Assembly: GCF_006345805.1 (NCBI RefSeq)
Contig: NC_043008.1
Coordinates: 19,716,001 to 19,780,000 of the forward strand
Direction of reading: 5' to 3'
Source: Octopus sinensis
Taxonomy: Eukaryota
Length of the DNA: 64,000 bases
Shown: one piece after another, positions 1 through 64,000 of the stretch
Layout: each line of letters opens with the position of its first letter
How positions within the stretch are numbered: position 1 is the first letter of the stretch
The notes under the pieces: generated by a model
Databases searched by the model: none
What the model saw: the letters and a program-made list of their open reading frames with translations, nothing else
Told to the model about the DNA's origin: nothing
Translations under genes and position numbers: made by a program

Positions 1-58
1 AGTTGATCCAAACCTGTTATAACGTATCTTGTTATAACGTATATCGTTATAACGATAT
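1..58. repeat. Three tandem GTTATAACG motifs at the window edge; possibly a pogo/Tigger-like transposon terminus
   Basis: GTTATAACG occurs three times in 58 nt; no partner TIR found in the window. Confidence 0.25.
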
Positions 59-364
59 TGTGATATCATCAATACTTTTTAACAACACAGTGGTTTGTTC
101 GTTCCTTCTTCCGTCAAAAGCACCAACTTTTTAAAAAGTGTCTGTGGGAGCTTAGTGAGATTAATTTCAGCACGATTATAAGAAATTTATGAATAATGCT
201 GATTATGGTGGGCATACAGTCGTCCTATTGTCTCTATTTTTATTATTTTATTTTGCACCAGATTTTCGATGGATTGGCAAGACTGGTTAGTATCAGATAC
301 TGAAATACTGTTATTATCAAAAATATTCATATGTTAATAAATATGGCGCGGGCCCATGTGTTTG

Positions 365-510
365 AAGGTGCATAGCCTTGAGGTTAGGGACACATACTCA
401 CGATCTCTAGATCGTGGGCTCGAATTCTTGACTGAGAGGCGCGTGGCCTTCTTGGGCAAAGCACTTCCATTGACTGGACTCCAGTCCACTCAGCTATAAA
501 TGGATCACTC
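365..510 (+). mobile_element. Degenerate tRNA-derived SINE (head B)
   Basis: A/B-box-like head followed by CTTGGGCAAAGCACTT...CTCCAGTCCACTCAGCT, shared with copies at 4504, 25966 and 58265. Confidence 0.6.
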
Positions 511-688
511 TGAGGCGGAGTATCTCCATATCGGTGGTGGAGAGGAGGACTGTTGTCTTGCTATCCCTAACCAGCGCGGTGGCATCATTTGATAGCTAAA
601 TCGAAGCAAAACACATTGTGACCAGTGATATTTAACAACATGCGATAGTATGATGGATCACGCGATCACGTAGTATATATATCATACA

Positions 689-990
689 CTAGTAGTATAG
701 TCCGGCGTTGCCCGGGATTAAGCGTACATTTTACTACTATGTTAGAGAATTTTACCTATTATTTCTACCAATGTATGTTTTTCTAACACCCTAGTCGCAT
801 TTAGTGACAATTATAGTTTTCGTTTTTGGTTAAACACTACAAACTTCTGTGTCTATCTTAATTATACATACATACATTTTTACGTATGTACTTATGTATA
901 TATGTATATATGTATGTATGCATGTATGTATGTATGTATGTATGTATGTATGTATATATCGTTAAAATATAAAATAGACAGCGGTTTTCA

Positions 991-995
<5 letters not shown>
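689..995 (-). mobile_element. Non-autonomous Helitron-like element; 3' terminus on the left
   Basis: Minus strand reads CCCGG-GCAACG-CCGGA hairpin, 8 nt, then CTAG|T, the canonical Helitron 3' end; the 5' boundary is a guess. Confidence 0.45.
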
Positions 996-1021
<26 letters not shown>

Positions 1022-1334
1022 ATGTGTGTGTAATACACATATGTATGCATATGTGTGTTGTGAAGTTGATGACCATGATTTCAGTCAAATTGTAGAAACA
1101 CTTGGTGCGATTTAATCACATGTATTGTTATATACCAGTTATAATCCCGAGTCTATGCCAGGTATCGTAGGACACATATTTATTAAGGCAGAATCGGTTC
1201 GAAATATGGTTGTGTATAACTGAATGTCCGTGCTACGAAACCTCAAGACGGAGCGAACTAAAGTTCAAGAGCACATACCGAGCGGCCCATTAACTTACCT
1301 GCCTTGTTTGTGTGGGGTTGGTTTGTAATAGCAA

Positions 1335-1495
1335 AACAACATCGACGCCAGTGCTGAACTGGTGCTAATTTTATCGCGTCCGAAAAGATGAAATCGAAGT
1401 GGACCTCAGCGGATTTGTACTCAGAGCGTAAGACGGGCGGAATGTCGCTAATCATTTTTCGCGGCGCAGTATCGATTCTCTAGCTCGTCATCTTC
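1335..1495 (-). mobile_element. SINE family A, degenerate copy
   Basis: Reverse complement matches the family core CTGAG..CAAAT.CCGC.GAGGTC.ACTT..TTTCATC seen at 9445, 26961 and elsewhere. Confidence 0.65.
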
Positions 1496-2737
1496 AAGGG
1501 AAGTGTATCATGTTATATAATCTTGCATATTTGAACTACTTTTTTGGATTATCAATAGGCGCTTTTTAAGAAGCTAATGTTACAAATATAAAATCACAAT
1601 CTTCTGAGAGATACACTACGTTTCGACACAGATATTTCCCGACATATTTTATTGTCAATAATTCAGAATGTAATGTTCACATGTGTAATGTGATTCATAC
1701 ACATGGCTACATGTAATTTTCTTTTCGATACTAAACGTCTACATTAAGACTTCGTATGTCTTTGAACTAAGCGACGGTTAACACGAAAGTAACATCGAAT
1801 TTACTTGTGCTGATATATATATGTATGGTGGCAATATATTTTCTCTGATCGTTACCGAATTGTGTTTCATACTGAAAACATTGCATGCCATACCTGAAGC
1901 TAGCAACCAAATAACCAATGACAGATATCGTGCTGTAATTAAATGGACGAGCATCAAACAGAGGCTTTGCATTTTTAGTCGGATTCTATAGTAATATTTT
2001 CCTGGGTAATTTGGCAGCATATCTATGCGCAATATTTTGCAGTTTCGTAAATGTTTCTCTCTTAGGTGTTTGTGAAGGGTCATAGACAAATGATTGCTTC
2101 CCTCCCGACCCCACAACTTTCTGCTTTCGCTTTTGAATGCTTATACTTTGAGGTGTTTTCAGATTGACCTTCAAATGGTCTTCAAATGATGTTTAGACTG
2201 CTGTTCAGCTTCTACCTTCCACCCGGGTATAGTATCAATATCAACGTTCCAGATGTTTTTGTTCATGCCAAGCACATATGCGTTTTATTACTAAAACAGC
2301 AGATTTCTTACATAGATCAGCAAAGAGTTAAATGTAGATTAGTTTACTAATATTTCATCAATTCATATCCTGTTGCAGTATACTTATCCGACAGTATACC
2401 ACAGTATTCGTGTTATATTTTATGAGGACGTGTGAAGCAGAGGCTTTTGACGAAAATATCGTTGCTTAAGAAGTAATGTTTTTTTTTTCTTGCATTTCAC
2501 TGGCAAACGAAATGACAAAAGATTTAGTGACATTACAATCAGAAAGACGAACATGTGATTACTAAAAATAATAGTAACGCCGGAAATATAAGACGTGCTT
2601 TCATTCGTAAGGGTGTAAGCTTTCAGTGACAGGGTCGAGATGGTTGATCTGCTCCTACTGATAATACCAAGGGTAGCAAGTAGGTCAGCTAATATTTTGT
2701 ACAAGAGGGTGGGTGGTAATGAAATCTAATGATGTTT

Positions 2738-3030
2738 CCTCTCACGCCATGCCCGGCTCATAGGACCGGTTTCCTGGTTTTCTTGGCGTATAGGTTCCCC
2801 ACCTGGACAGGACGCCGGTCCGTCGCAAGTGAGCTGCAAGATGCAGGAGGAAAGAGTGAGAGAAAGTTGTGGCGAAAGAGCCAACAGAAGTTTACCATTA
2901 CTTTCTGCCGGAGCCGAGTGGAACTTAAGTGTTTCGCTCATAAACACACCCATCGCCCGGTCTGAGATTCGAACCTGCGATTCCTCGACCGCGAGTCCGC
3001 TGCTCTAACCACTAGGCCATGTGCCTCCAC
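2738..3030 (-). mobile_element. tRNA-derived SINE, head C + tail Y
   Basis: Minus strand: TGGCCTAGTGG A box, GGTTCGAATCT B box, GACTCGCGG anticodon-like loop; same family as 14882. Confidence 0.85.
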
Positions 3031-3445
3031 GATGAAGTCTAATGCTTTCCCATAATAAACTCACAATGTAACTTTTCTATGATGAACCAACAATGTAACG
3101 TGTGATCGTGTATATTTGTTCTACTTTCAATTATAAGGATGAGAACATGTGGTTATAAATTGATTTTTATCTTTTCGTTGTGCAATTATTGATGGCAGTA
3201 GGCCTTCTGTACAAGATGGCGTGGAGAAAATGAATTAGTTTTCAACAACCAACACGTAACGTATCAAGTGTCATGCGATATATATGATCAACTTTAATTG
3301 ATTGACTTGCGCTCAAAGTATTTTGGCAAGTTAGTGAGTAACAGAATCAAATGCATTTTGTTTCTATAGTCAAGGCATAGGGAAACACATTTTTAGGGGA
3401 GATTGTCTACTTAAGGCTGAAAACTGTCTGTATTGATCGCAAATT

Positions 3446-3875
3446 GTTGGCCGCGTGGTTAAGAAGGACGGTTTTGAAACCGCGATGTGTCGAGCTCAGC
3501 AACACTGAGCGGTAGCTTATGTGTCATCTACTTTAGCACCGGGTCTACCAATGCCTCCTGAGTGAATATGGTTGACGGAAACTGTGTGTAAACCCGTGGT
3601 ATACATATATGGTAACATACGTACGTAATACATACATGCACACAGACACATATGCGTCATACACACATGCACATGTGTTCGACTGCCCGCAGCTTAGTAT
3701 CCGGTGTGGTATGTTTATGTCCCCGTAACTTAGCCGTTAGGCCCAACAAATACAGGTAAAATAAGTGCCAGACTTAAAAATGTAATATATTCGATATATT
3801 CAATTAAAACCCTTGAAGGTCGTGCCCCAGCATAGCTGGAGTCCAATGACTGAAGCACTTAAAATATAAATGAAA
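3446..3875 (+). mobile_element. SINE family D with internal microsatellite
   Basis: GACGGAAACTG, CCCCGTAACTTAGC and 3' GTGCCCCAGCAT...GACTGAA blocks shared with other D copies. Confidence 0.65.
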
Positions 3876-4503
3876 GAAGACATTTCAACCTTATGAACCA
3901 CATCCTCCTCATCTACTCACTAAATTGTTGAATAGACTCCAGTACAGGATTCTTTCAGAGACTTAGTGTAAATAGTTTACATAATGTTTTGTAAGAAATA
4001 ATCCGGCAGTTATCTGACAACTTAATACTCACTAAAATATACTTCCCTATAAAGCTAAACCTATTTGATACGCGGATTTCACTTTTTGTAGTAATTTTAA
4101 AATACCCCGTGAATGTCTTTCTGAGAAAGGCCTACGTATGTAGGCGTATTTAAAAAGTTTGACTTCCTATGATGTCTTCACAGTTTTCCGTTTTGAGATA
4201 ATATCTTAGTTGATATATTCTAATGCTTTATTTTCCTTTTGAAATCATATTCATTTCCGTCAGCCATGATGCGTAATGTATCGTATGTAAACATTTAAGA
4301 TCTTCCTCGCGTGGGTGTGTGCAATTATGTGTGTGCATTAATAAATATATAAATATTGTATGTGATTTTCTGGTACTGCTCTATCAATGTTTAGTTGTAA
4401 TTCCACTGAGAGACTACCACCAAAAGAAATTGTGAGAGGAATGGACGTATGTTGTTCATATATGCGGTTTTATATATATATATATATATATAAAGGAAAA
4501 AAA

Positions 4504-4829
4504 GGAGCACTCTGTCGGTTACAACGACGAGGTGTCTCAGCTGATACGATCCACGGAACAGCCTGCTCGTGAAATTAACGTGCAAGTGACTGAGCAATCC
4601 ACAAACAGACGCACCTCTGACGGAGTTCTCAGGGAGATTCAGCGTGACACAGAGTGTGACAAAGCCGGCCCTTTGAAATATAGGTACAACTCTTTCTTGT
4701 CAGCTGAGTGGACTGGAACAACCTGAAATAAAGTATCTGGTTTAAGGACACAACGCGTTGTCGGGAATCGAACTCATGACCTTACAATCGTGAGACGAAT
4801 GTCCTAACCACTAAGCCACGCGCCTTCAC
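4504..4829 (-). mobile_element. tRNA-derived SINE, head B + tail X
   Basis: Minus strand: TGGCTTAGTGG A box, AGTTCGATTCC B box, tail ending CGTTGTAACCGACAGAGTGC. Confidence 0.85.
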
Positions 4830-5109
4830 AATGAATATACAGTGAATCCTCGCCATATCGCAGTTCACCTGTCACGGTTCCCCCTTCGCACACTTAGTAC
4901 ATCACGAATTTTTCTGGCTAGTATATGTAAATTTATATCGGGGACTTCTCAGTGTATTGCGGGATTCTACGGACGATAGGTACACGTATTTTTTTAGATT
5001 TTAATTATTTCTGCGGGAGGTTTTGGAACGTAAGACCCGCGATAGGCGAGGGATTACTGTATATATTCTCTCTCTCTCTCCCTCTCTTCCTGTCTATTTG
5101 TATCTCTGT

Positions 5110-5155
<46 letters not shown>

Positions 5156-5219
5156 GTATATATACATATATGCTAGGGCGCCTCCTTAAAATGCTCTAGT
5201 GGGAGAGATAGAAAGCAAT

Positions 5220-5332
5220 ACTCAGAGTTTCGGATGGCCTGGCTGAAGTCTGCTCCGGCACCTTATCAGTTATTAAGACAAACTGATGAGATGCCGGAAC
5301 AGATTTCAGCCCCGGAATCCGATACTCTGAGT
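5220..5332. ncRNA. Imperfect 52-bp-arm foldback; each arm is a degenerate hammerhead-like unit
   Basis: 5220-5271 pairs with 5281-5332; plus arm CTGATGA...GATAC-TCTGAGT-T, minus arm CTGATAA...GAAAC-TCTGAGT-A. Confidence 0.5.
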
Positions 5333-5895
5333 TTTATTATGACAAGCAACTAATTGTCACATATTATATATATACATCGTATAAGATGGCTTGCTCAAGA
5401 ATACAACATACAGCCTGTCCCGAATCGAACCCACTATCTTACGATAGTAAGCCTGACACTCGAACCGCTGAGTCTTGAGCCTTCTTATACATATATACAT
5501 GCAAACATACATGCATGCAAACATACATCCATGCAACATACATACATGCGTGCAAACATACACGCATAACGACATACATAGATACATGCATAACGACGTA
5601 CATAGATACATGCATAACGACGTACATAGATATATTAATGCATACATACATTCATACATACAGGGCCCTGGGATATGTAACACACTGCCTAAATGTCAAT
5701 CTTAAGAAATTAGGCTTCTCGGGACCCGAAATGAGAAAGCTGATTCGAATCCAATCCATTACTGGAGCCATAAAAATCTGTAAAACTTTCCAGAAGTTTT
5801 TTGTCTAACTATAAATGAACATATCTAGATATACAACTATGTGCATGAGAATACATACATAAAACAAAACATCCATCCATCCAACCATCAATAGA

Positions 5896-5898
<3 letters not shown>

Positions 5899-5929
<31 letters not shown>

Positions 5930-6028
5930 CATACATACATACATACATACATACATACATACATACGTACGTACTTACGTACATACATACATACATACAT
6001 ACATACATACATACATACATACATACAT
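5899..6028. repeat. (ATAC)n microsatellite
   Basis: Direct reading. Confidence 0.95.
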
Positions 6029-6774
6029 TCAAAAATAACCTATTGATGTTGTTGAAATTCCAATGAAGGGGCCTTGGATCTAGGTTAGAAACCGGATCTT
6101 TATCTATTGGCAAGAAATCTTGAAATAAAACTGAATAATGGCATACATACTAATATTAATATATATAGGCGTATGCATGTATGCACTGCATGTGTGTATG
6201 TGAGAGTGTATGTCAGCGGAGCAAGCACACACATACACACACTCACACAAACATACACCTACATCCCCACATACATACATACATACATACATACATACAT
6301 ACATACATACATACGTATATATATATACATACGTATATATATAAATATATATATATGTATGTATATATATATACATATGTACAAGGTCGACAGTTCTCGG
6401 TTTGATATGTCGGCGATTACATTTTTATCTTGCACGAGTGCATTCTAGCAACATAATATTTTCCAAGCGATTATTCAAATATTGTTTCTTGTAACCATTT
6501 TGATTCTTGTTTCGTCTCACCGGAGCCAAAAACCTCGACAAATACGACAGTAGGAAACAATAAAAGCAACCAAACAATCAAAATAATTATATCGATCAGT
6601 AGACACAGGATATAGAGACATATTGTCTCCAAGAGTAAGTATCATTCGTGTTACGTTTTTTGTCGCACGAAAAAGTGGGATAAATAACAAAGGACAGTTT
6701 ATATTAAAACACACGATTGATTTATTGATTGGTTATTAGTAGTATAACGTGTGGTTTCTGTTTTTTTATTGTAG

Positions 6775-6903
6775 GTATTAATAAGTATATTGAAGAATGT
6801 TAGACCAGGACTAAAGGATTCTGTGGAATACCAACCGGAATATAAAGAGCTTTTACAATATTGCTGGAATCAGGATCCTCAGAAACGGCCGAAGTTCAAA
6901 GAG
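6775..6903 (+). CDS. Internal coding exon of a protein kinase (subdomains X-XI, TK/TKL-like)
   Basis: Acceptor ttttttattgtag, donor GAG|gtaaat, 129 nt, phase 0-0; VLISILKNVRPGLKDSVEYQPEYKELLQYCWNQDPQKRPKFKE carries the CW..DP..RP.F signature. Confidence 0.9.
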
Positions 6904-6944
6904 GTAAATATTTATAAATACACATTTAGACATTTATACGCTCG

Positions 6945-6970
6945 CACGCACACACACACGCACGCACACA

Positions 6971-7059
<89 letters not shown>

Positions 7060-7075
7060 CACACACACACACAAA
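6945..7075. repeat. (CA)n microsatellite
   Basis: Direct reading. Confidence 0.95.
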
Positions 7076-7214
7076 TAAAAAACAGTTTTATATATTTTAT
7101 GATTTCGATTAGAACATAGGTACAGGAATAAACACTGGTCATAACCCACTACACGTGTGCTTTATGGTAAAATCTCAGGGAAGTACGGAGCGTAACATAA
7201 AAAGAGGACTAACT

Positions 7215-7585
7215 TACATACATACATACATACATACACACATACATACATACATACATGCATACATTCATACATACATGCATATATACATACATACATA
7301 CATACACACATACACAGATTCATACATACATGCATACATACATACATACACACATTCATACATACATACATACCCACATTCATACATACATACATTCATA
7401 CATACACACATTCATACATATATACATACATACATTCATACACGCATACATACATGCATACATACATACATACATACACACATACATGCATAGATACATA
7501 ATACATACACGCATACACAGATTCATACATATATACATACATACATACATACATACATACATACATACATACATACATACACACA
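7215..7585. repeat. Long degenerate (ATAC)n array
   Basis: Direct reading. Confidence 0.95.
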
Positions 7586-7669
7586 TTTAGAACTTAATAC
7601 AGGTATTTGCTACGGCAAAGTGTCAGGAAAGTCATTTCATAATGTTGGACTGTTTATCCCAACACATTT

Positions 7670-7820
7670 TTCCTCTTTTATTTCCTTTTTTTCATTCTCA
7701 CTCTATTTCTGCCAAAGTGCGTGGGCTCGAAATGTCAAAGACTTTATCATTTTCCCCGAGCGTTAAACTAATGCACCTCCATGTTGAACCCCGACTTGCC
7801 TTCGTCTTTTGTTTTCACTA
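7670..7820 (+). mobile_element. Degenerate copy of the short hammerhead-like repeat family (family H)
   Basis: TTTCTGCCAAAGTGCGTGGGCTCGAAATGTCAAAGAC ... CCTTCGTCTTTTGTTT aligns with 12220 and 45826. Confidence 0.65.
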
Positions 7821-7936
7821 TACACATAACCATATACATAAATACACACATGCATATGTATATATATATATGTGTGTGTGTATGTATGTATTATATATAT
7901 ATGTGTGTGTATGTAAGTATCTATCTATATCTCTAT

Positions 7937-7997
<61 letters not shown>

Positions 7998-9444
7998 TGT
8001 ATGAGTATGTGTATGTGTAATTGTGTGTCTGTATCTTTCCCTCCAACATCTCTCGACAATCGATGCTAGTGTCTTTACGTCCCGATAATTTGGCAAAGGC
8101 GGTGTTGCAGCAGGGCTGCATCAAATAAAGGAATATATAATGATTATATACGTATATATGGTGATTAGACGTGAGGGCTGACAGTACAGAACACTAACCG
8201 CCGATCGTATATGCCAATAGTTAGTAGTGTTCGTCAGAATATAATGCAACCAAATTCTGAAAGACCGAACTACCTCACAGATTTGAATTCAAATATTACC
8301 TGTTGGGAAGGACATTCGTTGCAGTAATTGTAAATTATCTTTGAAATCTCATTGAAAATAAAACGCCTTCATCATAAGCCCTGGGTATGGAGAAAAATTT
8401 CAATGTTGGATATAAGCTTTCATACAAATGTTAAGTTAGATTCGACCTGTCGGCTGGCTAAATATTTCTATCCGGTTGATTTATGCCTTCAGTGTAGTCC
8501 ACACTAATACAAAAACTGCTCTTATCTCTCATGGACAGTCGTCTTTCACGTTTGATTGAGTCATAATTATACACATTACACATACGATTTTGCTACCCAG
8601 AATACTTAATGTAGTTAATGCATTCTAAGTGAATCAGAGCTATAATGTATCGTAAAATTAACTCAATATATAGAAAGAAAATGAATGAGATATGTGCCAT
8701 AAGAAATGACCTATGCTAAATCGATAACAGGCTTTCATGTCTTTCATATAGGGTCTCATCTATTTCGCAAACATACAGTCGATAGGTACATACATGCAAG
8801 TATAAATGCACATTAACTCGTATCATATCATTAACTCTGTAAAATGTTTATAACTGTGTATAGTTTTCTCACGAATTTTTTGCCAGTGCACAAATAGGAC
8901 CAGCCAACAAGGATATGTCAATGAATGAATTAATTTGAACGAATATCAGAGGTAATTGAAGATGAACATAGAAGAAACCTTTAATGTGTTTTATAATCTT
9001 TACATTGATGTGCTAAATACATAGTAGAAAGATATGTCTATATTAATATATACTTAAATACACGTATATATTGTTAATAGAGTGATGTAGCCCAAATGTT
9101 GGAGCTCTAGCTGTCAATGTGTAGTTTTTTCTTTAGAAATAAATCATTCAATTATTCCTAGTATCTTGTGAATGTAAACAGCCTTATGAATGTTTCTCAG
9201 AAATAACAACTTAGAATCGAGAAATGTAAAAAGATTTTGACAGGACTAGTATTTGTGTTTTATTGGGAAAATCATTACCGAACTATGCTAATTTGAACGA
9301 GTTTCTATGTTTGCCGACAATGATAATGACTGGCATTTCTTGCTGAGAGAATATATTTTAATAACATTTATGGTGTTACAAATAATATAGATCTGAGATC
9401 ACAAAGTTTAGCTAATCAAACGGAACCACGTTATTTCGTGCATG

Positions 9445-9830
9445 AAAGGTGGTGAGCTGTCAGAATCATTAGCACGCCGGGCAGAAGGTTTAGTGGTATT
9501 TCGTCTGCCGCTACGCTCTGAGTTCAAATTCTGCCGAGGTCGACTTTGCCTTTCATCCTTTCGGAGTCGATTAAATAAGTACCAGTTACGCACTGGGGTC
9601 GATATAATCGACTTAATCCGTCTGTCCGTCCTTGTTTGTCCCCTCTATGTTTAGCCCCTTTTGGGTAGTAAAGAAATAAGTATTTCGTCTGCCACTACGT
9701 TCTGAGTTCAAATTCCGCCGAGGTCGACTTTGCCTTTCATCCTTTCGGGGTCGATAAGTTAAGTACCATTTGAGTACTGGGGTCGATGTAATCGACTATC
9801 CTTCGCCCCCAAATGTCAGGCCTTGTGCCT
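9445..9830 (+). mobile_element. SINE family A, dimeric copy
   Basis: Head GGTGAGCTGTCAGAATC; two units, each with CTGAGTTCAAATT..GCCGAGGTCGACTTTGCCTTTCATCCTTTCGG. Confidence 0.9.
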
Positions 9831-10349
9831 GAATGATATAACTCTGTTAGGAAAATATCTTAGAGAGACGATAACTGATCAAGTTAAAATAATCCAGACT
9901 AAGACAATAAATTCTTAGCTGCAATATTCGTTATGGTTGGATATCTCAAGTTCAATAAATAATTAAGAGGAATTTATCTTCAATAATGTAGAATGAATTA
10001 GCTTCAGATGTTGTTCTACTCGTTTTCCAATATTACTTGAACCTGACGCTTACTCATTTAATTGTGGAAGAACGAGCAGCTTCACATGCGATCTCACACT
10101 TATTTTAAAATAAATGAAATTGGGAAATTGAAAATCACTCTTGACACCCGTATATTTAGAAATTCATGAATTTCTGAATATCCTTCATTACATAATCTAA
10201 CTTTATTCTCCGTAAACATTTCCATTTACAATAATCTTACAAATAGAATATTATATGAATGATTTCTAGATTAGTGTACAACAATTCATATTCCTCTGCT
10301 TATAAATGGATTGTTGTACAATCAATATTATTGGCAAGATATAATAAAT

Positions 10350-10522
10350 TTTAAGAAACACACAAAAGCCGTTCGAATCACTTCAACATTTCAGTTTAAT
10401 TTATCAAAATATTTTCGTCGCTAAAATCCGCGACCTGTTCACTGACAAAAATCCGTGCTGCATCTTGACAAATTAAACTTAAATGTTGAAGTGATTCGAA
10501 CGGCTTTTGTGTGTTTCTTAAA
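10350..10522. repeat. Foldback element with perfect 42-bp inverted arms
   Basis: 10350-10391 is the exact reverse complement of 10481-10522; imperfect inner extension. Confidence 0.9.
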
Positions 10523-12159
10523 TGGCTTACAAACACCTTCCACGCTGCAATTGTTTTCGTTCCAGCACACGATCTCAGATCAAATCACTTGCTATTATCC
10601 GTAATAATAAAGTTTAAAATTGCTATATAGGCCCTGTGGATTTTGAAATGTTTGTAATAATTGTAAGAAATAAAATCATGAATTTTACTTAAATTTAATC
10701 TATCCCCTAACATTATGCTTGCAATGGATGCCTTTAGCAGAATCCGTATAACTTATTCCTGCAAGGGTCAGACTGTTCTCACATACCAGGTAGGTATAAT
10801 GCTCGAATGATTATAGAATCCTCCATTTTTCGAATTCCATAAGAGGGACTATTATAAAACTGTGATACGCATTTGTAAATAAAGTAGGGTCTATATCTTT
10901 GGGTTCCCAATATGTGATGTCTTTTAATTCACGTTGAGATCTTGTGATACATCTATATTTCAGCCTTGGCCTTTGTCCAGAATCAGAAAAGTAAGTCCGT
11001 ATTAAGAGCTGCATATTATTTTAGAATATGTTCAGTCGAACTGAAACAATGCCAGCCATGGTGTTTTGCGGGTTAATGTTGTACAAAACTACTTATTATG
11101 AATCAACAATTCGATATACAAGATATTTATAGCGATCTTTACGGTATCATATTAAACCCGTGTGTGTCACAAATATACTTAGCTACTACGCTGTTTCGCA
11201 GACATATTTGTTTGCCTTCACAATATACTAAAACAAAAAAACAACCTCAGTGTTAATCAAATAGATATTTCTATAACTGTCACTCGATGTGGGGAATATA
11301 TGAAATTAAAATTGGAATAATAGAGACGAATAATAGCATATTAGAAAGTGCACATCTTTCAATTATAATTTTCTATGGAGTACAATGTGAAATAAAGACA
11401 TAAGTCACCACTATAATGAAATACGGATGTAGAATCTAAAGCGCCATTGTCGTTAACTGTGTTCATGACATGGTAATACCGGGTTTTCAGTCTCCTATTG
11501 CGTATGTGATAACCGAAAGAAAAAAGATAAATCACGTTATTAATATCTAAACTACGTCTTTATTGTTTATATGACAGCAGGACACCGTCTAATACTAAAC
11601 ATAGTGATGCAAAAAGAAATTGCAAAACCACTTCCAACTGAATATTATACTTCAAAAAGTATGAATGATTAACTGAGATATAGAATTTGCCAAACAATAA
11701 ATTGTTTTTATTTTTTATGCGATGCACTAATATCAACAAGACATAAAGACAAAACCGTGTACTTTATAATCGTGATGAAAGTCTGTGCATATAATTTAAA
11801 TCTTTGGCATTTGAATAATTCAGGAATTCGTAGACAAAAGTCATGATATGTATTAGACGTATGTGACAAGATTCGATATATTCCTCCTTTACTAAATATA
11901 CGGCCCTTCGTAGGTATTGAACTACATTTTAGTGTCCAAGTGCTATGTCTGAAGATCAAGTTGAACCAAAATTCAGCGCAGAGAAACGAAATATTAATTT
12001 TATAAAATTGATTTTAATGAGCAGGAATAGAAATGGAAGGACTTATTTTAAGAAATCTCAAATCTGATTGGGTATATACTTTATCGTTCTCTTTGAGTGA
12101 TATTTTCGTAAACTATGAATCATGATGAGCTATATTTCCTATCAATCGCCATGATAGAT

Positions 12160-12350
12160 CGTTAGCCACTACACACATTTTTCTCTCTCCTTGTTTCTCT
12201 CCTTGTTTTTTTCTGTGTCCCTTTCTGTAGAAGAGCGTAGACTCGAAACGTAAAAGGCTTTTTTCTATTCCTGAGCGTTATACTAATACATCTCTTTATT
12301 GTCCACACCACCTGTCTTCTTCTTTTGTTTTTTTCGTAAAAATCTCCCTA
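12160..12350 (+). mobile_element. Family H repeat with minimal hammerhead-like motif at 12220-12257
   Basis: CCTTT-CTGTAGAA-GAG-cgtaga-CTC-GAAAC-GTA-AAAGG; body aligns with 45780 and 61160 copies. Confidence 0.75.
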
Positions 12351-12465
12351 TATTTCCTATCACTCTCTTTGAAATAACACATCTACATATGTTATCTCTA
12401 TGACTGACTTCCTAAAAATAAAAAAATCATATTACTTAATTATCTTTGTAAATGTATTATTACAG

Positions 12466-12576
12466 GTTGTGACGAAATGCAAGGATATTCTGAATCATTC
12501 AAGGAATTACCAAAAGTCAGTTCGTCGTAGACACGAAAGCATGAGAGAAAGCAATACATCTAGCGAAGGTATATAA
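12466..12576 (+). CDS. Probable last coding exon of the kinase gene
   Basis: Acceptor tgtattattacag; phase 0 continuation VVTKCKDILNHSRNYQKSVRRRHESMRESNTSSEGI* completes RPKFKE-VVTKCKDIL, typical of the kinase C-terminal helix; alternative weak donor at 12569. Confidence 0.55.
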   Translation, partial: VVTKCKDILNHSRNYQKSVRRRHESMRESNTSSEGI

Positions 12577-14026
12577 TGGACACATCCACATTGCTCAACA
12601 GTGTAATAATATACGGAATCTACGAATCAAGGAAAAGTATAACGAACAACTTGAAACGAATCTAAAACCCGGTTGGCTTCTCTCAACATAAATCTCTGAT
12701 TGTTTTAAATCAAAACTTGATCGATACATTATTTTTGAAAATAATTTCTTTTATAGGAATCAGTTTAATTCTGCAGGGCAGTAGATATCGAGATGTATAT
12801 TTCTGCTACTGGTAATTCTTCTAACCCACCTGGGAATCATGGGCGCGAACGATTCATTGCCCTGATTCACGTTCACAATATATTGGTATATTGATTCGAA
12901 AGGTGCCAGTGTAAGGTAAATAATCAGGAAATCTATTATTTTAATCAAAGTATCCCTTCGTCTGAGTTGGTGTCTTCAACAAGAAATGTGTAGTGCTGTG
13001 AATTACACCGAGGATATGTTTGTGTTCACTGCTCACAAGGATTGTTGAAATGTATACCAGTAATATGCTTAAACCAGTCAAATGAAGCCTACAATACCCG
13101 CTGAAAAATTGGCTCTTTGCAGAGATGAAGGCAATTTTTATTGTGAAAAAAAAAACTATCCCTATTGACCACTGACATGAAGGTTTATTATATTTTATAT
13201 GCATTGCCACTATGTGAACTCATTAAATACTTCATTTATTTACGACACTTATACCCTTGGAAAATATTTTATTGTTACAACATCTACAATAGAGAAATAT
13301 ATATTTCTGTTATTTATTCTAACAACGTAAACGGATATATCTACATTTGGTGTCATCATGACATGCATGCCTTTCAACATACAATACTATTTTGCTTAAA
13401 AAGTCTGGTATAGAAAACTAGAACATCAAACAATATAAAATATCCAAGGAATTATGAGAAACAAAAATAAAAACAAGAAAAAAGAGTAAATTGTAATTTA
13501 ATTTTGTGCTTTTATGAAGAATCATAAAATCATAAACAAATTCCACGTTACGACATTTCGGGCATTGGACCCTCTTCGAGAAAAGGTAAGGCGAGTGTAT
13601 AAAGGAACGACACACTAAATCAATATTACGGTGCTATAGGAACTGAAAAATGTTGATCTGGATAAATTGGCTTTAGTTTTAAAGTGAAGATATAAATGAC
13701 GGACAAAAGGTTATTATTTTACTATGTGCGAATGGAGTAGAAATACAATGTGTATATATTGAATACTTTTCATACAGTTATAATATTCATGTTATTGTTA
13801 CTGCGATCCTGTTAACAATTTGTTTGTGGCATATTGTTTCCAATAATATTCTGATAAATCCCTCTACATTTATTAATGACTCGCCAGATTATGTGAATGA
13901 TTTTACAATTCATTAGTTTTCAAACATCTGAACCAAATCCTATTTCATTCATAAATACATTTTGTATTATACAATCTTCATTGATTATTCGTTTGCAATT
14001 ATGTTGATAAAAATAAATAAATAATT

Positions 14027-14109
<83 letters not shown>

Positions 14110-14751
14110 TATAAGGTATAAAATGTAAAGTGAATCCACGCCGGTTATTATAATATTTATTCCAATTGTTTTTGTTCATATACTTTTATCAATAGTTACA
14201 ACAAATGAAGTGGCATGTGGTCATGCTAGGTTAATATGTGACATGGATATTAGTATATGAGTCTTTGGAATTACATCCCAGGAGACAAACACATACCCGG
14301 GAAAAATTCACTACCTGTGATCCTAAAAGTGTTACCGGAAGCCGCCAAGTGGGAAATTGAAGGTATTACTAAAGCTTTAGTATGCGAGCACATTTGTATC
14401 TGTATCTAAATTATGTAATTCTTAAACTAGATATTCCTGTGATGCTAACTACAATATATACAGACGTTACTTAACTAGCGTAAGTCATGCATATATACAT
14501 GCAAAATGCTCTTCCTCTAAATGGAAAACTTATCTGTTACTGCGGTCTTGTGGTAAGAAGGCCATCCACTCAAAAGAACTCAGAGTTAATAATTCACGAA
14601 CACTCGACAACACGAGCTCTCAACTTGTTCCATTTGCCAAAATGTTTGCAAGGCACAAAGACACATTAAGAGACACATTCTTGTCCTTAGAACAGGATTA
14701 TCACATTATTTTACTGAACCCTCATTTGTTGTTCACGACGTGTATATATAT

Positions 14752-15105
<354 letters not shown>

Positions 15106-16505
15106 ATAGAAATCTCTGTCCATGCTCCTTAAAGGAGATTATACTGACCCCGTCATACACCGACGCATTCTACAATTTTATGGATCTCAAATGCTAATAG
15201 CACCGCAATAGACATCTCTTCCGATTATTTTTTTGTCACATCTCCAAATAAGGATCGTCGCCTTTGACTAGTAGAAAACCAAACATCATAGTTCATGAAA
15301 TGCATCAAAAAGTTTATGAGTACCAGATATATAACCACGCTAGGAAAAGATACAATGGAAAATTCCTTGTTACTGGGAATGCACCATTCTCATGACAAAC
15401 AGAGCAGGAAAAAAGGGAAGAATGAAAACTACCTGCGTGAAGTGTTTAAATATGTTATCATAAAACGAGAATGGGCAGAACGGAATTGTGTTTTCCTGCC
15501 CAAAACGGTATTTAACAACCAAAAGAATTTTTAATAGACAAAGATAGTAACGTGTGGGTTTAGGAAAGTGAGTAAGGTGGAGTAGGCTCTAATTTGTTGG
15601 TTATGTAAAAATAGATTGACGTTATGTTTTTAATAGAAAGAAAGTGACTTTGAGCAGTCGCTTCAGTTTGCGTTCAAGGTGTTTGCTAATGTATGGCTTA
15701 AGAAAAGAGAAAGTTGCCCTATGAAAACATATGTACCAGTAATTTGTTAGCAATAAAAAAACTAAGCATTGGTAAGCTGAGGCGGGCGATCCATGGCAAA
15801 GAATAATACTACAAAGAGAGAGATGCAGGCAGGTATACTCAGGAAAAACGTACCAATAACGGGTCTGAATGAATTCAGAGAAGCGAAGGAGGTTATGAGT
15901 GTCGGTGTTGGTCGATATAAGAAAGTATCTGTCAAATACGGAAGCTCAATGTAATCGAATATTCTTGCTTTAAAATTATTGACCCTCTGACAAATTCAAA
16001 AATATGGCAGGTTCATATTGACGGAATCATTACATCACCGAAACAATGACTTGCAATCTTCCTTGCGCGGCTTTTTAGGGTGTGAGCTCGAACACAAACG
16101 AAACAAACTACCTTTCATCCATCCAGGGCCGATAAAATTAAGCGCCAGATAGGGACTGGGTTTGAAGCTTTCAAGGAAACCTCTCTTCTTGATTTTAAAT
16201 TTGAAACGGTTATACTTTACATAATTACGTTTGAATGGTCAAACTGATATTTGTTGAAACAAACAAATTGTATAGGTGTTTCTATAGAGGCTTCTACTTA
16301 ACATGGAATCCGTCGTTACTTCTCCTCACTGAAGAGATTTCAGTGTAGGCAGGCAACTTCAGTTTTGATATGCAACACAATATTTAGTTCTGTGTTAAAT
16401 ATGTAAGGATACAAATGAGGATATCTAGTGATTGTTGCTATAGGTATGTGCAATGTTATGCAAATACCGACATTTCATATTCGCACACAGCTAGAGAAAA
16501 AGATA

Positions 16506-17665
16506 TGTATTGTCTGATCAATAAGTATCAGAAATGTTGCCATAGTAACGAAACTAAAGCAAACAAAGTGAAATTCTTGGCACAAATTGACCTTGAGTTC
16601 TACTGTGGATGCGCATTAAGTTTTAACGGTCTAGTTCACTTCCGCTGTGTACGGCAGTACTTGAAATAAACATGTGTTGTCTGTGAAGGTAGCATTGATC
16701 ATGACAAAGTTGAGCAGATAATCTGCATCACGTTTTGACAAAAGGTTGACGATACCTGCTCAGAGGCCTTCGCAAAGGGGCAGAAAGTGTATGAAGAGGA
16801 GTGTATAAGCCAAAAAAATGTCGATAGTGACGAATGTTTTGGGAGACCTGCAACCAGCAGAACTGAGAAAAACATAATAGATGTGCATGCGGCTATGAGG
16901 AGAAATCGTCGAATCACGATCCGTGAGTTCTCAGAGGATGTGCAGATTAATTACGATTTACTTCAACCCATTATCACAGAAGATTAGAGTATGAGATACT
17001 TGCCTGCAAATTATGTGCCAAAACTGCTTTCAGCTAATCAAAAAGGTACTCGTGTTTCAGTCTCACAAAGTCTCTTTGATTGTATCGAAAACGATGTATC
17101 GATAACGGTCAAAACGGGTGATGAATCGTGGGACTATTGCTATGACCCTGAAACAAAGTTTTCGCAGTGGAAGATCCCAGCCTCTCCGAGACCGAAGCAA
17201 TGTGAAGAAACTGTTGACAGTTTTCTTCGCCTAAAAGAGGATTGGTCATCATGAGTATGCTCCAGCTGGTCAGACAGTAAACAAGGAGTACTACCGCGCC
17301 ATTTTGCGGTGTTCGGTGAGTGGCATTTGCACCATGACACTACACCTCTTCATTCAGCCCAGCTTGTGCAGCAGTTTTGGGTTAGGCATAGAATTCTCCA
17401 GGTCCGACAGCCACCGTATTGCCCAGATCTCGTCCCTTGCGACTTTTTCCTTTTTCCAAAAATCAAATCCCGCTTGAAAGGTAGATTTCCGGATGTCGAG
17501 GGTATCAAAGTGAATATGACGAGGCAGCTGCTGATTATCCCAGAAAACGAGTTCCAGGAATGCTTCCTGGGGGACTACTTCGAAGGAGATTAAATGCGAA
17601 ATTGGTAAGTGTTGTAATTTTATTTTTACAGCACGAGTCCGGATACTTATTGATCTGCCCCCCCC
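16506..17665 (+). mobile_element. Decayed mariner transposon with both TIRs
   Basis: GATCAATAAGTATC at about 16516 is mirrored by GATACTTATTGATC at about 17642; internal transposase remnants. Confidence 0.85.
16700..17593 (+). pseudogene. Mariner (DD34D-type) transposase pseudogene
   Basis: Pieces in shifted frames: KTGDESWDYCYDPETK, HHD..PLHSA, QPPYCPDLVPCDFFLFPKIK; several frameshifts and stops. Confidence 0.9.
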
Positions 17666-19067
17666 ACACACACACATACACATATCTAGTATAGTAGGCC
17701 GTAATGTAGATATGTAGCTTGTATTTTAAATTTCATCGTTTTCGATATATTGTATATGTTGTTATATATTTTTCTCTACCATTCATAGATATCTAATTCT
17801 ATCCTATGGACAAACTAACTTTGGTCAGATGCAGAATTGAACACAGAATAAATTGCGAAGATCTTAACGAGTGCAAATCCGTTTGTCTGGAGATTTAAGC
17901 TTTTAGGATTTTATCACTGTCACTAATGCATTATTGATTAAATAATAAATTGTATATTTGATCTATGTGAAAGCGTAAATGAGATTCTTTTTGTATGTTA
18001 TCTCTTAATTATTCATGTATTGGAATATTTCAAGAATATATACGGTAACCTCACTTGTATTTTAATTCACATCGAATTTAAACTATCATTACAGTGGACA
18101 TTCCAATAAAATAATTGATTGCTATATCCAATTACGTCAACGAATTTTAGGTAATAAAATATATTCTCAATTTATGAACATTCGCATAAAGTGCTTCGAT
18201 TAATCACAGTTTAGTAGAACAGATACAATTAAACATAGTATTCATTCCACTGCAACGAATTAATATATAATCTCGTGTTACATTTCCTTTCTAACTGACT
18301 GCGTAATAATCACTTTTGTGTAAAACTTACATGTTGATTTAGGAATCGATGTTGATCAGAAAAAAGTGAGCGAATGTTACAGAGGTATTAACCGGTTGCA
18401 TCTAAACTAATATAGACTCGTATTTTACTGAAAGGTTAGAAGAGTGTACGACAGAATTGAATAAGAGTTTCAGAAAGACAGACATTTGCAGTTAAATACG
18501 CTTCTCACAAAGGAATTAAAGTTGCAAATGAGTTTAAATATTTCCTATATCATTATAGAAAGCATGCTTTTCTTTTCGCAAAACATCAGACGATGTTGTG
18601 TTAGTCTCGTCCTATAAACTTATAGATATGTTTATAGGACGAATAATAAAACCTCCTGTAAACATGTCTATAGAAAGGGAGTTAGGGGTAAGAGTGAAAT
18701 AATTAATGTTCGATAATTCCCACTTAACAGCTTTGGAATTCACTCAGTCGCATAATAGTGCACAATATTGGATTAGAGAAGCGTATGTCTAGAATTAGAT
18801 GGATTGTAATGTACCTAAGAAAAAGAATATCTGTGTAATCAGCTTCCTATAGTTATTAACGTTATCTGTTACGTATCTGGTTGAGACATAAACACACACG
18901 CATACACACACAGACGCGCGCGCAAGCACAGACACGCAAACACACACTTATATGTGAAATTATCTATCTACCAATCTAGATAACATCTCCCTACATACAT
19001 GCACACACATACATATATATGTATGTATGCATATATATATATATATTATATATATATATTATATATA

Positions 19068-19132
<65 letters not shown>

Positions 19133-19161
19133 ATATGTATATATATATATGTATATATATT

Positions 19162-19194
<33 letters not shown>

Positions 19195-19197
19195 GTA

Positions 19198-19245
<48 letters not shown>

Positions 19246-19920
19246 CATATCCAAAGATTGAGAGAGGGAGGGAGAAAGAGAGAGAAAGAGAAAGATAAAG
19301 AGAGAGAGAGAGGGGTGAGAGAGAGAGACAAACAGATTTATAAATACTACAATGTAAGTGCAGCTGTGTTTCAAAAACTTTGTGCTGAATCTGAAAAGAG
19401 TAAAATGTTAAAAAATCTAATTGTGATATATTTTGATGAAAAGTAAAATGTTTTTCTTCTCAAGCCGGAAATCAATCTCTCGTAAACTGCAATTATCTCT
19501 GCCTTTTACAGTACACTTAATCGCTACTTCCGCCAACTCATAATCTTAGAAAAACTTTCGACATGTTAACTGTGTTATAACAGAAAATATATTAATTAAT
19601 GAGAATTAATAATTGTTATTTTAGTATTTATAGCAATTTTCATAACGATGTTGTTATTGTTGATGGGGATAGTGTTGGAGAATGTAGCATTGAGTAGAGT
19701 GAGTGATAAGGTGTTCTCGTACTTGTTGGTAGTGGTAGGGGTTATACTGATAATGGCGGTGTGCTGTTGTCTCTTGTTATTTAACCCCAGGTCAGTGTGG
19801 ATCTAGGAAACATATAATCGAAAACATTCCAGCCTTGATCATCCGGTATTCTTAAGTCTAGCATAGATAACAGACTGCCGTTTTCTTGGCGATTCTGTTG
19901 GTAGCATTGGTGATGCTAGA

Positions 19921-19967
<47 letters not shown>

Positions 19968-20134
19968 CATTAGTAGTAGTAGTAGTAGTTGTTGTTGTAG
20001 TAGTAGTAGTAGTAGTGGTGGTGGTGTTGGTGGTGGTGTGTATTAATATTGGTAGCTTGTAGAAGCTTCAGATGTTGTGCTGGTAGTAGTATATCTGAGA
20101 ATGATGCCTGTTTGTATTATATCTAGGTCACCAT

Positions 20135-20340
20135 GAAATGGCGAAATGGCTGAATCGTTGCTGCGCCGGACAAAGTGCTTAGCGGCATTTTATTCGGCCG
20201 CCCTTTTACGGTCTGAGTTTAAATGTCACTGAAATTACATTGCGCTTCCTTAATTCGAAGTCAATAAAATAAGTACCATTTGAGCTCTCGGACTTATGTT
20301 ATTAACTTCAAAATTATTGGCCTTGTTTCAAACTTAGAAA
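20135..20340 (+). mobile_element. SINE family A, degenerate
   Basis: TGGCTGAATCG...GCTTAGCGGCATT...CTGAGTTTAAAT matches family A. Confidence 0.6.
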
Positions 20341-21224
20341 GAAAAATTTAGAAAGAAAAAAAACGCAAAGAGTAATTTTCTTCTTAAAGATATGAATGAT
20401 ATATTGTGTTTGAGGAGAGTCATAGTTTTAGTGCATTATTATGTAACACACTCACCGTTTCGATTTCCACTCATTTATATATTTTCTCCCAAAATTTTCA
20501 TTGCTTTGGCTATCTTGTCAATTGATGGTGACTCTCAACATCAGAATCACCACCCATTGACATAGTTGCTAAAGCAACGAAAGTTTTGGAAGGAAAAATA
20601 TAATAAATCAGTGGAAATTGAACCGGTGAGTGTGTTAGAAAATAAGGCATTAAGACAATATCATTCTCCTCAAACGTAACAAAATTTGCTTTAAAACACA
20701 AATTTACATAAAGAATTTTGTAAATCAGATACAAAAATGAATGAAATATTGTCCATAAGAATGGTAAATCTGAGAGATTTCATATATTATTATCTTTTTT
20801 CTATCTCATGAAAATTATTTCATAATTTTATAAGTTCCTATCGTTCTTTACACTATAGAAGGGAAATTCAGCCTATAGCTTGATATACTTATTAACTCAC
20901 TTGCAGAGTAATGGTTTCTAAATGTAACAGAATTAGTAGAGACGTGGTATATTGGGTTGAATGGTACCAATATAATTGAATACCAAGCTGAATTAAGGAT
21001 ATCTTGATAGTGGTACGAAATATTTGTGTATCGTATTGTATGAATGCATACGTATATACCGGCACATAACTACGTAGTTACAGTCATGCATATATGCGTA
21101 CTCACCCACATACAAGTAGACACACATCTATACTAAAATACAAGGAATTCGAAAACACTAAAATGATCCCCCTCATTTTTTTTCTCTCTCTCTGAATATG
21201 TGCGTTTATATATATATATATATA

Positions 21225-21327
21225 ATATTAATTAGAGACAAAACCACTATTATGCAAATCAAACAAAGAAAGACTTAATCCAATACATAAAAAAATTTAT
21301 ATATGTGGTTTTGTCTCTAATTAATAT
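21225..21327. repeat. Small foldback with perfect 23-bp inverted arms next to (TA)n
   Basis: ATATTAATTAGAGACAAAACCAC / GTGGTTTTGTCTCTAATTAATAT. Confidence 0.85.
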
Positions 21328-21424
21328 TATATTATATTTTACTATAAAATTGAATTCAATCCTAAATCTGATTTTTCCCTGTAAATTTGGATTTATTCCC
21401 TAATATTTATTATTATATATATAT

Positions 21425-21477
<53 letters not shown>

Positions 21478-22074
21478 GTGTGCGTATGTGTGTAATAGGA
21501 ATGCAGAACAATCTATATATGCCATCGAAATTAAGAAAGCAAAAACAAAAATCATACTATTATTTGGAATCATGATGAAATAATAATGAAATCTTGAAAA
21601 TTCTATTCGTGACATATATTTAATAAAAACATTATATTTATTTCTAATTTTGAACATAATTTTCGTTGAAACACCGTTCACCTTCTACGGTGAAATTAAC
21701 TACATTCGCTTCATTTCTCTACGCAGAGCACCTCACCGTCACTCACGCCAACAAATCAACATTCGCTACCATGAAAATATAATGGTAATCATACTTTTGT
21801 AATACATAATTGGCATATTGTTCACGTACAGGAACGATAGCAAATCATAGTAATATTAAGATCATATTATTTTATAATTTAGGAATTTTCTCAAAGCTTC
21901 TTTTTTTTTTCTTTCTTTTCAGAAAAATTATTAAAATTTCAAAATAATTTTCGACATCTGTACTTAAATGCGCTGGCAGGATTTCGTAGCCACGTTAAAT
22001 TACTAGCGTTTCTATTGTAGACCCAGGCAGACCAATGTCTTTATATAGTCATGGTAGACGGGAGCTGCATGTTT

Positions 22075-22080
22075 CTATCC

Positions 22081-22149
<69 letters not shown>

Positions 22150-22150
22150 A

Positions 22151-22189
<39 letters not shown>

Positions 22190-22200
22190 CCTATCAATCT
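22075..22200. repeat. (TCTA)n microsatellite
   Basis: Direct reading. Confidence 0.95.
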
Positions 22201-22387
22201 AACCCGCTGACGATCTCTCCCCCTCTCTCTATATATATACATATATACACACACACATATATATCAACCCTATCTTTCTCTCGATCACTCTCTATCTATC
22301 AATCTGTGTAGCTCTCTCTATCACTCTCTCGCTCTTTCTCTGCATATACCCTCATATATATATATATATTCTTTATTTAAAAGCAGC

Positions 22388-22434
<47 letters not shown>

Positions 22435-22484
22435 CATACGTACACACACAAATATATATATGTCTGTCTCTATATGTATGTGTG

Positions 22485-22685
22485 TGTTTGCCGCACTACG
22501 GTTTAAAAGAAGGTGCTAGTTTGTTTATAACCTCACAATTTAGCGGTGCGGCGAAAATAATCGATATGATATACACCAGAATTAAAAATCTCAAATCGTA
22601 GGGGCGATTTGTACGACTGAACCATTCAATAAGGTGTCACAGCAGGGCCGCGGCCGAATGATTGAAAAAAGTAAAAGAATAAGAG
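22485..22685 (+). mobile_element. SINE family D, 3' portion, degenerate
   Basis: TTTAGCGGTGCGGCGAAA ... GGTGTCACAGCAGGGCCGC ... AAGTAAAAGAATAAGAG. Confidence 0.6.
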
Positions 22686-23240
22686 CTTTTCATTAAAAGA
22701 TATGAGTTTCTTTCAATTTTTCAATGATATTCTACATACATACTGTAAACAGATAAGATCACACATTCACACACACACACGTACACACCCATGCGCACAC
22801 ACATGTGTGTATATAATTATGTATGGGTGAGATTCAGCGTGAGAGGAGTTTCTTGAACCGCTATTGGTTCTTTGTTAATCCTGAATCAGCCTCTTGATAA
22901 TGAAGAAGCAAGCTATATGTGAGAATTACTATGAAATCAAGATCTATTTCGGTATGTGAACCCCCATTATTCGATTCTAGATTGCTATTCCACTCATAGA
23001 AACATCGTGTATAGCTGTAAATTGGTATCAGGATGCCTGGAGTTCTATGTAGGGACGGAATGTAAAGAGAAAGGCTTCTTGCTTATTAACGTACTAATAA
23101 GAAGAAACGAAAGAATGAAAACGTCAGAGAAGAAAACTTAAACAGGCCTAGATAAACAATGATGTACAATAACTTAGGTTTATAGAAATATTATTATTTC
23201 TAAGTCTCTCTTAAGAAGACTACGGCAACGGTACTGGATG

Positions 23241-23538
23241 TTAATAGTTATCGCCAAGCTAATATGGCAGTCCATAAATATAGGACGAAAGCTGCCGTTG
23301 ATTAGCTCCAAGAGGCCATCGCCGCTAGCTAGCTATATGATACACGAAACCGTGAAACCTGTTTGTAGATGTCTGACCAGCAAGGGTAAGCGGCTGACCT
23401 CCCCTGTTTGAAGGTTATGATGGACACAGGTTCGTGTTTCACATAGCTAGCTAGAGGCGATGGCCTCTTGGAGCTAATCAACGGCAGCTTTCGTTCTATA
23501 TTTATGGACTGCCATATTAGCTTGGCGATAACTATTAA
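23241..23538. repeat. Foldback element with about 110-bp inverted arms
   Basis: 23241-23351 pairs with 23429-23538 with a few mismatches. Confidence 0.9.
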
Positions 23539-23730
23539 TTTAGGTATATATTTTCCATCTTACTGGAGTAAAAATACAGTTAAGTGGTTTCTTCTTCCCA
23601 AATAAAAAACTCAAATCGGTGTCATTGGCAGTAACATGCGCCCATTTATTGCTATAAATGTATTTTTTCCCTCCGTTGCTTCGGAGTGAAAATATTCGTC
23701 TATGTTTTTTTTATTTAGAAATATATTCTT

Positions 23731-24098
23731 TTCTACTCTAGGCAAAGGCCCGAAAGTTTTGCGAAGGGTCCCAGCACACAACTGGTACTTAATTTACTGA
23801 CCCCGAAAGGATGAAAGGCAAAGTCAACCTCGGCGGAATTTGAACTCAAGAACGTAAAGACAAACGAAATACCTATTTCTTTACTACCCACAATGGGCTA
23901 AACGCAGAGAGGACAAACAAGGACAGATAAACGGATTAAGTCGATTATATCGACCCCAGAGCGTAACTGGTACTTATTTAATCGACCCCGAAAGGATAAA
24001 AGGCAAAGTCGACCTCGACGGAATTTGAACTCAGAACGTAGCGGCAGACGAAATATCGCTATATATTTCGCCCGGCGTGCTAACGTTTCTACCAGTCA
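23731..24098 (-). mobile_element. SINE family A, dimeric copy
   Basis: Reverse complement matches 9445-9830, including the internal junction. Confidence 0.9.
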
Positions 24099-24100
24099 GC

Positions 24101-24483
24101 CGCAGGTGTGGCTGCGTTGTGAGGAGCTTTCTTCCTGAGCATATGATTCCGGGATGTCTCTCACTGCTTCTTGGGGAAGTGCCTTCTACTATAGTCCCGG
24201 GTCGACCAAAGCCTTATGAAAATGAAAGTGAAAGAATCACGCCGAATGCACACAAACGCACGCGCACACACACATATTTACATACACGTGTGGTATGTGT
24301 GTATCTTTTCGCTTGTCCCCAACCACCTCTTTATGACCGGTGCTGGTATGTTTCCAGTTCGGTGAACAGACCGTTGGAGGAAGTATCAGGCTTAAAATAT
24401 TTAAGCACTGTTCACTAAAATTCTTCAAATGCAGTGCCCCAGCGTGGCCACAGTCTAAAGACTGAATCAAATAATGCTAAAAG
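24101..24483 (+). mobile_element. SINE family D
   Basis: Head GCAGGTGTGGCTGCGT; GGTCGACCAAAGCCTT; 3' AGTGCCCCAGCGTGGCCACAGTC. Confidence 0.75.
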
Positions 24484-24599
24484 CAGTATGTTTAATTCCG
24501 GCTGGTAGATAGAAAGAATTAATCTTAAATTGGCAGTCAGAGACCCATAGTAGCTCAGTCCCATCGTCGCTGAGGAGACCAAACCAGGTTGAAACACTA

Positions 24600-25000
24600 A
24601 TTTTGGCGATCCAACGTCATCCTGAGCAGCGCCATGCTTTCTTTACGAACAAGTCTCTCTCAAACGTCTTTCTAAGAGAAAATATCAGATTTAGCGCCGT
24701 TCTAAGTTTGTACCATCAAGCAGGTGTCATCCCTGTGTCCTTTGGTCGGTTTGTGAAGACTCTCTCGTTCCACACCTGGCTGCTTCTAGTTGGATCATAA
24801 TTAGCATTTGTTTTTAGATATGTTGTGCGGCCCCAATTGTTCTCACGACGATTGGCTAGGTCGTTCTGGCTCATTTTGTCTTTCGGTATGTCACATTCCT
24901 GACCGTCACATCTTCAACTCCACTGTCTTGCTTCTTCTGCACTCTTCACCGTCATGAGTTTCCTATACTTTTGGAATAGAAATTATCGCCCTCAGGCGGG
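24600..25000 (-). mobile_element. Very decayed RTE-like LINE 3' fragment
   Basis: Minus-strand remnants resemble the RTE C-terminal W..HI ... RP..RW.D pattern across frameshifts. Confidence 0.3.
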
Positions 25001-25965
25001 AGACAATATTTTCGATCACGTAGTTTAGCTGGTCAGTCGAAGTCAGAGAGCAGGATGTAGTCACTCCTATATTCTGCAGCATCCGTGGAGGTATAACTGA
25101 GCTAGATGCAGAAGTAGAAGTTCAGACAGGATGCTTTCCAACTCCTGAGGGGAAGCGCTTATGACTCACCGTGATGTACTAACCCTTCTCCTGCATCGTA
25201 CTTCCTAAACCATACTGTAAAGTTTAAATTATTGACATACGTAAATGAAACTGCGTCCCAAGGGTATTTGATCAATGACATACACCAAAGCCACCACACT
25301 GGCGTCACAGTCGTATGATATATACATTATAAATGAGGAACAGAAACGATAAGCAGTGATGTGTAAAATGCAAAAAAATGTTGCCAGTCCAAATATACTT
25401 CAGGCATATTTGAATCCGTAAAAAAAGCCATTCACTCTAGTTTGTCATGTATGTATATATATATAGAAATCAATTAACAATTACTGTTGTATAACTTGTT
25501 TAATTTTGACTTTGTTTTGTCGATGCACGCTTTCTGAAAGTCATGTTTCTGCACAATGACTAAAGTTTCTTATGTTTTCGTTGATAAAACTGACTTCACA
25601 TTCAAGATCCTGATATCAAAATTACATGAAACATTATTCCCTCTGATACCGTTTCTATTTCTAAGCAAATATTCTTCGCATTTTCACTAAATTGGTTTTT
25701 GTTCTCAAAACAGGAACATATGCACTTAAAATATAATGCATGCATTAATTAAATAAACAATACTTATGTGTCGCAAATTTAATTTATTTAGATTTTTCTT
25801 ATATCTTTTATTTGAAATCATTTACTAGTTTCACTCACTCACACACACTCACACGCACACACACACATACACACACACTCGTAGATGGATATTTACCCAA
25901 TTTTCTATGCTGTTTTCACTGCTACCACGCGTTGGAAATTTACTTTTCTGTAATACATATATATA

Positions 25966-26213
25966 GTGGAGGTGCGTGGCTTAGTGGTTAGGGTGTCAGC
26001 ATCATGATCATAAGATTGTGGTTTCGATTCCCGGACCGGGTGACGTGATGTGTTCTTGAGCAAAACACTTCATTTCTCGTTGCTCCAGTCTACTCAGCTG
26101 GCAAAAATGAGTAACGCTGCGACGGACTGGGGTCCCGTCCAGCTGGGTAACACATACGCCACAGAAACCGGGAAACCGAGCCCATGAGCCTGGCTAGGCT
26201 TTAAAAGGGCGCA
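25966..26213 (+). mobile_element. tRNA-derived SINE, head B + tail Y
   Basis: TGGCTTAGTGG A box, GTTTCGATTCC B box, tail GCGACGGACTGG...GAAACCGGGAAACCG. Confidence 0.9.
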
Positions 26214-26960
26214 TTTATTATTATTTATAGTACATATATATATACTTCTAGCTCCAGCGTCGTTTTCGCTGACCAAATTCATTGGCATTAGTAGAAAATA
26301 CTTGTACCGCGCTGTTGGACTGCAAAGCGAACTTCGGAACCTTACATTCCTACTTGTGCCTACGTAGACATGGCCTGGACCAAATCTTTGGTCGAAACAT
26401 ATCTAAGTTTTATCTAAGTTTTACGTAAATACATCGTTACATTAAATTGTTTATCGAGACTGAAAGTTTCAACAGATCCTCCTACATGCGAATGGCAAAA
26501 TTACGCGGACATCAAGTTCGCTTCCCAAATATGTGGTTTCGGCTTCAACTATTCCCTATGACAAAAGCAGGTACATCATGCAATGACTTCCATCAACATA
26601 ACATCTTCAGACACTGGTTAGTTTAATATGTAAGGGTTCGTGGCCTAGTGGGTAGAATGTTGTTCTCATTAACTTTCGATCACTGTTTCGATTCTCAGAA
26701 CAGTCAGTGCATTGTTTTCTTGAGCAAATCATTCCATCACATGTTGTCCCTCCAATCCGTTCAGCATTAAATGCGTAATTCTGAGACGGACGGACCACCC
26801 TATTCTGGGGTGTATTATTATGTCGGTCTCTTATACGCCACGAAATGACCGTTCGTATGTCTCCTACGACTCAAGACAAAATCTAATTACAATATTTAAT
26901 TACTGTATGTTAAGCGCCATTATCCGGTGGACCTTGTCTGAATATTATTCTACATCATGT

Positions 26961-27170
26961 GATGGCGGGGAGTTGGCAGAATCGTTAGCGTGCCGGACGT
27001 GATACTTCGCGGTCTTGGTCCGGGTTTACGTTCTGAATTCCAGCCCCGCTGAGGTCGACTTTGCCTTTGATCCTTTCGGGGTCGGACGAAATAAGTATCA
27101 GTTGAGTACTGTGGTCGATATAATCAACTGAGTCCCTCACCACACACATTTCAGGCCTTGTGACTATAAT
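26961..27170 (+). mobile_element. SINE family A
   Basis: GGCGGGGAGTTGGCAGAATCGTTAGCG ... GAGGTCGACTTTGCCTTTGATCCTTTCGGGGTCG. Confidence 0.85.
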
Positions 27171-27764
27171 ATAACGTATTATTCTATATCGTCTGCTCTG
27201 ACGACTATGTAGCTACTGTTTCGAGTTGGCTAAATAGCATCATCGAAGCTTGGTTATTAGTTGGATAAGATAGTTAATAGCGTAAGACGAAAAAAAATTA
27301 AAGAAAACAAATTTTCTTCGACTGGGAACCGAAATGATCTTGTTGAGCTGTATCTTTTGCCGGCCATGAATCCTATTTTACGCAATTTCTCTCGCTGTCA
27401 ATGGTGAATGATTTTGTCTAGACACAAATGCTCTGCAGTTGATGGTATTGAGGACGAGTAATTATTACACATTAACGGTTAAAGTGAACTGAATATACTA
27501 TAACTAGGAATAAAATGAAGCTCATAAACGCGAATTTGCTAAAACCCATATCCCTTTCTCGGTCTGTCTCCTCACTCCACCCCTCTTTCCCTCTCTCTCT
27601 CTCTCTCTCACTCTCTCTGTCAATCTACCAATTACCATACGCTAGATATTCTGCACAAATAGTGATTCAGCTAAAATCAATATCCTCAAAATGACTTCAA
27701 TGTGGAATATTACAATATGTATATACACACATATATACATACGTACATATACACATATATATAT

Positions 27765-27821
<57 letters not shown>

Positions 27822-27877
27822 ATACATTGTATATGTATATATATATAGCGAGAAAGAAGCAACAAGAATGGATAGTT

Positions 27878-27968
27878 TTTTAGTACGATCGTTTCATACA
27901 AGGACAGGTTTTATTAAAAGTTGCAAAGATTACAGCATATAAACGAGTCCCGTACTCATCAGCTAAAA
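27878..27968 (-). ncRNA. Type I hammerhead ribozyme motif (minus-strand copy)
   Basis: Reverse-complement copy of 28549-28639. Confidence 0.75.
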
Positions 27969-28548
27969 TACATGTAAGTTCTCTAGACATCCTAGTGTTT
28001 GAGGCTATACTCATGAAGTAATGTAGATAATTAAACAGATTTCTAAAGTTCATTAAAGTTCCTTAAAGATGATGTATAGTCTTAACCTTTAAGAGTTAAA
28101 TAGCTACAGCCTCTTGTGAATAGCAGTAGTGTGATTAATATGGCAAACACCTAATCATATAACAAGGATTGGTACCTACCTCATTGTGTTCAACCATTGT
28201 AAAATTTATCGCCTGTGAATATGAAATTCATCTCCATTTCTCTGGAAATTTACATCTACACCATTGGAATCTGTGCATATATACAAAGGATTAATTCACC
28301 CTCTCTGTAATGCTAATAACAATGGATAAATTTGTCTCTGTGAGTATATAATCCCTCATCAATCTATGGAAATTCATATGGATTAGGTCACCTTCTCTGT
28401 GATGCTATCAAAACTTTTTTAAAATTCTGTGATAAGACTATACATCATCTTTAAGGAACTTTAATGAACTTTAGAAATCTGTTTAATTATCTACATTACT
28501 TCATGAGTATAGCCTCAAACACTAGGATGTCTAGAGAACTTACATGTA

Positions 28549-28639
28549 TTTTAGCTGATGAGTACGGGACTCGTTTATATGCTGTAATCTTTGCAACTTT
28601 TAATAAAACCTGTCCTTGTATGAAACGATCGTACTAAAA
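28549..28639 (+). ncRNA. Type I hammerhead ribozyme motif
   Basis: Helix I TTTTAG/CTAAAA; core CTGATGA (28555-61); helix II GTACGGGAC/GTCCTTGTAT; GAAA (28622-25); palindromic helix III ACGATCGT; predicted cleavage after GUA at 28633. Confidence 0.75.
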
Positions 28640-28876
28640 ACCTATCCATTCTTGTTGCTTCTTTCTCGCTTATAATCACCCCACATTACTGTATTGTTAA
28701 ATCAGTATAGTTCTTTTTGGTGCATCTAAGTTAGGTACCATATTCAAGTAAATTTTTTAAATTAACTTGAATCTTTATTGCTCTTTGTATATATATATAT
28801 ATATATATATACACTAATTTATGTCTTTCTCTCCATATGTTTCTATATATATATATATATATAGATGGACAGATAT

Positions 28877-28935
<59 letters not shown>

Positions 28936-29158
28936 TACATACATACATACACACACACATATGTATATATATATACATATATATGTACACTTGCTTCAGT
29001 CATTCCTTTATATGTCTGTGTATTTACTTAGTTTTATGTAGGGAAATTATTAAAAATATGGAAAGTAAAATAAAGCGGACAAAGAAAATTGAATAATATT
29101 CTATTGATGTTGTTATTTTTCCAACGGCCAAATATTGAGCTATGGTGAGACGTACGCA

Positions 29159-29194
<36 letters not shown>

Positions 29195-30584
29195 ATAGCA
29201 TAAATGTACTAACATAATTCCTGCATGTAGGTATGTTCTTGGGCGTATGTGTACGCGTGCATATACATTAGCGTGAAGAGGACGATCTTAACAAAACATA
29301 GAAAGAGAGAGTGATGTAAAGTGGTAGAAGATATGAGAACTAAGTAGATAATAAGGTCGTCAAAACGAAAATGTTATAAATGTGTCTTGAGTGATAGGAA
29401 AGTGTAAAACGGAGGAAAAAAAAGATAAAAAAAATTAGATCGATAGTTAGGCCGATCGATAAATAGATAACTGAATAGAATGAAATTGAGATGTAGCAAT
29501 AAAGAAGAAAAAAAAACCAAAAACAGGCTTTGGGAGAGAAAGAAAAAGTCAAATGCCTTTTGTAATAAGTGAATAACTGTTTACAGTAGAACGGAACATA
29601 TGGTTATTGGAAGTCGTTTCTCGAAAAGAACGCATTAATGGTTAAAACATTTGTTTGATTTTGGTTTCTGCTATTGTTACTGTTGTTGTTGTTGTTGTTG
29701 TTGAGGCTGTTGTTGCTGATGTTATCATTATCTTGTTGCTATCATTGATATCTTGTTCATATTGTTAGATTCGTCGATACGTTTGTTTGTTTATATTTTT
29801 TCACGTCTTTGTGTTTATTATTCATTTTCAGTAATGAGAATGTTAAAATACCAGCAGTGGTTTCCAGCTGTCGTTGATCTCCGGACAAAAAACGGTTTCC
29901 ATTATTTAGTTTAATAACTCAACTTTCCTATATTCTGTCTCAACTTGTCATGTGACCCAGACATGCAGTTCATTAGTCTCCATTAATTATAACCCTGAGC
30001 TGCATAATAATAATATATGACTTCTTGGTAATTTACAAAAGTATGTATTTAGTTAATTAATCTCGAATATAAACATTCTGTAAGGTGTTACATCCTGCAA
30101 AATTTGCACTTATTTACAGCCAGGTAGACAAATTGATATGAAGCAAATTGCTCAAGAACAAACTACACTGATCAGACCAAGAATTCAACCTACGCGCTTT
30201 GGGTCATAACTCTAATGCCTTAACCACTAGGCTTTGCACTTTAATAAATATAACTGGAATACAGGTTGAAATAAAATATTTTAGGAATGGATTACTTCAA
30301 TGAACAAAAAATAAATATTGGGCAATTTTGGTAAAATTTCAAGTATTTTCGTAACGCTTTACGTAGTTTTTTGATAGAATTTCAAACAAAACATCGTTGT
30401 CTTTTAATTACCTAAGTGGGAATAGCCAAATGCCAATGCTAAACATGAGCTTATATAGTTTCTACATGGTACTGCAAGCAATGTCGTATAATTTCACGCT
30501 AGTCGAATTTCGGCTTAACGATGTATTAATTGATACGGTTTTTTTTCTTAAGTTTTTGCTAATAATATAAATATGTATGACGCT

Positions 30585-30760
30585 GGGCGAAATGCTTGGC
30601 GGCATTTCGTCCATCTTTACATTCTGAGTCCAAATACCACCGAGGTCGTCTCTGTCCTTCATCATTTCGAAGTCGATAGATACCAGTTAAATACTGAAGT
30701 CGACGTAATCGACTTATCCCCTCCTCCGAAATTGCTGGCTTTGTGCCGTAATTAGAAACC
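30585..30760 (+). mobile_element. SINE family A, degenerate
   Basis: GGGCGAAATGCTTGGCGGCATTTCGTC ... CTGAGTCCAAAT.CC.CCGAGGTCG. Confidence 0.7.
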
Positions 30761-30894
30761 AAATATATGTAGATATTATTTTTCAAATGCGACAAAGATT
30801 AGCAATACCAATAATGGTACACCTTCTGGTCTGAAATCTGCAAGACACGCACCACCAGTGCTTCTGCCTCCGCTTTTGTAGAATAAAATCATCC

Positions 30895-31262
30895 GTGGGA
30901 AAAGTCTGGCTGCATACACGTTAGCATATGTCAGGTGCATACAATTGGCAACACAGTTAATTAAGATTTATTCAGTGAGTTCTATTCAACACATGTTTAC
31001 ATGTGGAATTAGTAGAATCATTAGTAAATTTAAATGGCTCGCAGGCGAGGCGAACAAATTAGCGAGAGAGATAGACTGGCAATACTTGCAGTCTTGGGAA
31101 GAGCTATCAGAGCGGAAAATTCGAGGATGTATTCAACATCAAACTCGTGTTGAGCGTCAAATAGTTCACTGTCGTGGTGGTAACAGATTCGTGTAATAAA
31201 TTTTGTGTTTATTTTTGATTCGTAATATATATTGTTTTCGGATGCAGCCAGACTTTTCACAC
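30895..31262 (+). mobile_element. Internally deleted Tc1-like element (MITE-sized)
   Basis: 21-bp TIRs GTGGGAAAAGTCTGGCTGCAT / ATGCAGCCAGACTTTTCACAC (1 mismatch); interior encodes a Tc1-type C-terminus ...QSWEELSERKIRGCIQHQTRVERQIVHCRGGNRF. Confidence 0.75.
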
Positions 31263-31789
31263 AATTTATCACATCACTACATAATTTCGAGAAGCGGCTG
31301 GGTGGTTATGAAATCCATTACATAAATATTTTGTTTCGGTATTGATCTCAATGAGGAGCGTCGCGAACAAGTGTCTTTTAATATGTCTTGTGTTCGCCCA
31401 TAAGGAATTTCGTAGACGTAAATATATACGGAAACTGAAAAAAAGGTAACTTTTTTTTCTTTTCTTGCTTTCACATCACTATCTGACCAAGGTCTCGTAA
31501 CGGCTTGAAATAGATCGATGAATTATGCGAGGTTTTAGCAAATATGACAAGCAAGCATGGCTGTACTCGATCTGAAGTTAAATATATTAATTTCTCCTTC
31601 AATTAGACAGACGAATTGGAGTCCTCGTCTCAATCTGTTGCTGGTGAAAATGTCAAAGTTGTTGTTCTCCTTTTATCTCAGCAATGAAATTCATAGCGAT
31701 TTTAGCTGCATGTCTAAAGAGTTAAGAATCTTGGATGAGTTGGTGCAAGGGTGTTTGGCGCTGCTAATATTTTTGCAGAAGAATAAAGG

Positions 31790-32260
31790 TTCGGATCTTT
31801 AGTTCTTTGGTCCCCACTGTCTTACTCTATAACCCTAAGACGTGCACAGATTCCGGAACGCTTAGTAACCAATTGGCTCCCCTGATGCCGGGCGCTTCGT
31901 TGGATTAGGGTTACAATTGGTCGGATTTTGTATCCAACCAACAACTCTATTCAGAAACGTCGATGCGTCCTGTTAGTTGCATAATTCAGGGTAGCCAGCT
32001 CAGTCTGTTTGGATTTTCCGAGTTAGTCCCTACTGATCATTTTCTATCCTCTGAGGATCCGGCTGGTTTGATGGTTGGTGTGGGTCGACCACGTTCTGAA
32101 TGGTCACAGCAAAGGAAGGGGTATTTCACGGAGATGAGGATTGGCAGGGTCTGTGTTCGACGGACGGCAAAGGGGGTCCCAGGAATATACTGACTCGAGA
32201 ATAGTGAATGCAGTGACACGCTGCAACGGCGTATGCCCTACGCCTGATTGCCCTCAGTCA
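31790..32260 (+). mobile_element. Decayed RTE-like LINE 3' fragment
   Basis: GYNWSDFVSNQQLYSETSMRPVSCIIQGSQLSLFG...EDPAG...GRPRSEW matches the C-terminal pattern of RTE-group ORF2. Confidence 0.65.
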
Positions 32261-33459
32261 CAGTGTTCTTGAAGATGGTCAAGGTCTTTCACCATTCTCT
32301 TTTGACTATGCTGTACCAAATACGTTTATGGAAGATATATAAAGATTGAACATATTAATCTCTTTAATTTCCCAATATTGTTTATATTTTACAGAGTTCA
32401 ATATTTCTTTCACTATTCCCATTGTCGATAAACACATATTGATCACGCTGCTTTTTAAACATGAGTTAACATTTGATATAAATATATTTGAATTTAGAAG
32501 CAAATATTTATTTTGAAAACCGATTTTGCTGACTTAAACCGTTCTAATGTATTTGTAAAAGCATACATAAAAAAATATATAATTTGCTGTGCTGTATTTT
32601 TATGCTCTCAATCTTGATTAATTCAATTATAACAATATTTGATTTTCTTCGTCTAGGTCAAAAACATAGTAATTTTAGAAGACAAAGAGTAGGAGATTGA
32701 GAACTTTGCCTGGTTAACACTAAGGGTAAAACCACTGAAGTATGAATAGAAACATGGATTTTAGCAGAAAAACGAAATGACTTAAAGTGCTGGATGCCCA
32801 GCAAATTATATCGTGCCCGATGGGAGTCTGCAATTACCTTTCAGTTATTACTTTCTTTTGAATTGTCAAACAAGTAATTTAGAGAAGAATTCAATATGTA
32901 GATTGAGATGTTTGCAAGGGTTTAAGCTACGTAAACGAAATGAAATTACGTCAAACGAAAATGGGAAAATGATTATTCAACCCACCATGTAGATAAAGCC
33001 TTTTTATTTTATTCTTCTAATTTATGGTGCACGTCGAGCATAATAATTATATAGAATAACTGTTACCATGGCTGAGTTATGCAGATAGATAGATAGATAA
33101 TGGTAATTGTGGTGCCAGATTCATTGGATATTTTACGTCTTTAGAGGATTCTAGAATCTGAAGCAGGTGCTTTTGTAAAATATGATTCTCAAGATTCGCT
33201 TTGTAGACATTCTGAAAGTTGTTATGATCACCAAGATAATTAATTTAAGGATGGAGAAATATTATAGTTTGACAGCTTTGCTTTTGGGATTCTATAGAAG
33301 CAAACTAACATGTACAAATATTAGTTTTCCCAACTTACGTTTCAGGAAAAAATAATGATCAAGCCCGCAATAACTTGACACGTTGACTGGATCGGTAGCG
33401 GGGAAAATAGACAGTACAATTTAAATAAATGTTTTCGTTATAGGATTAAATTTATTGTT

Positions 33460-34030
33460 TTCTACTCTAGGCACAAGGCCCGATATTTTTGGCCAGTCGA
33501 TTAGATCGACTCCAGTGCGTAACTGGAACTTAATTTATCGACTCCGAAAGAATGAAATGCAAAGTTGACCACGGCCGAATTTGAACTCAAAATGTAATGG
33601 CAGACGAAATAACGCTAAGCGTCTCACCCAGCCTGCTAAAGTTTCTTGTTTATTTTCTACACACGGGGGGCTAAAATTAGAAGGGACAAACAAGGACAGA
33701 CAAAGGTATTAAGTCGTTTACATCGACCCCAGTGCGTAACTGGTAATTAATTTATTGACCCCGAAAGCATGAAAGGGAAATTCGAAATCGGCAGAATTTG
33801 AACTCAGAAAGTAGCAGCAGGCGACATACCTATTTTTTTACTGCCCACAAGGGGCTATACACAGAGGGGACAAACAAGGACAGACAAACGGATTAAGTTG
33901 ATTATATCGACCCCAGTGCGTAACTGGTACTTATTTTATCGACCCCGAAAGGATGAAAGGCAAAGTCGACATCGGCGGTATTTGAACTCAGAACGTAGCG
34001 GCAGACGAAATACAGCTAAGCATTTCACAT
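33460..34030 (-). mobile_element. SINE family A, three tandem units
   Basis: Three repeats of CGACCCC..AAG.ATGAAA.GCAAAGT.GAC ... TTTGAACTCA. Confidence 0.9.
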
Positions 34031-34184
34031 TTTTGTATTTCCCACAAGGGAACAACAAAGAGGGGGCATTACAATCTGATATGGGGTCAGAGTTCACGTA
34101 TGAGTTAACAAAAGGATGAATTTAGAAATATTACATAAATATGAATAGTTCGAATGATAACATATACAAGACAAAAATACCGAC

Positions 34185-34340
34185 TACCACTTTTTAAGCA
34201 CTTTGATGGTTTCCTGCGAGAGAAGGAGTTCAAAACTCAAACCGATGCTGAAAGTGCATTCAAAAAGTTCATCAGCTCCAGAACTCCAGATTTTTATGTT
34301 ACCAGAATAAACAAACATTTAACTCTTTGGCAAAATTGTG
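34185..34340 (+). pseudogene. C-terminal fragment of a cecropia/Hsmar1-like mariner transposase
   Basis: PLFKHFDGFLREKEFKTQTDAESAFKKFISSRTPDFYVTRINKHLTLWQNCV. Confidence 0.8.
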
Positions 34341-34344
34341 TTGC

Positions 34345-35510
34345 TATGACAGCAGGTTGTAATTATACCTTGTGCTTATTCTCAGTGCAAGTTTTGAAGA
34401 GTGTAGTTCGATTTTAACAGTTATTTGTCAAAGTTAGAGTGGAAATGAGAAAAGAGCATATTCGGCATATTTTTTTTTGTGAGTTCAATAACGTCAACAA
34501 CTCAACGTAAAGTAAGACGAGTATTAAAGCAGTATATGGGAATCAGACAATAAGCGTAAGCCAGTGTCAACGGTGGTTTCAGAAATTCCGCGCCGAAAGT
34601 TACAGCCAAGGCGACGAGACTCGTCCTGGAAGATATGTTGAGCTCCACAAGGTAGTCCGGAAAACTCTGGTGGGAGAAAATCCCATCGTAACTGCTGAGG
34701 AACTAGCAAAGAAGCTTGGAATTGGCCATTCATCGACGCTTGCGTGCCATCGAAAAATCAGCAAACTGGGTCAATGGGTTCCTTACAAAATTTCCGAGTT
34801 TAATCGCAGGCAGAGAGTGATTGTGTGCTCTTCTTTACTCTCACGTCTCATGCATTAACCCTTTTTGGACAGAATAGTGAGTGGTGACGACAAATGGGTT
34901 GTCTATAAAAATATCTTCAAGCGCCCAAGGCAGTGGGTAGGGAAAGGAAAATCACGTCACCCCTGGCAAAGGAAGGTCCTCACCTACGTAAGGTGCTGTT
35001 ATCTGTTTGGTGGGATATAAAATGTATATTCCATTTTGAAGTTTTAAACCCAAACCAAACGATAACAAATGGGACCTACTGCGAGCAGCTTGAGCAGCTT
35101 AAAAACGACCATCGAGATCGGCTGTTTCTCCATAAAGATAATGCTCGACCACATACAGTGAGGATGACATTCTAAAGGCTGGTGCAGTTTGAATAGGAAG
35201 CAATTCCCCACCCACCATATTCGTCGGACATTGCCACATCTGGTTATCATTTATTCCGCAGTCTTCAAAATCACTTGGATGGAAAAATATGAATTCTGTT
35301 GACGAGGTCAGAACAGTACTGGAGGAGTATTTTTCGTCACGGACAAGTGAATCTTGGAAGAGGGGCCTTGCAAGTCTACAAGATAAGTGGAAGAGCTGTG
35401 TAGAAAATGAAGGAGATTATATTTTAGATTAAAAACGAATTTCGTTTATTTTAATTTTGAAAAAAAAAACACGTATAGTAAAAAAGCATTATTTATGGGA
35501 TGACCCAATA
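34345..35510 (+). mobile_element. Decayed mariner, right TIR only
   Basis: MRKEHIRHI..., QCQRWFQKFR, WVPYKI, SGDDKWV, LHKDNARPHT, HPPYSSD; right end ATTTATGGGATGACCCAATA; many stops and frameshifts. Confidence 0.9.
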
Positions 35511-35944
35511 CATTTATTTTATTATATACAATTATATAATTACTCACTTGTGTATTTATTTTTATAAATGTTTTGTTACAACTACTAACCACGTGTTCAT
35601 AATTAGTTTTATTGTAATGTCTAAAAATTTGAATTATAACGATTTTAAATACAGAAACAAGACCACACAGGAAAGAGGCGTTCGATTACATCGACTCACA
35701 ATGACTTTATAGGCCACGAATGAAACTCGAAGCCTCGCACTGTGTAATATGAACTCGGCAAAAGAATCAGTTTCCTCGTTTATATTTCCTTTGCAAGGCC
35801 GTCATGGAAGACAATATATTTTGAATGCAATCCACAGCGCAATAACAGACTAGAGGAGAATATCGATTGAAATTAACTCCCAATATGTTAGTGGAAACCT
35901 GATCTGGGATTGCGTAATAAGACGTCAAATGTTCGTAGTAATCG

Positions 35945-36359
35945 TGAGTCCTCGTCATCATTAACGTCATCATCGTCGTCCTTGACGGCGTCGGCGTCGT
36001 AGCCACCGTTATAATTGTCATTGTCGTCGTTATCATCATCAACATTATCACTAGATGTCATTGTCATCGTAGAGGTCAGTTCCGCCATCACCACTATGAT
36101 TATCACCAAGGTCATCAATATTTCAGGTACCAAGTCTGCAACAGCCAGCACAAAAAGCCACCACCAATGTCAACACCACCACAACCACCAATATCAACAT
36201 CACCACCAATACCACCACCACCACCACCATGACCACTAGTATCACTACCATCACCATCACCACATCCACCACCAATACGAACATCAGCAACACCACAAAA
36301 CAATCGACACCGGCAACAGCACAGCCATCAGCGCAATAGTTACCTAAGAGAAATGCCAT

Positions 36360-36401
<42 letters not shown>

Positions 36402-36413
36402 GACTACTACTAC

Positions 36414-36460
<47 letters not shown>

Positions 36461-36470
36461 CCACCACCAG
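35945..36470. repeat. Compound trinucleotide low-complexity tract (CAT/CAC/CTA/AAT)
   Basis: Direct reading. Confidence 0.85.
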
Positions 36471-36864
36471 CCCCGTCGTCATCTTTAGATTAGTAGGATA
36501 TGCAAGCATAATAGTAATTTTGTCTGATAATAGTGATATTATAATCCGCAATTTTTATTATCATTAATATTATTTATTGATACTTATTTCTTAGCTGTAA
36601 TTAATTTAATATTAATGAAGCTGCAATGAAGCGTGCCTGCAGTTAATGTTAATATTATAGCAATCATTCATTAAGATATGTCATGAAAAATATATGAAAC
36701 CGTAAACAAAAATAGCAAAATAAATTTATTTTTGGAGGATTTCATTTACTCTGAGTTAGCAACCACGAATCATTTATTTGAATAACATACAAAGACAGTG
36801 GTAGAAAGATATGAATCTTAAAAAAAAACACGAGAGAATAAACTACAATAATATTAACGGTATG

Positions 36865-36997
36865 TAGGCGCAAGGAGTGGGTGTGTGGTAAGTAGCTTGC
36901 TTACCAACCACATGGTTCCGGGTTCAGTCCCAGTCTCAGGCCGACCAAAGCCTCGTGAGTGGATTTTGTAGACGGAAACTGAAAGAAGCCCGTAGTA

Positions 36998-37060
<63 letters not shown>

Positions 37061-37155
37061 TGTGTGTGTGTGTGGTGTGTGTATGTGTTTGTGTGTCTGT
37101 GTTTGTCCACCCAACATCGCTTGACAGCCGATGCTGGTATGTTTACGTCCCTGTA
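36865..37155 (+). mobile_element. SINE family D with internal (TA)n and a deletion
   Basis: GGCGCAAGGAGTGGGTGTGTGGTAAGTAGCTTGCTTACCAACCACATGGTTCCGGGTTCAGTCCC head. Confidence 0.85.
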
Positions 37156-37271
37156 ACATTTCTAGTCTCCCTGTCCATTCTACGCTAGACTACGCTACCT
37201 GCGCCCTACATTAGAAGTAACACATTCCCCAAAACACATACATAATACATACATGTGTGTGTAAGCATGCA

Positions 37272-37354
<83 letters not shown>

Positions 37355-38126
37355 CATGTATGTATGTATACATATATATATGAATATATATATATATAAC
37401 AGAAATACTAAAAATAATTAGTCTCTCTGTGATGGCTCCAGTGGCGTATGAACACATATTCATCATAAAGGAAAAACGCCATTCTCAAATTTCCCGGCAT
37501 ATATCAGCAATAAACATAAAAGGTTTCATATATATATATATATATAGATTTCTATATATATATATATATCAAAGATTTCTATGTTTTTTTTCTCTCGTTG
37601 ATTTCGCCCCATCGTAAAGTTTTAAAAGCGTAATACACGAAGTCCTAATTTAGCAATAATTCCGTGAAAAAGAAATGAATTTGAATGGTGGTGAAATTGA
37701 ATTCCTCATTTGCATGTTAGCAATCATTGGCCCATCAAACAACTTACAGTTATCAACTTTCATCAAACTAATCGATTGCAGGCCCAGTAAAAACAAAGAC
37801 TAATAACAGAAGAAAAGATATTAAGCAGCGTGCGAATTCCGAAATCGATAATGATCATATTGTATTGATAAGATAGGGTCTTTAACATTTACAGCGAATA
37901 ATACAAACTGTGTAATGATGGATCGATGGTTCGTTAAATCCCATATATAAAGCGGTGAAGTGTCAAAATCGTTAACGTGCGGACAAAATTCTTAGCGGTA
38001 ATTCTTTTCATTTTGAACTCCAATGCCTCCTTTTGGGTCCAATAAGAAGTAGCAGTTGTGCACTGGGGTCGTTATAATTAACTAACTTCCACTCCCATAA
38101 AATTGACAGCAGTGTGCTAAAAGTTT

Positions 38127-38185
<59 letters not shown>

Positions 38186-38249
38186 TATATTTCATAGCTC
38201 ATACTGCTTTCCAGTGTTGGAAAAGGACAACAGCAACAGGGAACGGACT

Positions 38250-38415
38250 AAGCCGGGTACATCGACCACAGTACTCAACTAGTATATGTTTTATCCACCC
38301 TGAGAAGCTTAAAGAAAAGGTCGACCTCGGTTGAATTTGAAATCAGAACGTGCAGATGAACGAAACGTCACTAAGCATTTTGCCCGGCGTGATAACGATT
38401 CTACCAGGTCATCGC
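38250..38415 (-). mobile_element. SINE family A, degenerate
   Basis: AAGGTCGACCTCGG..GAATTTGAA.TCAGAACG on the plus strand. Confidence 0.7.
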
Positions 38416-38857
38416 TTTATTTCACAATACATACTAACTAATATACGATTATATTAAACCGTTTTACTCTACGAGTGGAAGCAATTCCAAAATCCCTGTT
38501 ATGTTTTCTGATTGTTCTTGACGTAAATTAAATGGCGAAATGCGTATTATTTTGAGGATAGTGAATACCCCGCCACACGCACACACAGACAGAGGATCAA
38601 TGAAAGTCTTCTGGATGATAAATACAAGGCCCACACGAAAGAAAAATGATATGAAAATATATGATATGTATACATGTACTTGTGTTTGTAGTGGACTGCT
38701 TGTCAAACATATGGCGAGTATAAAATTACCAACGTAGAATCTCTTCACTGTTTCACTCTTTCTCTCTCTTTATGCATACATAAAATGAAGCCGAGAATGA
38801 CGTATGAATATTTGTGCTTGTTTGCATATATACATATATATATATATATATTATATA

Positions 38858-38929
<72 letters not shown>

Positions 38930-39161
38930 CGTGTGTGCGTGTGTTGAATGTAGGGGAGGAGTTTGTTTGTATATGCAGAGAAAATATCAATGGAAATATG
39001 TCACTCGTTTGAGTGTGTTATTATTTTTTAATGCCGGAAGTAAATGTTAAATGAAAAGTTTTTATTGCATTCATATATGTGGAATATATTCGTTGTCCAG
39101 GAAGCTACAATGCAGAACGACTGTGCATTATATGTATAATATATACATCATATGTCTATGA

Positions 39162-39232
<71 letters not shown>

Positions 39233-41439
39233 GTGTGTGTGTATATATATATATATATATGTATATGTACATATACACACACTTACGCACACAGATAAAC
39301 ATGCACACACAACACGCATAGAAAGACACACACACACACACACACACACACAGCCATTAGATAGGAAAGAATGTCCGGTCGCATTTAAAGATGGGAAATA
39401 AACACATGCTTGCTTGATATTTATTGACACTCTAGCATGCACTGTCTATTCCCGCGCCATGTTAAGCAAGGAACGCTAATGTACCATTGCATGCGGTCGG
39501 CATTTGTACATATCAGCATTATGTACAGAGTACGGAAACTTTCGTTCCATTTAGTTCTGTAATCATTTCCATTTGAAAATGCATAAATAAAGAATCGAGC
39601 ATTCGCATTTGATGTTGGCTCCTCGAATTTTTCTCCAATTATTTTCGGTATTCTGCCTGTTTGTATATTTTCGGCAATTGTGGTAAATATAACCTTTGCC
39701 TTTTACCCCAGTCAAAAATACTTCGTGTTCAGCTTTGACTAAAACACCCATCACCGTGCTTAGTTTGTATCAGTACTGGGGTTAGTTTTCTTAGATAATG
39801 AGGGCAATACTATGTAGTTATTTTTTCGGTTTAGTTATAGATTTTAACGTTTTTGAAAGTACCGTCATATTTCTCATCACACTGATTTTCGTTGCTAACT
39901 TCCTTATATTTTTGTTATCCTCTTTGTGAAACAGAGGCAGTTTTTGCGTTTTTTTTTTATCTATGTTTCTTCCTAAATGTTTCGTATGCTATCATTCTGT
40001 ATGAGATATTTTGTAGCCCTACAGTTGATCGTTTATGTATTCAAGTCGCAGAATATTCCTCACAGGGTGCATTCCTGGCAAAATGTAATATATCCATGCC
40101 AGCTTTCTGAAGAGTGTGTAATAGCAACACAACAAACATTATTTCCTGACATATATTCCTGTCTAATCATGCTTCTTGGCCTCACATTCAAATTAAGATA
40201 TCATACATCTGACTTAGAAATGGACAAATTAGATCATTGATACATATTAGTTTACTTTGGGCATCTAGATTTATTTTAAATATTCATGTAATGTTTCGAC
40301 ATTTCTCCTTAATTTTTCTACCTCTGCTCGTGCGAGTCGCCTATTTCATTCGTTCCTAAGTAGCTACAAGTCTATGTTTGACAATTCTTATGCTTTTCCT
40401 GTTTCTTAGCACGTTATGCAGTTAACGTTGACAATTCTTCTCTTTTCAAGATTGATATAGATTATGATTCTCAGCAGGATTTAACGTACGTTTTTTAGAT
40501 TCATATCATTTCCTGTTGTTTTCTATTTGCTTCCCAAAGGGCTATATTTAGTCTAGGATGAGATTTGTGTTCCTTTTACGCAAAGCTTCCGTTTCTACTT
40601 ATCATATTTTCCCTTACTTTCATGTCGATAACTTTCGTGATAATTCTTGCTGAACAAAATAAGTAGCATTTTTGTTCCTGCACCTCTCCGAAAGCCTTCC
40701 ACAAACCTTTTACTAGATTTTCCAAGTTATCAATGATTATTGAAAGTCAGTGCAAATCACGCCTTATCTAGAAAGTAATTCAAAGGTAAGCATAATCATT
40801 TTATAATCGGAGATGGGTCCTTCAGATTGCGCCTGTTGTAACTCTTCATTCATTCAAAGGAACTGCTTAACATAATTTCAATCACAAACGATGAATTTGC
40901 AGTTTCGTTGAAACGAACTCATGAATCTTTCCCTTTACGTCAAATCTTCGAAGACTGTCCTTTTCTGGAAGCAGAGGACACCAGATCAGGACTGCATTGT
41001 GGGTTAGGCTGAATTACCTAGTTTGTCGATTACCTGTGCTGTTGCCAAATATGTCTGTGATTCCATTTTGTGAAGGTGAAGGTCAACGTTTCTCAGATTC
41101 TTGTTTCACTTCTTCTTTCCGATGTCTTCTTCTAAGAAGTGCTTGAATCAACCTTTATTTTTTTTTACGCTACAGCTAGGTTCTAGAAAATCAAGCTGAA
41201 TGACACCGATGTGAAGCCAGAAAAATTTCACGACATTCTGTGCCGATAGTTCGCTTAGAAATACGTAATCACAGGAGATGTGACGGTATCATTCAATGGA
41301 CTGGTCTATTGTTTCCAGATCGTAACGATTCTTTCACGCTTCATCCACTGCTACCAGTTGCAAAAGAAGGGGCTTCGTTGGCTTCAGACGCAAATCAAAA
41401 CATATTGCTACCCTTTTCTATTTAAAATCCGGCGTCTCT

Positions 41440-41872
41440 TGCCGCTGCGCACGATTTGGATAGACATTTCAATACTCAAAGGTTTTCACCAGCTTGAATG
41501 CAGCACACTTCCAAGCAATTCTGTTTTTCTAGGTGTTTTACCTTCACGTTTGCACCGATTTTTTTCAGCCATGCTGGTAGTTGAATGCTGATGCGTCCAA
41601 GTGAACCAATTACTACTGGTATCACGTGTACTCTGTTCACTGACCACAACCTTCGTATTTCCCACTTCAAATCGTCATAGTTGCTTATTTTTTCTTCTTC
41701 TTTCACACTGCTCCTGTTGTCACCAGGGCGCGTCGATAATCATACGTGTTCTTTCATTTTTATTCACCACAATAATATCCGGTTTCGGACGTCTTGTCGG
41801 GTGATCGCACCCGATCATTACATCCCACAGGATTTTGCAGTTCTCATTCTCAATGACTCCTTCTGGAGTTTG
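41440..41872 (-). mobile_element. 5'-truncated R4/Dong-like RLE retrotransposon, copy A
   Basis: KILWD...RPKPDIIVV...IID...KISNYDDLKWEIRRLW...VIPVVIGSLG (PD-(D/E)XK endonuclease end); 5' end abuts (AAT)n. Confidence 0.8.
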
Positions 41873-41873
41873 C

Positions 41874-41923
<50 letters not shown>

Positions 41924-41924
41924 G

Positions 41925-42050
41925 AATGATAGAGCAATGCATGCCATCAAAGTGACACTGGAGTAACATATACGGAGCCCAGTATACCCATCATGACTAC
42001 CCGTCTGACAAGGGTACACTAGCCACATGCATCACAACCATATGTGCGCA
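41925..42050 (-). mobile_element. Short retroposon 3' end between two (ATT)n arrays
   Basis: Non-repetitive 125-nt block; on the minus strand it ends ...CTATCATTC then (AAT)n. Confidence 0.5.
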
Positions 42051-42069
42051 TATTATCATTATTATTATG

Positions 42070-42136
<67 letters not shown>

Positions 42137-42587
42137 TATGTTTGACTTTTGTTTTATATTTGTACAAGTTGGCACCAAGTCTCACCCAGAGACCTCAAGA
42201 GACAACAGGTTGGAAGTTCACGTTGTTGTTATGCCCAGTGTGCCATATATTTTTTTTGGGGTGGGGGTTGTACTAGTGAATGTCTAATAAATAAATAAAA
42301 ATGAATAAATAAATAAAATAAAATAAAAAATAAATAAATAAATAAAAATTGTTTGTTTTAAACCTTGAGATTACATAGAAAGTATTTTGCGTAGGATATG
42401 AAGAGTTCTCATGAGCACTATCTTTTGAATTTCTGACATTTTGGGGTTTCCTGGTATCTGAGTTAGGTAGCAATCAGCTCCTTTCGCTATCATTCCCAGG
42501 GCACCTATGACAACAGGTATTGTTTTAGTCTTTAGGTTCCACAATTTGCTGATTTCTATTTCAAGATCTTTATATTTGCTCAACTAT
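42137..42587 (-). mobile_element. 5'-truncated R4/Dong-like RLE retrotransposon, copy B
   Basis: SKYKDLEIEISKLWNLKTKTIPVVIGALG...ILRKILSM* plus 3' UTR; both ends in (AAT)n. Confidence 0.85.
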
Positions 42588-42604
42588 AAATATTATTATT
42601 ATTA

Positions 42605-42679
<75 letters not shown>

Positions 42680-42714
42680 TATTATTATTATTATTGTTGT
42701 TGTTGTTGTTATTA

Positions 42715-42765
<51 letters not shown>

Positions 42766-43229
42766 GTTGAGATCAATGTCGCAGTTGGTATTAAAAAAAT
42801 AATCACACTGAAAATCTATGAATTAATAAGCATTTCGGTTGGTGTCCCCCACCCCCTGCCCATTTAAAGAAACGGTCTAGTATCAAGTGTAATCAATTAT
42901 ATTAAAGATGCAAAATAAATGAGCTGCTAGAATCTGTTACTATTCTTGCGAAAGTTTATTTTTAGGAAACCTCATCAGAATTTAGCAAGAAGCCGATTGT
43001 CAAGTGTAATTTTGCTTGAAGAGAATTGGAGACAAACCATTACGTGTTACCATTGTTATAGATGTCTAGAAAAAGAATTCGAGCTTTATAATTATTAAAA
43101 TAAACTCTCCTCATTATCAGCAAAATCTTTGAAGCACGAAAACACACACTCTCTCTATCTCTCTCTCACACAAGGACACATACTCTAATCACACACACAT
43201 ATGTGTATGCATATATATATATATGTGTA

Positions 43230-43450
43230 TATATATATATATATAAAATTCGTTCTGTCGGACTGTGTGCGTGTGTCTTCTAGGATATCGGGCATCCTCC
43301 ATCCGATTGCACTTAAATTTGATATGTAGATACCGACGGTATTAGGGGATGTATAAGTTTTGAAAAATATACAAAAATCTATTCCAGGTGATAATGCAAT
43401 CGATAAAGCCGTTTTTGTCCTGCTTTTCTTCCGTCAATCTGTACATAACT
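43230..43450 (+). mobile_element. Possible Helitron-like 5' portion
   Basis: TATATATAAAATTCG.TCTGTC...CCGATTGCACTTAAATTTGATATG resembles non-autonomous Helitron starts; no clear 3' end. Confidence 0.25.
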
Positions 43451-44889
43451 GCACCTTCCATTTTTTGTTGTTTTTGTACTGCTTAAAAGCACATTTCTCT
43501 CCTCCCAAGCCTACTGCTTAAACCATGTTTGTGTTCTCCCACTCAACAGCCTTATCATTACTGGTAATTTAAACTCTTCGGCTGCACATTTGTGTGAATC
43601 AAATCGTTTTTCTGTGGAGTATTGGAATAGAAATAAAGTCTATCTTTATTTCTTCTTTTGCTGTTGTCTCAAATTTAGGTTAAGTCAGTGTTTCTCAAAG
43701 GGGATGCCTATGGGACGGTCAGACAAGTTGTTTTGAGAAAATTTGGTCTAAATGTTTGACAACGCAGCACCGTCCATTGGACGGGGGGCGTTTTGCTCGT
43801 ATATATATATATATATATATATATATACGTGCGTGCGCTTGTGCGTCTCTTTGTGTTTCTCCCCTTTCCCCGGCTTGATGTTCTATTTACCTCTCTACAG
43901 TAGTGGATCGACAACAGAAGTAAGTGCAATAATTACCAGATTTAACAATACGATAACTAAAAACAGGCCATAGTACATATAACGAAGCAATACAGTTAAT
44001 CTGAATAGCAACGAATTTGATCGAGCACAAAATTCAAACCAGTGCTTCGTCATACCGGCTGATAAGTGTTAATTGATACAAGAATAAAAGAATGTGTGTG
44101 CGTATGTGTGTAAATGTGAGCGCATATGTGTGTGGATGTGTGCTGGTATGTGTGTACGTGAATGTGTGCACGTGTATGTGTGAATGTGGGTGCGACGTGT
44201 GCGAATATGTGCACGTATGCGCCTGCGTGCATGTTTGTGTATGTACGGGAAACAAAAAAAAACGAAACATACTAAATCAAATGAAATCAAACTCCAAAAA
44301 GCAAAGAATGAATAAAAATACAGTACATGTACTTTAAAAATTACCCGCCAAGATGTTATTACAAACATTATAATAATATTTTTATATTATTCCAAAATAT
44401 TTAAGAAACATTAAAACATAAGAAAACATTTAAAATATTTGGAATTTATGTGCATAGTATAAAAATCAGGATAAATAGATTAAAACGACGCAGAATCGAA
44501 AGAAGCAAAAACAGGCCATAGTACATATAACGAAACAATACAGTTAATCTGAATAGCAACGAATTAAATTTATATAACGGTATTATAATTATATTGGATT
44601 ACCGGATTTCTGAACGTCCACGAAATATAAAAATTAAATGCAATTTTCACAATGGCAAATTACTCTGATATGACGAGTGTTTTCCCGGAGAAATTTATAA
44701 AATATGCATACACCAGAATTCGCTTTAAGTCACTGATTCTCTACAGGTTTTGTGTTGTTTTTTATCTCTTTGGCTTATGGAACAACTTTGATTCATATTT
44801 TACTCAGCTAAAACCTGGTGGCCGTTCGATGTTTTAAAAATTCTTCATATATATTTATAATTATATATTATTGGGAATTGAATTCTTTT

Positions 44890-45060
44890 ATTGTTTTATA
44901 CTTTTGCTTGTTTCAGTCACTTGATTGCGGCCAAGATGGAGCACTGCTTTTAGTCGAACAAATCGATCCCAGGACTTTTTCTTTGTAAGCCTAGTACTTA
45001 TTCCATCGGTCACTAATTTACGGGGACGTAAATACATCAACATTGGTTAACAAGGGTGTG
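44890..45060 (-). mobile_element. SINE family D, 3' half
   Basis: Minus strand ends GTGCTCCATCTTGGCCGCAATCAAGTGACTGAAACAAG. Confidence 0.8.
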
Positions 45061-45784
45061 GATGACTGTTTTTTTTTGTCGTCATATTGTATCAGATGTC
45101 ACAACGGTGAGTGTGTTAAATTATAAGGCACAAAAAAGAAAATGACTCTCGCTAGACAGAACAGAATATGCTTCAACACACGAACTCACATAAAGAATCT
45201 TGAAAACCAAATCCAAAAACGAAATATATAACTTTGGTTGATCGAAAAACACGAAATATACAAACAGAAAACGGAAGAGTAATCGTCGAACCCGGCGGCA
45301 TTTTAATAATTGTTTTTTAGGAAGTAAACAAACTTATATAAATACCAACTTTATATAACTACATTTACGTAGATTTCTATAAAATTTGATCAATAGACAT
45401 TTTTCACAGGCTGTGCGATGATTAATGCAGTAAAAATGTGTTTCAATGTTAATATTTGTCTCGTGTATGAGTAATAATTTATAGTTTAACATTAGCTAAT
45501 TAATTAAATAACAGCATTACGAATATAGCTCGGTAATAAATGTCACAAATTGGATATTAAAATGGCCAAATATTCTAATTAGAAATACACGAGAGTTACA
45601 ATAGTAAAATTTATTAGAATTTTTATTATTTCCGATTAATTAAGTCTAATATGTGATAGCATGTTCGGGAAGCCAACTAATTTGTACATCACACAAGTTT
45701 AAATATGTATATATGCACACACACATATATGGATGTATTGATGTAGTTTTGTGTGTATGTATGAATGTATGACTGTATATATAT

Positions 45785-45959
45785 ATTTTTTTTTTCTTTT
45801 TCTCTCCTTGTTTCTTTTCTGTGTATCTTTCTGTTGAAGAGCGTAGGCTCGAAACGTAAAAGACTTGTTTTATTTATATTCCTGAGCGCCATACTAATAC
45901 AATTGTTTGTTTGTATTCCACCTGCCTTCGTCTTTTGTTTATTTTCATAAAGCTTCCCG

Positions 45960-45960
<1 letters not shown>
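45785..45960 (+). mobile_element. Family H repeat with minimal hammerhead-like motif at 45826-45863
   Basis: TCTTT-CTGTTGAA-GAG-cgtagg-CTC-GAAAC-GTA-AAAGA; flanked by TA repeats. Confidence 0.75.
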
Positions 45961-46028
<68 letters not shown>

Positions 46029-46039
46029 CGTGGGTGGGT

Positions 46040-46420
46040 GTGGAGACTCAATGGCCCAGTGGTAAGAACAGCGGACTCGCGGTCTTAGGATCGAGGTTTT
46101 GATTCCCAGACCGGGCGTTGTGAGTCTTTATTGAGCGAAAACACCTAAAGTTCCACGAGGCTCCGGTACGGTGTGGTGGTGAACCCTGCTGTACTTTTTC
46201 ACCACAACTTTCTCAGGCTTTCTTCAAGTTTCTTTTGTACCTGTATTTCAAAGGGCCAGCCTTGCCACACTCTGTGTCACGCTGAATCTCCCCCGAGAAC
46301 TACGTTAAGTGTACACGTGTCTGTGGAGTGCTCAGCCGCCTGCACGTTAATTTCATGAGCATGCTGTTCCGTTGATAAGATCAACTGGAACCCTCATCGT
46401 CGTAACCGACGGAGTGCCAC
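46040..46420 (+). mobile_element. tRNA-derived SINE, head C + tail X
   Basis: Head as at 14882; tail TTGTACCTGTATTTCAAAGGGCC...GTAACCGACGGAGTGCC as at 4504. Confidence 0.85.
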
Positions 46421-46548
46421 GACATATATCTATATATATATAACATATATATGTATACACAATGTATGCACATATACATGTATATATATATATATATATA
46501 TACATATATATACATATTATATTATATATAAATATAAATATATATATA

Positions 46549-46639
<91 letters not shown>

Positions 46640-46894
46640 ATGTGTGTGTGTATACGTAAATACATACATATATATATCTACGTAAATATATAATATACTT
46701 TACATGTTTCGTGTGTTTGTATCTCTATAAGTCAATCTCCCCCTATCTCTCTCTTTCTACGTACCTATCTATATGTCTATATATCTATCTACATATACAT
46801 ATATATATATTATATATATATATATATTATATATATGTGTGTGTGTGGTTTGTGTGTGTGTGTGTTGTGTGTGTGTGTGTGTTGTGTGTGTATG

Positions 46895-47310
46895 TATTTC
46901 TGTATTAGTGACAACTGATAGTTGATATAGAAAGCAACAGTGGTTGTCAAGCGAGGAATGGGTGTCAAACCCACACGCAAAGACACGCACATTGCGCACA
47001 CGCATGCACTCGCACTGACACACACACAGACACACACATACTGACACACACACACAGACCACACACATATATATATAATCACACATATGTATAATCTTTT
47101 ATTCTCTTATGTTTCAGTCACTTAACTGCGGCTATGCTGGAGCAACGCCTTTAGTCGAACAAAGCGATCCCAGTTTTTTATTATTTGTAAGCCTAGTACA
47201 TATTCTAACGGTCGCTCTGTCGAATCGCTATGTTACGGGGACGTAAACACACCATCATCGTTTGTCTAGCGAAGGCGGGGTAAAAACGCAGTCACAAATA
47301 CATGCAAACA
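46895..47310 (-). mobile_element. SINE family D pieces
   Basis: 47111-47149 reads GGCGTTGCTCCAGCATAGCCGCAGTTAAGTGACTGAAAC on the minus strand. Confidence 0.7.
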
Positions 47311-47334
47311 TACATAAATGCATACATACCTATA

Positions 47335-47376
<42 letters not shown>

Positions 47377-47426
47377 TGTGTGTTGTGTGTGTGTGTGTGT
47401 GGTGTGTGTGTGTGTTTGTGTGTGTA

Positions 47427-47940
47427 TAATCAAAATAATCAACAAGTATATCCGAGGTAGAGTAGTACAATTGTTTCATGCTACTTCATTTTATTAAACA
47501 CTGTAAGTATTACATCAGTTTTAAAGTGGCGAGCAATCTTCAGCCATTTATAGAACATGATAGTAGCAAATTCACTCTCATTCAAAGAGTGAATTTCCTA
47601 CTATCATGTTCTTAATAATGAAATCAACCTCTCTGTCTATATATCAACCCTCTTCATAATGTTGGCAAATGAAATACAGATAAGAATGTGCATTGTCCGT
47701 TTCACTGGAAAATTCTATAAGTGCCTGAAGATTGCTCGACATTTTAAAACTGATGTAATACTTACAGCGTTTAATAAAATGAAGTAGCATGAAACAATTG
47801 TACTACTCTACCTCGGATATACATGTTGGTTATTTTGATCATAATCACCCCATTTGATTTATGTGGATAATACCATACAACATTCTGGTGCCTTTGACTT
47901 AAAGTACCATATTCATCTGAATCTAAATTTTGATGATCTT
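47427..47940. mobile_element. Foldback element with about 128-bp inverted arms carrying degenerate hammerhead motifs; related to the 27847 element
   Basis: 47427-47555 pairs with 47713-47841; CTGAAGA (47725-31) ... GAAACAATTGTA (47791-802); tail ATAATCACCCCA...TGGTGC...GTACCATATTCA. Confidence 0.7.
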
Positions 47941-47941
47941 A

Positions 47942-47972
<31 letters not shown>

Positions 47973-49539
47973 GAAAATATATATGTATGTATTCTAGCTT
48001 AAGAGCCGCCCTCTCCGGTTGCTTTTAAGTGAGCTCCTGTGGAGAGGTTTCTTTGGGGATTGGGCCCAACAAGGAAAACTCATGCATTGTGTACATATTA
48101 AATTCTATTAAATTTTGAAATATTTTTTCAAGCAATGAACACTTTTCATCAAAGAAATGATATAGTTTGTCGATTTGAAACTTGCTGCATGATAAACAAC
48201 GTTTTTAGTCTTCCCATTCGGGGTCAGCACAAATAGCTTGTTTCCATTCGCTACCCTTGAACAACCAGCATGTAGCTAGACGTAGGCAACAATAAACTTA
48301 GCTTTTAAAAGTTTATACAATAAACTAAGCTTTTAAATGTTCGGTGATAATTCTTTTACTACCACTTAATTTAAAGACAATTTGATGTATGTAGGGCCTT
48401 TCTTTGCGTACCACAAATTATTTAAAGTAGCAGATAAGTAGGTAAACTCCTTTTCGGAGATTGAAGGAAAATTACACCTCTGTCGCTGAACAATATCTTA
48501 AAATGTCATTTTTATGTTTTGGAATTACTCTAAATGTAATTAACGATAAAGTATTTTTTAAGGTAATAATAAAATTAGTGTAATCTATTTTCATGCAGTC
48601 GGAGTGCGCTGAGTTTCCATAGCTCCGATGGCTGACGGCATGAAAATAGGTTTGACAAATTTTTATTAATATCCCAAAAAATACTAGGTTTCCAACATTT
48701 TTTGGGCAGAGAGTTATGAAAGGTAATATTGTATGAGAGTGTGAGTTCAAATACGGATTTCAGTTCCGAACGTTATGAAGCATGTGCTATGGTTAAATTA
48801 CTTGAAACTGTTATAATATTTAGAGAAAGATTTTTTCAAAATGTTTATTTTCGAAATTACTTTTGGAAATAATTATATTTAGAGAAATATTTATCAAAAT
48901 GTTAGTATTAAGAAAAAAGCCAAGTATGACAAATTTTAGAAGAGTCATTGAATAGTGAAAGAGAGGTAAAGAATGAGGAATACTAGAAGTGTCAATGAGG
49001 AATACTAGAAGTGTCATGAGAATTAATAGGAGTGTCATTGCATAATGAAAGAGGGCTTCGAAGGAAAAAAGTTGAGAAAGTGTGACACACCTACACACTG
49101 ACATACGCTTTCGCCTTTATCATATATATATATATATATATATACACGACGGGCTACTTTCAGTTGATGGAACCATTAGATTAGAATATAGGAGTTTGTA
49201 TTTCAAAGACAGATTTTCAGCTATATATTTAATATACATCGCTCCAGTTATATTATCTGACATATAGACCTCATAGATAGTGGGGGAGATAGATTGCACT
49301 GTAGAATATAAAGGTCAGTGCATTAACGTATTTAGATTCGTCTCCACAATTTCTTAATTTTATTTATACTGATATGATTACTTTATATTTTCGCTAATTT
49401 TTGTATAGATTATAAGTATTAGCAAGTAATAGATGTATTTGAGTCTGGATCAACACTAACACTAAGAAATTCTGATTTGTTAGACCGTGAACATACATTT
49501 GCTTTCTGATTGTCACCCGCGACTAGATACATACATACA

Positions 49540-49575
<36 letters not shown>

Positions 49576-50475
49576 TATCAGTCATGATTAGATAACATCA
49601 TAGGTGAGACACCAGTGATTATCCATACTTAGACTCCATATTGTGTCGCCTAAAACGAAATGTAGAATATCATATATTAACATGCATACGACTAGCAGCC
49701 ATATTTAATGTTTCCTCTTGTAAAATTCCAAATTATCTCTACCCGAATATTACTCTTCTTTTCTATACAACATAATTCCGTAATTGAGTGATTAAGACTC
49801 AAAACCTGGAATTTAATATTCCCTGAACGGTTATTGCGAATAATTCATCTCTGGCTTCAACTGAATCTAGTTAGAATATATTAGAGTCCTTTGATTCCTT
49901 TCCAGACATACCGACATATACCGTCGAGATTATGAAATTCGAATATAAAGTTTAAAGTTTCTAAATCAGGTTAAACAGGATATAATCAAAATCAAAATGT
50001 AATTTCGTCTTAGTAATGGAAGTGACTTTTTACGAGATCTGTCTTTGATGTACAATTTGAAGTAAAATATAAAGAAAACGAAAAATCATGGCTTGAAACA
50101 AAGATTTTGAGCTTGATTTTCCAGTAAATTATATTTCGGTAAGTTCAATTGATGATGTTAATCAGAATATTTTCCTTTACTGCATTCATTAACGTCGAAT
50201 TACTCGAAATTAATGCAAGTTATATCGATATGTGTATGTGTACATGAACAGAGTATATCTAATAATGCTTCTGATATGAATCCGTGCCTGAAACTTCGTT
50301 CAGTAGTATTAATGAATTCAAATATTCGCATTAAAATCTTAGCGCAAGTAATGTATCACTAAATCTCCTTTAGATATTTTAGAGTTTGAAGAAGAATTAC
50401 TGAAGATGCATTCACCACTTCTCTCTCTCTCGCTTTCACTTTCTCATTATAAACATATATATATATGTCATGTAC

Positions 50476-50516
<41 letters not shown>

Positions 50517-50521
50517 TATAT

Positions 50522-50615
<94 letters not shown>

Positions 50616-51249
50616 TACATACATATATATTATATATATATATATTATATTATATATATATATATATTATATATACGTACATGACATATATATATATACA
50701 TACATATATATCAAGATGGCGCTGAGCTAACAACAAGTGTGTTAACGTGTCTCTCCTAATATTAAAGAAGTCCTTCCAGAGATCGATGTTATCAGAAGCG
50801 AAATTGTCTGCAAAGCGAATATAAGTGATAGTACAACACAAGCACTGTATTTGAGAAGAATATTTTCGCTTTTGATATAGTATTTGCAACTAGAACATAC
50901 TCGCGAATACACGTGTTAAAACGCACGTGTGTTACTTCCCGAAATCGAAGTGAATTTTATTCTTCGTCTTTGAATCAACAAGACACAGTATTTTTGAGAA
51001 GGATATTTTCGTTTTTGATGTATCTGCGTGTTCTAAAAAAAGCCTCTGAAAAATTTGCTGCTTAATACCAAATCGCTTAGGAAAAACAGAAAGTATCGTC
51101 AAACTGTTGCATGTGCTAAATCGAAACTCAAACCCCTTTTGTTTACAAAGTGCGCTTGGGGAGGAATATAAAAGGTCTGTCTTGTCTATCTATCTTCCTT
51201 TCTTATAAAAAGGAATCACGTAAGTACTCTCTCTCACCGGTAAGGTAAG

Positions 51250-51570
51250 ATATTATTATTTTGTTTCATTAGTGTTCTTTCAAACAGAAAATAAAAAAAA
51301 AAATTAAAAAAAAAAGATATAAAGATATAAAAATACGCGGTATTCTATCTTATAATCTTTATAATTTCGTCCTCCGTGCCTGCCACGCACTCTCTCTTTT
51401 TTACATTTCTATTTCTATCTCTCTCATACATTTTTATTATTTGTTATCATTAGTGGTTCTTTCAAACAGAAAATAATATTTAAAAAGATATAAAAATACG
51501 CGCTATTCTATCTTTAATAATCTCTCCCTCCTTTCTTACATTTCTATTTCTATCTCTCTCATACAGTTTA
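51250..51570 (+). repeat. Imperfect tandem duplication of about 180 bp
   Basis: ATTAGTG(G)TTCTTTCAAACAGAAAATAA...GATATAAAAATACGCG...TACATTTCTATTTCTATCTCTCTCATACA occurs twice. Confidence 0.85.
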
Positions 51571-52394
51571 TACCTTATCTGTCTCCCCATCCACCAGACC
51601 CTCTATTTCCGCTCTCACTCTCCCCTCCTCCTCTCTCTCTCTCTGCAATCGTTTCTCTTTCTGCATCTCTCTCAGATCAACTTTCTCTCACCTCACCCCC
51701 TCTCTCGTTTCTCAACTTCACTCATTCTCTCTTGTATCTATATACCGCCCTCTTTCTCTCTCCTCTGTTACTTACTCCCCTCCCCTCTCTCTGCCTCTTT
51801 CCTCTCCGCTCCTTCACAGGTCAAACCCCTTTTCCTCTCCCCTTCTGTCCCCTTATTTCTTTCTCTACACCACCCTCCCTGTCCCTTTACTACACTCTGT
51901 TGGCGCCCCCTCTCTTCCTCTTCCCCCTTTTTTCTTCCTACCTTTCCTCTCCCTGTTCCCTCTAAGGCTCACCACCCCCTGTCTCTTTTTTCCTCTCTCT
52001 GTCTCCTTCCTCACAACCACCCTCTCTGTCCCTTTACTTCACTCCCTGGTACCTCTATCCTGCCCTCTCTCTCTCTCCTCTCCATTTCATCTCTCTCTTC
52101 CTCTCCATTTTATCTCTCCGCCTTTCTTCTCCCTGCTCCCCCTAGGGTCCACCCTCTGTCTCACTTGTCCCTTTCTACTACCTCTCTCTACCCGCTCACT
52201 CTCCCCCTGCTGACCTGCCATTCTTTCCACCTTTCTCTTTTTTCCCTCTTATTTTCTCTCTTTCTCTCTTCTCTCAGGACAATCCCCTCGTCTCTCTCTC
52301 TATACCCCCTGGCTTTTCCTCCTTTCTCTTCTCCCTCACCATATCTCTCCTTCTCTATCTCTCTCTCTCTGTTCCTATATTTCACTAGAAGAAA

Positions 52395-53131
52395 ATGGCA
52401 AGAAACTGGTCTGCGAGAGAGGTGCAATTGTTCGTCCGCGCTTGGAAGATCGCTGAGGACACTCGCCGAACGACATTATTGCTGCGGCGCTGAAAAGCAA
52501 CAATTTTTCGAGAAACACCGCCCAGATAGAGCGAAAGAAGAGAGAAGTTATCCGTTCCTACGCTCTAATCAGGCAACATGTGGACACCCTGGACATCATC
52601 CTGGGAGGTGACGGCAGCAGGGAGGGCCAAAAGGATGAGGAAAGCATCCAGAGCCAGATGGAGAAGCCTGGAACACAGGGAACGATGACACATGTCCAGC
52701 TTCCAACACCACAACTGAAGACCAAAGAGGTGCGATGGCCGCAAGAAAGGAAAGGCACCCTGGAATTGATGGAAGCAGGAGGTAAAGGGTGACAGAATCA
52801 AGGCTAAAGGAAGCCCTGTCCAGAGAAGCAGAGGGACCCCAGCAAAAACTGTAAGGGCAGGGAAAGAAACACCTGCAAATTCTACCTGAGTGGGGACTGC
52901 TGTACGGCGTTGAAGGTGCAAACTGTCGCTTTGCACATCGGAGGCCCTACCAAAACCGCACGGACGCGAGACAGAGGTCCCTCCCTCAGGGAGAACAAAA
53001 ACAAAAACAAAAAGTTAAAAGAAGGGAAAAAAAGCGCACTGACCACTACTGAAAGACGGTATGCAGATGTGGTGGCGCGGAAACCCAACAGGTGGCCAGC
53101 TTCACCCAGATGTGAGAAGGGCGGCAGCTGA
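52395..53131 (+). pseudogene. LINE ORF1 (frameshifted): Myb/SANT-like N-terminus and CCCH zinc finger
   Basis: ATG at 52395; one-base shifts give MARNWSAREVQLFVRAWKIAE/GHSPNDIIAAALKSNNFSRNTAQIERKKREVIRSY and CKFYLSGDC/YGVEGANCRFAH. Confidence 0.6.
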
Positions 53132-53239
53132 ACAGCAGTCTTTTTTGTGCATGGCACAAAAAATTGTTCAGCAGCTGACCTGGCTACACGCACAAAGCTG
53201 GAACTACCACCACATAAGGCCACCTCCAACAGATGCAGG

Positions 53240-54470
53240 ATGGCCACCACAGACACCAACACCAACACACACACCACAAAAATATTTCTACTGAATGTAG
53301 GAGGGCTGCTGCGCGGAAACTGTAAAAAGAAAATTTCATTCCTGAGAGACCTTGTGACATGCAATCAAGCTATATGCATGGCACTCACAGAAACGCATCT
53401 TGAACCCGATATAGGTGATGCAGAAATACACATGCCGCAATATGCAGTCATACGCACAGATAGAAAAGGGAGGAGCCACGGTGGAGTTGCAATGTACATC
53501 CGAGATGACCTCACGCCTCAGGTCCTGCTGTCATATTCAAACTCAGTATGTGAAACTCAAATTGTACACATAAGACAAACTGATATATCGTCATATGCAC
53601 TACATATCGCCCACCAGACGCCCCAAAACACTCAGGTGTTTGAAGTCCTCACCAACAGCACAACAATAGTGTATTCTTCATGGGTGACTTTAACCTCCCC
53701 AATGTGGAATGGCCTGGGGGGCAGATGCTCCCAGAGATGACACACCATCAGCAGGCACAGTGGAGTCCCTGCTCCATCTCACAAATACCTCTTTCATGGA
53801 GCAAATAGTTCTGCAACCAACAAGGGCAGATAATATACTGGATCTCTGCTTCACAAACAATATGGATATTATCCATAATGTTAATGTGATGCCGACAATG
53901 ATCTCGGATCACAACATAATAGAGCTGTCTATGTATGGAACAAAAGCCCCCGCAGACACACAGCCTATACGAAGCACCTACCATCTCTCCAACTTAAACT
54001 TTCATAAAGCCAACTGGAGTCGATTGAGAAAGAGATCCTCAAACAGGATTGGCCTGAATGTCTCTCCACACCGGACATAAACATGAAACACAAACACTTC
54101 ATGTCCATAATACAAGCCATATGTGACAAATATGTCCCAATGTGCAGGGCCAGCACACACAAGAACAAAAACAGGATCCCTAGAGAAAGAGGATTCTTAT
54201 GAGACGACGGACAAGGATTGCAAACGCCTGAGCAAGCACACCAAAAGTGGTGAGAAGTCTCGGCTCGAAAGAATGCTAATGGAAACTGAGAAATGTCTAC
54301 ATCAGTCCCATGAAAAGGAGAGAGCAGATAAAGAAGCTTGGGTAATAGAAAATATAAAATCAAACCCTAAAGCTTTCTTTAAGTTTGCCAAAGAGACAGC
54401 CACAGTGCACCAGAGAATAGGACCTCTCTTCCAAAAAGATGACTCTCTCACAGGAAATCCACGAGGATAA
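53240..54470 (+). pseudogene. LINE ORF2 N-terminal part: AP endonuclease and linker, broken by frameshifts and a stop
   Basis: LLNVGGL, LTETHL, GGVAMYI, MGDFNLP, NILDLCFTN, SDHNII and IKSNPKAFFKF motifs spread over several frames. Confidence 0.9.
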
Positions 54471-54499
54471 GTGAAATACTGAACGAACAGTTCCAAAGT

Positions 54500-56218
54500 G
54501 TGTTCACTACACCTCTAGGACACAGGCAAGTAAACAACCCAGAAGAATTCTTTGCCACTTTACCAGCGGCCAAAGAGACAAAAATTGAGTACATCAACAT
54601 CGAAGAAGATGATATCACACTAGCCATTGATGAGATTGACACAAACTCAGCTGCTGGACCTGATGGATTCCCAGTGATCCTTCTCAAACCGTGCGAACGA
54701 GCCCTTGCAAAACCGCTACAGCTTCTTTTTCAGAGCTTTCTTGCAAGTGGTAAGCTCCCAGTCAAACTGAAAGAGGGGGTAATATGCCCTATCCATAAGG
54801 GAGGTAGCAGAGCAGATGCTAAAAATTATAGGCCTATCTCTCTGACCTCACACATCAGCAAAGTCATGGAACGAATAGTCCGTAAGAAACTAATCATGTT
54901 CCTTGAAGAAAATGACTTACTGTCTGACACCCAGCATGGATTTCGACCAGGTAGAGGCTGCCTAACACAGCTCCTGCAACACTATGACTGGGTGTTGAAA
55001 CAGCTACTAAATGGCTCAAATGTGGATGTAATATATCTTGACTTTGCAAAAGCCTTTGATAAAGTCGACCATGGTATGATCTGTCACAAACTGCGTGGTC
55101 TCGGCATAGGCGGGAAACTTGGAGAGTGGCTGCACAACTTCCTAAAAGACAGAAAACAGGCAGTTATGAGCAATGGCGCCACCTCCAGGGAAACGCAAAT
55201 AACAAGCGGTGTCCCACAGGGCACTGTCTTGGGGCCACTGATGTTCATAGTGGCCCTTTCAGACATGCTTTCAGTTGCTGCGATGACCACCCTTGCTAGC
55301 TATGCAGATGACACAAAAGTCTCCCACGCAATACAAAACCCTGAAAATATTGCGCATCTGCAACATGAGCTGGACACAATATACAGGTGGGCTGAGGACA
55401 ACAACATGCAGTTTAATGCAGGTAAGTTCCAGGCCCTGCGCTACTGGCACACAAAGGTAAATGACGTGAAGACTGGATACACTGGCCCAGGAAGAATTGC
55501 AATCCCTGAGTCAAAATCAGTGCGTGACCTGGGCATTGACATGAGCAATGATGCATCTTTCCAAATGCATATTGCTAATCTGGTGATAAAATGCAGACGG
55601 CTAGCTGGATGGATTCTCCGAACTTTCAGAACAAGAGAGAAGGAGACACTGATGGTCCTATGGAAAACATTTGTCCTCAGCCGCTTGGACTACTGCTCCC
55701 AACTTTGGTCACCACACAATATAAAACAAACAGCAGAACTCGAAGCAACTCAGAGAAGCTACACAAAGAAAATCGTCTCAATGCAAAATGTCAGCTACTG
55801 GGAAAGACTGAAGGTATTAAACCTCTTCTCCCTGGAGCGGAGGCGGGAGAGATATGCAGTGATATACATCTGGAAAATCCTGGAGGGTCTTGTCCCAAAC
55901 TTTGGCATTCAAAGTTACTCCAACCGCAGAACGGGGCGCCGCTGCGTGGTGCCAAGGATTCCAACATCACCATCAAAATACAGGTCCAGATACTGCAACA
56001 GCTTGGGTTTCAGAGGACCACAGCTCTTTAACATCCTCCCTAAATGCCTGAGAGACTTACATGGTGTGGATGTGGGTTTCTTTAAAACTAAACTGGATCT
56101 CTTCTTGTTGGGAGTCCCAGATGAACCTACCTCACGACAGGAGACACGGATGCGGGCAGCAGCATCGAACTCCCTTGTTGATCAAGTGCCACGTATCAGA
56201 GGTGGATTCACAAACTAG
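54500..56218 (+). CDS. LINE ORF2 reverse transcriptase domain and C-terminus (open 572-codon segment)
   Basis: NYRPISLTS, QHGFR, LDFAKAFDKVDH, GVPQGTVLGP, YADDTK, LFSLERRR. Confidence 0.95.
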   Translation: MFTTPLGHRQVNNPEEFFATLPAAKETKIEYINIEEDDITLAIDEIDTNSAAGPDGFPVILLKPCERALAKPLQLLFQSFLASGKLPVKLKEGVICPIHKGGSRADAKNYRPISLTSHISKVMERIVRKKLIMFLEENDLLSDTQHGFRPGRGCLTQLLQHYDWVLKQLLNGSNVDVIYLDFAKAFDKVDHGMICHKLRGLGIGGKLGEWLHNFLKDRKQAVMSNGATSRETQITSGVPQGTVLGPLMFIVALSDMLSVAAMTTLASYADDTKVSHAIQNPENIAHLQHELDTIYRWAEDNNMQFNAGKFQALRYWHTKVNDVKTGYTGPGRIAIPESKSVRDLGIDMSNDASFQMHIANLVIKCRRLAGWILRTFRTREKETLMVLWKTFVLSRLDYCSQLWSPHNIKQTAELEATQRSYTKKIVSMQNVSYWERLKVLNLFSLERRRERYAVIYIWKILEGLVPNFGIQSYSNRRTGRRCVVPRIPTSPSKYRSRYCNSLGFRGPQLFNILPKCLRDLHGVDVGFFKTKLDLFLLGVPDEPTSRQETRMRAAASNSLVDQVPRIRGGFTN

Positions 56219-57758
56219 TGTAGCTCATTCAGCGGTGGTGCCCCAGCATGGCCGCGGCCTTCGGGCTAAAACATTTTTAAGGATTTAAGGATTTATATAT
56301 GATATATATATATATACATATATGATATATATATATACATATATGATATATATATATATATTATATATATATATATATATTATATATATACTAAGCAATA
56401 AGGGTTTAGCAACGAATTGCCTTACCACATACCGAATTAGAAATAGCAGTCAAAGGGTTATAGCTATTTCTTCTACTAAAAAGGGAGATCTCAGTAAAAA
56501 CAGCAATTGGAAGGCTGACACAAACAGGTAAGAGAGAATGAATTAACTGCAATCTATCAAACATTTTTATATATATATATATTCCATGAATACCTTTATA
56601 TACTTTTCTACTCTAGGTACAAGGACCGAATCCCTAAATATCTTTATATATGTAAAGTTCGAATATCAATATAATGCACGATGAATAATAAAGTATCACT
56701 ATTGAAATCTGAGAGCATCATCTGATATATATATATTTTCTGTTCTAAGAGTAAATTTGTTAAAAGTCTTCAGGTCATAATATATTTGAGTGTTTATTGA
56801 ATAGTGCCTTGACTGGGTTTCATTGACTGCAAGTTATATACATAAGTATATAAATACACACACACAACACACACACACCCACATATATGTATATATATAT
56901 ATTACAAACTATTCAGAATCTATACTCAGTAAGACAGGAAACATTAAAACAACTCTCATTTATTTTTTCTTCCAAAGTTTTATGGAGGTTAATATTTTAG
57001 TTGGTGCTTTGAAAACATGAACCCATTCGTGTATTGATACAAAATGTTAGAACTCCAAAGACCGACCAACATATATGGTAGTCTCCTAAGCCAGTTACTT
57101 TATTTCTATTTTGAATTGTTCCCGGAAAGTAGACCAGTATTTGTCATTACAAGAATGAATAGAACCGGAAAACGTATTTAATACAGTAGAATTATACAGG
57201 CAAAGGATAGTGTGGGATTCTTTTATGCATATTCTACATCTAGCCATAATCGTATTGGATGTGGCTGGAGGGGACTCATCTATAATAGTCCAAGATAATG
57301 TATAAGTGATGTTTTGTAATTTTAAATCATGTTGAGCCTTTGCGTTTTCGCTTATTGAAAGAATTAAGATGAGTCATATTCCGTGTCTTAAAATGTAAAG
57401 TGTTTTCTATATTTACTCTTACTTGATGTTTCTCATTTACCACGCTGTATTTTGAAATTGCGCTTTGACAGCAGACATAATTTGGAGACGCTACAGCTAC
57501 ATGTTTTCGCATGCTTATCTGTAATTTTACTTGGATTTGTTAAGGTAGAGGCAAATTTACTTAGTAGAGTTGGGATTGTTTGCGTTTAGATTTAGATAGA
57601 ATTACCTTTATTTGTTTATTGATATTATTTGGACGTATATGGTGTACCTTACGATGATCTAAGTATTTAGTCCTTTGAATTAGGAGTTTATTTCTATTTA
57701 TGGATGCAAAAATAGGTCACAAATTAAGCGTGGCAGAGTAAAATAATTTTATAGGATG

Positions 57759-57829
<71 letters not shown>

Positions 57830-58091
57830 TTATTTATTTGTATGGATGGGTAGATAGATGGGTAGAAGGATGAATAGAAGCAGGGCCGCATGGATGCGTG
57901 TGCGTATATTTGATTGTAACCTTGTGCAACAATTATGAGTCAAGTTTGCTCATTTGCAGTCTTCCTTGCATCAATCCCTCCATTCTACTACCCATTCACC
58001 CATCTATCCATTCATCCATTCATCCATCCATCCACCTATATAGATATATGCATGTGTGTGTGTCCATGTATGTATATATACATACACATAC

Positions 58092-58122
<31 letters not shown>

Positions 58123-58264
58123 TGTATGTATGTATGGATGGATGGATGGATGGATGGATGGATGGATAGATGGGTGAATGGGTAGTAGAATGGAGGGATT
58201 GATGCAAGGAAGACTGCAAATGAACAAACTGGATGGATGGATGGATGGATGGGTGGATGTGTGT

Positions 58265-58521
58265 GTGAAGGTGCGTGGTTTAGTGTTTGGGGCATTCGGC
58301 TCATGAGCGTAAGGTCGTGAGTTCAAATCTCGGAGACGTGCTGTGTCCTTGAGCAAGTCGTTTTATTACATGCGAAAACATGTAGTTGTAGAGTTCCCGA
58401 ATTATGTGCGCTCGCTGGATTTCCTTTATGTATTTCACTTTCCTCCAGTCCACTCACCTGGCGAAAATGAGTAGTACATGTGTTTCAAAGAACCGGCCTT
58501 GTCGCACTTTGTGTCACGCTA
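58265..58521 (+). mobile_element. tRNA-derived SINE, head B + start of tail X, interrupted
   Basis: TGGTTTAGTG A box, GAGTTCAAATC B box, CCAGTCCACTCACCTG, GTGTCACGCT. Confidence 0.7.
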
Positions 58522-58871
58522 TGTATAGACGATGAGTTTATTTTCAGTTTCTCTCAAACGTATACACGCTTTGAAGGGCCCGAGGCAATAATAGAAGAAT
58601 GACACTTGCCCCGTGGGCCGCAAAATTTTCTGAATTCGTGACAATATGATTTGATAGCAAGCCCGTTCCAGAACACAAGGATGTCTGCAATTTCTTATTA
58701 TAAAGTAAATTAAGTTCGAACAGTGACACTGTGCTGCTCATTTTGAAGTGTATATTCCTTGAAATTGGATTTGGTTTCAAAATCATACTTCATTTAATAT
58801 ATTTCTAAAGCTCATTAGTAAATAATTAGAATAATCTAATGCAAAATGAAGTTAATATTAATCCTAGTGTA

Positions 58872-59075
58872 AGGTAGCAAGCTGACAGCTTCGTTAATAC
58901 ACTAGGAATAATCATTGCGGTATTTCATGTCTATTTATATCCTGAGTTCAAATTCCGCCGAGATCGACTATGCCGTTCTTCATTTCGTGGTTGATAAAAT
59001 TAATACCAGTAGCGCAGTGAGAGCGATCTTATCACTGATCCGCTCCTCAGAAATTGCTGGTTTTGGGACAAAATT
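58872..59075 (+). mobile_element. SINE family A, degenerate
   Basis: CTGAGTTCAAATTCCGCCGAGATCGAC. Confidence 0.7.
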
Positions 59076-60134
59076 GGAAATCAGTATGAATGGTAGTTCT
59101 TTTATAGTATCAATCTGTGCAGAAAAAAAAACAGAATGTGATATATTTATTTAAATGCAAAGAAATATTATTGAAAAGCTAGAGTCATTAAATATCTTTT
59201 TAAAATTCCATTTGACGTTTACAAATAACAAGAGTCGTTCATTATTCATAGCAGAAAGATGTGGCCCTACTAAAAGTGACAATTGATGAAGAATTATATT
59301 CCCAAGAATGGACAGCATTGCTATGACAAGTGAATATCCTTTATAGATATTTGGACATACAATGCTGACACATAGCTCTAAAATGCCAATGAACTTTATT
59401 CGATGCTGCTTTTCAAAACAGATGGATAATCATCTGCAGATTGAAACATACGAATAGACAGACACACAATAAATGTGTAAATCGGAAAATGTAGAAAACA
59501 ACACACACGCAAGCCGTTATGCAACACAATCGAATACTGACCGAAACCGCAGATTGCAAAGCAGATTTCTTAAGTATTTGCCCATACTGCACTTACAGGC
59601 TCAATATTAAGCCAAACGTATGCAGACAGAAACATGGAAAGTCACAATAAATTCATGTAAGGAACTTTATGTATATACATATATATATATGTATGTGTGT
59701 GTCTATATATATATATAGAGAGAGAGAGAGACCAAAGTGTACGTTCGGCGCTATATATATATTATATATATATACGAAATACAAAAGGGACAAGAACGCA
59801 AAACATTCGGGCAACTATGTGATACAAAAAGAGACAACAAAACATCCAGATAGACGATAAAAAAAAAACAAGGACGGGTCATTCCAAGCTTTTTATCCTC
59901 AGTCAAGTACCGGATCACAATTTCGGCTGATCACTCTTGAGATTGCTCCAATCTAGCCAGCCCCAAGGAAAAACTAAGCTAAGAGCATTAGATTCCTTGG
60001 AAGAAAGCATCGAATGTATACGAAAACAAGAACGGAAAAACAGACGATGTTACACAAAATAAATACACATCTGTGGGTGGGTGTAATTTTGTGTCATACA
60101 AAGTGCATTGATATTTATGTTGGAGTTGAGCCTG

Positions 60135-60335
60135 CAGGACCGTTTGCACGCAGGGCGAAATGCTTAGCGGCATTTCGTCCGTCTTTCTGTTCTAGTACAC
60201 CTTCCACCGTGGTCTGCTTTGCCTTTCATATTTTCCGGGTCTATAAAGCGAGTAGCAGTTGAGCACTGGGTTCGATGATATCGACGTGCCTTCACCTCCG
60301 AAGCTCCTGGTCTTGTGCCAAAATTTGAAACCGAT
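60135..60335 (+). mobile_element. SINE family A, degenerate
   Basis: GGGCGAAATGCTTAGCGGCATTTCGTC ... CTTTGCCTTTCAT. Confidence 0.7.
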
Positions 60336-60941
60336 ATTTCCATTGGAGATGGTATGAGATTTTTGATTTACATCAAGATATATTTACGGTCGGACGTTTT
60401 TCTTTTTGTTCTGTCAGCTTCTCCTTCAACCTTAAAATATTTCAAGATAACTTTAGCCATACCTTTTAACATTTTTGTTTTTGTCTTTATCTTCTTAGCT
60501 TCATCTTAAGCAGACGCTGCGATGCTGTTGAATATACAGATACCGTATCTGATTATCATTTACAATTCATAGCGTTTGATTTGTTCAGCATTAATAAAGA
60601 AGGATCTTGTGATAGTATCTTTTCTCCAAGATTTAAAGAATGTTAATTTTGTTTGCCTTCTCTTCAGAATATGTATTCCATGTTCGATATGCTAATTGAA
60701 CAGGAATACAGGCGTCACAAACAGTGCAATGCTTGAAATTTAGTCCTACGTAAAATTATTGCAGACAATAATAGAAGTACGACGCACGACGTCCAAAGTA
60801 TTGCGAGATCTTTCTCAGTAGACTCACATATACTCTTACATACGTACATCCATCTATACGTACACACTCACATATATGTGCGTGTGGGTTTATATGTCCA
60901 TATGCGTGTTCGTACGTATATATGTGTGTATGTATATGTGA

Positions 60942-60987
<46 letters not shown>

Positions 60988-61159
60988 CAATTAATAAATG
61001 GCAAAAGTACAGGGATTTCGTTATCACCGCGCTATGTAATAAGCCAGTCTTGCGCTCTGTATTTTCCAGAAGCTTCACTCTGCAACATAACTATATTGAG
61101 TTCTAAAGACTGCTTGTTAGTATCAGTTAGCCTAAGTAGTTATTATATATATATATATA

Positions 61160-61330
61160 TACACACATTTTTTCTCCCTTTGTTTTTTTTCTGTGTCCCT
61201 TTCTGTAGAAGAGCGTAGGATCGAATCGTAAAAGACTTTTTCTATTCCTGAGCGTTATACCAATACATCTGTTTGTTTTGTACACCACCTGTCTTTGTCT
61301 TTTGTTTCTTTCGTAAACACCCCCTATATA
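61160..61330 (+). mobile_element. Family H repeat, hammerhead-like motif decayed
   Basis: CCTTTCTGTAGAAGAGCGTAGGATCGAATCGTAAAAGAC; body nearly identical to the 12160 copy. Confidence 0.75.
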
Positions 61331-61514
61331 TATATATATATATATATATATTCTCCAAACACCTTCTGCTTCTACAAACACAACATATATACACAAATGC
61401 TCCAAGAATTTAACCAAAGTAATAAAAGTAAAGAATACACTAAGGAACACAGATGTGTATGAATAATATTCCCTCATATTAATATTTTGTTATTGTTATT
61501 ATTATTATTATTAC

Positions 61515-62525
61515 TTTTTTTTTCTTCTTTCAAATTTGCTTCCATTTCTTGGCGAGTGTCTTCCCAACTCCTAGGGCAAAAAAACTCATAGTATACATTG
61601 GTAGGCCATTAAACCAAACTCAATAGTTCGTTCATGTTTTTTTTTGTTTTTTTTTAAAGTTAAATTAAAATACATGAGCAGTAACAGTTCTCACATCGAC
61701 AATGCTCTTCTCAATACGTGCGATGTACCAGTTAAGACAATCTTTTGCACTTCTTGCAGGGATGGTAAGCCAGGGATCATTCTCATATAATTTTCGGTTC
61801 CCTTCTTGATCATTCCTAGTGCTCCTACGATCACTGGTATTGTAACCGCCTTGAGATGCCACATTTTCTCAATTTCAATGAGTAGGTCTTTATATTTTCT
61901 GAGCTTGTCAAACTCTTTCGCCGAGATATTATGATCACAGGGGATGCTCATGTCGATCAATAAGCAAACTTTATTGTTTTGGTCTTTCACAACAATATCT
62001 GGTTTATTGGCCTTGATGGTTCGGTCTGTATGTACTGAAAATTCCCACAGAATGGTTACATTTTCTCCTTCAGTTACAGCCTCAGAGTGGTGATTATACC
62101 ACTTGTCGGCAGTTTTGATATTGTAATGCCGACTTATTAGCCAGTGGAGATATTGGCCAACTCTGTCATGTCTTAATTTATACTCCACTGGTGCTAAGAC
62201 TTTACATCCAGAGATTAGGTGGTCCACTGTTTCAATCATGTCGTTGCAGAATCGGCATTTTGGGTCTGCTCCATTTTTCATCACATTGGCCTGGTAGTTC
62301 CGGGTTAATAGGCTTTGATCTTGAGCAGCCAAGATGAAACCTTCGCTCTCTGCTTTTAGCCCTGAGCTCCGTAGCCACTGATGGGTTTGCTTCTGGTCAA
62401 CATCAGCTTGTTTGCTGCGGGTCACATATTTGCCGTGCAGAGGTTTCTCCTCCCACCTATCAGCCAATTGCTCGTGCGCTTTTTTCGTTGCCAACATTTT
62501 CACCTTCTTTGCAACAATAGTTGCC
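61515..62525 (-). mobile_element. 5'-truncated R4/Dong-like RLE retrotransposon, copy C
   Basis: Open frame 62503-61691 with CCHC knuckle CRFCNDMIETVDHLISGC, RHDRV, KPDIVV, LIDMSIP, K..KY; both ends in (AAT)n. Confidence 0.9.
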
Positions 62526-62577
<52 letters not shown>

Positions 62578-62614
62578 CATTACTATTATTATGATGATGA
62601 TGATGATGATGATG

Positions 62615-62655
<41 letters not shown>

Positions 62656-62680
62656 TATTATTATTATTATTATTACTATT

Positions 62681-63210
62681 CAGTAGTTTTATTTTTATAG
62701 CGAGCTTTCACTTCACTACCGAGCGCAGCTCTGTGTGCCTTGGGTATGTGCTGTGATTTGTTGTGATGCTCTGATGGTTATTGTATGGAAAGTGTTCTGC
62801 GTAGGATGTGTGCAGTGCCTAGTAGTGCAATTTTCTGTATGTTATATGCGTTTGTAAGTCCTGGTGTTTTTGTTATGTATTTGTCTGAATATTTTTTTAT
62901 CATGCCTAATGCACCTACTATGATAGGAATTGTTTCTGTTTTCAGATTCCACATTCTAGTTACCTCTATTTCCAGGTCTTTGTATTTTGAGAGTTCTCCA
63001 TTTCTTTTAGAGACACGTTGTCATCAGCCGGTATTGATACATCAATTAGAAAGCATTTTTTTTCTTCATGATCTCTGACAACTATATCTGATCTGTTGGC
63101 CTTAATTTCTCTATCTGTGTGTATCGGCATATCCCAGAGTATGGTTGCTTCTCATTTTCTGTGACCTTTTCTGGTGTGTGCCTATACCATCTTTTTTCTG
63201 TTGTTGTTCC
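62681..63210 (-). mobile_element. 5'-truncated R4/Dong-like RLE retrotransposon, copy D
   Basis: Near-identical to copy E; RLE C-terminus plus 3' UTR. Confidence 0.9.
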
Positions 63211-63316
63211 ATTATTATTACTATTATTATTATTATATTATTATATTATTATTATTATTATTATTATTATATTATTATTATCATTACTATTATTATGATG
63301 ATGATGATGATGATTA

Positions 63317-63348
<32 letters not shown>

Positions 63349-63369
63349 TATTATTATTATTATACTATT

Positions 63370-63902
63370 CAGTAGTTTTATTTTTATAGCGAGCTTTCAC
63401 TTCACTACCGAGCGCAGCTCTGTGTGCCTTGGGTATGTGCTGTGATTTGTTGTGATGCTCTGATGGTTATTGTATGGAAAGTGTTCTGCGTAGGATGTGT
63501 GCAGTGCCTAGTAGTGCAATTTTCTGTATGTTATATGTGTTTGTAAGTCCTGGTGTTTTTGTTATGTATTTGTCTGAATATTTTTTTATCATGCCTAATG
63601 CACCTACTATGATAGGAATTGTTTCTGTTTTCAGATTCCACATTCTAGTTACCTCTATTTCCAGGTCTTTGTATTTTGAGAGTTTCTCCATTTCTTTTAG
63701 AGACACGTTGTCATCAGCCGGTATTGATACATCAATTAGAAAGCATTTTTTTTCTTCATGATCTCTGACAACTATATCTGATCTGTTGGCCTTAATTTCT
63801 CTATCTGTGTGTATCGGCATATCCCAGAGTATGGTTGCTTTCTCATTTTCTGTGACCTTTTCTGGTGTGTGCCTATACCATCTTTTTTCTGTTGTTGTTC
63901 CA
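63370..63902 (-). mobile_element. 5'-truncated R4/Dong-like RLE retrotransposon, copy E
   Basis: IKANRSDIVV...LIDVSIP...KLSKYKDLEIEV...ILRRTLSIQ*; flanked by AAT/ATC arrays. Confidence 0.9.
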
Positions 63903-63912
63903 TTATTATTAC

Positions 63913-63963
<51 letters not shown>

Positions 63964-64000
63964 CATTACTATTATTATGATGATGATGATGATGATGATT

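What the first reader, a model, noticed from the sequence alone, without database searches (positions are those of the whole stretch)
52395..52938. LINE ORF1 with a Myb/SANT (trihelix)-like domain and a CCCH finger
Correcting one missing base near 52457 gives NWSAREVQLFVRAW...IIAAALKSNNFSRNTAQIERKKREVIRSY. This follows the W..E...L...W / I...L...gf.R...Q...K...l...Y pattern of Myb/SANT-like DNA-binding domains (PF13837-like). A second shift gives C-x7-C-x8-C-x3-H. The ORF1 types I know for CR1/L2 elements use RRM, CCHC, PHD or esterase modules, so this pairing may be an undescribed ORF1 class. A DNA-binding Myb domain could help explain insertion into TA microsatellites (speculative).
Basis: partly seen in the sequence, partly recalled or inferred. 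Interest (0 to 1): 0.8.

Follow-up and report, generated by a model that had tools for sequence, protein, structure and literature searches.

The report
Octopus LINE ORF1 with Myb-like domain
The region is the first gene (here broken by frameshifts) of a young, abundant octopus jumping element; intact copies encode a protein with a Myb/trihelix-like DNA-binding-type domain and one CCCH zinc finger, a combination I found in no ORF1 survey I could search, and these elements insert almost only into TA microsatellites.

Summary
Window 52395-53294 is ORF1 of a 5.6-kb APE+RT LINE (50712-56294) that lies between two TA microsatellites. The window copy has seven single-base indels. Nine of 30 other copies fetched encode an intact 298-302-aa ORF1p.

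ORF1p has four parts: an N-terminal helical domain (aa 3-71), a disordered linker, one C-x7-C-x8-C-x3-H finger (aa 161-183), and a C-terminal RYADVV motif plus long helix.

Evidence that the N-terminal domain is Myb/SANT(trihelix)-like:
- This protein scores below threshold for Pfam PF13837.
- A divergent homologue passes the Pfam cut-off.
- The AlphaFold2 model is confident (pLDDT 88.7).
- Its best PDB fold match is the Arabidopsis GT-1 trihelix domain (TM 0.67, probability 0.90, E 0.83).

The same ORF1 plan, overlapping an APE-type ORF2, recurs in at least three more families in this genome and in other samples. Three related LINEs from metagenomes keep the CCCH and C-terminal core but have a cysteine-rich, weakly PHD-like N-terminus, or a Pro/Thr-rich stretch, instead.

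TA targeting is real: 20-26 of 30 3' flanks, 8 of 10 full-length 5' flanks and 5 of 6 truncated 5' flanks are (TA)n. Whether the Myb-like domain causes this preference is untested.

Verdict: a new ORF1 variant of a known kind of element. Interest is moderate to high.

The parts
50455..50711 (.). (AT)n microsatellite flanking the 5' end of the element (target DNA)
   Evidence: TRF reports period 2, 132 copies. Eight of 10 other full-length copies and 5 of 6 5'-truncated copies also abut TA repeats.
50712..52394 (+). 5' UTR of the LINE (about 1.7 kb). It includes a pyrimidine-rich stretch (51500-52380) and degenerate internal repeats.
   Evidence: The alignable part of the 5' UTR (from about 50900; each locus held only 1500 nt upstream of 52380) is shared by the 30 copies fetched, with length variation. 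Matches to 50705-51060 start at the first query base in most copies. Internal direct repeats were found.
52395..53294 (+). ORF1. It is frameshifted in this copy; intact copies encode 298-302 aa.
   Evidence: Nine of 30 copies are intact. Five one-base deletions and two one-base insertions separate this copy from L003.
52395..52609 (+). N-terminal Myb/SANT-like (trihelix, Myb_DNA-bind_4-type) domain, aa 1-72. One base is missing after 52460.
   Evidence: PF13837 gives E 0.046 for this family's ORF1, and 29.3 bits (cut-off 27) for homologue P0039; 7 of 29 relatives hit it. The AF2 model has pLDDT 88.7 with helices 7-19, 25-35, 42-60 and 63-71. The top PDB fold hit is 2jmw, the GT-1 DNA-binding domain, with TM 0.67 and probability 0.90.
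52610..52873 (+). Low-complexity, predicted-disordered linker (aa 73-160). It carries three of the frameshifts.
   Evidence: pLDDT is 46-58. The linker is poorly conserved among homologues.
52874..52938 (+). Single CCCH zinc finger with spacing C-x7-C-x8-C-x3-H (aa 161-183). One base is missing after 52901.
   Evidence: zf-CCCH gives E 0.0014, 18.9 bits (cut-off 20.5), with four other CCCH models also hit. The ligands and spacing are kept in most homologues that retain the region (L003, P0006, P0008, P0011, P0014, P0016, P0024, P0029 and families B-D); two apparently degenerate members, P0007 and P0033, have lost one or two cysteines. pLDDT is about 82.
52939..53059 (+). Basic Lys/Gln/Arg-rich stretch after the finger. 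The (AAACAA)n-like repeat in it varies in length between copies.
   Evidence: Copies differ by KQ units, giving 298, 300 or 302 aa.
53060..53210 (+). Conserved C-terminal module: the (R)YADVV motif and a long helix (AAAEQQSFLCMAQKIVQQLTWLQ).
   Evidence: It is conserved in homologues at 30-36% identity and, for the helix, in the non-Myb relatives P0029 and P0162. AF2 predicts helices 210-229 and 239-273, with pLDDT up to 90.
53240..56218 (+). ORF2 (APE endonuclease + reverse transcriptase). It is frameshifted in this copy, and its ATG lies inside the end of ORF1.
   Evidence: RVT_1 gives E 1.4e-30 on window 54443-56215. Exo_endo_phos and Exo_endo_phos_2 hit the intact N-terminus of copy L003.
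56219..56294 (+). Short 3' UTR ending in an (AAGGATTT)2-3 tandem tail, with no poly(A).
   Evidence: The tail is present in all 30 3' ends examined.
56294..56390 (.). (TA)n microsatellite flanking the 3' end (target DNA)
   Evidence: TRF reports period 2, 48 copies. Twenty of 30 copies pass a strict test, against a 2.2% per-position background; binomial p is about 8e-15.

Best explanation
Window 52395-53294 is a decayed (or mis-assembled) copy of ORF1 of a young, high-copy, APE-type LINE in an Octopus genome. The element spans 50712-56294. It ends in an 8-nt tandem tail with no poly(A), which resembles CR1/L2 elements.

Intact copies encode a roughly 300-aa ORF1p with four parts:
2. a disordered linker;
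3. one CCCH finger with unusual C-x7-C-x8-C-x3-H spacing, followed by a basic stretch;
4. an RYADVV motif and a long C-terminal helix.

Shown: the architecture, its conservation, its linkage to APE+RT, and integration into (TA)n microsatellites.

Inferred mechanism:
- The CCCH finger plus C-terminal helix is the ancestral core, shared with related LINEs that lack the Myb-like domain. It binds the element's RNA and multimerises to build the RNP. This would be the role that CCHC knuckles, RRMs and coiled coils play in other ORF1 types. I put the probability at about 0.6.
- The N-terminal position is an exchangeable accessory slot. Relatives carry a cysteine-rich, weakly PHD-like module there. 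In the octopus lineages the slot holds a Myb-like module that contacts double-stranded DNA (probability about 0.5).
- That contact helps hold the RNP on TA-repeat DNA, where the ORF2 endonuclease nicks and reverse transcription is primed. I put the probability that the domain materially contributes to TA preference at about 0.3.

The overall confidence of 0.55 covers the whole statement. For the identity and architecture alone I would put it at about 0.85.
For: - Multi-copy family. At least 40 matches at 96-98% identity were scored for the ORF1 segment. First-look candidates numbered 103 for the 5' end, 1260 for ORF1 and 2157 for the 3' end, as expected with 5' truncation.
- At least 24 copies are 100% identical over the last 400 nt.
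- ORF1 is intact in 9 of 30 copies.
- ORF2 contains APE and RT domains.
- Myb-like call: Pfam hits, the AF2 model and the GT-1 trihelix as top fold hit, well separated from all other hits (probability 0.90 versus 0.28 or less).
- CCCH: five CCCH Pfam models hit the same 23 residues. The spacing is kept in most homologues that retain the region; two apparently degenerate members (P0007, P0033) have lost one or two cysteines.
- The same ORF1 plan overlaps an APE-type ORF2 in contigs from other samples (L072, L075), and recurs in three more families of this genome.
- Core shared with non-Myb relatives: P0029, P0161, P0162 and P0163.
- TA targeting at both ends and at truncation points.
- The other Myb-ORF1 families have different tails, (AATC)n and (AGTAAAAG)2, yet still sit mostly in TA-rich repeats: 5 of 7, plus 1 in (AAT)n.
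- Three non-Myb relatives are not in TA repeats.
Against: - This protein's own Pfam scores are below the curated cut-offs: PF13837 14.5 vs 27 bits, PF00642 18.9 vs 20.5 bits.
- A profile of the N-terminal domain finds no Myb protein among PDB sequences (best E 0.04, ribosomal protein S8).
- The Foldseek E-value for GT-1 is 0.83, and small helical domains match easily. The whole-protein model gave no meaningful hit.
- SANT-type domains often bind proteins or histone tails rather than DNA.
- From my own knowledge of the literature: in APE-type site-specific LINEs studied experimentally (R1, TRAS, SART), the endonuclease domain is the main specificity determinant.
- The Myb/TA correlation rests on related families that also share ORF2 ancestry, and on only three non-Myb comparators from unknown organisms.
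Confidence: 0.55

Rival explanations
1. The architecture is as described, but the TA-microsatellite preference is set entirely by ORF2. This could come from endonuclease nicking specificity, unusual TA-repeat DNA structure, or annealing of the RNA 3' end or read-through (UA)n to the nicked target. The Myb-like domain would then do something else, such as recruiting a host factor or chromatin, supporting nuclear import, binding the element's own RNA or promoter, or forming ORF1p-ORF2p contacts.
For: - Junctions show AT microhomology between tail and target (...GGAT|ATAT...GGATTT|ATAT).
- The elements have no poly(A) signal or tail, so transcripts could read through into the flanking (TA)n.
- All TA-targeting families also share related ORF2s.
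- From my own knowledge: endonuclease swaps transfer specificity in TRAS1/SART1.
Against: - The three families have unrelated tails, (AAGGATTT)n, (AATC)n and (AGTAAAAG)n, yet the same target class. Tail-target pairing alone therefore explains little.
- A domain of a DNA-binding type is conserved at the N-terminus of ORF1p in every TA-targeting family, and is absent from the three relatives that are not in TA repeats.
Confidence: 0.45
2. The N-terminal domain is a generic helical bundle, for example an oligomerisation or RNA-binding domain. Its likeness to Myb/trihelix domains would then be fortuitous, and only the CCCH finger would be a recognisable module.
For: - Pfam scores are below threshold for most members; only 7 of 29 hit PF13837 at E<1.
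- A PDB sequence-profile search finds no Myb protein.
- The Foldseek E-value is 0.83.
Against: - One family member passes Pfam's curated threshold (29.3 bits).
- PF13837 is the only family hit on that stretch by more than one member; single members gave isolated weak hits to unrelated families there, for example rve_3, DUF4200 and PGA2.
- The Pfam match covers the whole domain in register (profile positions 2-71 of 89).
- GT-1, the founding trihelix structure, is the single outlier at the top of the fold search, aligned over 70 columns with rmsd 3.1 Å.
- The near-invariant residues R40, Q44, K48 and Y56 lie on the predicted third helix. In Myb folds this is the recognition helix (own knowledge).
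Confidence: 0.12
3. The Myb-like segment is not part of the LINE. It would be a fragment of another element (for example the Myb-like gene of a Harbinger transposon) or of a host gene that happens to lie upstream of ORF2 in this copy.
For: None was found.
Against: - The segment is contiguous with the 5' UTR and ORF2 in all 30 copies fetched, at 96-98% identity.
- It sits in one open frame with the CCCH and C-terminal parts in 9 copies.
- The same arrangement is found in divergent families and in other samples.
Confidence: 0.01

Closest known systems
ORF1 types of CR1/L2/Jockey-superfamily LINEs (Khazina & Weichenrieder types I-V; Metcalfe & Casane 2014, PMC4120745)
   Same: - A small ORF lies upstream of, and overlaps, an APE+RT ORF2.
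- The build is modular, with an N-terminal accessory module and a zinc-binding nucleic-acid module.
- Related elements carry a cysteine-rich, weakly PHD-like N-terminus, echoing type III ORF1s.
- The domain shuffling seen here fits the 'reticulate' ORF1 evolution described in that paper.
   Different: - No RRM, CCHC knuckle, Transposase_22, esterase or PHD was detected.
- Myb/SANT-like and CCCH modules are not among the domains listed for the 448 elements surveyed.
- Under that scheme this ORF1 would fall in 'type V, unclassified'.
N-terminal Myb / Myb-SANT-like DNA-binding domains of REL-endonuclease LINEs (R2; R4/Dong, PMC7998251)
   Same: A Myb-type domain sits at the N-terminus of a LINE protein in elements that integrate into a specific repeat. 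Dong targets (TAA)n microsatellites.
   Different: - Those elements have a single ORF with a restriction-like endonuclease, and the Myb domain is part of the RT protein.
- Here the element has an APE endonuclease, and the domain is in a separate ORF1p.
- The Pfam family differs: PF13837 here, versus the PF16282-like hit reported for R4/Dong.
Microsatellite-specific APE-type LINEs (Waldo ACAY, Mino AC, Kibi TC, Koshi TTC; review PMC3812793)
   Same: These are APE-type LINEs found inside one microsatellite class at both junctions.
   Different: - The target here is (TA)n, which is not in that list.
- The listed elements belong to R1 or other lineages. As far as I know (own knowledge, unchecked), their ORF1s are not Myb-like.
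Plant trihelix factor GT-1 and Pfam Myb_DNA-bind_4 proteins
   Same: The predicted fold has three helices, with the long third helix carrying conserved R/Q/K/Y. GT-1 is the best fold match.
   Different: - Sequence identity is 16%.
- The domain is shorter than the Pfam model (profile positions 2-71 of 89).
- An extra fourth helix (RPHxxxLDxIL) is conserved in the LINE family.
- DNA binding is untested.
CCCH zinc fingers of RNA-binding proteins (PF00642 and relatives; PARP12/ZAP-like, Torus)
   Same: The Cys3His ligand order is kept, with aromatic and basic residues between ligands. Several CCCH models hit the same residues.
   Different: The middle spacer is 8 residues rather than the usual 4-6, there is a single finger, and all scores are below the curated cut-offs.

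Membership tests
[quoted passage not shown] | Profile-HMM score at or above Pfam's gathering threshold (27 bits) | tested here: inconclusive
   This family's ORF1p scores 14.5 bits, E 0.046. The divergent homologue P0039 scores 29.3 bits, E 1.2e-6, above the cut-off. Seven of 29 relatives hit it at E<1.
[quoted passage not shown] | Three-helix bundle fold resembling solved Myb or trihelix domains | tested here: met
   The AF2 model has pLDDT 88.7 and pTM 0.72, with helices 7-19, 25-35 and 42-60 plus 63-71. The top Foldseek PDB hit is 2jmw, the GT-1 DNA-binding domain: TMq 0.67, rmsd 3.1 Å over 70 columns, probability 0.90. However, the E-value is 0.83.
[quoted passage not shown] | Sequence-specific binding to double-stranded DNA | not testable with these tools
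   This needs EMSA or anisotropy with the recombinant domain.
CCCH zinc finger (Pfam PF00642 and clan) | Cys-Cys-Cys-His ligands with C-x(7-8)-C-x(4-6)-C-x3-H spacing, and an HMM score at or above the cut-off | tested here: inconclusive
   The ligands are conserved in most homologues that retain the region; two apparently degenerate members have lost cysteines. The spacing is x7, x8, x3, so the middle spacer is longer than usual. PF00642 scores 18.9 bits against a 20.5 cut-off, and four other CCCH models are also below threshold.
CCCH zinc finger (Pfam PF00642 and clan) | Zinc co-ordination and RNA binding | not testable with these tools
   The AF2 model gives the region pLDDT of about 82 without metal.
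ORF1 of an APE-type LINE | Located directly upstream of an ORF2 encoding APE endonuclease and reverse transcriptase, within one repeated unit that shows 5' truncation | tested here: met
   The ORF2 ATG lies 55 nt inside ORF1. APE and RT domains were found. First-look candidates numbered 103 (5' end), 1260 (ORF1) and 2157 (3' end). 5'-truncated copies exist.
CR1/L2 lineage (Jockey superfamily) | 3' end made of short tandem repeats, without poly(A) | tested here: met
   The tail is (AAGGATTT)2-3 in 30 of 30 ends. Relatives have (AATC)n, (AGTAAAAG)2, (ATCAAGTAAAC)3 or (CTCAAGTAA)2 tails.
CR1/L2 lineage (Jockey superfamily) | RT/APE phylogeny groups the element with CR1 or L2 reference elements | not tested
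   No reference LINE library (Repbase, RTclass1) was available. The 120 best ORF2 relatives carry no clade names.
Known ORF1 types I-IV | Presence of RRM+CCHC (type I), coiled-coil+RRM+CTD / Transposase_22 (type II), PHD (type III) or esterase (type IV) | tested here: not met
   None of these Pfam families is hit, even at E up to 10. The PHD family is hit only weakly in the non-Myb relatives P0029 and P0162 (E 0.24 and 0.088).
Target-specific (microsatellite) LINEs | Most copies are flanked on both sides by the same repeat, far above the background level | tested here: met
   3' flanks: 20 of 30 by a strict test and about 26 of 30 by eye, against 2.2% of window positions; p is about 8e-15. 5' flanks: 8 of 10 full-length copies and 5 of 6 truncated copies.

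The most novel reading that the evidence does not exclude
ORF1p itself carries the target-recognition module. Its Myb/trihelix-like domain would bind (TA)n DNA and deliver the RNP to TA microsatellites. This would be the first case I know of where an APE-type LINE uses its ORF1 protein, rather than the ORF2 endonuclease alone, for DNA target choice. The ability would have been gained by swapping the N-terminal accessory module, which is weakly PHD-like in relatives, for a Myb-like one.
Probability: 0.25. Interest if true: 0.8.

Novelty: new variant of a known kind. Interest (0 to 1): 0.6.

Why it matters
- LINE ORF1 proteins are the least understood part of these elements. The published schemes recognise RRM/CCHC, L1-type, PHD and esterase forms. 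A conserved Myb-like plus CCCH form would add a new type.
- The related elements suggest that the N-terminal position is an exchangeable slot.
- At least four such families exist in this genome. In the window's family many copies are near-identical (at least 24 are 100% identical over the last 400 nt), and every family has copies with an intact ORF1.
- Octopus LINE activity is under active study in relation to the nervous system.
- All of these families land in TA or AT-rich microsatellites, a target class absent from the lists of microsatellite-specific LINEs that I could read.
- The domain and the target preference together make one question directly testable with one protein domain and one simple DNA substrate: can an ORF1 protein contribute to integration-site choice?
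- Practically, these elements probably break up and reshape TA microsatellites across a 2.7-Gb genome.

Tried and rejected
- **PDB sequence searches.** Neither the whole ORF1p nor a profile of the N-terminal domain gave a meaningful match. The best was ribosomal protein S8 at E 0.04, which I judged to be chance.
- **Fold search with the whole ORF1p model.** Nothing scored below E 1, because most of the model is disordered. I repeated the search with the N-terminal domain alone.
- **First MAFFT run.** It mixed strands and gave a meaningless consensus. I redid it with direction adjustment.
- **Naming the clade from ORF2 homologues.** This failed: 5976 relatives were found, but the 120 listed carry no clade names.
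- **Identifying assembly GCA_024449705.1**, the source of P0039, from the literature failed.
- **'Family E'.** ORF1s that matched P0008 only in the C-terminal half looked like non-Myb ORF1s within this genome. On reading them they were ordinary Myb-type ORF1s, so the genome gave no internal non-Myb control.
- **Harbinger-fragment or host-exon origin.** Rejected.
- **Tail-derived TA arrays.** The idea that the reverse transcriptase generates the TA arrays was rejected. TA repeats also flank the 5' ends, including at 5'-truncation points.
Full report
**1. What is at the coordinates**

The window comes from a 2.7-Gb genome. The only named protein homologues are from Octopus vulgaris and O. sinensis.

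Positions 50712-56294 form one LINE copy, flanked by (AT)132 on the left and (TA)48 on the right. Its parts are:
- a 1.7-kb 5' UTR;
- ORF1, 52395-53294;
- ORF2, 53240-56218, with an APE endonuclease (Exo_endo_phos and Exo_endo_phos_2, seen on the intact copy L003) and a reverse transcriptase (RVT_1, E 1.4e-30);
- a 75-nt 3' UTR ending in (AAGGATTT)2-3, with no poly(A).

**2. Check of the observation**

A DNA search of the genome with 52380-53300 returned at least 40 scored matches at 96-98% identity, out of 1260 first-look candidates.

In the 30 copies fetched, the ORF1 segment is contiguous with the 5' UTR upstream and with ORF2 downstream. Nine of the 30 have an uninterrupted ORF1 of 298-302 aa.

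Against one intact copy, the window copy has:
- one-base deletions after 52460, 52680, 52770, 52825 and 52901;
- one-base insertions at 53027 and 53074;
- seven substitutions.

**3. Architecture of ORF1p**

- **aa 3-71.** A conserved motif, nW..eEl..l..aW.......PN.iI.aaLK.nGF.Rt.aQIERKK.Ef.RSY.LiRPH...LD.IL. Residues R40, Q44, K48 and Y56 are nearly invariant across 20 homologues.
- **aa 72-160.** A low-complexity linker with pLDDT of about 46-58.
- **aa 161-183.** CKFYLRGDC-WYGVEGAN-C-RFA-H, a C-x7-C-x8-C-x3-H finger, followed by a KQ-rich basic stretch that varies in length between copies.
- **C-terminus.** The RYADVV motif and a long helix, AAAEQQSFLCMAQKIVQQLTWLQ, with pLDDT up to 90.
- **Tail.** A Pro/Thr-rich end that is overlapped by the start of ORF2.

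**4. Is the N-terminal domain Myb/SANT-like?**

Single-sequence Pfam gives PF13837 (Myb_DNA-bind_4) at E 0.046 and 14.5 bits, below the 27-bit cut-off.

An exhaustive HMMER search of 1.84 billion representative proteins found 39 relatives. Several are full-length homologues at 30-37% identity.
- Seven of 29 aligned relatives hit PF13837.
- It is the only family hit on that stretch by more than one member; single members gave isolated weak hits to unrelated families there.
- One relative, P0039, passes the curated cut-off at 29.3 bits. P0039 shares the family-specific RPHxxxLDxIL extension. On its contig it is followed by CCCH fingers in a shifted frame.

AlphaFold2 on the 72-residue domain, with a 20-sequence alignment, gave pLDDT 88.7 and pTM 0.72. 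It predicts three helices plus a short fourth.

The best Foldseek hit in the PDB is 2jmw, the DNA-binding domain of Arabidopsis GT-1, which is the founding trihelix structure. The match has TM 0.67, rmsd 3.1 Å over 70 columns and probability 0.90. The next hits have probability 0.28 or less.

Points against:
- the Foldseek E-value is 0.83;
- a sequence profile of the domain finds no Myb protein in the PDB;
- the whole-protein model gave no useful hit.

I take the Myb/trihelix assignment as likely (about 0.85) but not proven.

**5. The CCCH finger**

Five different CCCH Pfam models hit the same residues, all just below threshold. The best is PF00642 at 18.9 bits against a 20.5 cut-off. The four ligands and the x7/x8/x3 spacing are kept in most homologues that retain the region. 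Two apparently degenerate members, P0007 and P0033, have lost one or two cysteines. The same spacing occurs in the first finger of a non-Myb relative.

**6. The ORF1 plan belongs to the LINE and is older than this family**

- Contigs from other samples carry ORF1 homologues (P0008, P0006) that overlap an ORF2 beginning with a homologous APE domain.
- Within this genome, at least three further families have the same ORF1 plan, overlapping an ORF2 and often with an open ORF1 frame. Their ORF1p sequences differ clearly from the window family's.

**7. Relatives without the Myb-like domain**

Three LINEs from marine or other metagenomes have ORF2 about 46% identical to the window's. Their ORF1s carry two or three CCCH fingers and a C-terminal 'sFL...' helix.

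Their N-termini are different. One has a cysteine-rich segment with a weak PHD hit (E 0.088), one has a Pro/Thr-rich N-terminus, and the third is cut off by the contig end before the fingers, so its N-terminus is unknown. P0029 is another relative, with a PHD-like N-terminus (E 0.24) plus CCCH fingers, a YAAAV motif and the helix.

The CCCH/C-terminal part is therefore a shared core, and the N-terminus is a swappable slot. This agrees with the 'modular, reticulate' picture of CR1/L2 ORF1s in Metcalfe & Casane 2014 (PMC4120745). That survey of 448 elements lists only CCHC, RRM, PHD, Transposase_22, esterase and zf/lz modules, with no Myb and no CCCH.

**8. Target sites**

| Junction examined | Result |
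|---|---|
| 3' flanks, 30 copies | 20 pass a strict (TA)n test (at least 17 of 20 bases); about 26 are TA-rich by eye |
| Background | 2.2% of window positions pass the same test; binomial p about 8e-15 |
| 5' flanks, full-length copies | 8 of 10 abut TA repeats |
| 5' flanks, 5'-truncated copies | 5 of 6 abut (TA)n at the truncation point; the sixth abuts (TGTA)n |

The TA arrays are therefore target DNA, not a tail made by the element.

The other Myb-ORF1 families have unrelated tails, (AATC)n and (AGTAAAAG)2. Even so, they sit in TA-rich repeats in 5 of 7 cases and in (AAT)n in one. The three non-Myb relatives end in other tandem tails and are not in TA repeats.

**9. Mechanism**

Shown: the domain layout, its conservation, its linkage to APE+RT, and TA-microsatellite integration.

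Inferred:
- The CCCH finger and C-terminal helix bind the element's RNA and multimerise. This is by analogy with CCCH RNA-binding proteins and with the CCHC, RRM and coiled-coil parts of other ORF1 proteins.
- The Myb-like domain binds DNA and helps to hold the RNP on TA repeats, where the APE domain nicks.

The main rival is that ORF2 alone sets the target. Endonuclease-swap experiments in TRAS1/SART1 make this the default expectation for APE-type LINEs (my own knowledge). The data here cannot separate the two explanations, because all TA-targeting families share both ORF1 and ORF2 ancestry.

**10. Comparison with what is known**

- Myb-type N-terminal domains are known in the single ORF of R2. 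A diverged SANT/Myb-like domain has been reported in R4/Dong, which targets rDNA or (TAA)n (PMC7998251). Those elements use a restriction-like endonuclease and have no separate ORF1.
- A 2013 review lists the microsatellite-specific APE LINEs as Waldo, Mino, Kibi and Koshi, together with Dong. None of them targets (TA)n (PMC3812793).
- Searches of the held library for ORF1 combined with Myb, SANT or CCCH found only papers on host factors such as ZAP.
- The octopus LINE paper describes RTE and Dong elements, not this one (PMC9115989).
- I could not consult Repbase, so an unremarked database entry may exist.

**11. Verdict**

I class this as a new variant of a known kind: a LINE ORF1 with a Myb/trihelix-like N-terminal module on a CCCH core, in several families (the window's very young, with near-identical copies) that target TA microsatellites. 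The proposed causal link between the Myb-like domain and TA targeting is attractive but unproven.

Noticed in passing
window 50712-52394: The LINE 5' UTR is unusually long (about 1.7 kb). It contains degenerate internal direct repeats spaced 135-180 nt apart, and a strongly pyrimidine-rich sense-strand stretch (51500-52380). That stretch is conserved among copies but varies in length. It may be a monomer-like promoter region.
   Followed up: partly
window 52395-53294 versus L003:1516-2418: The window copy differs from an intact copy by as many single-base indels (7) as substitutions (7). Several indels lie in short homopolymer runs. This ratio could reflect long-read assembly errors rather than real decay, but I could not tell which.
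   Followed up: partly
L079-L088 (other places in the same genome): At least three further LINE families carry the same ORF1 plan but different 3' tails, (AATC)n and (AGTAAAAG)2. Most copies lie in TA-rich repeats, one lies in (AAT)n (L083), and one lies in non-repeat AT-rich DNA (L079).
   Followed up: partly
L082, about 4640-4700: After the TA array that follows one copy comes the reverse complement of the same family's tail (CTCTTTTACTCTTTTACT...). Two copies therefore appear to have inserted tail-to-tail into one microsatellite.
   Followed up: no
proteins P0002 and P0003 (Octopus vulgaris gene models): Two annotated O. vulgaris proteins contain 50-77 residues that are 78-92% identical to the ORF1 linker (aa 60-136). 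One is named 'adhesion G-protein coupled receptor G6-like isoform X2'. These are either TE fragments taken up as exons or gene-model artefacts.
   Followed up: no
L071 (assembly GCA_024449705.1, contig of 965 nt): The most divergent homologue, P0039, passes the Pfam Myb_DNA-bind_4 threshold. It is followed, in another frame, by two CCCH fingers with the more usual spacings (C-x8-C-x5-C-x3-H and C-x6-C-x4-C-x3-H). The Myb + CCCH pairing therefore also exists in another organism, which I could not identify.
   Followed up: partly
L084:4787-5800: A 338-aa open frame with polymerase-like motifs lies downstream of one LINE copy. It belongs to a different element and was not examined.
   Followed up: no
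window 57880-58330: This stretch holds tetranucleotide-type simple repeats (TGGA/TGTA-like; the frames read WMDGWMDG and YVCMYVCM), next to CA repeats. I saw them only in the ORF listing.
   Followed up: no
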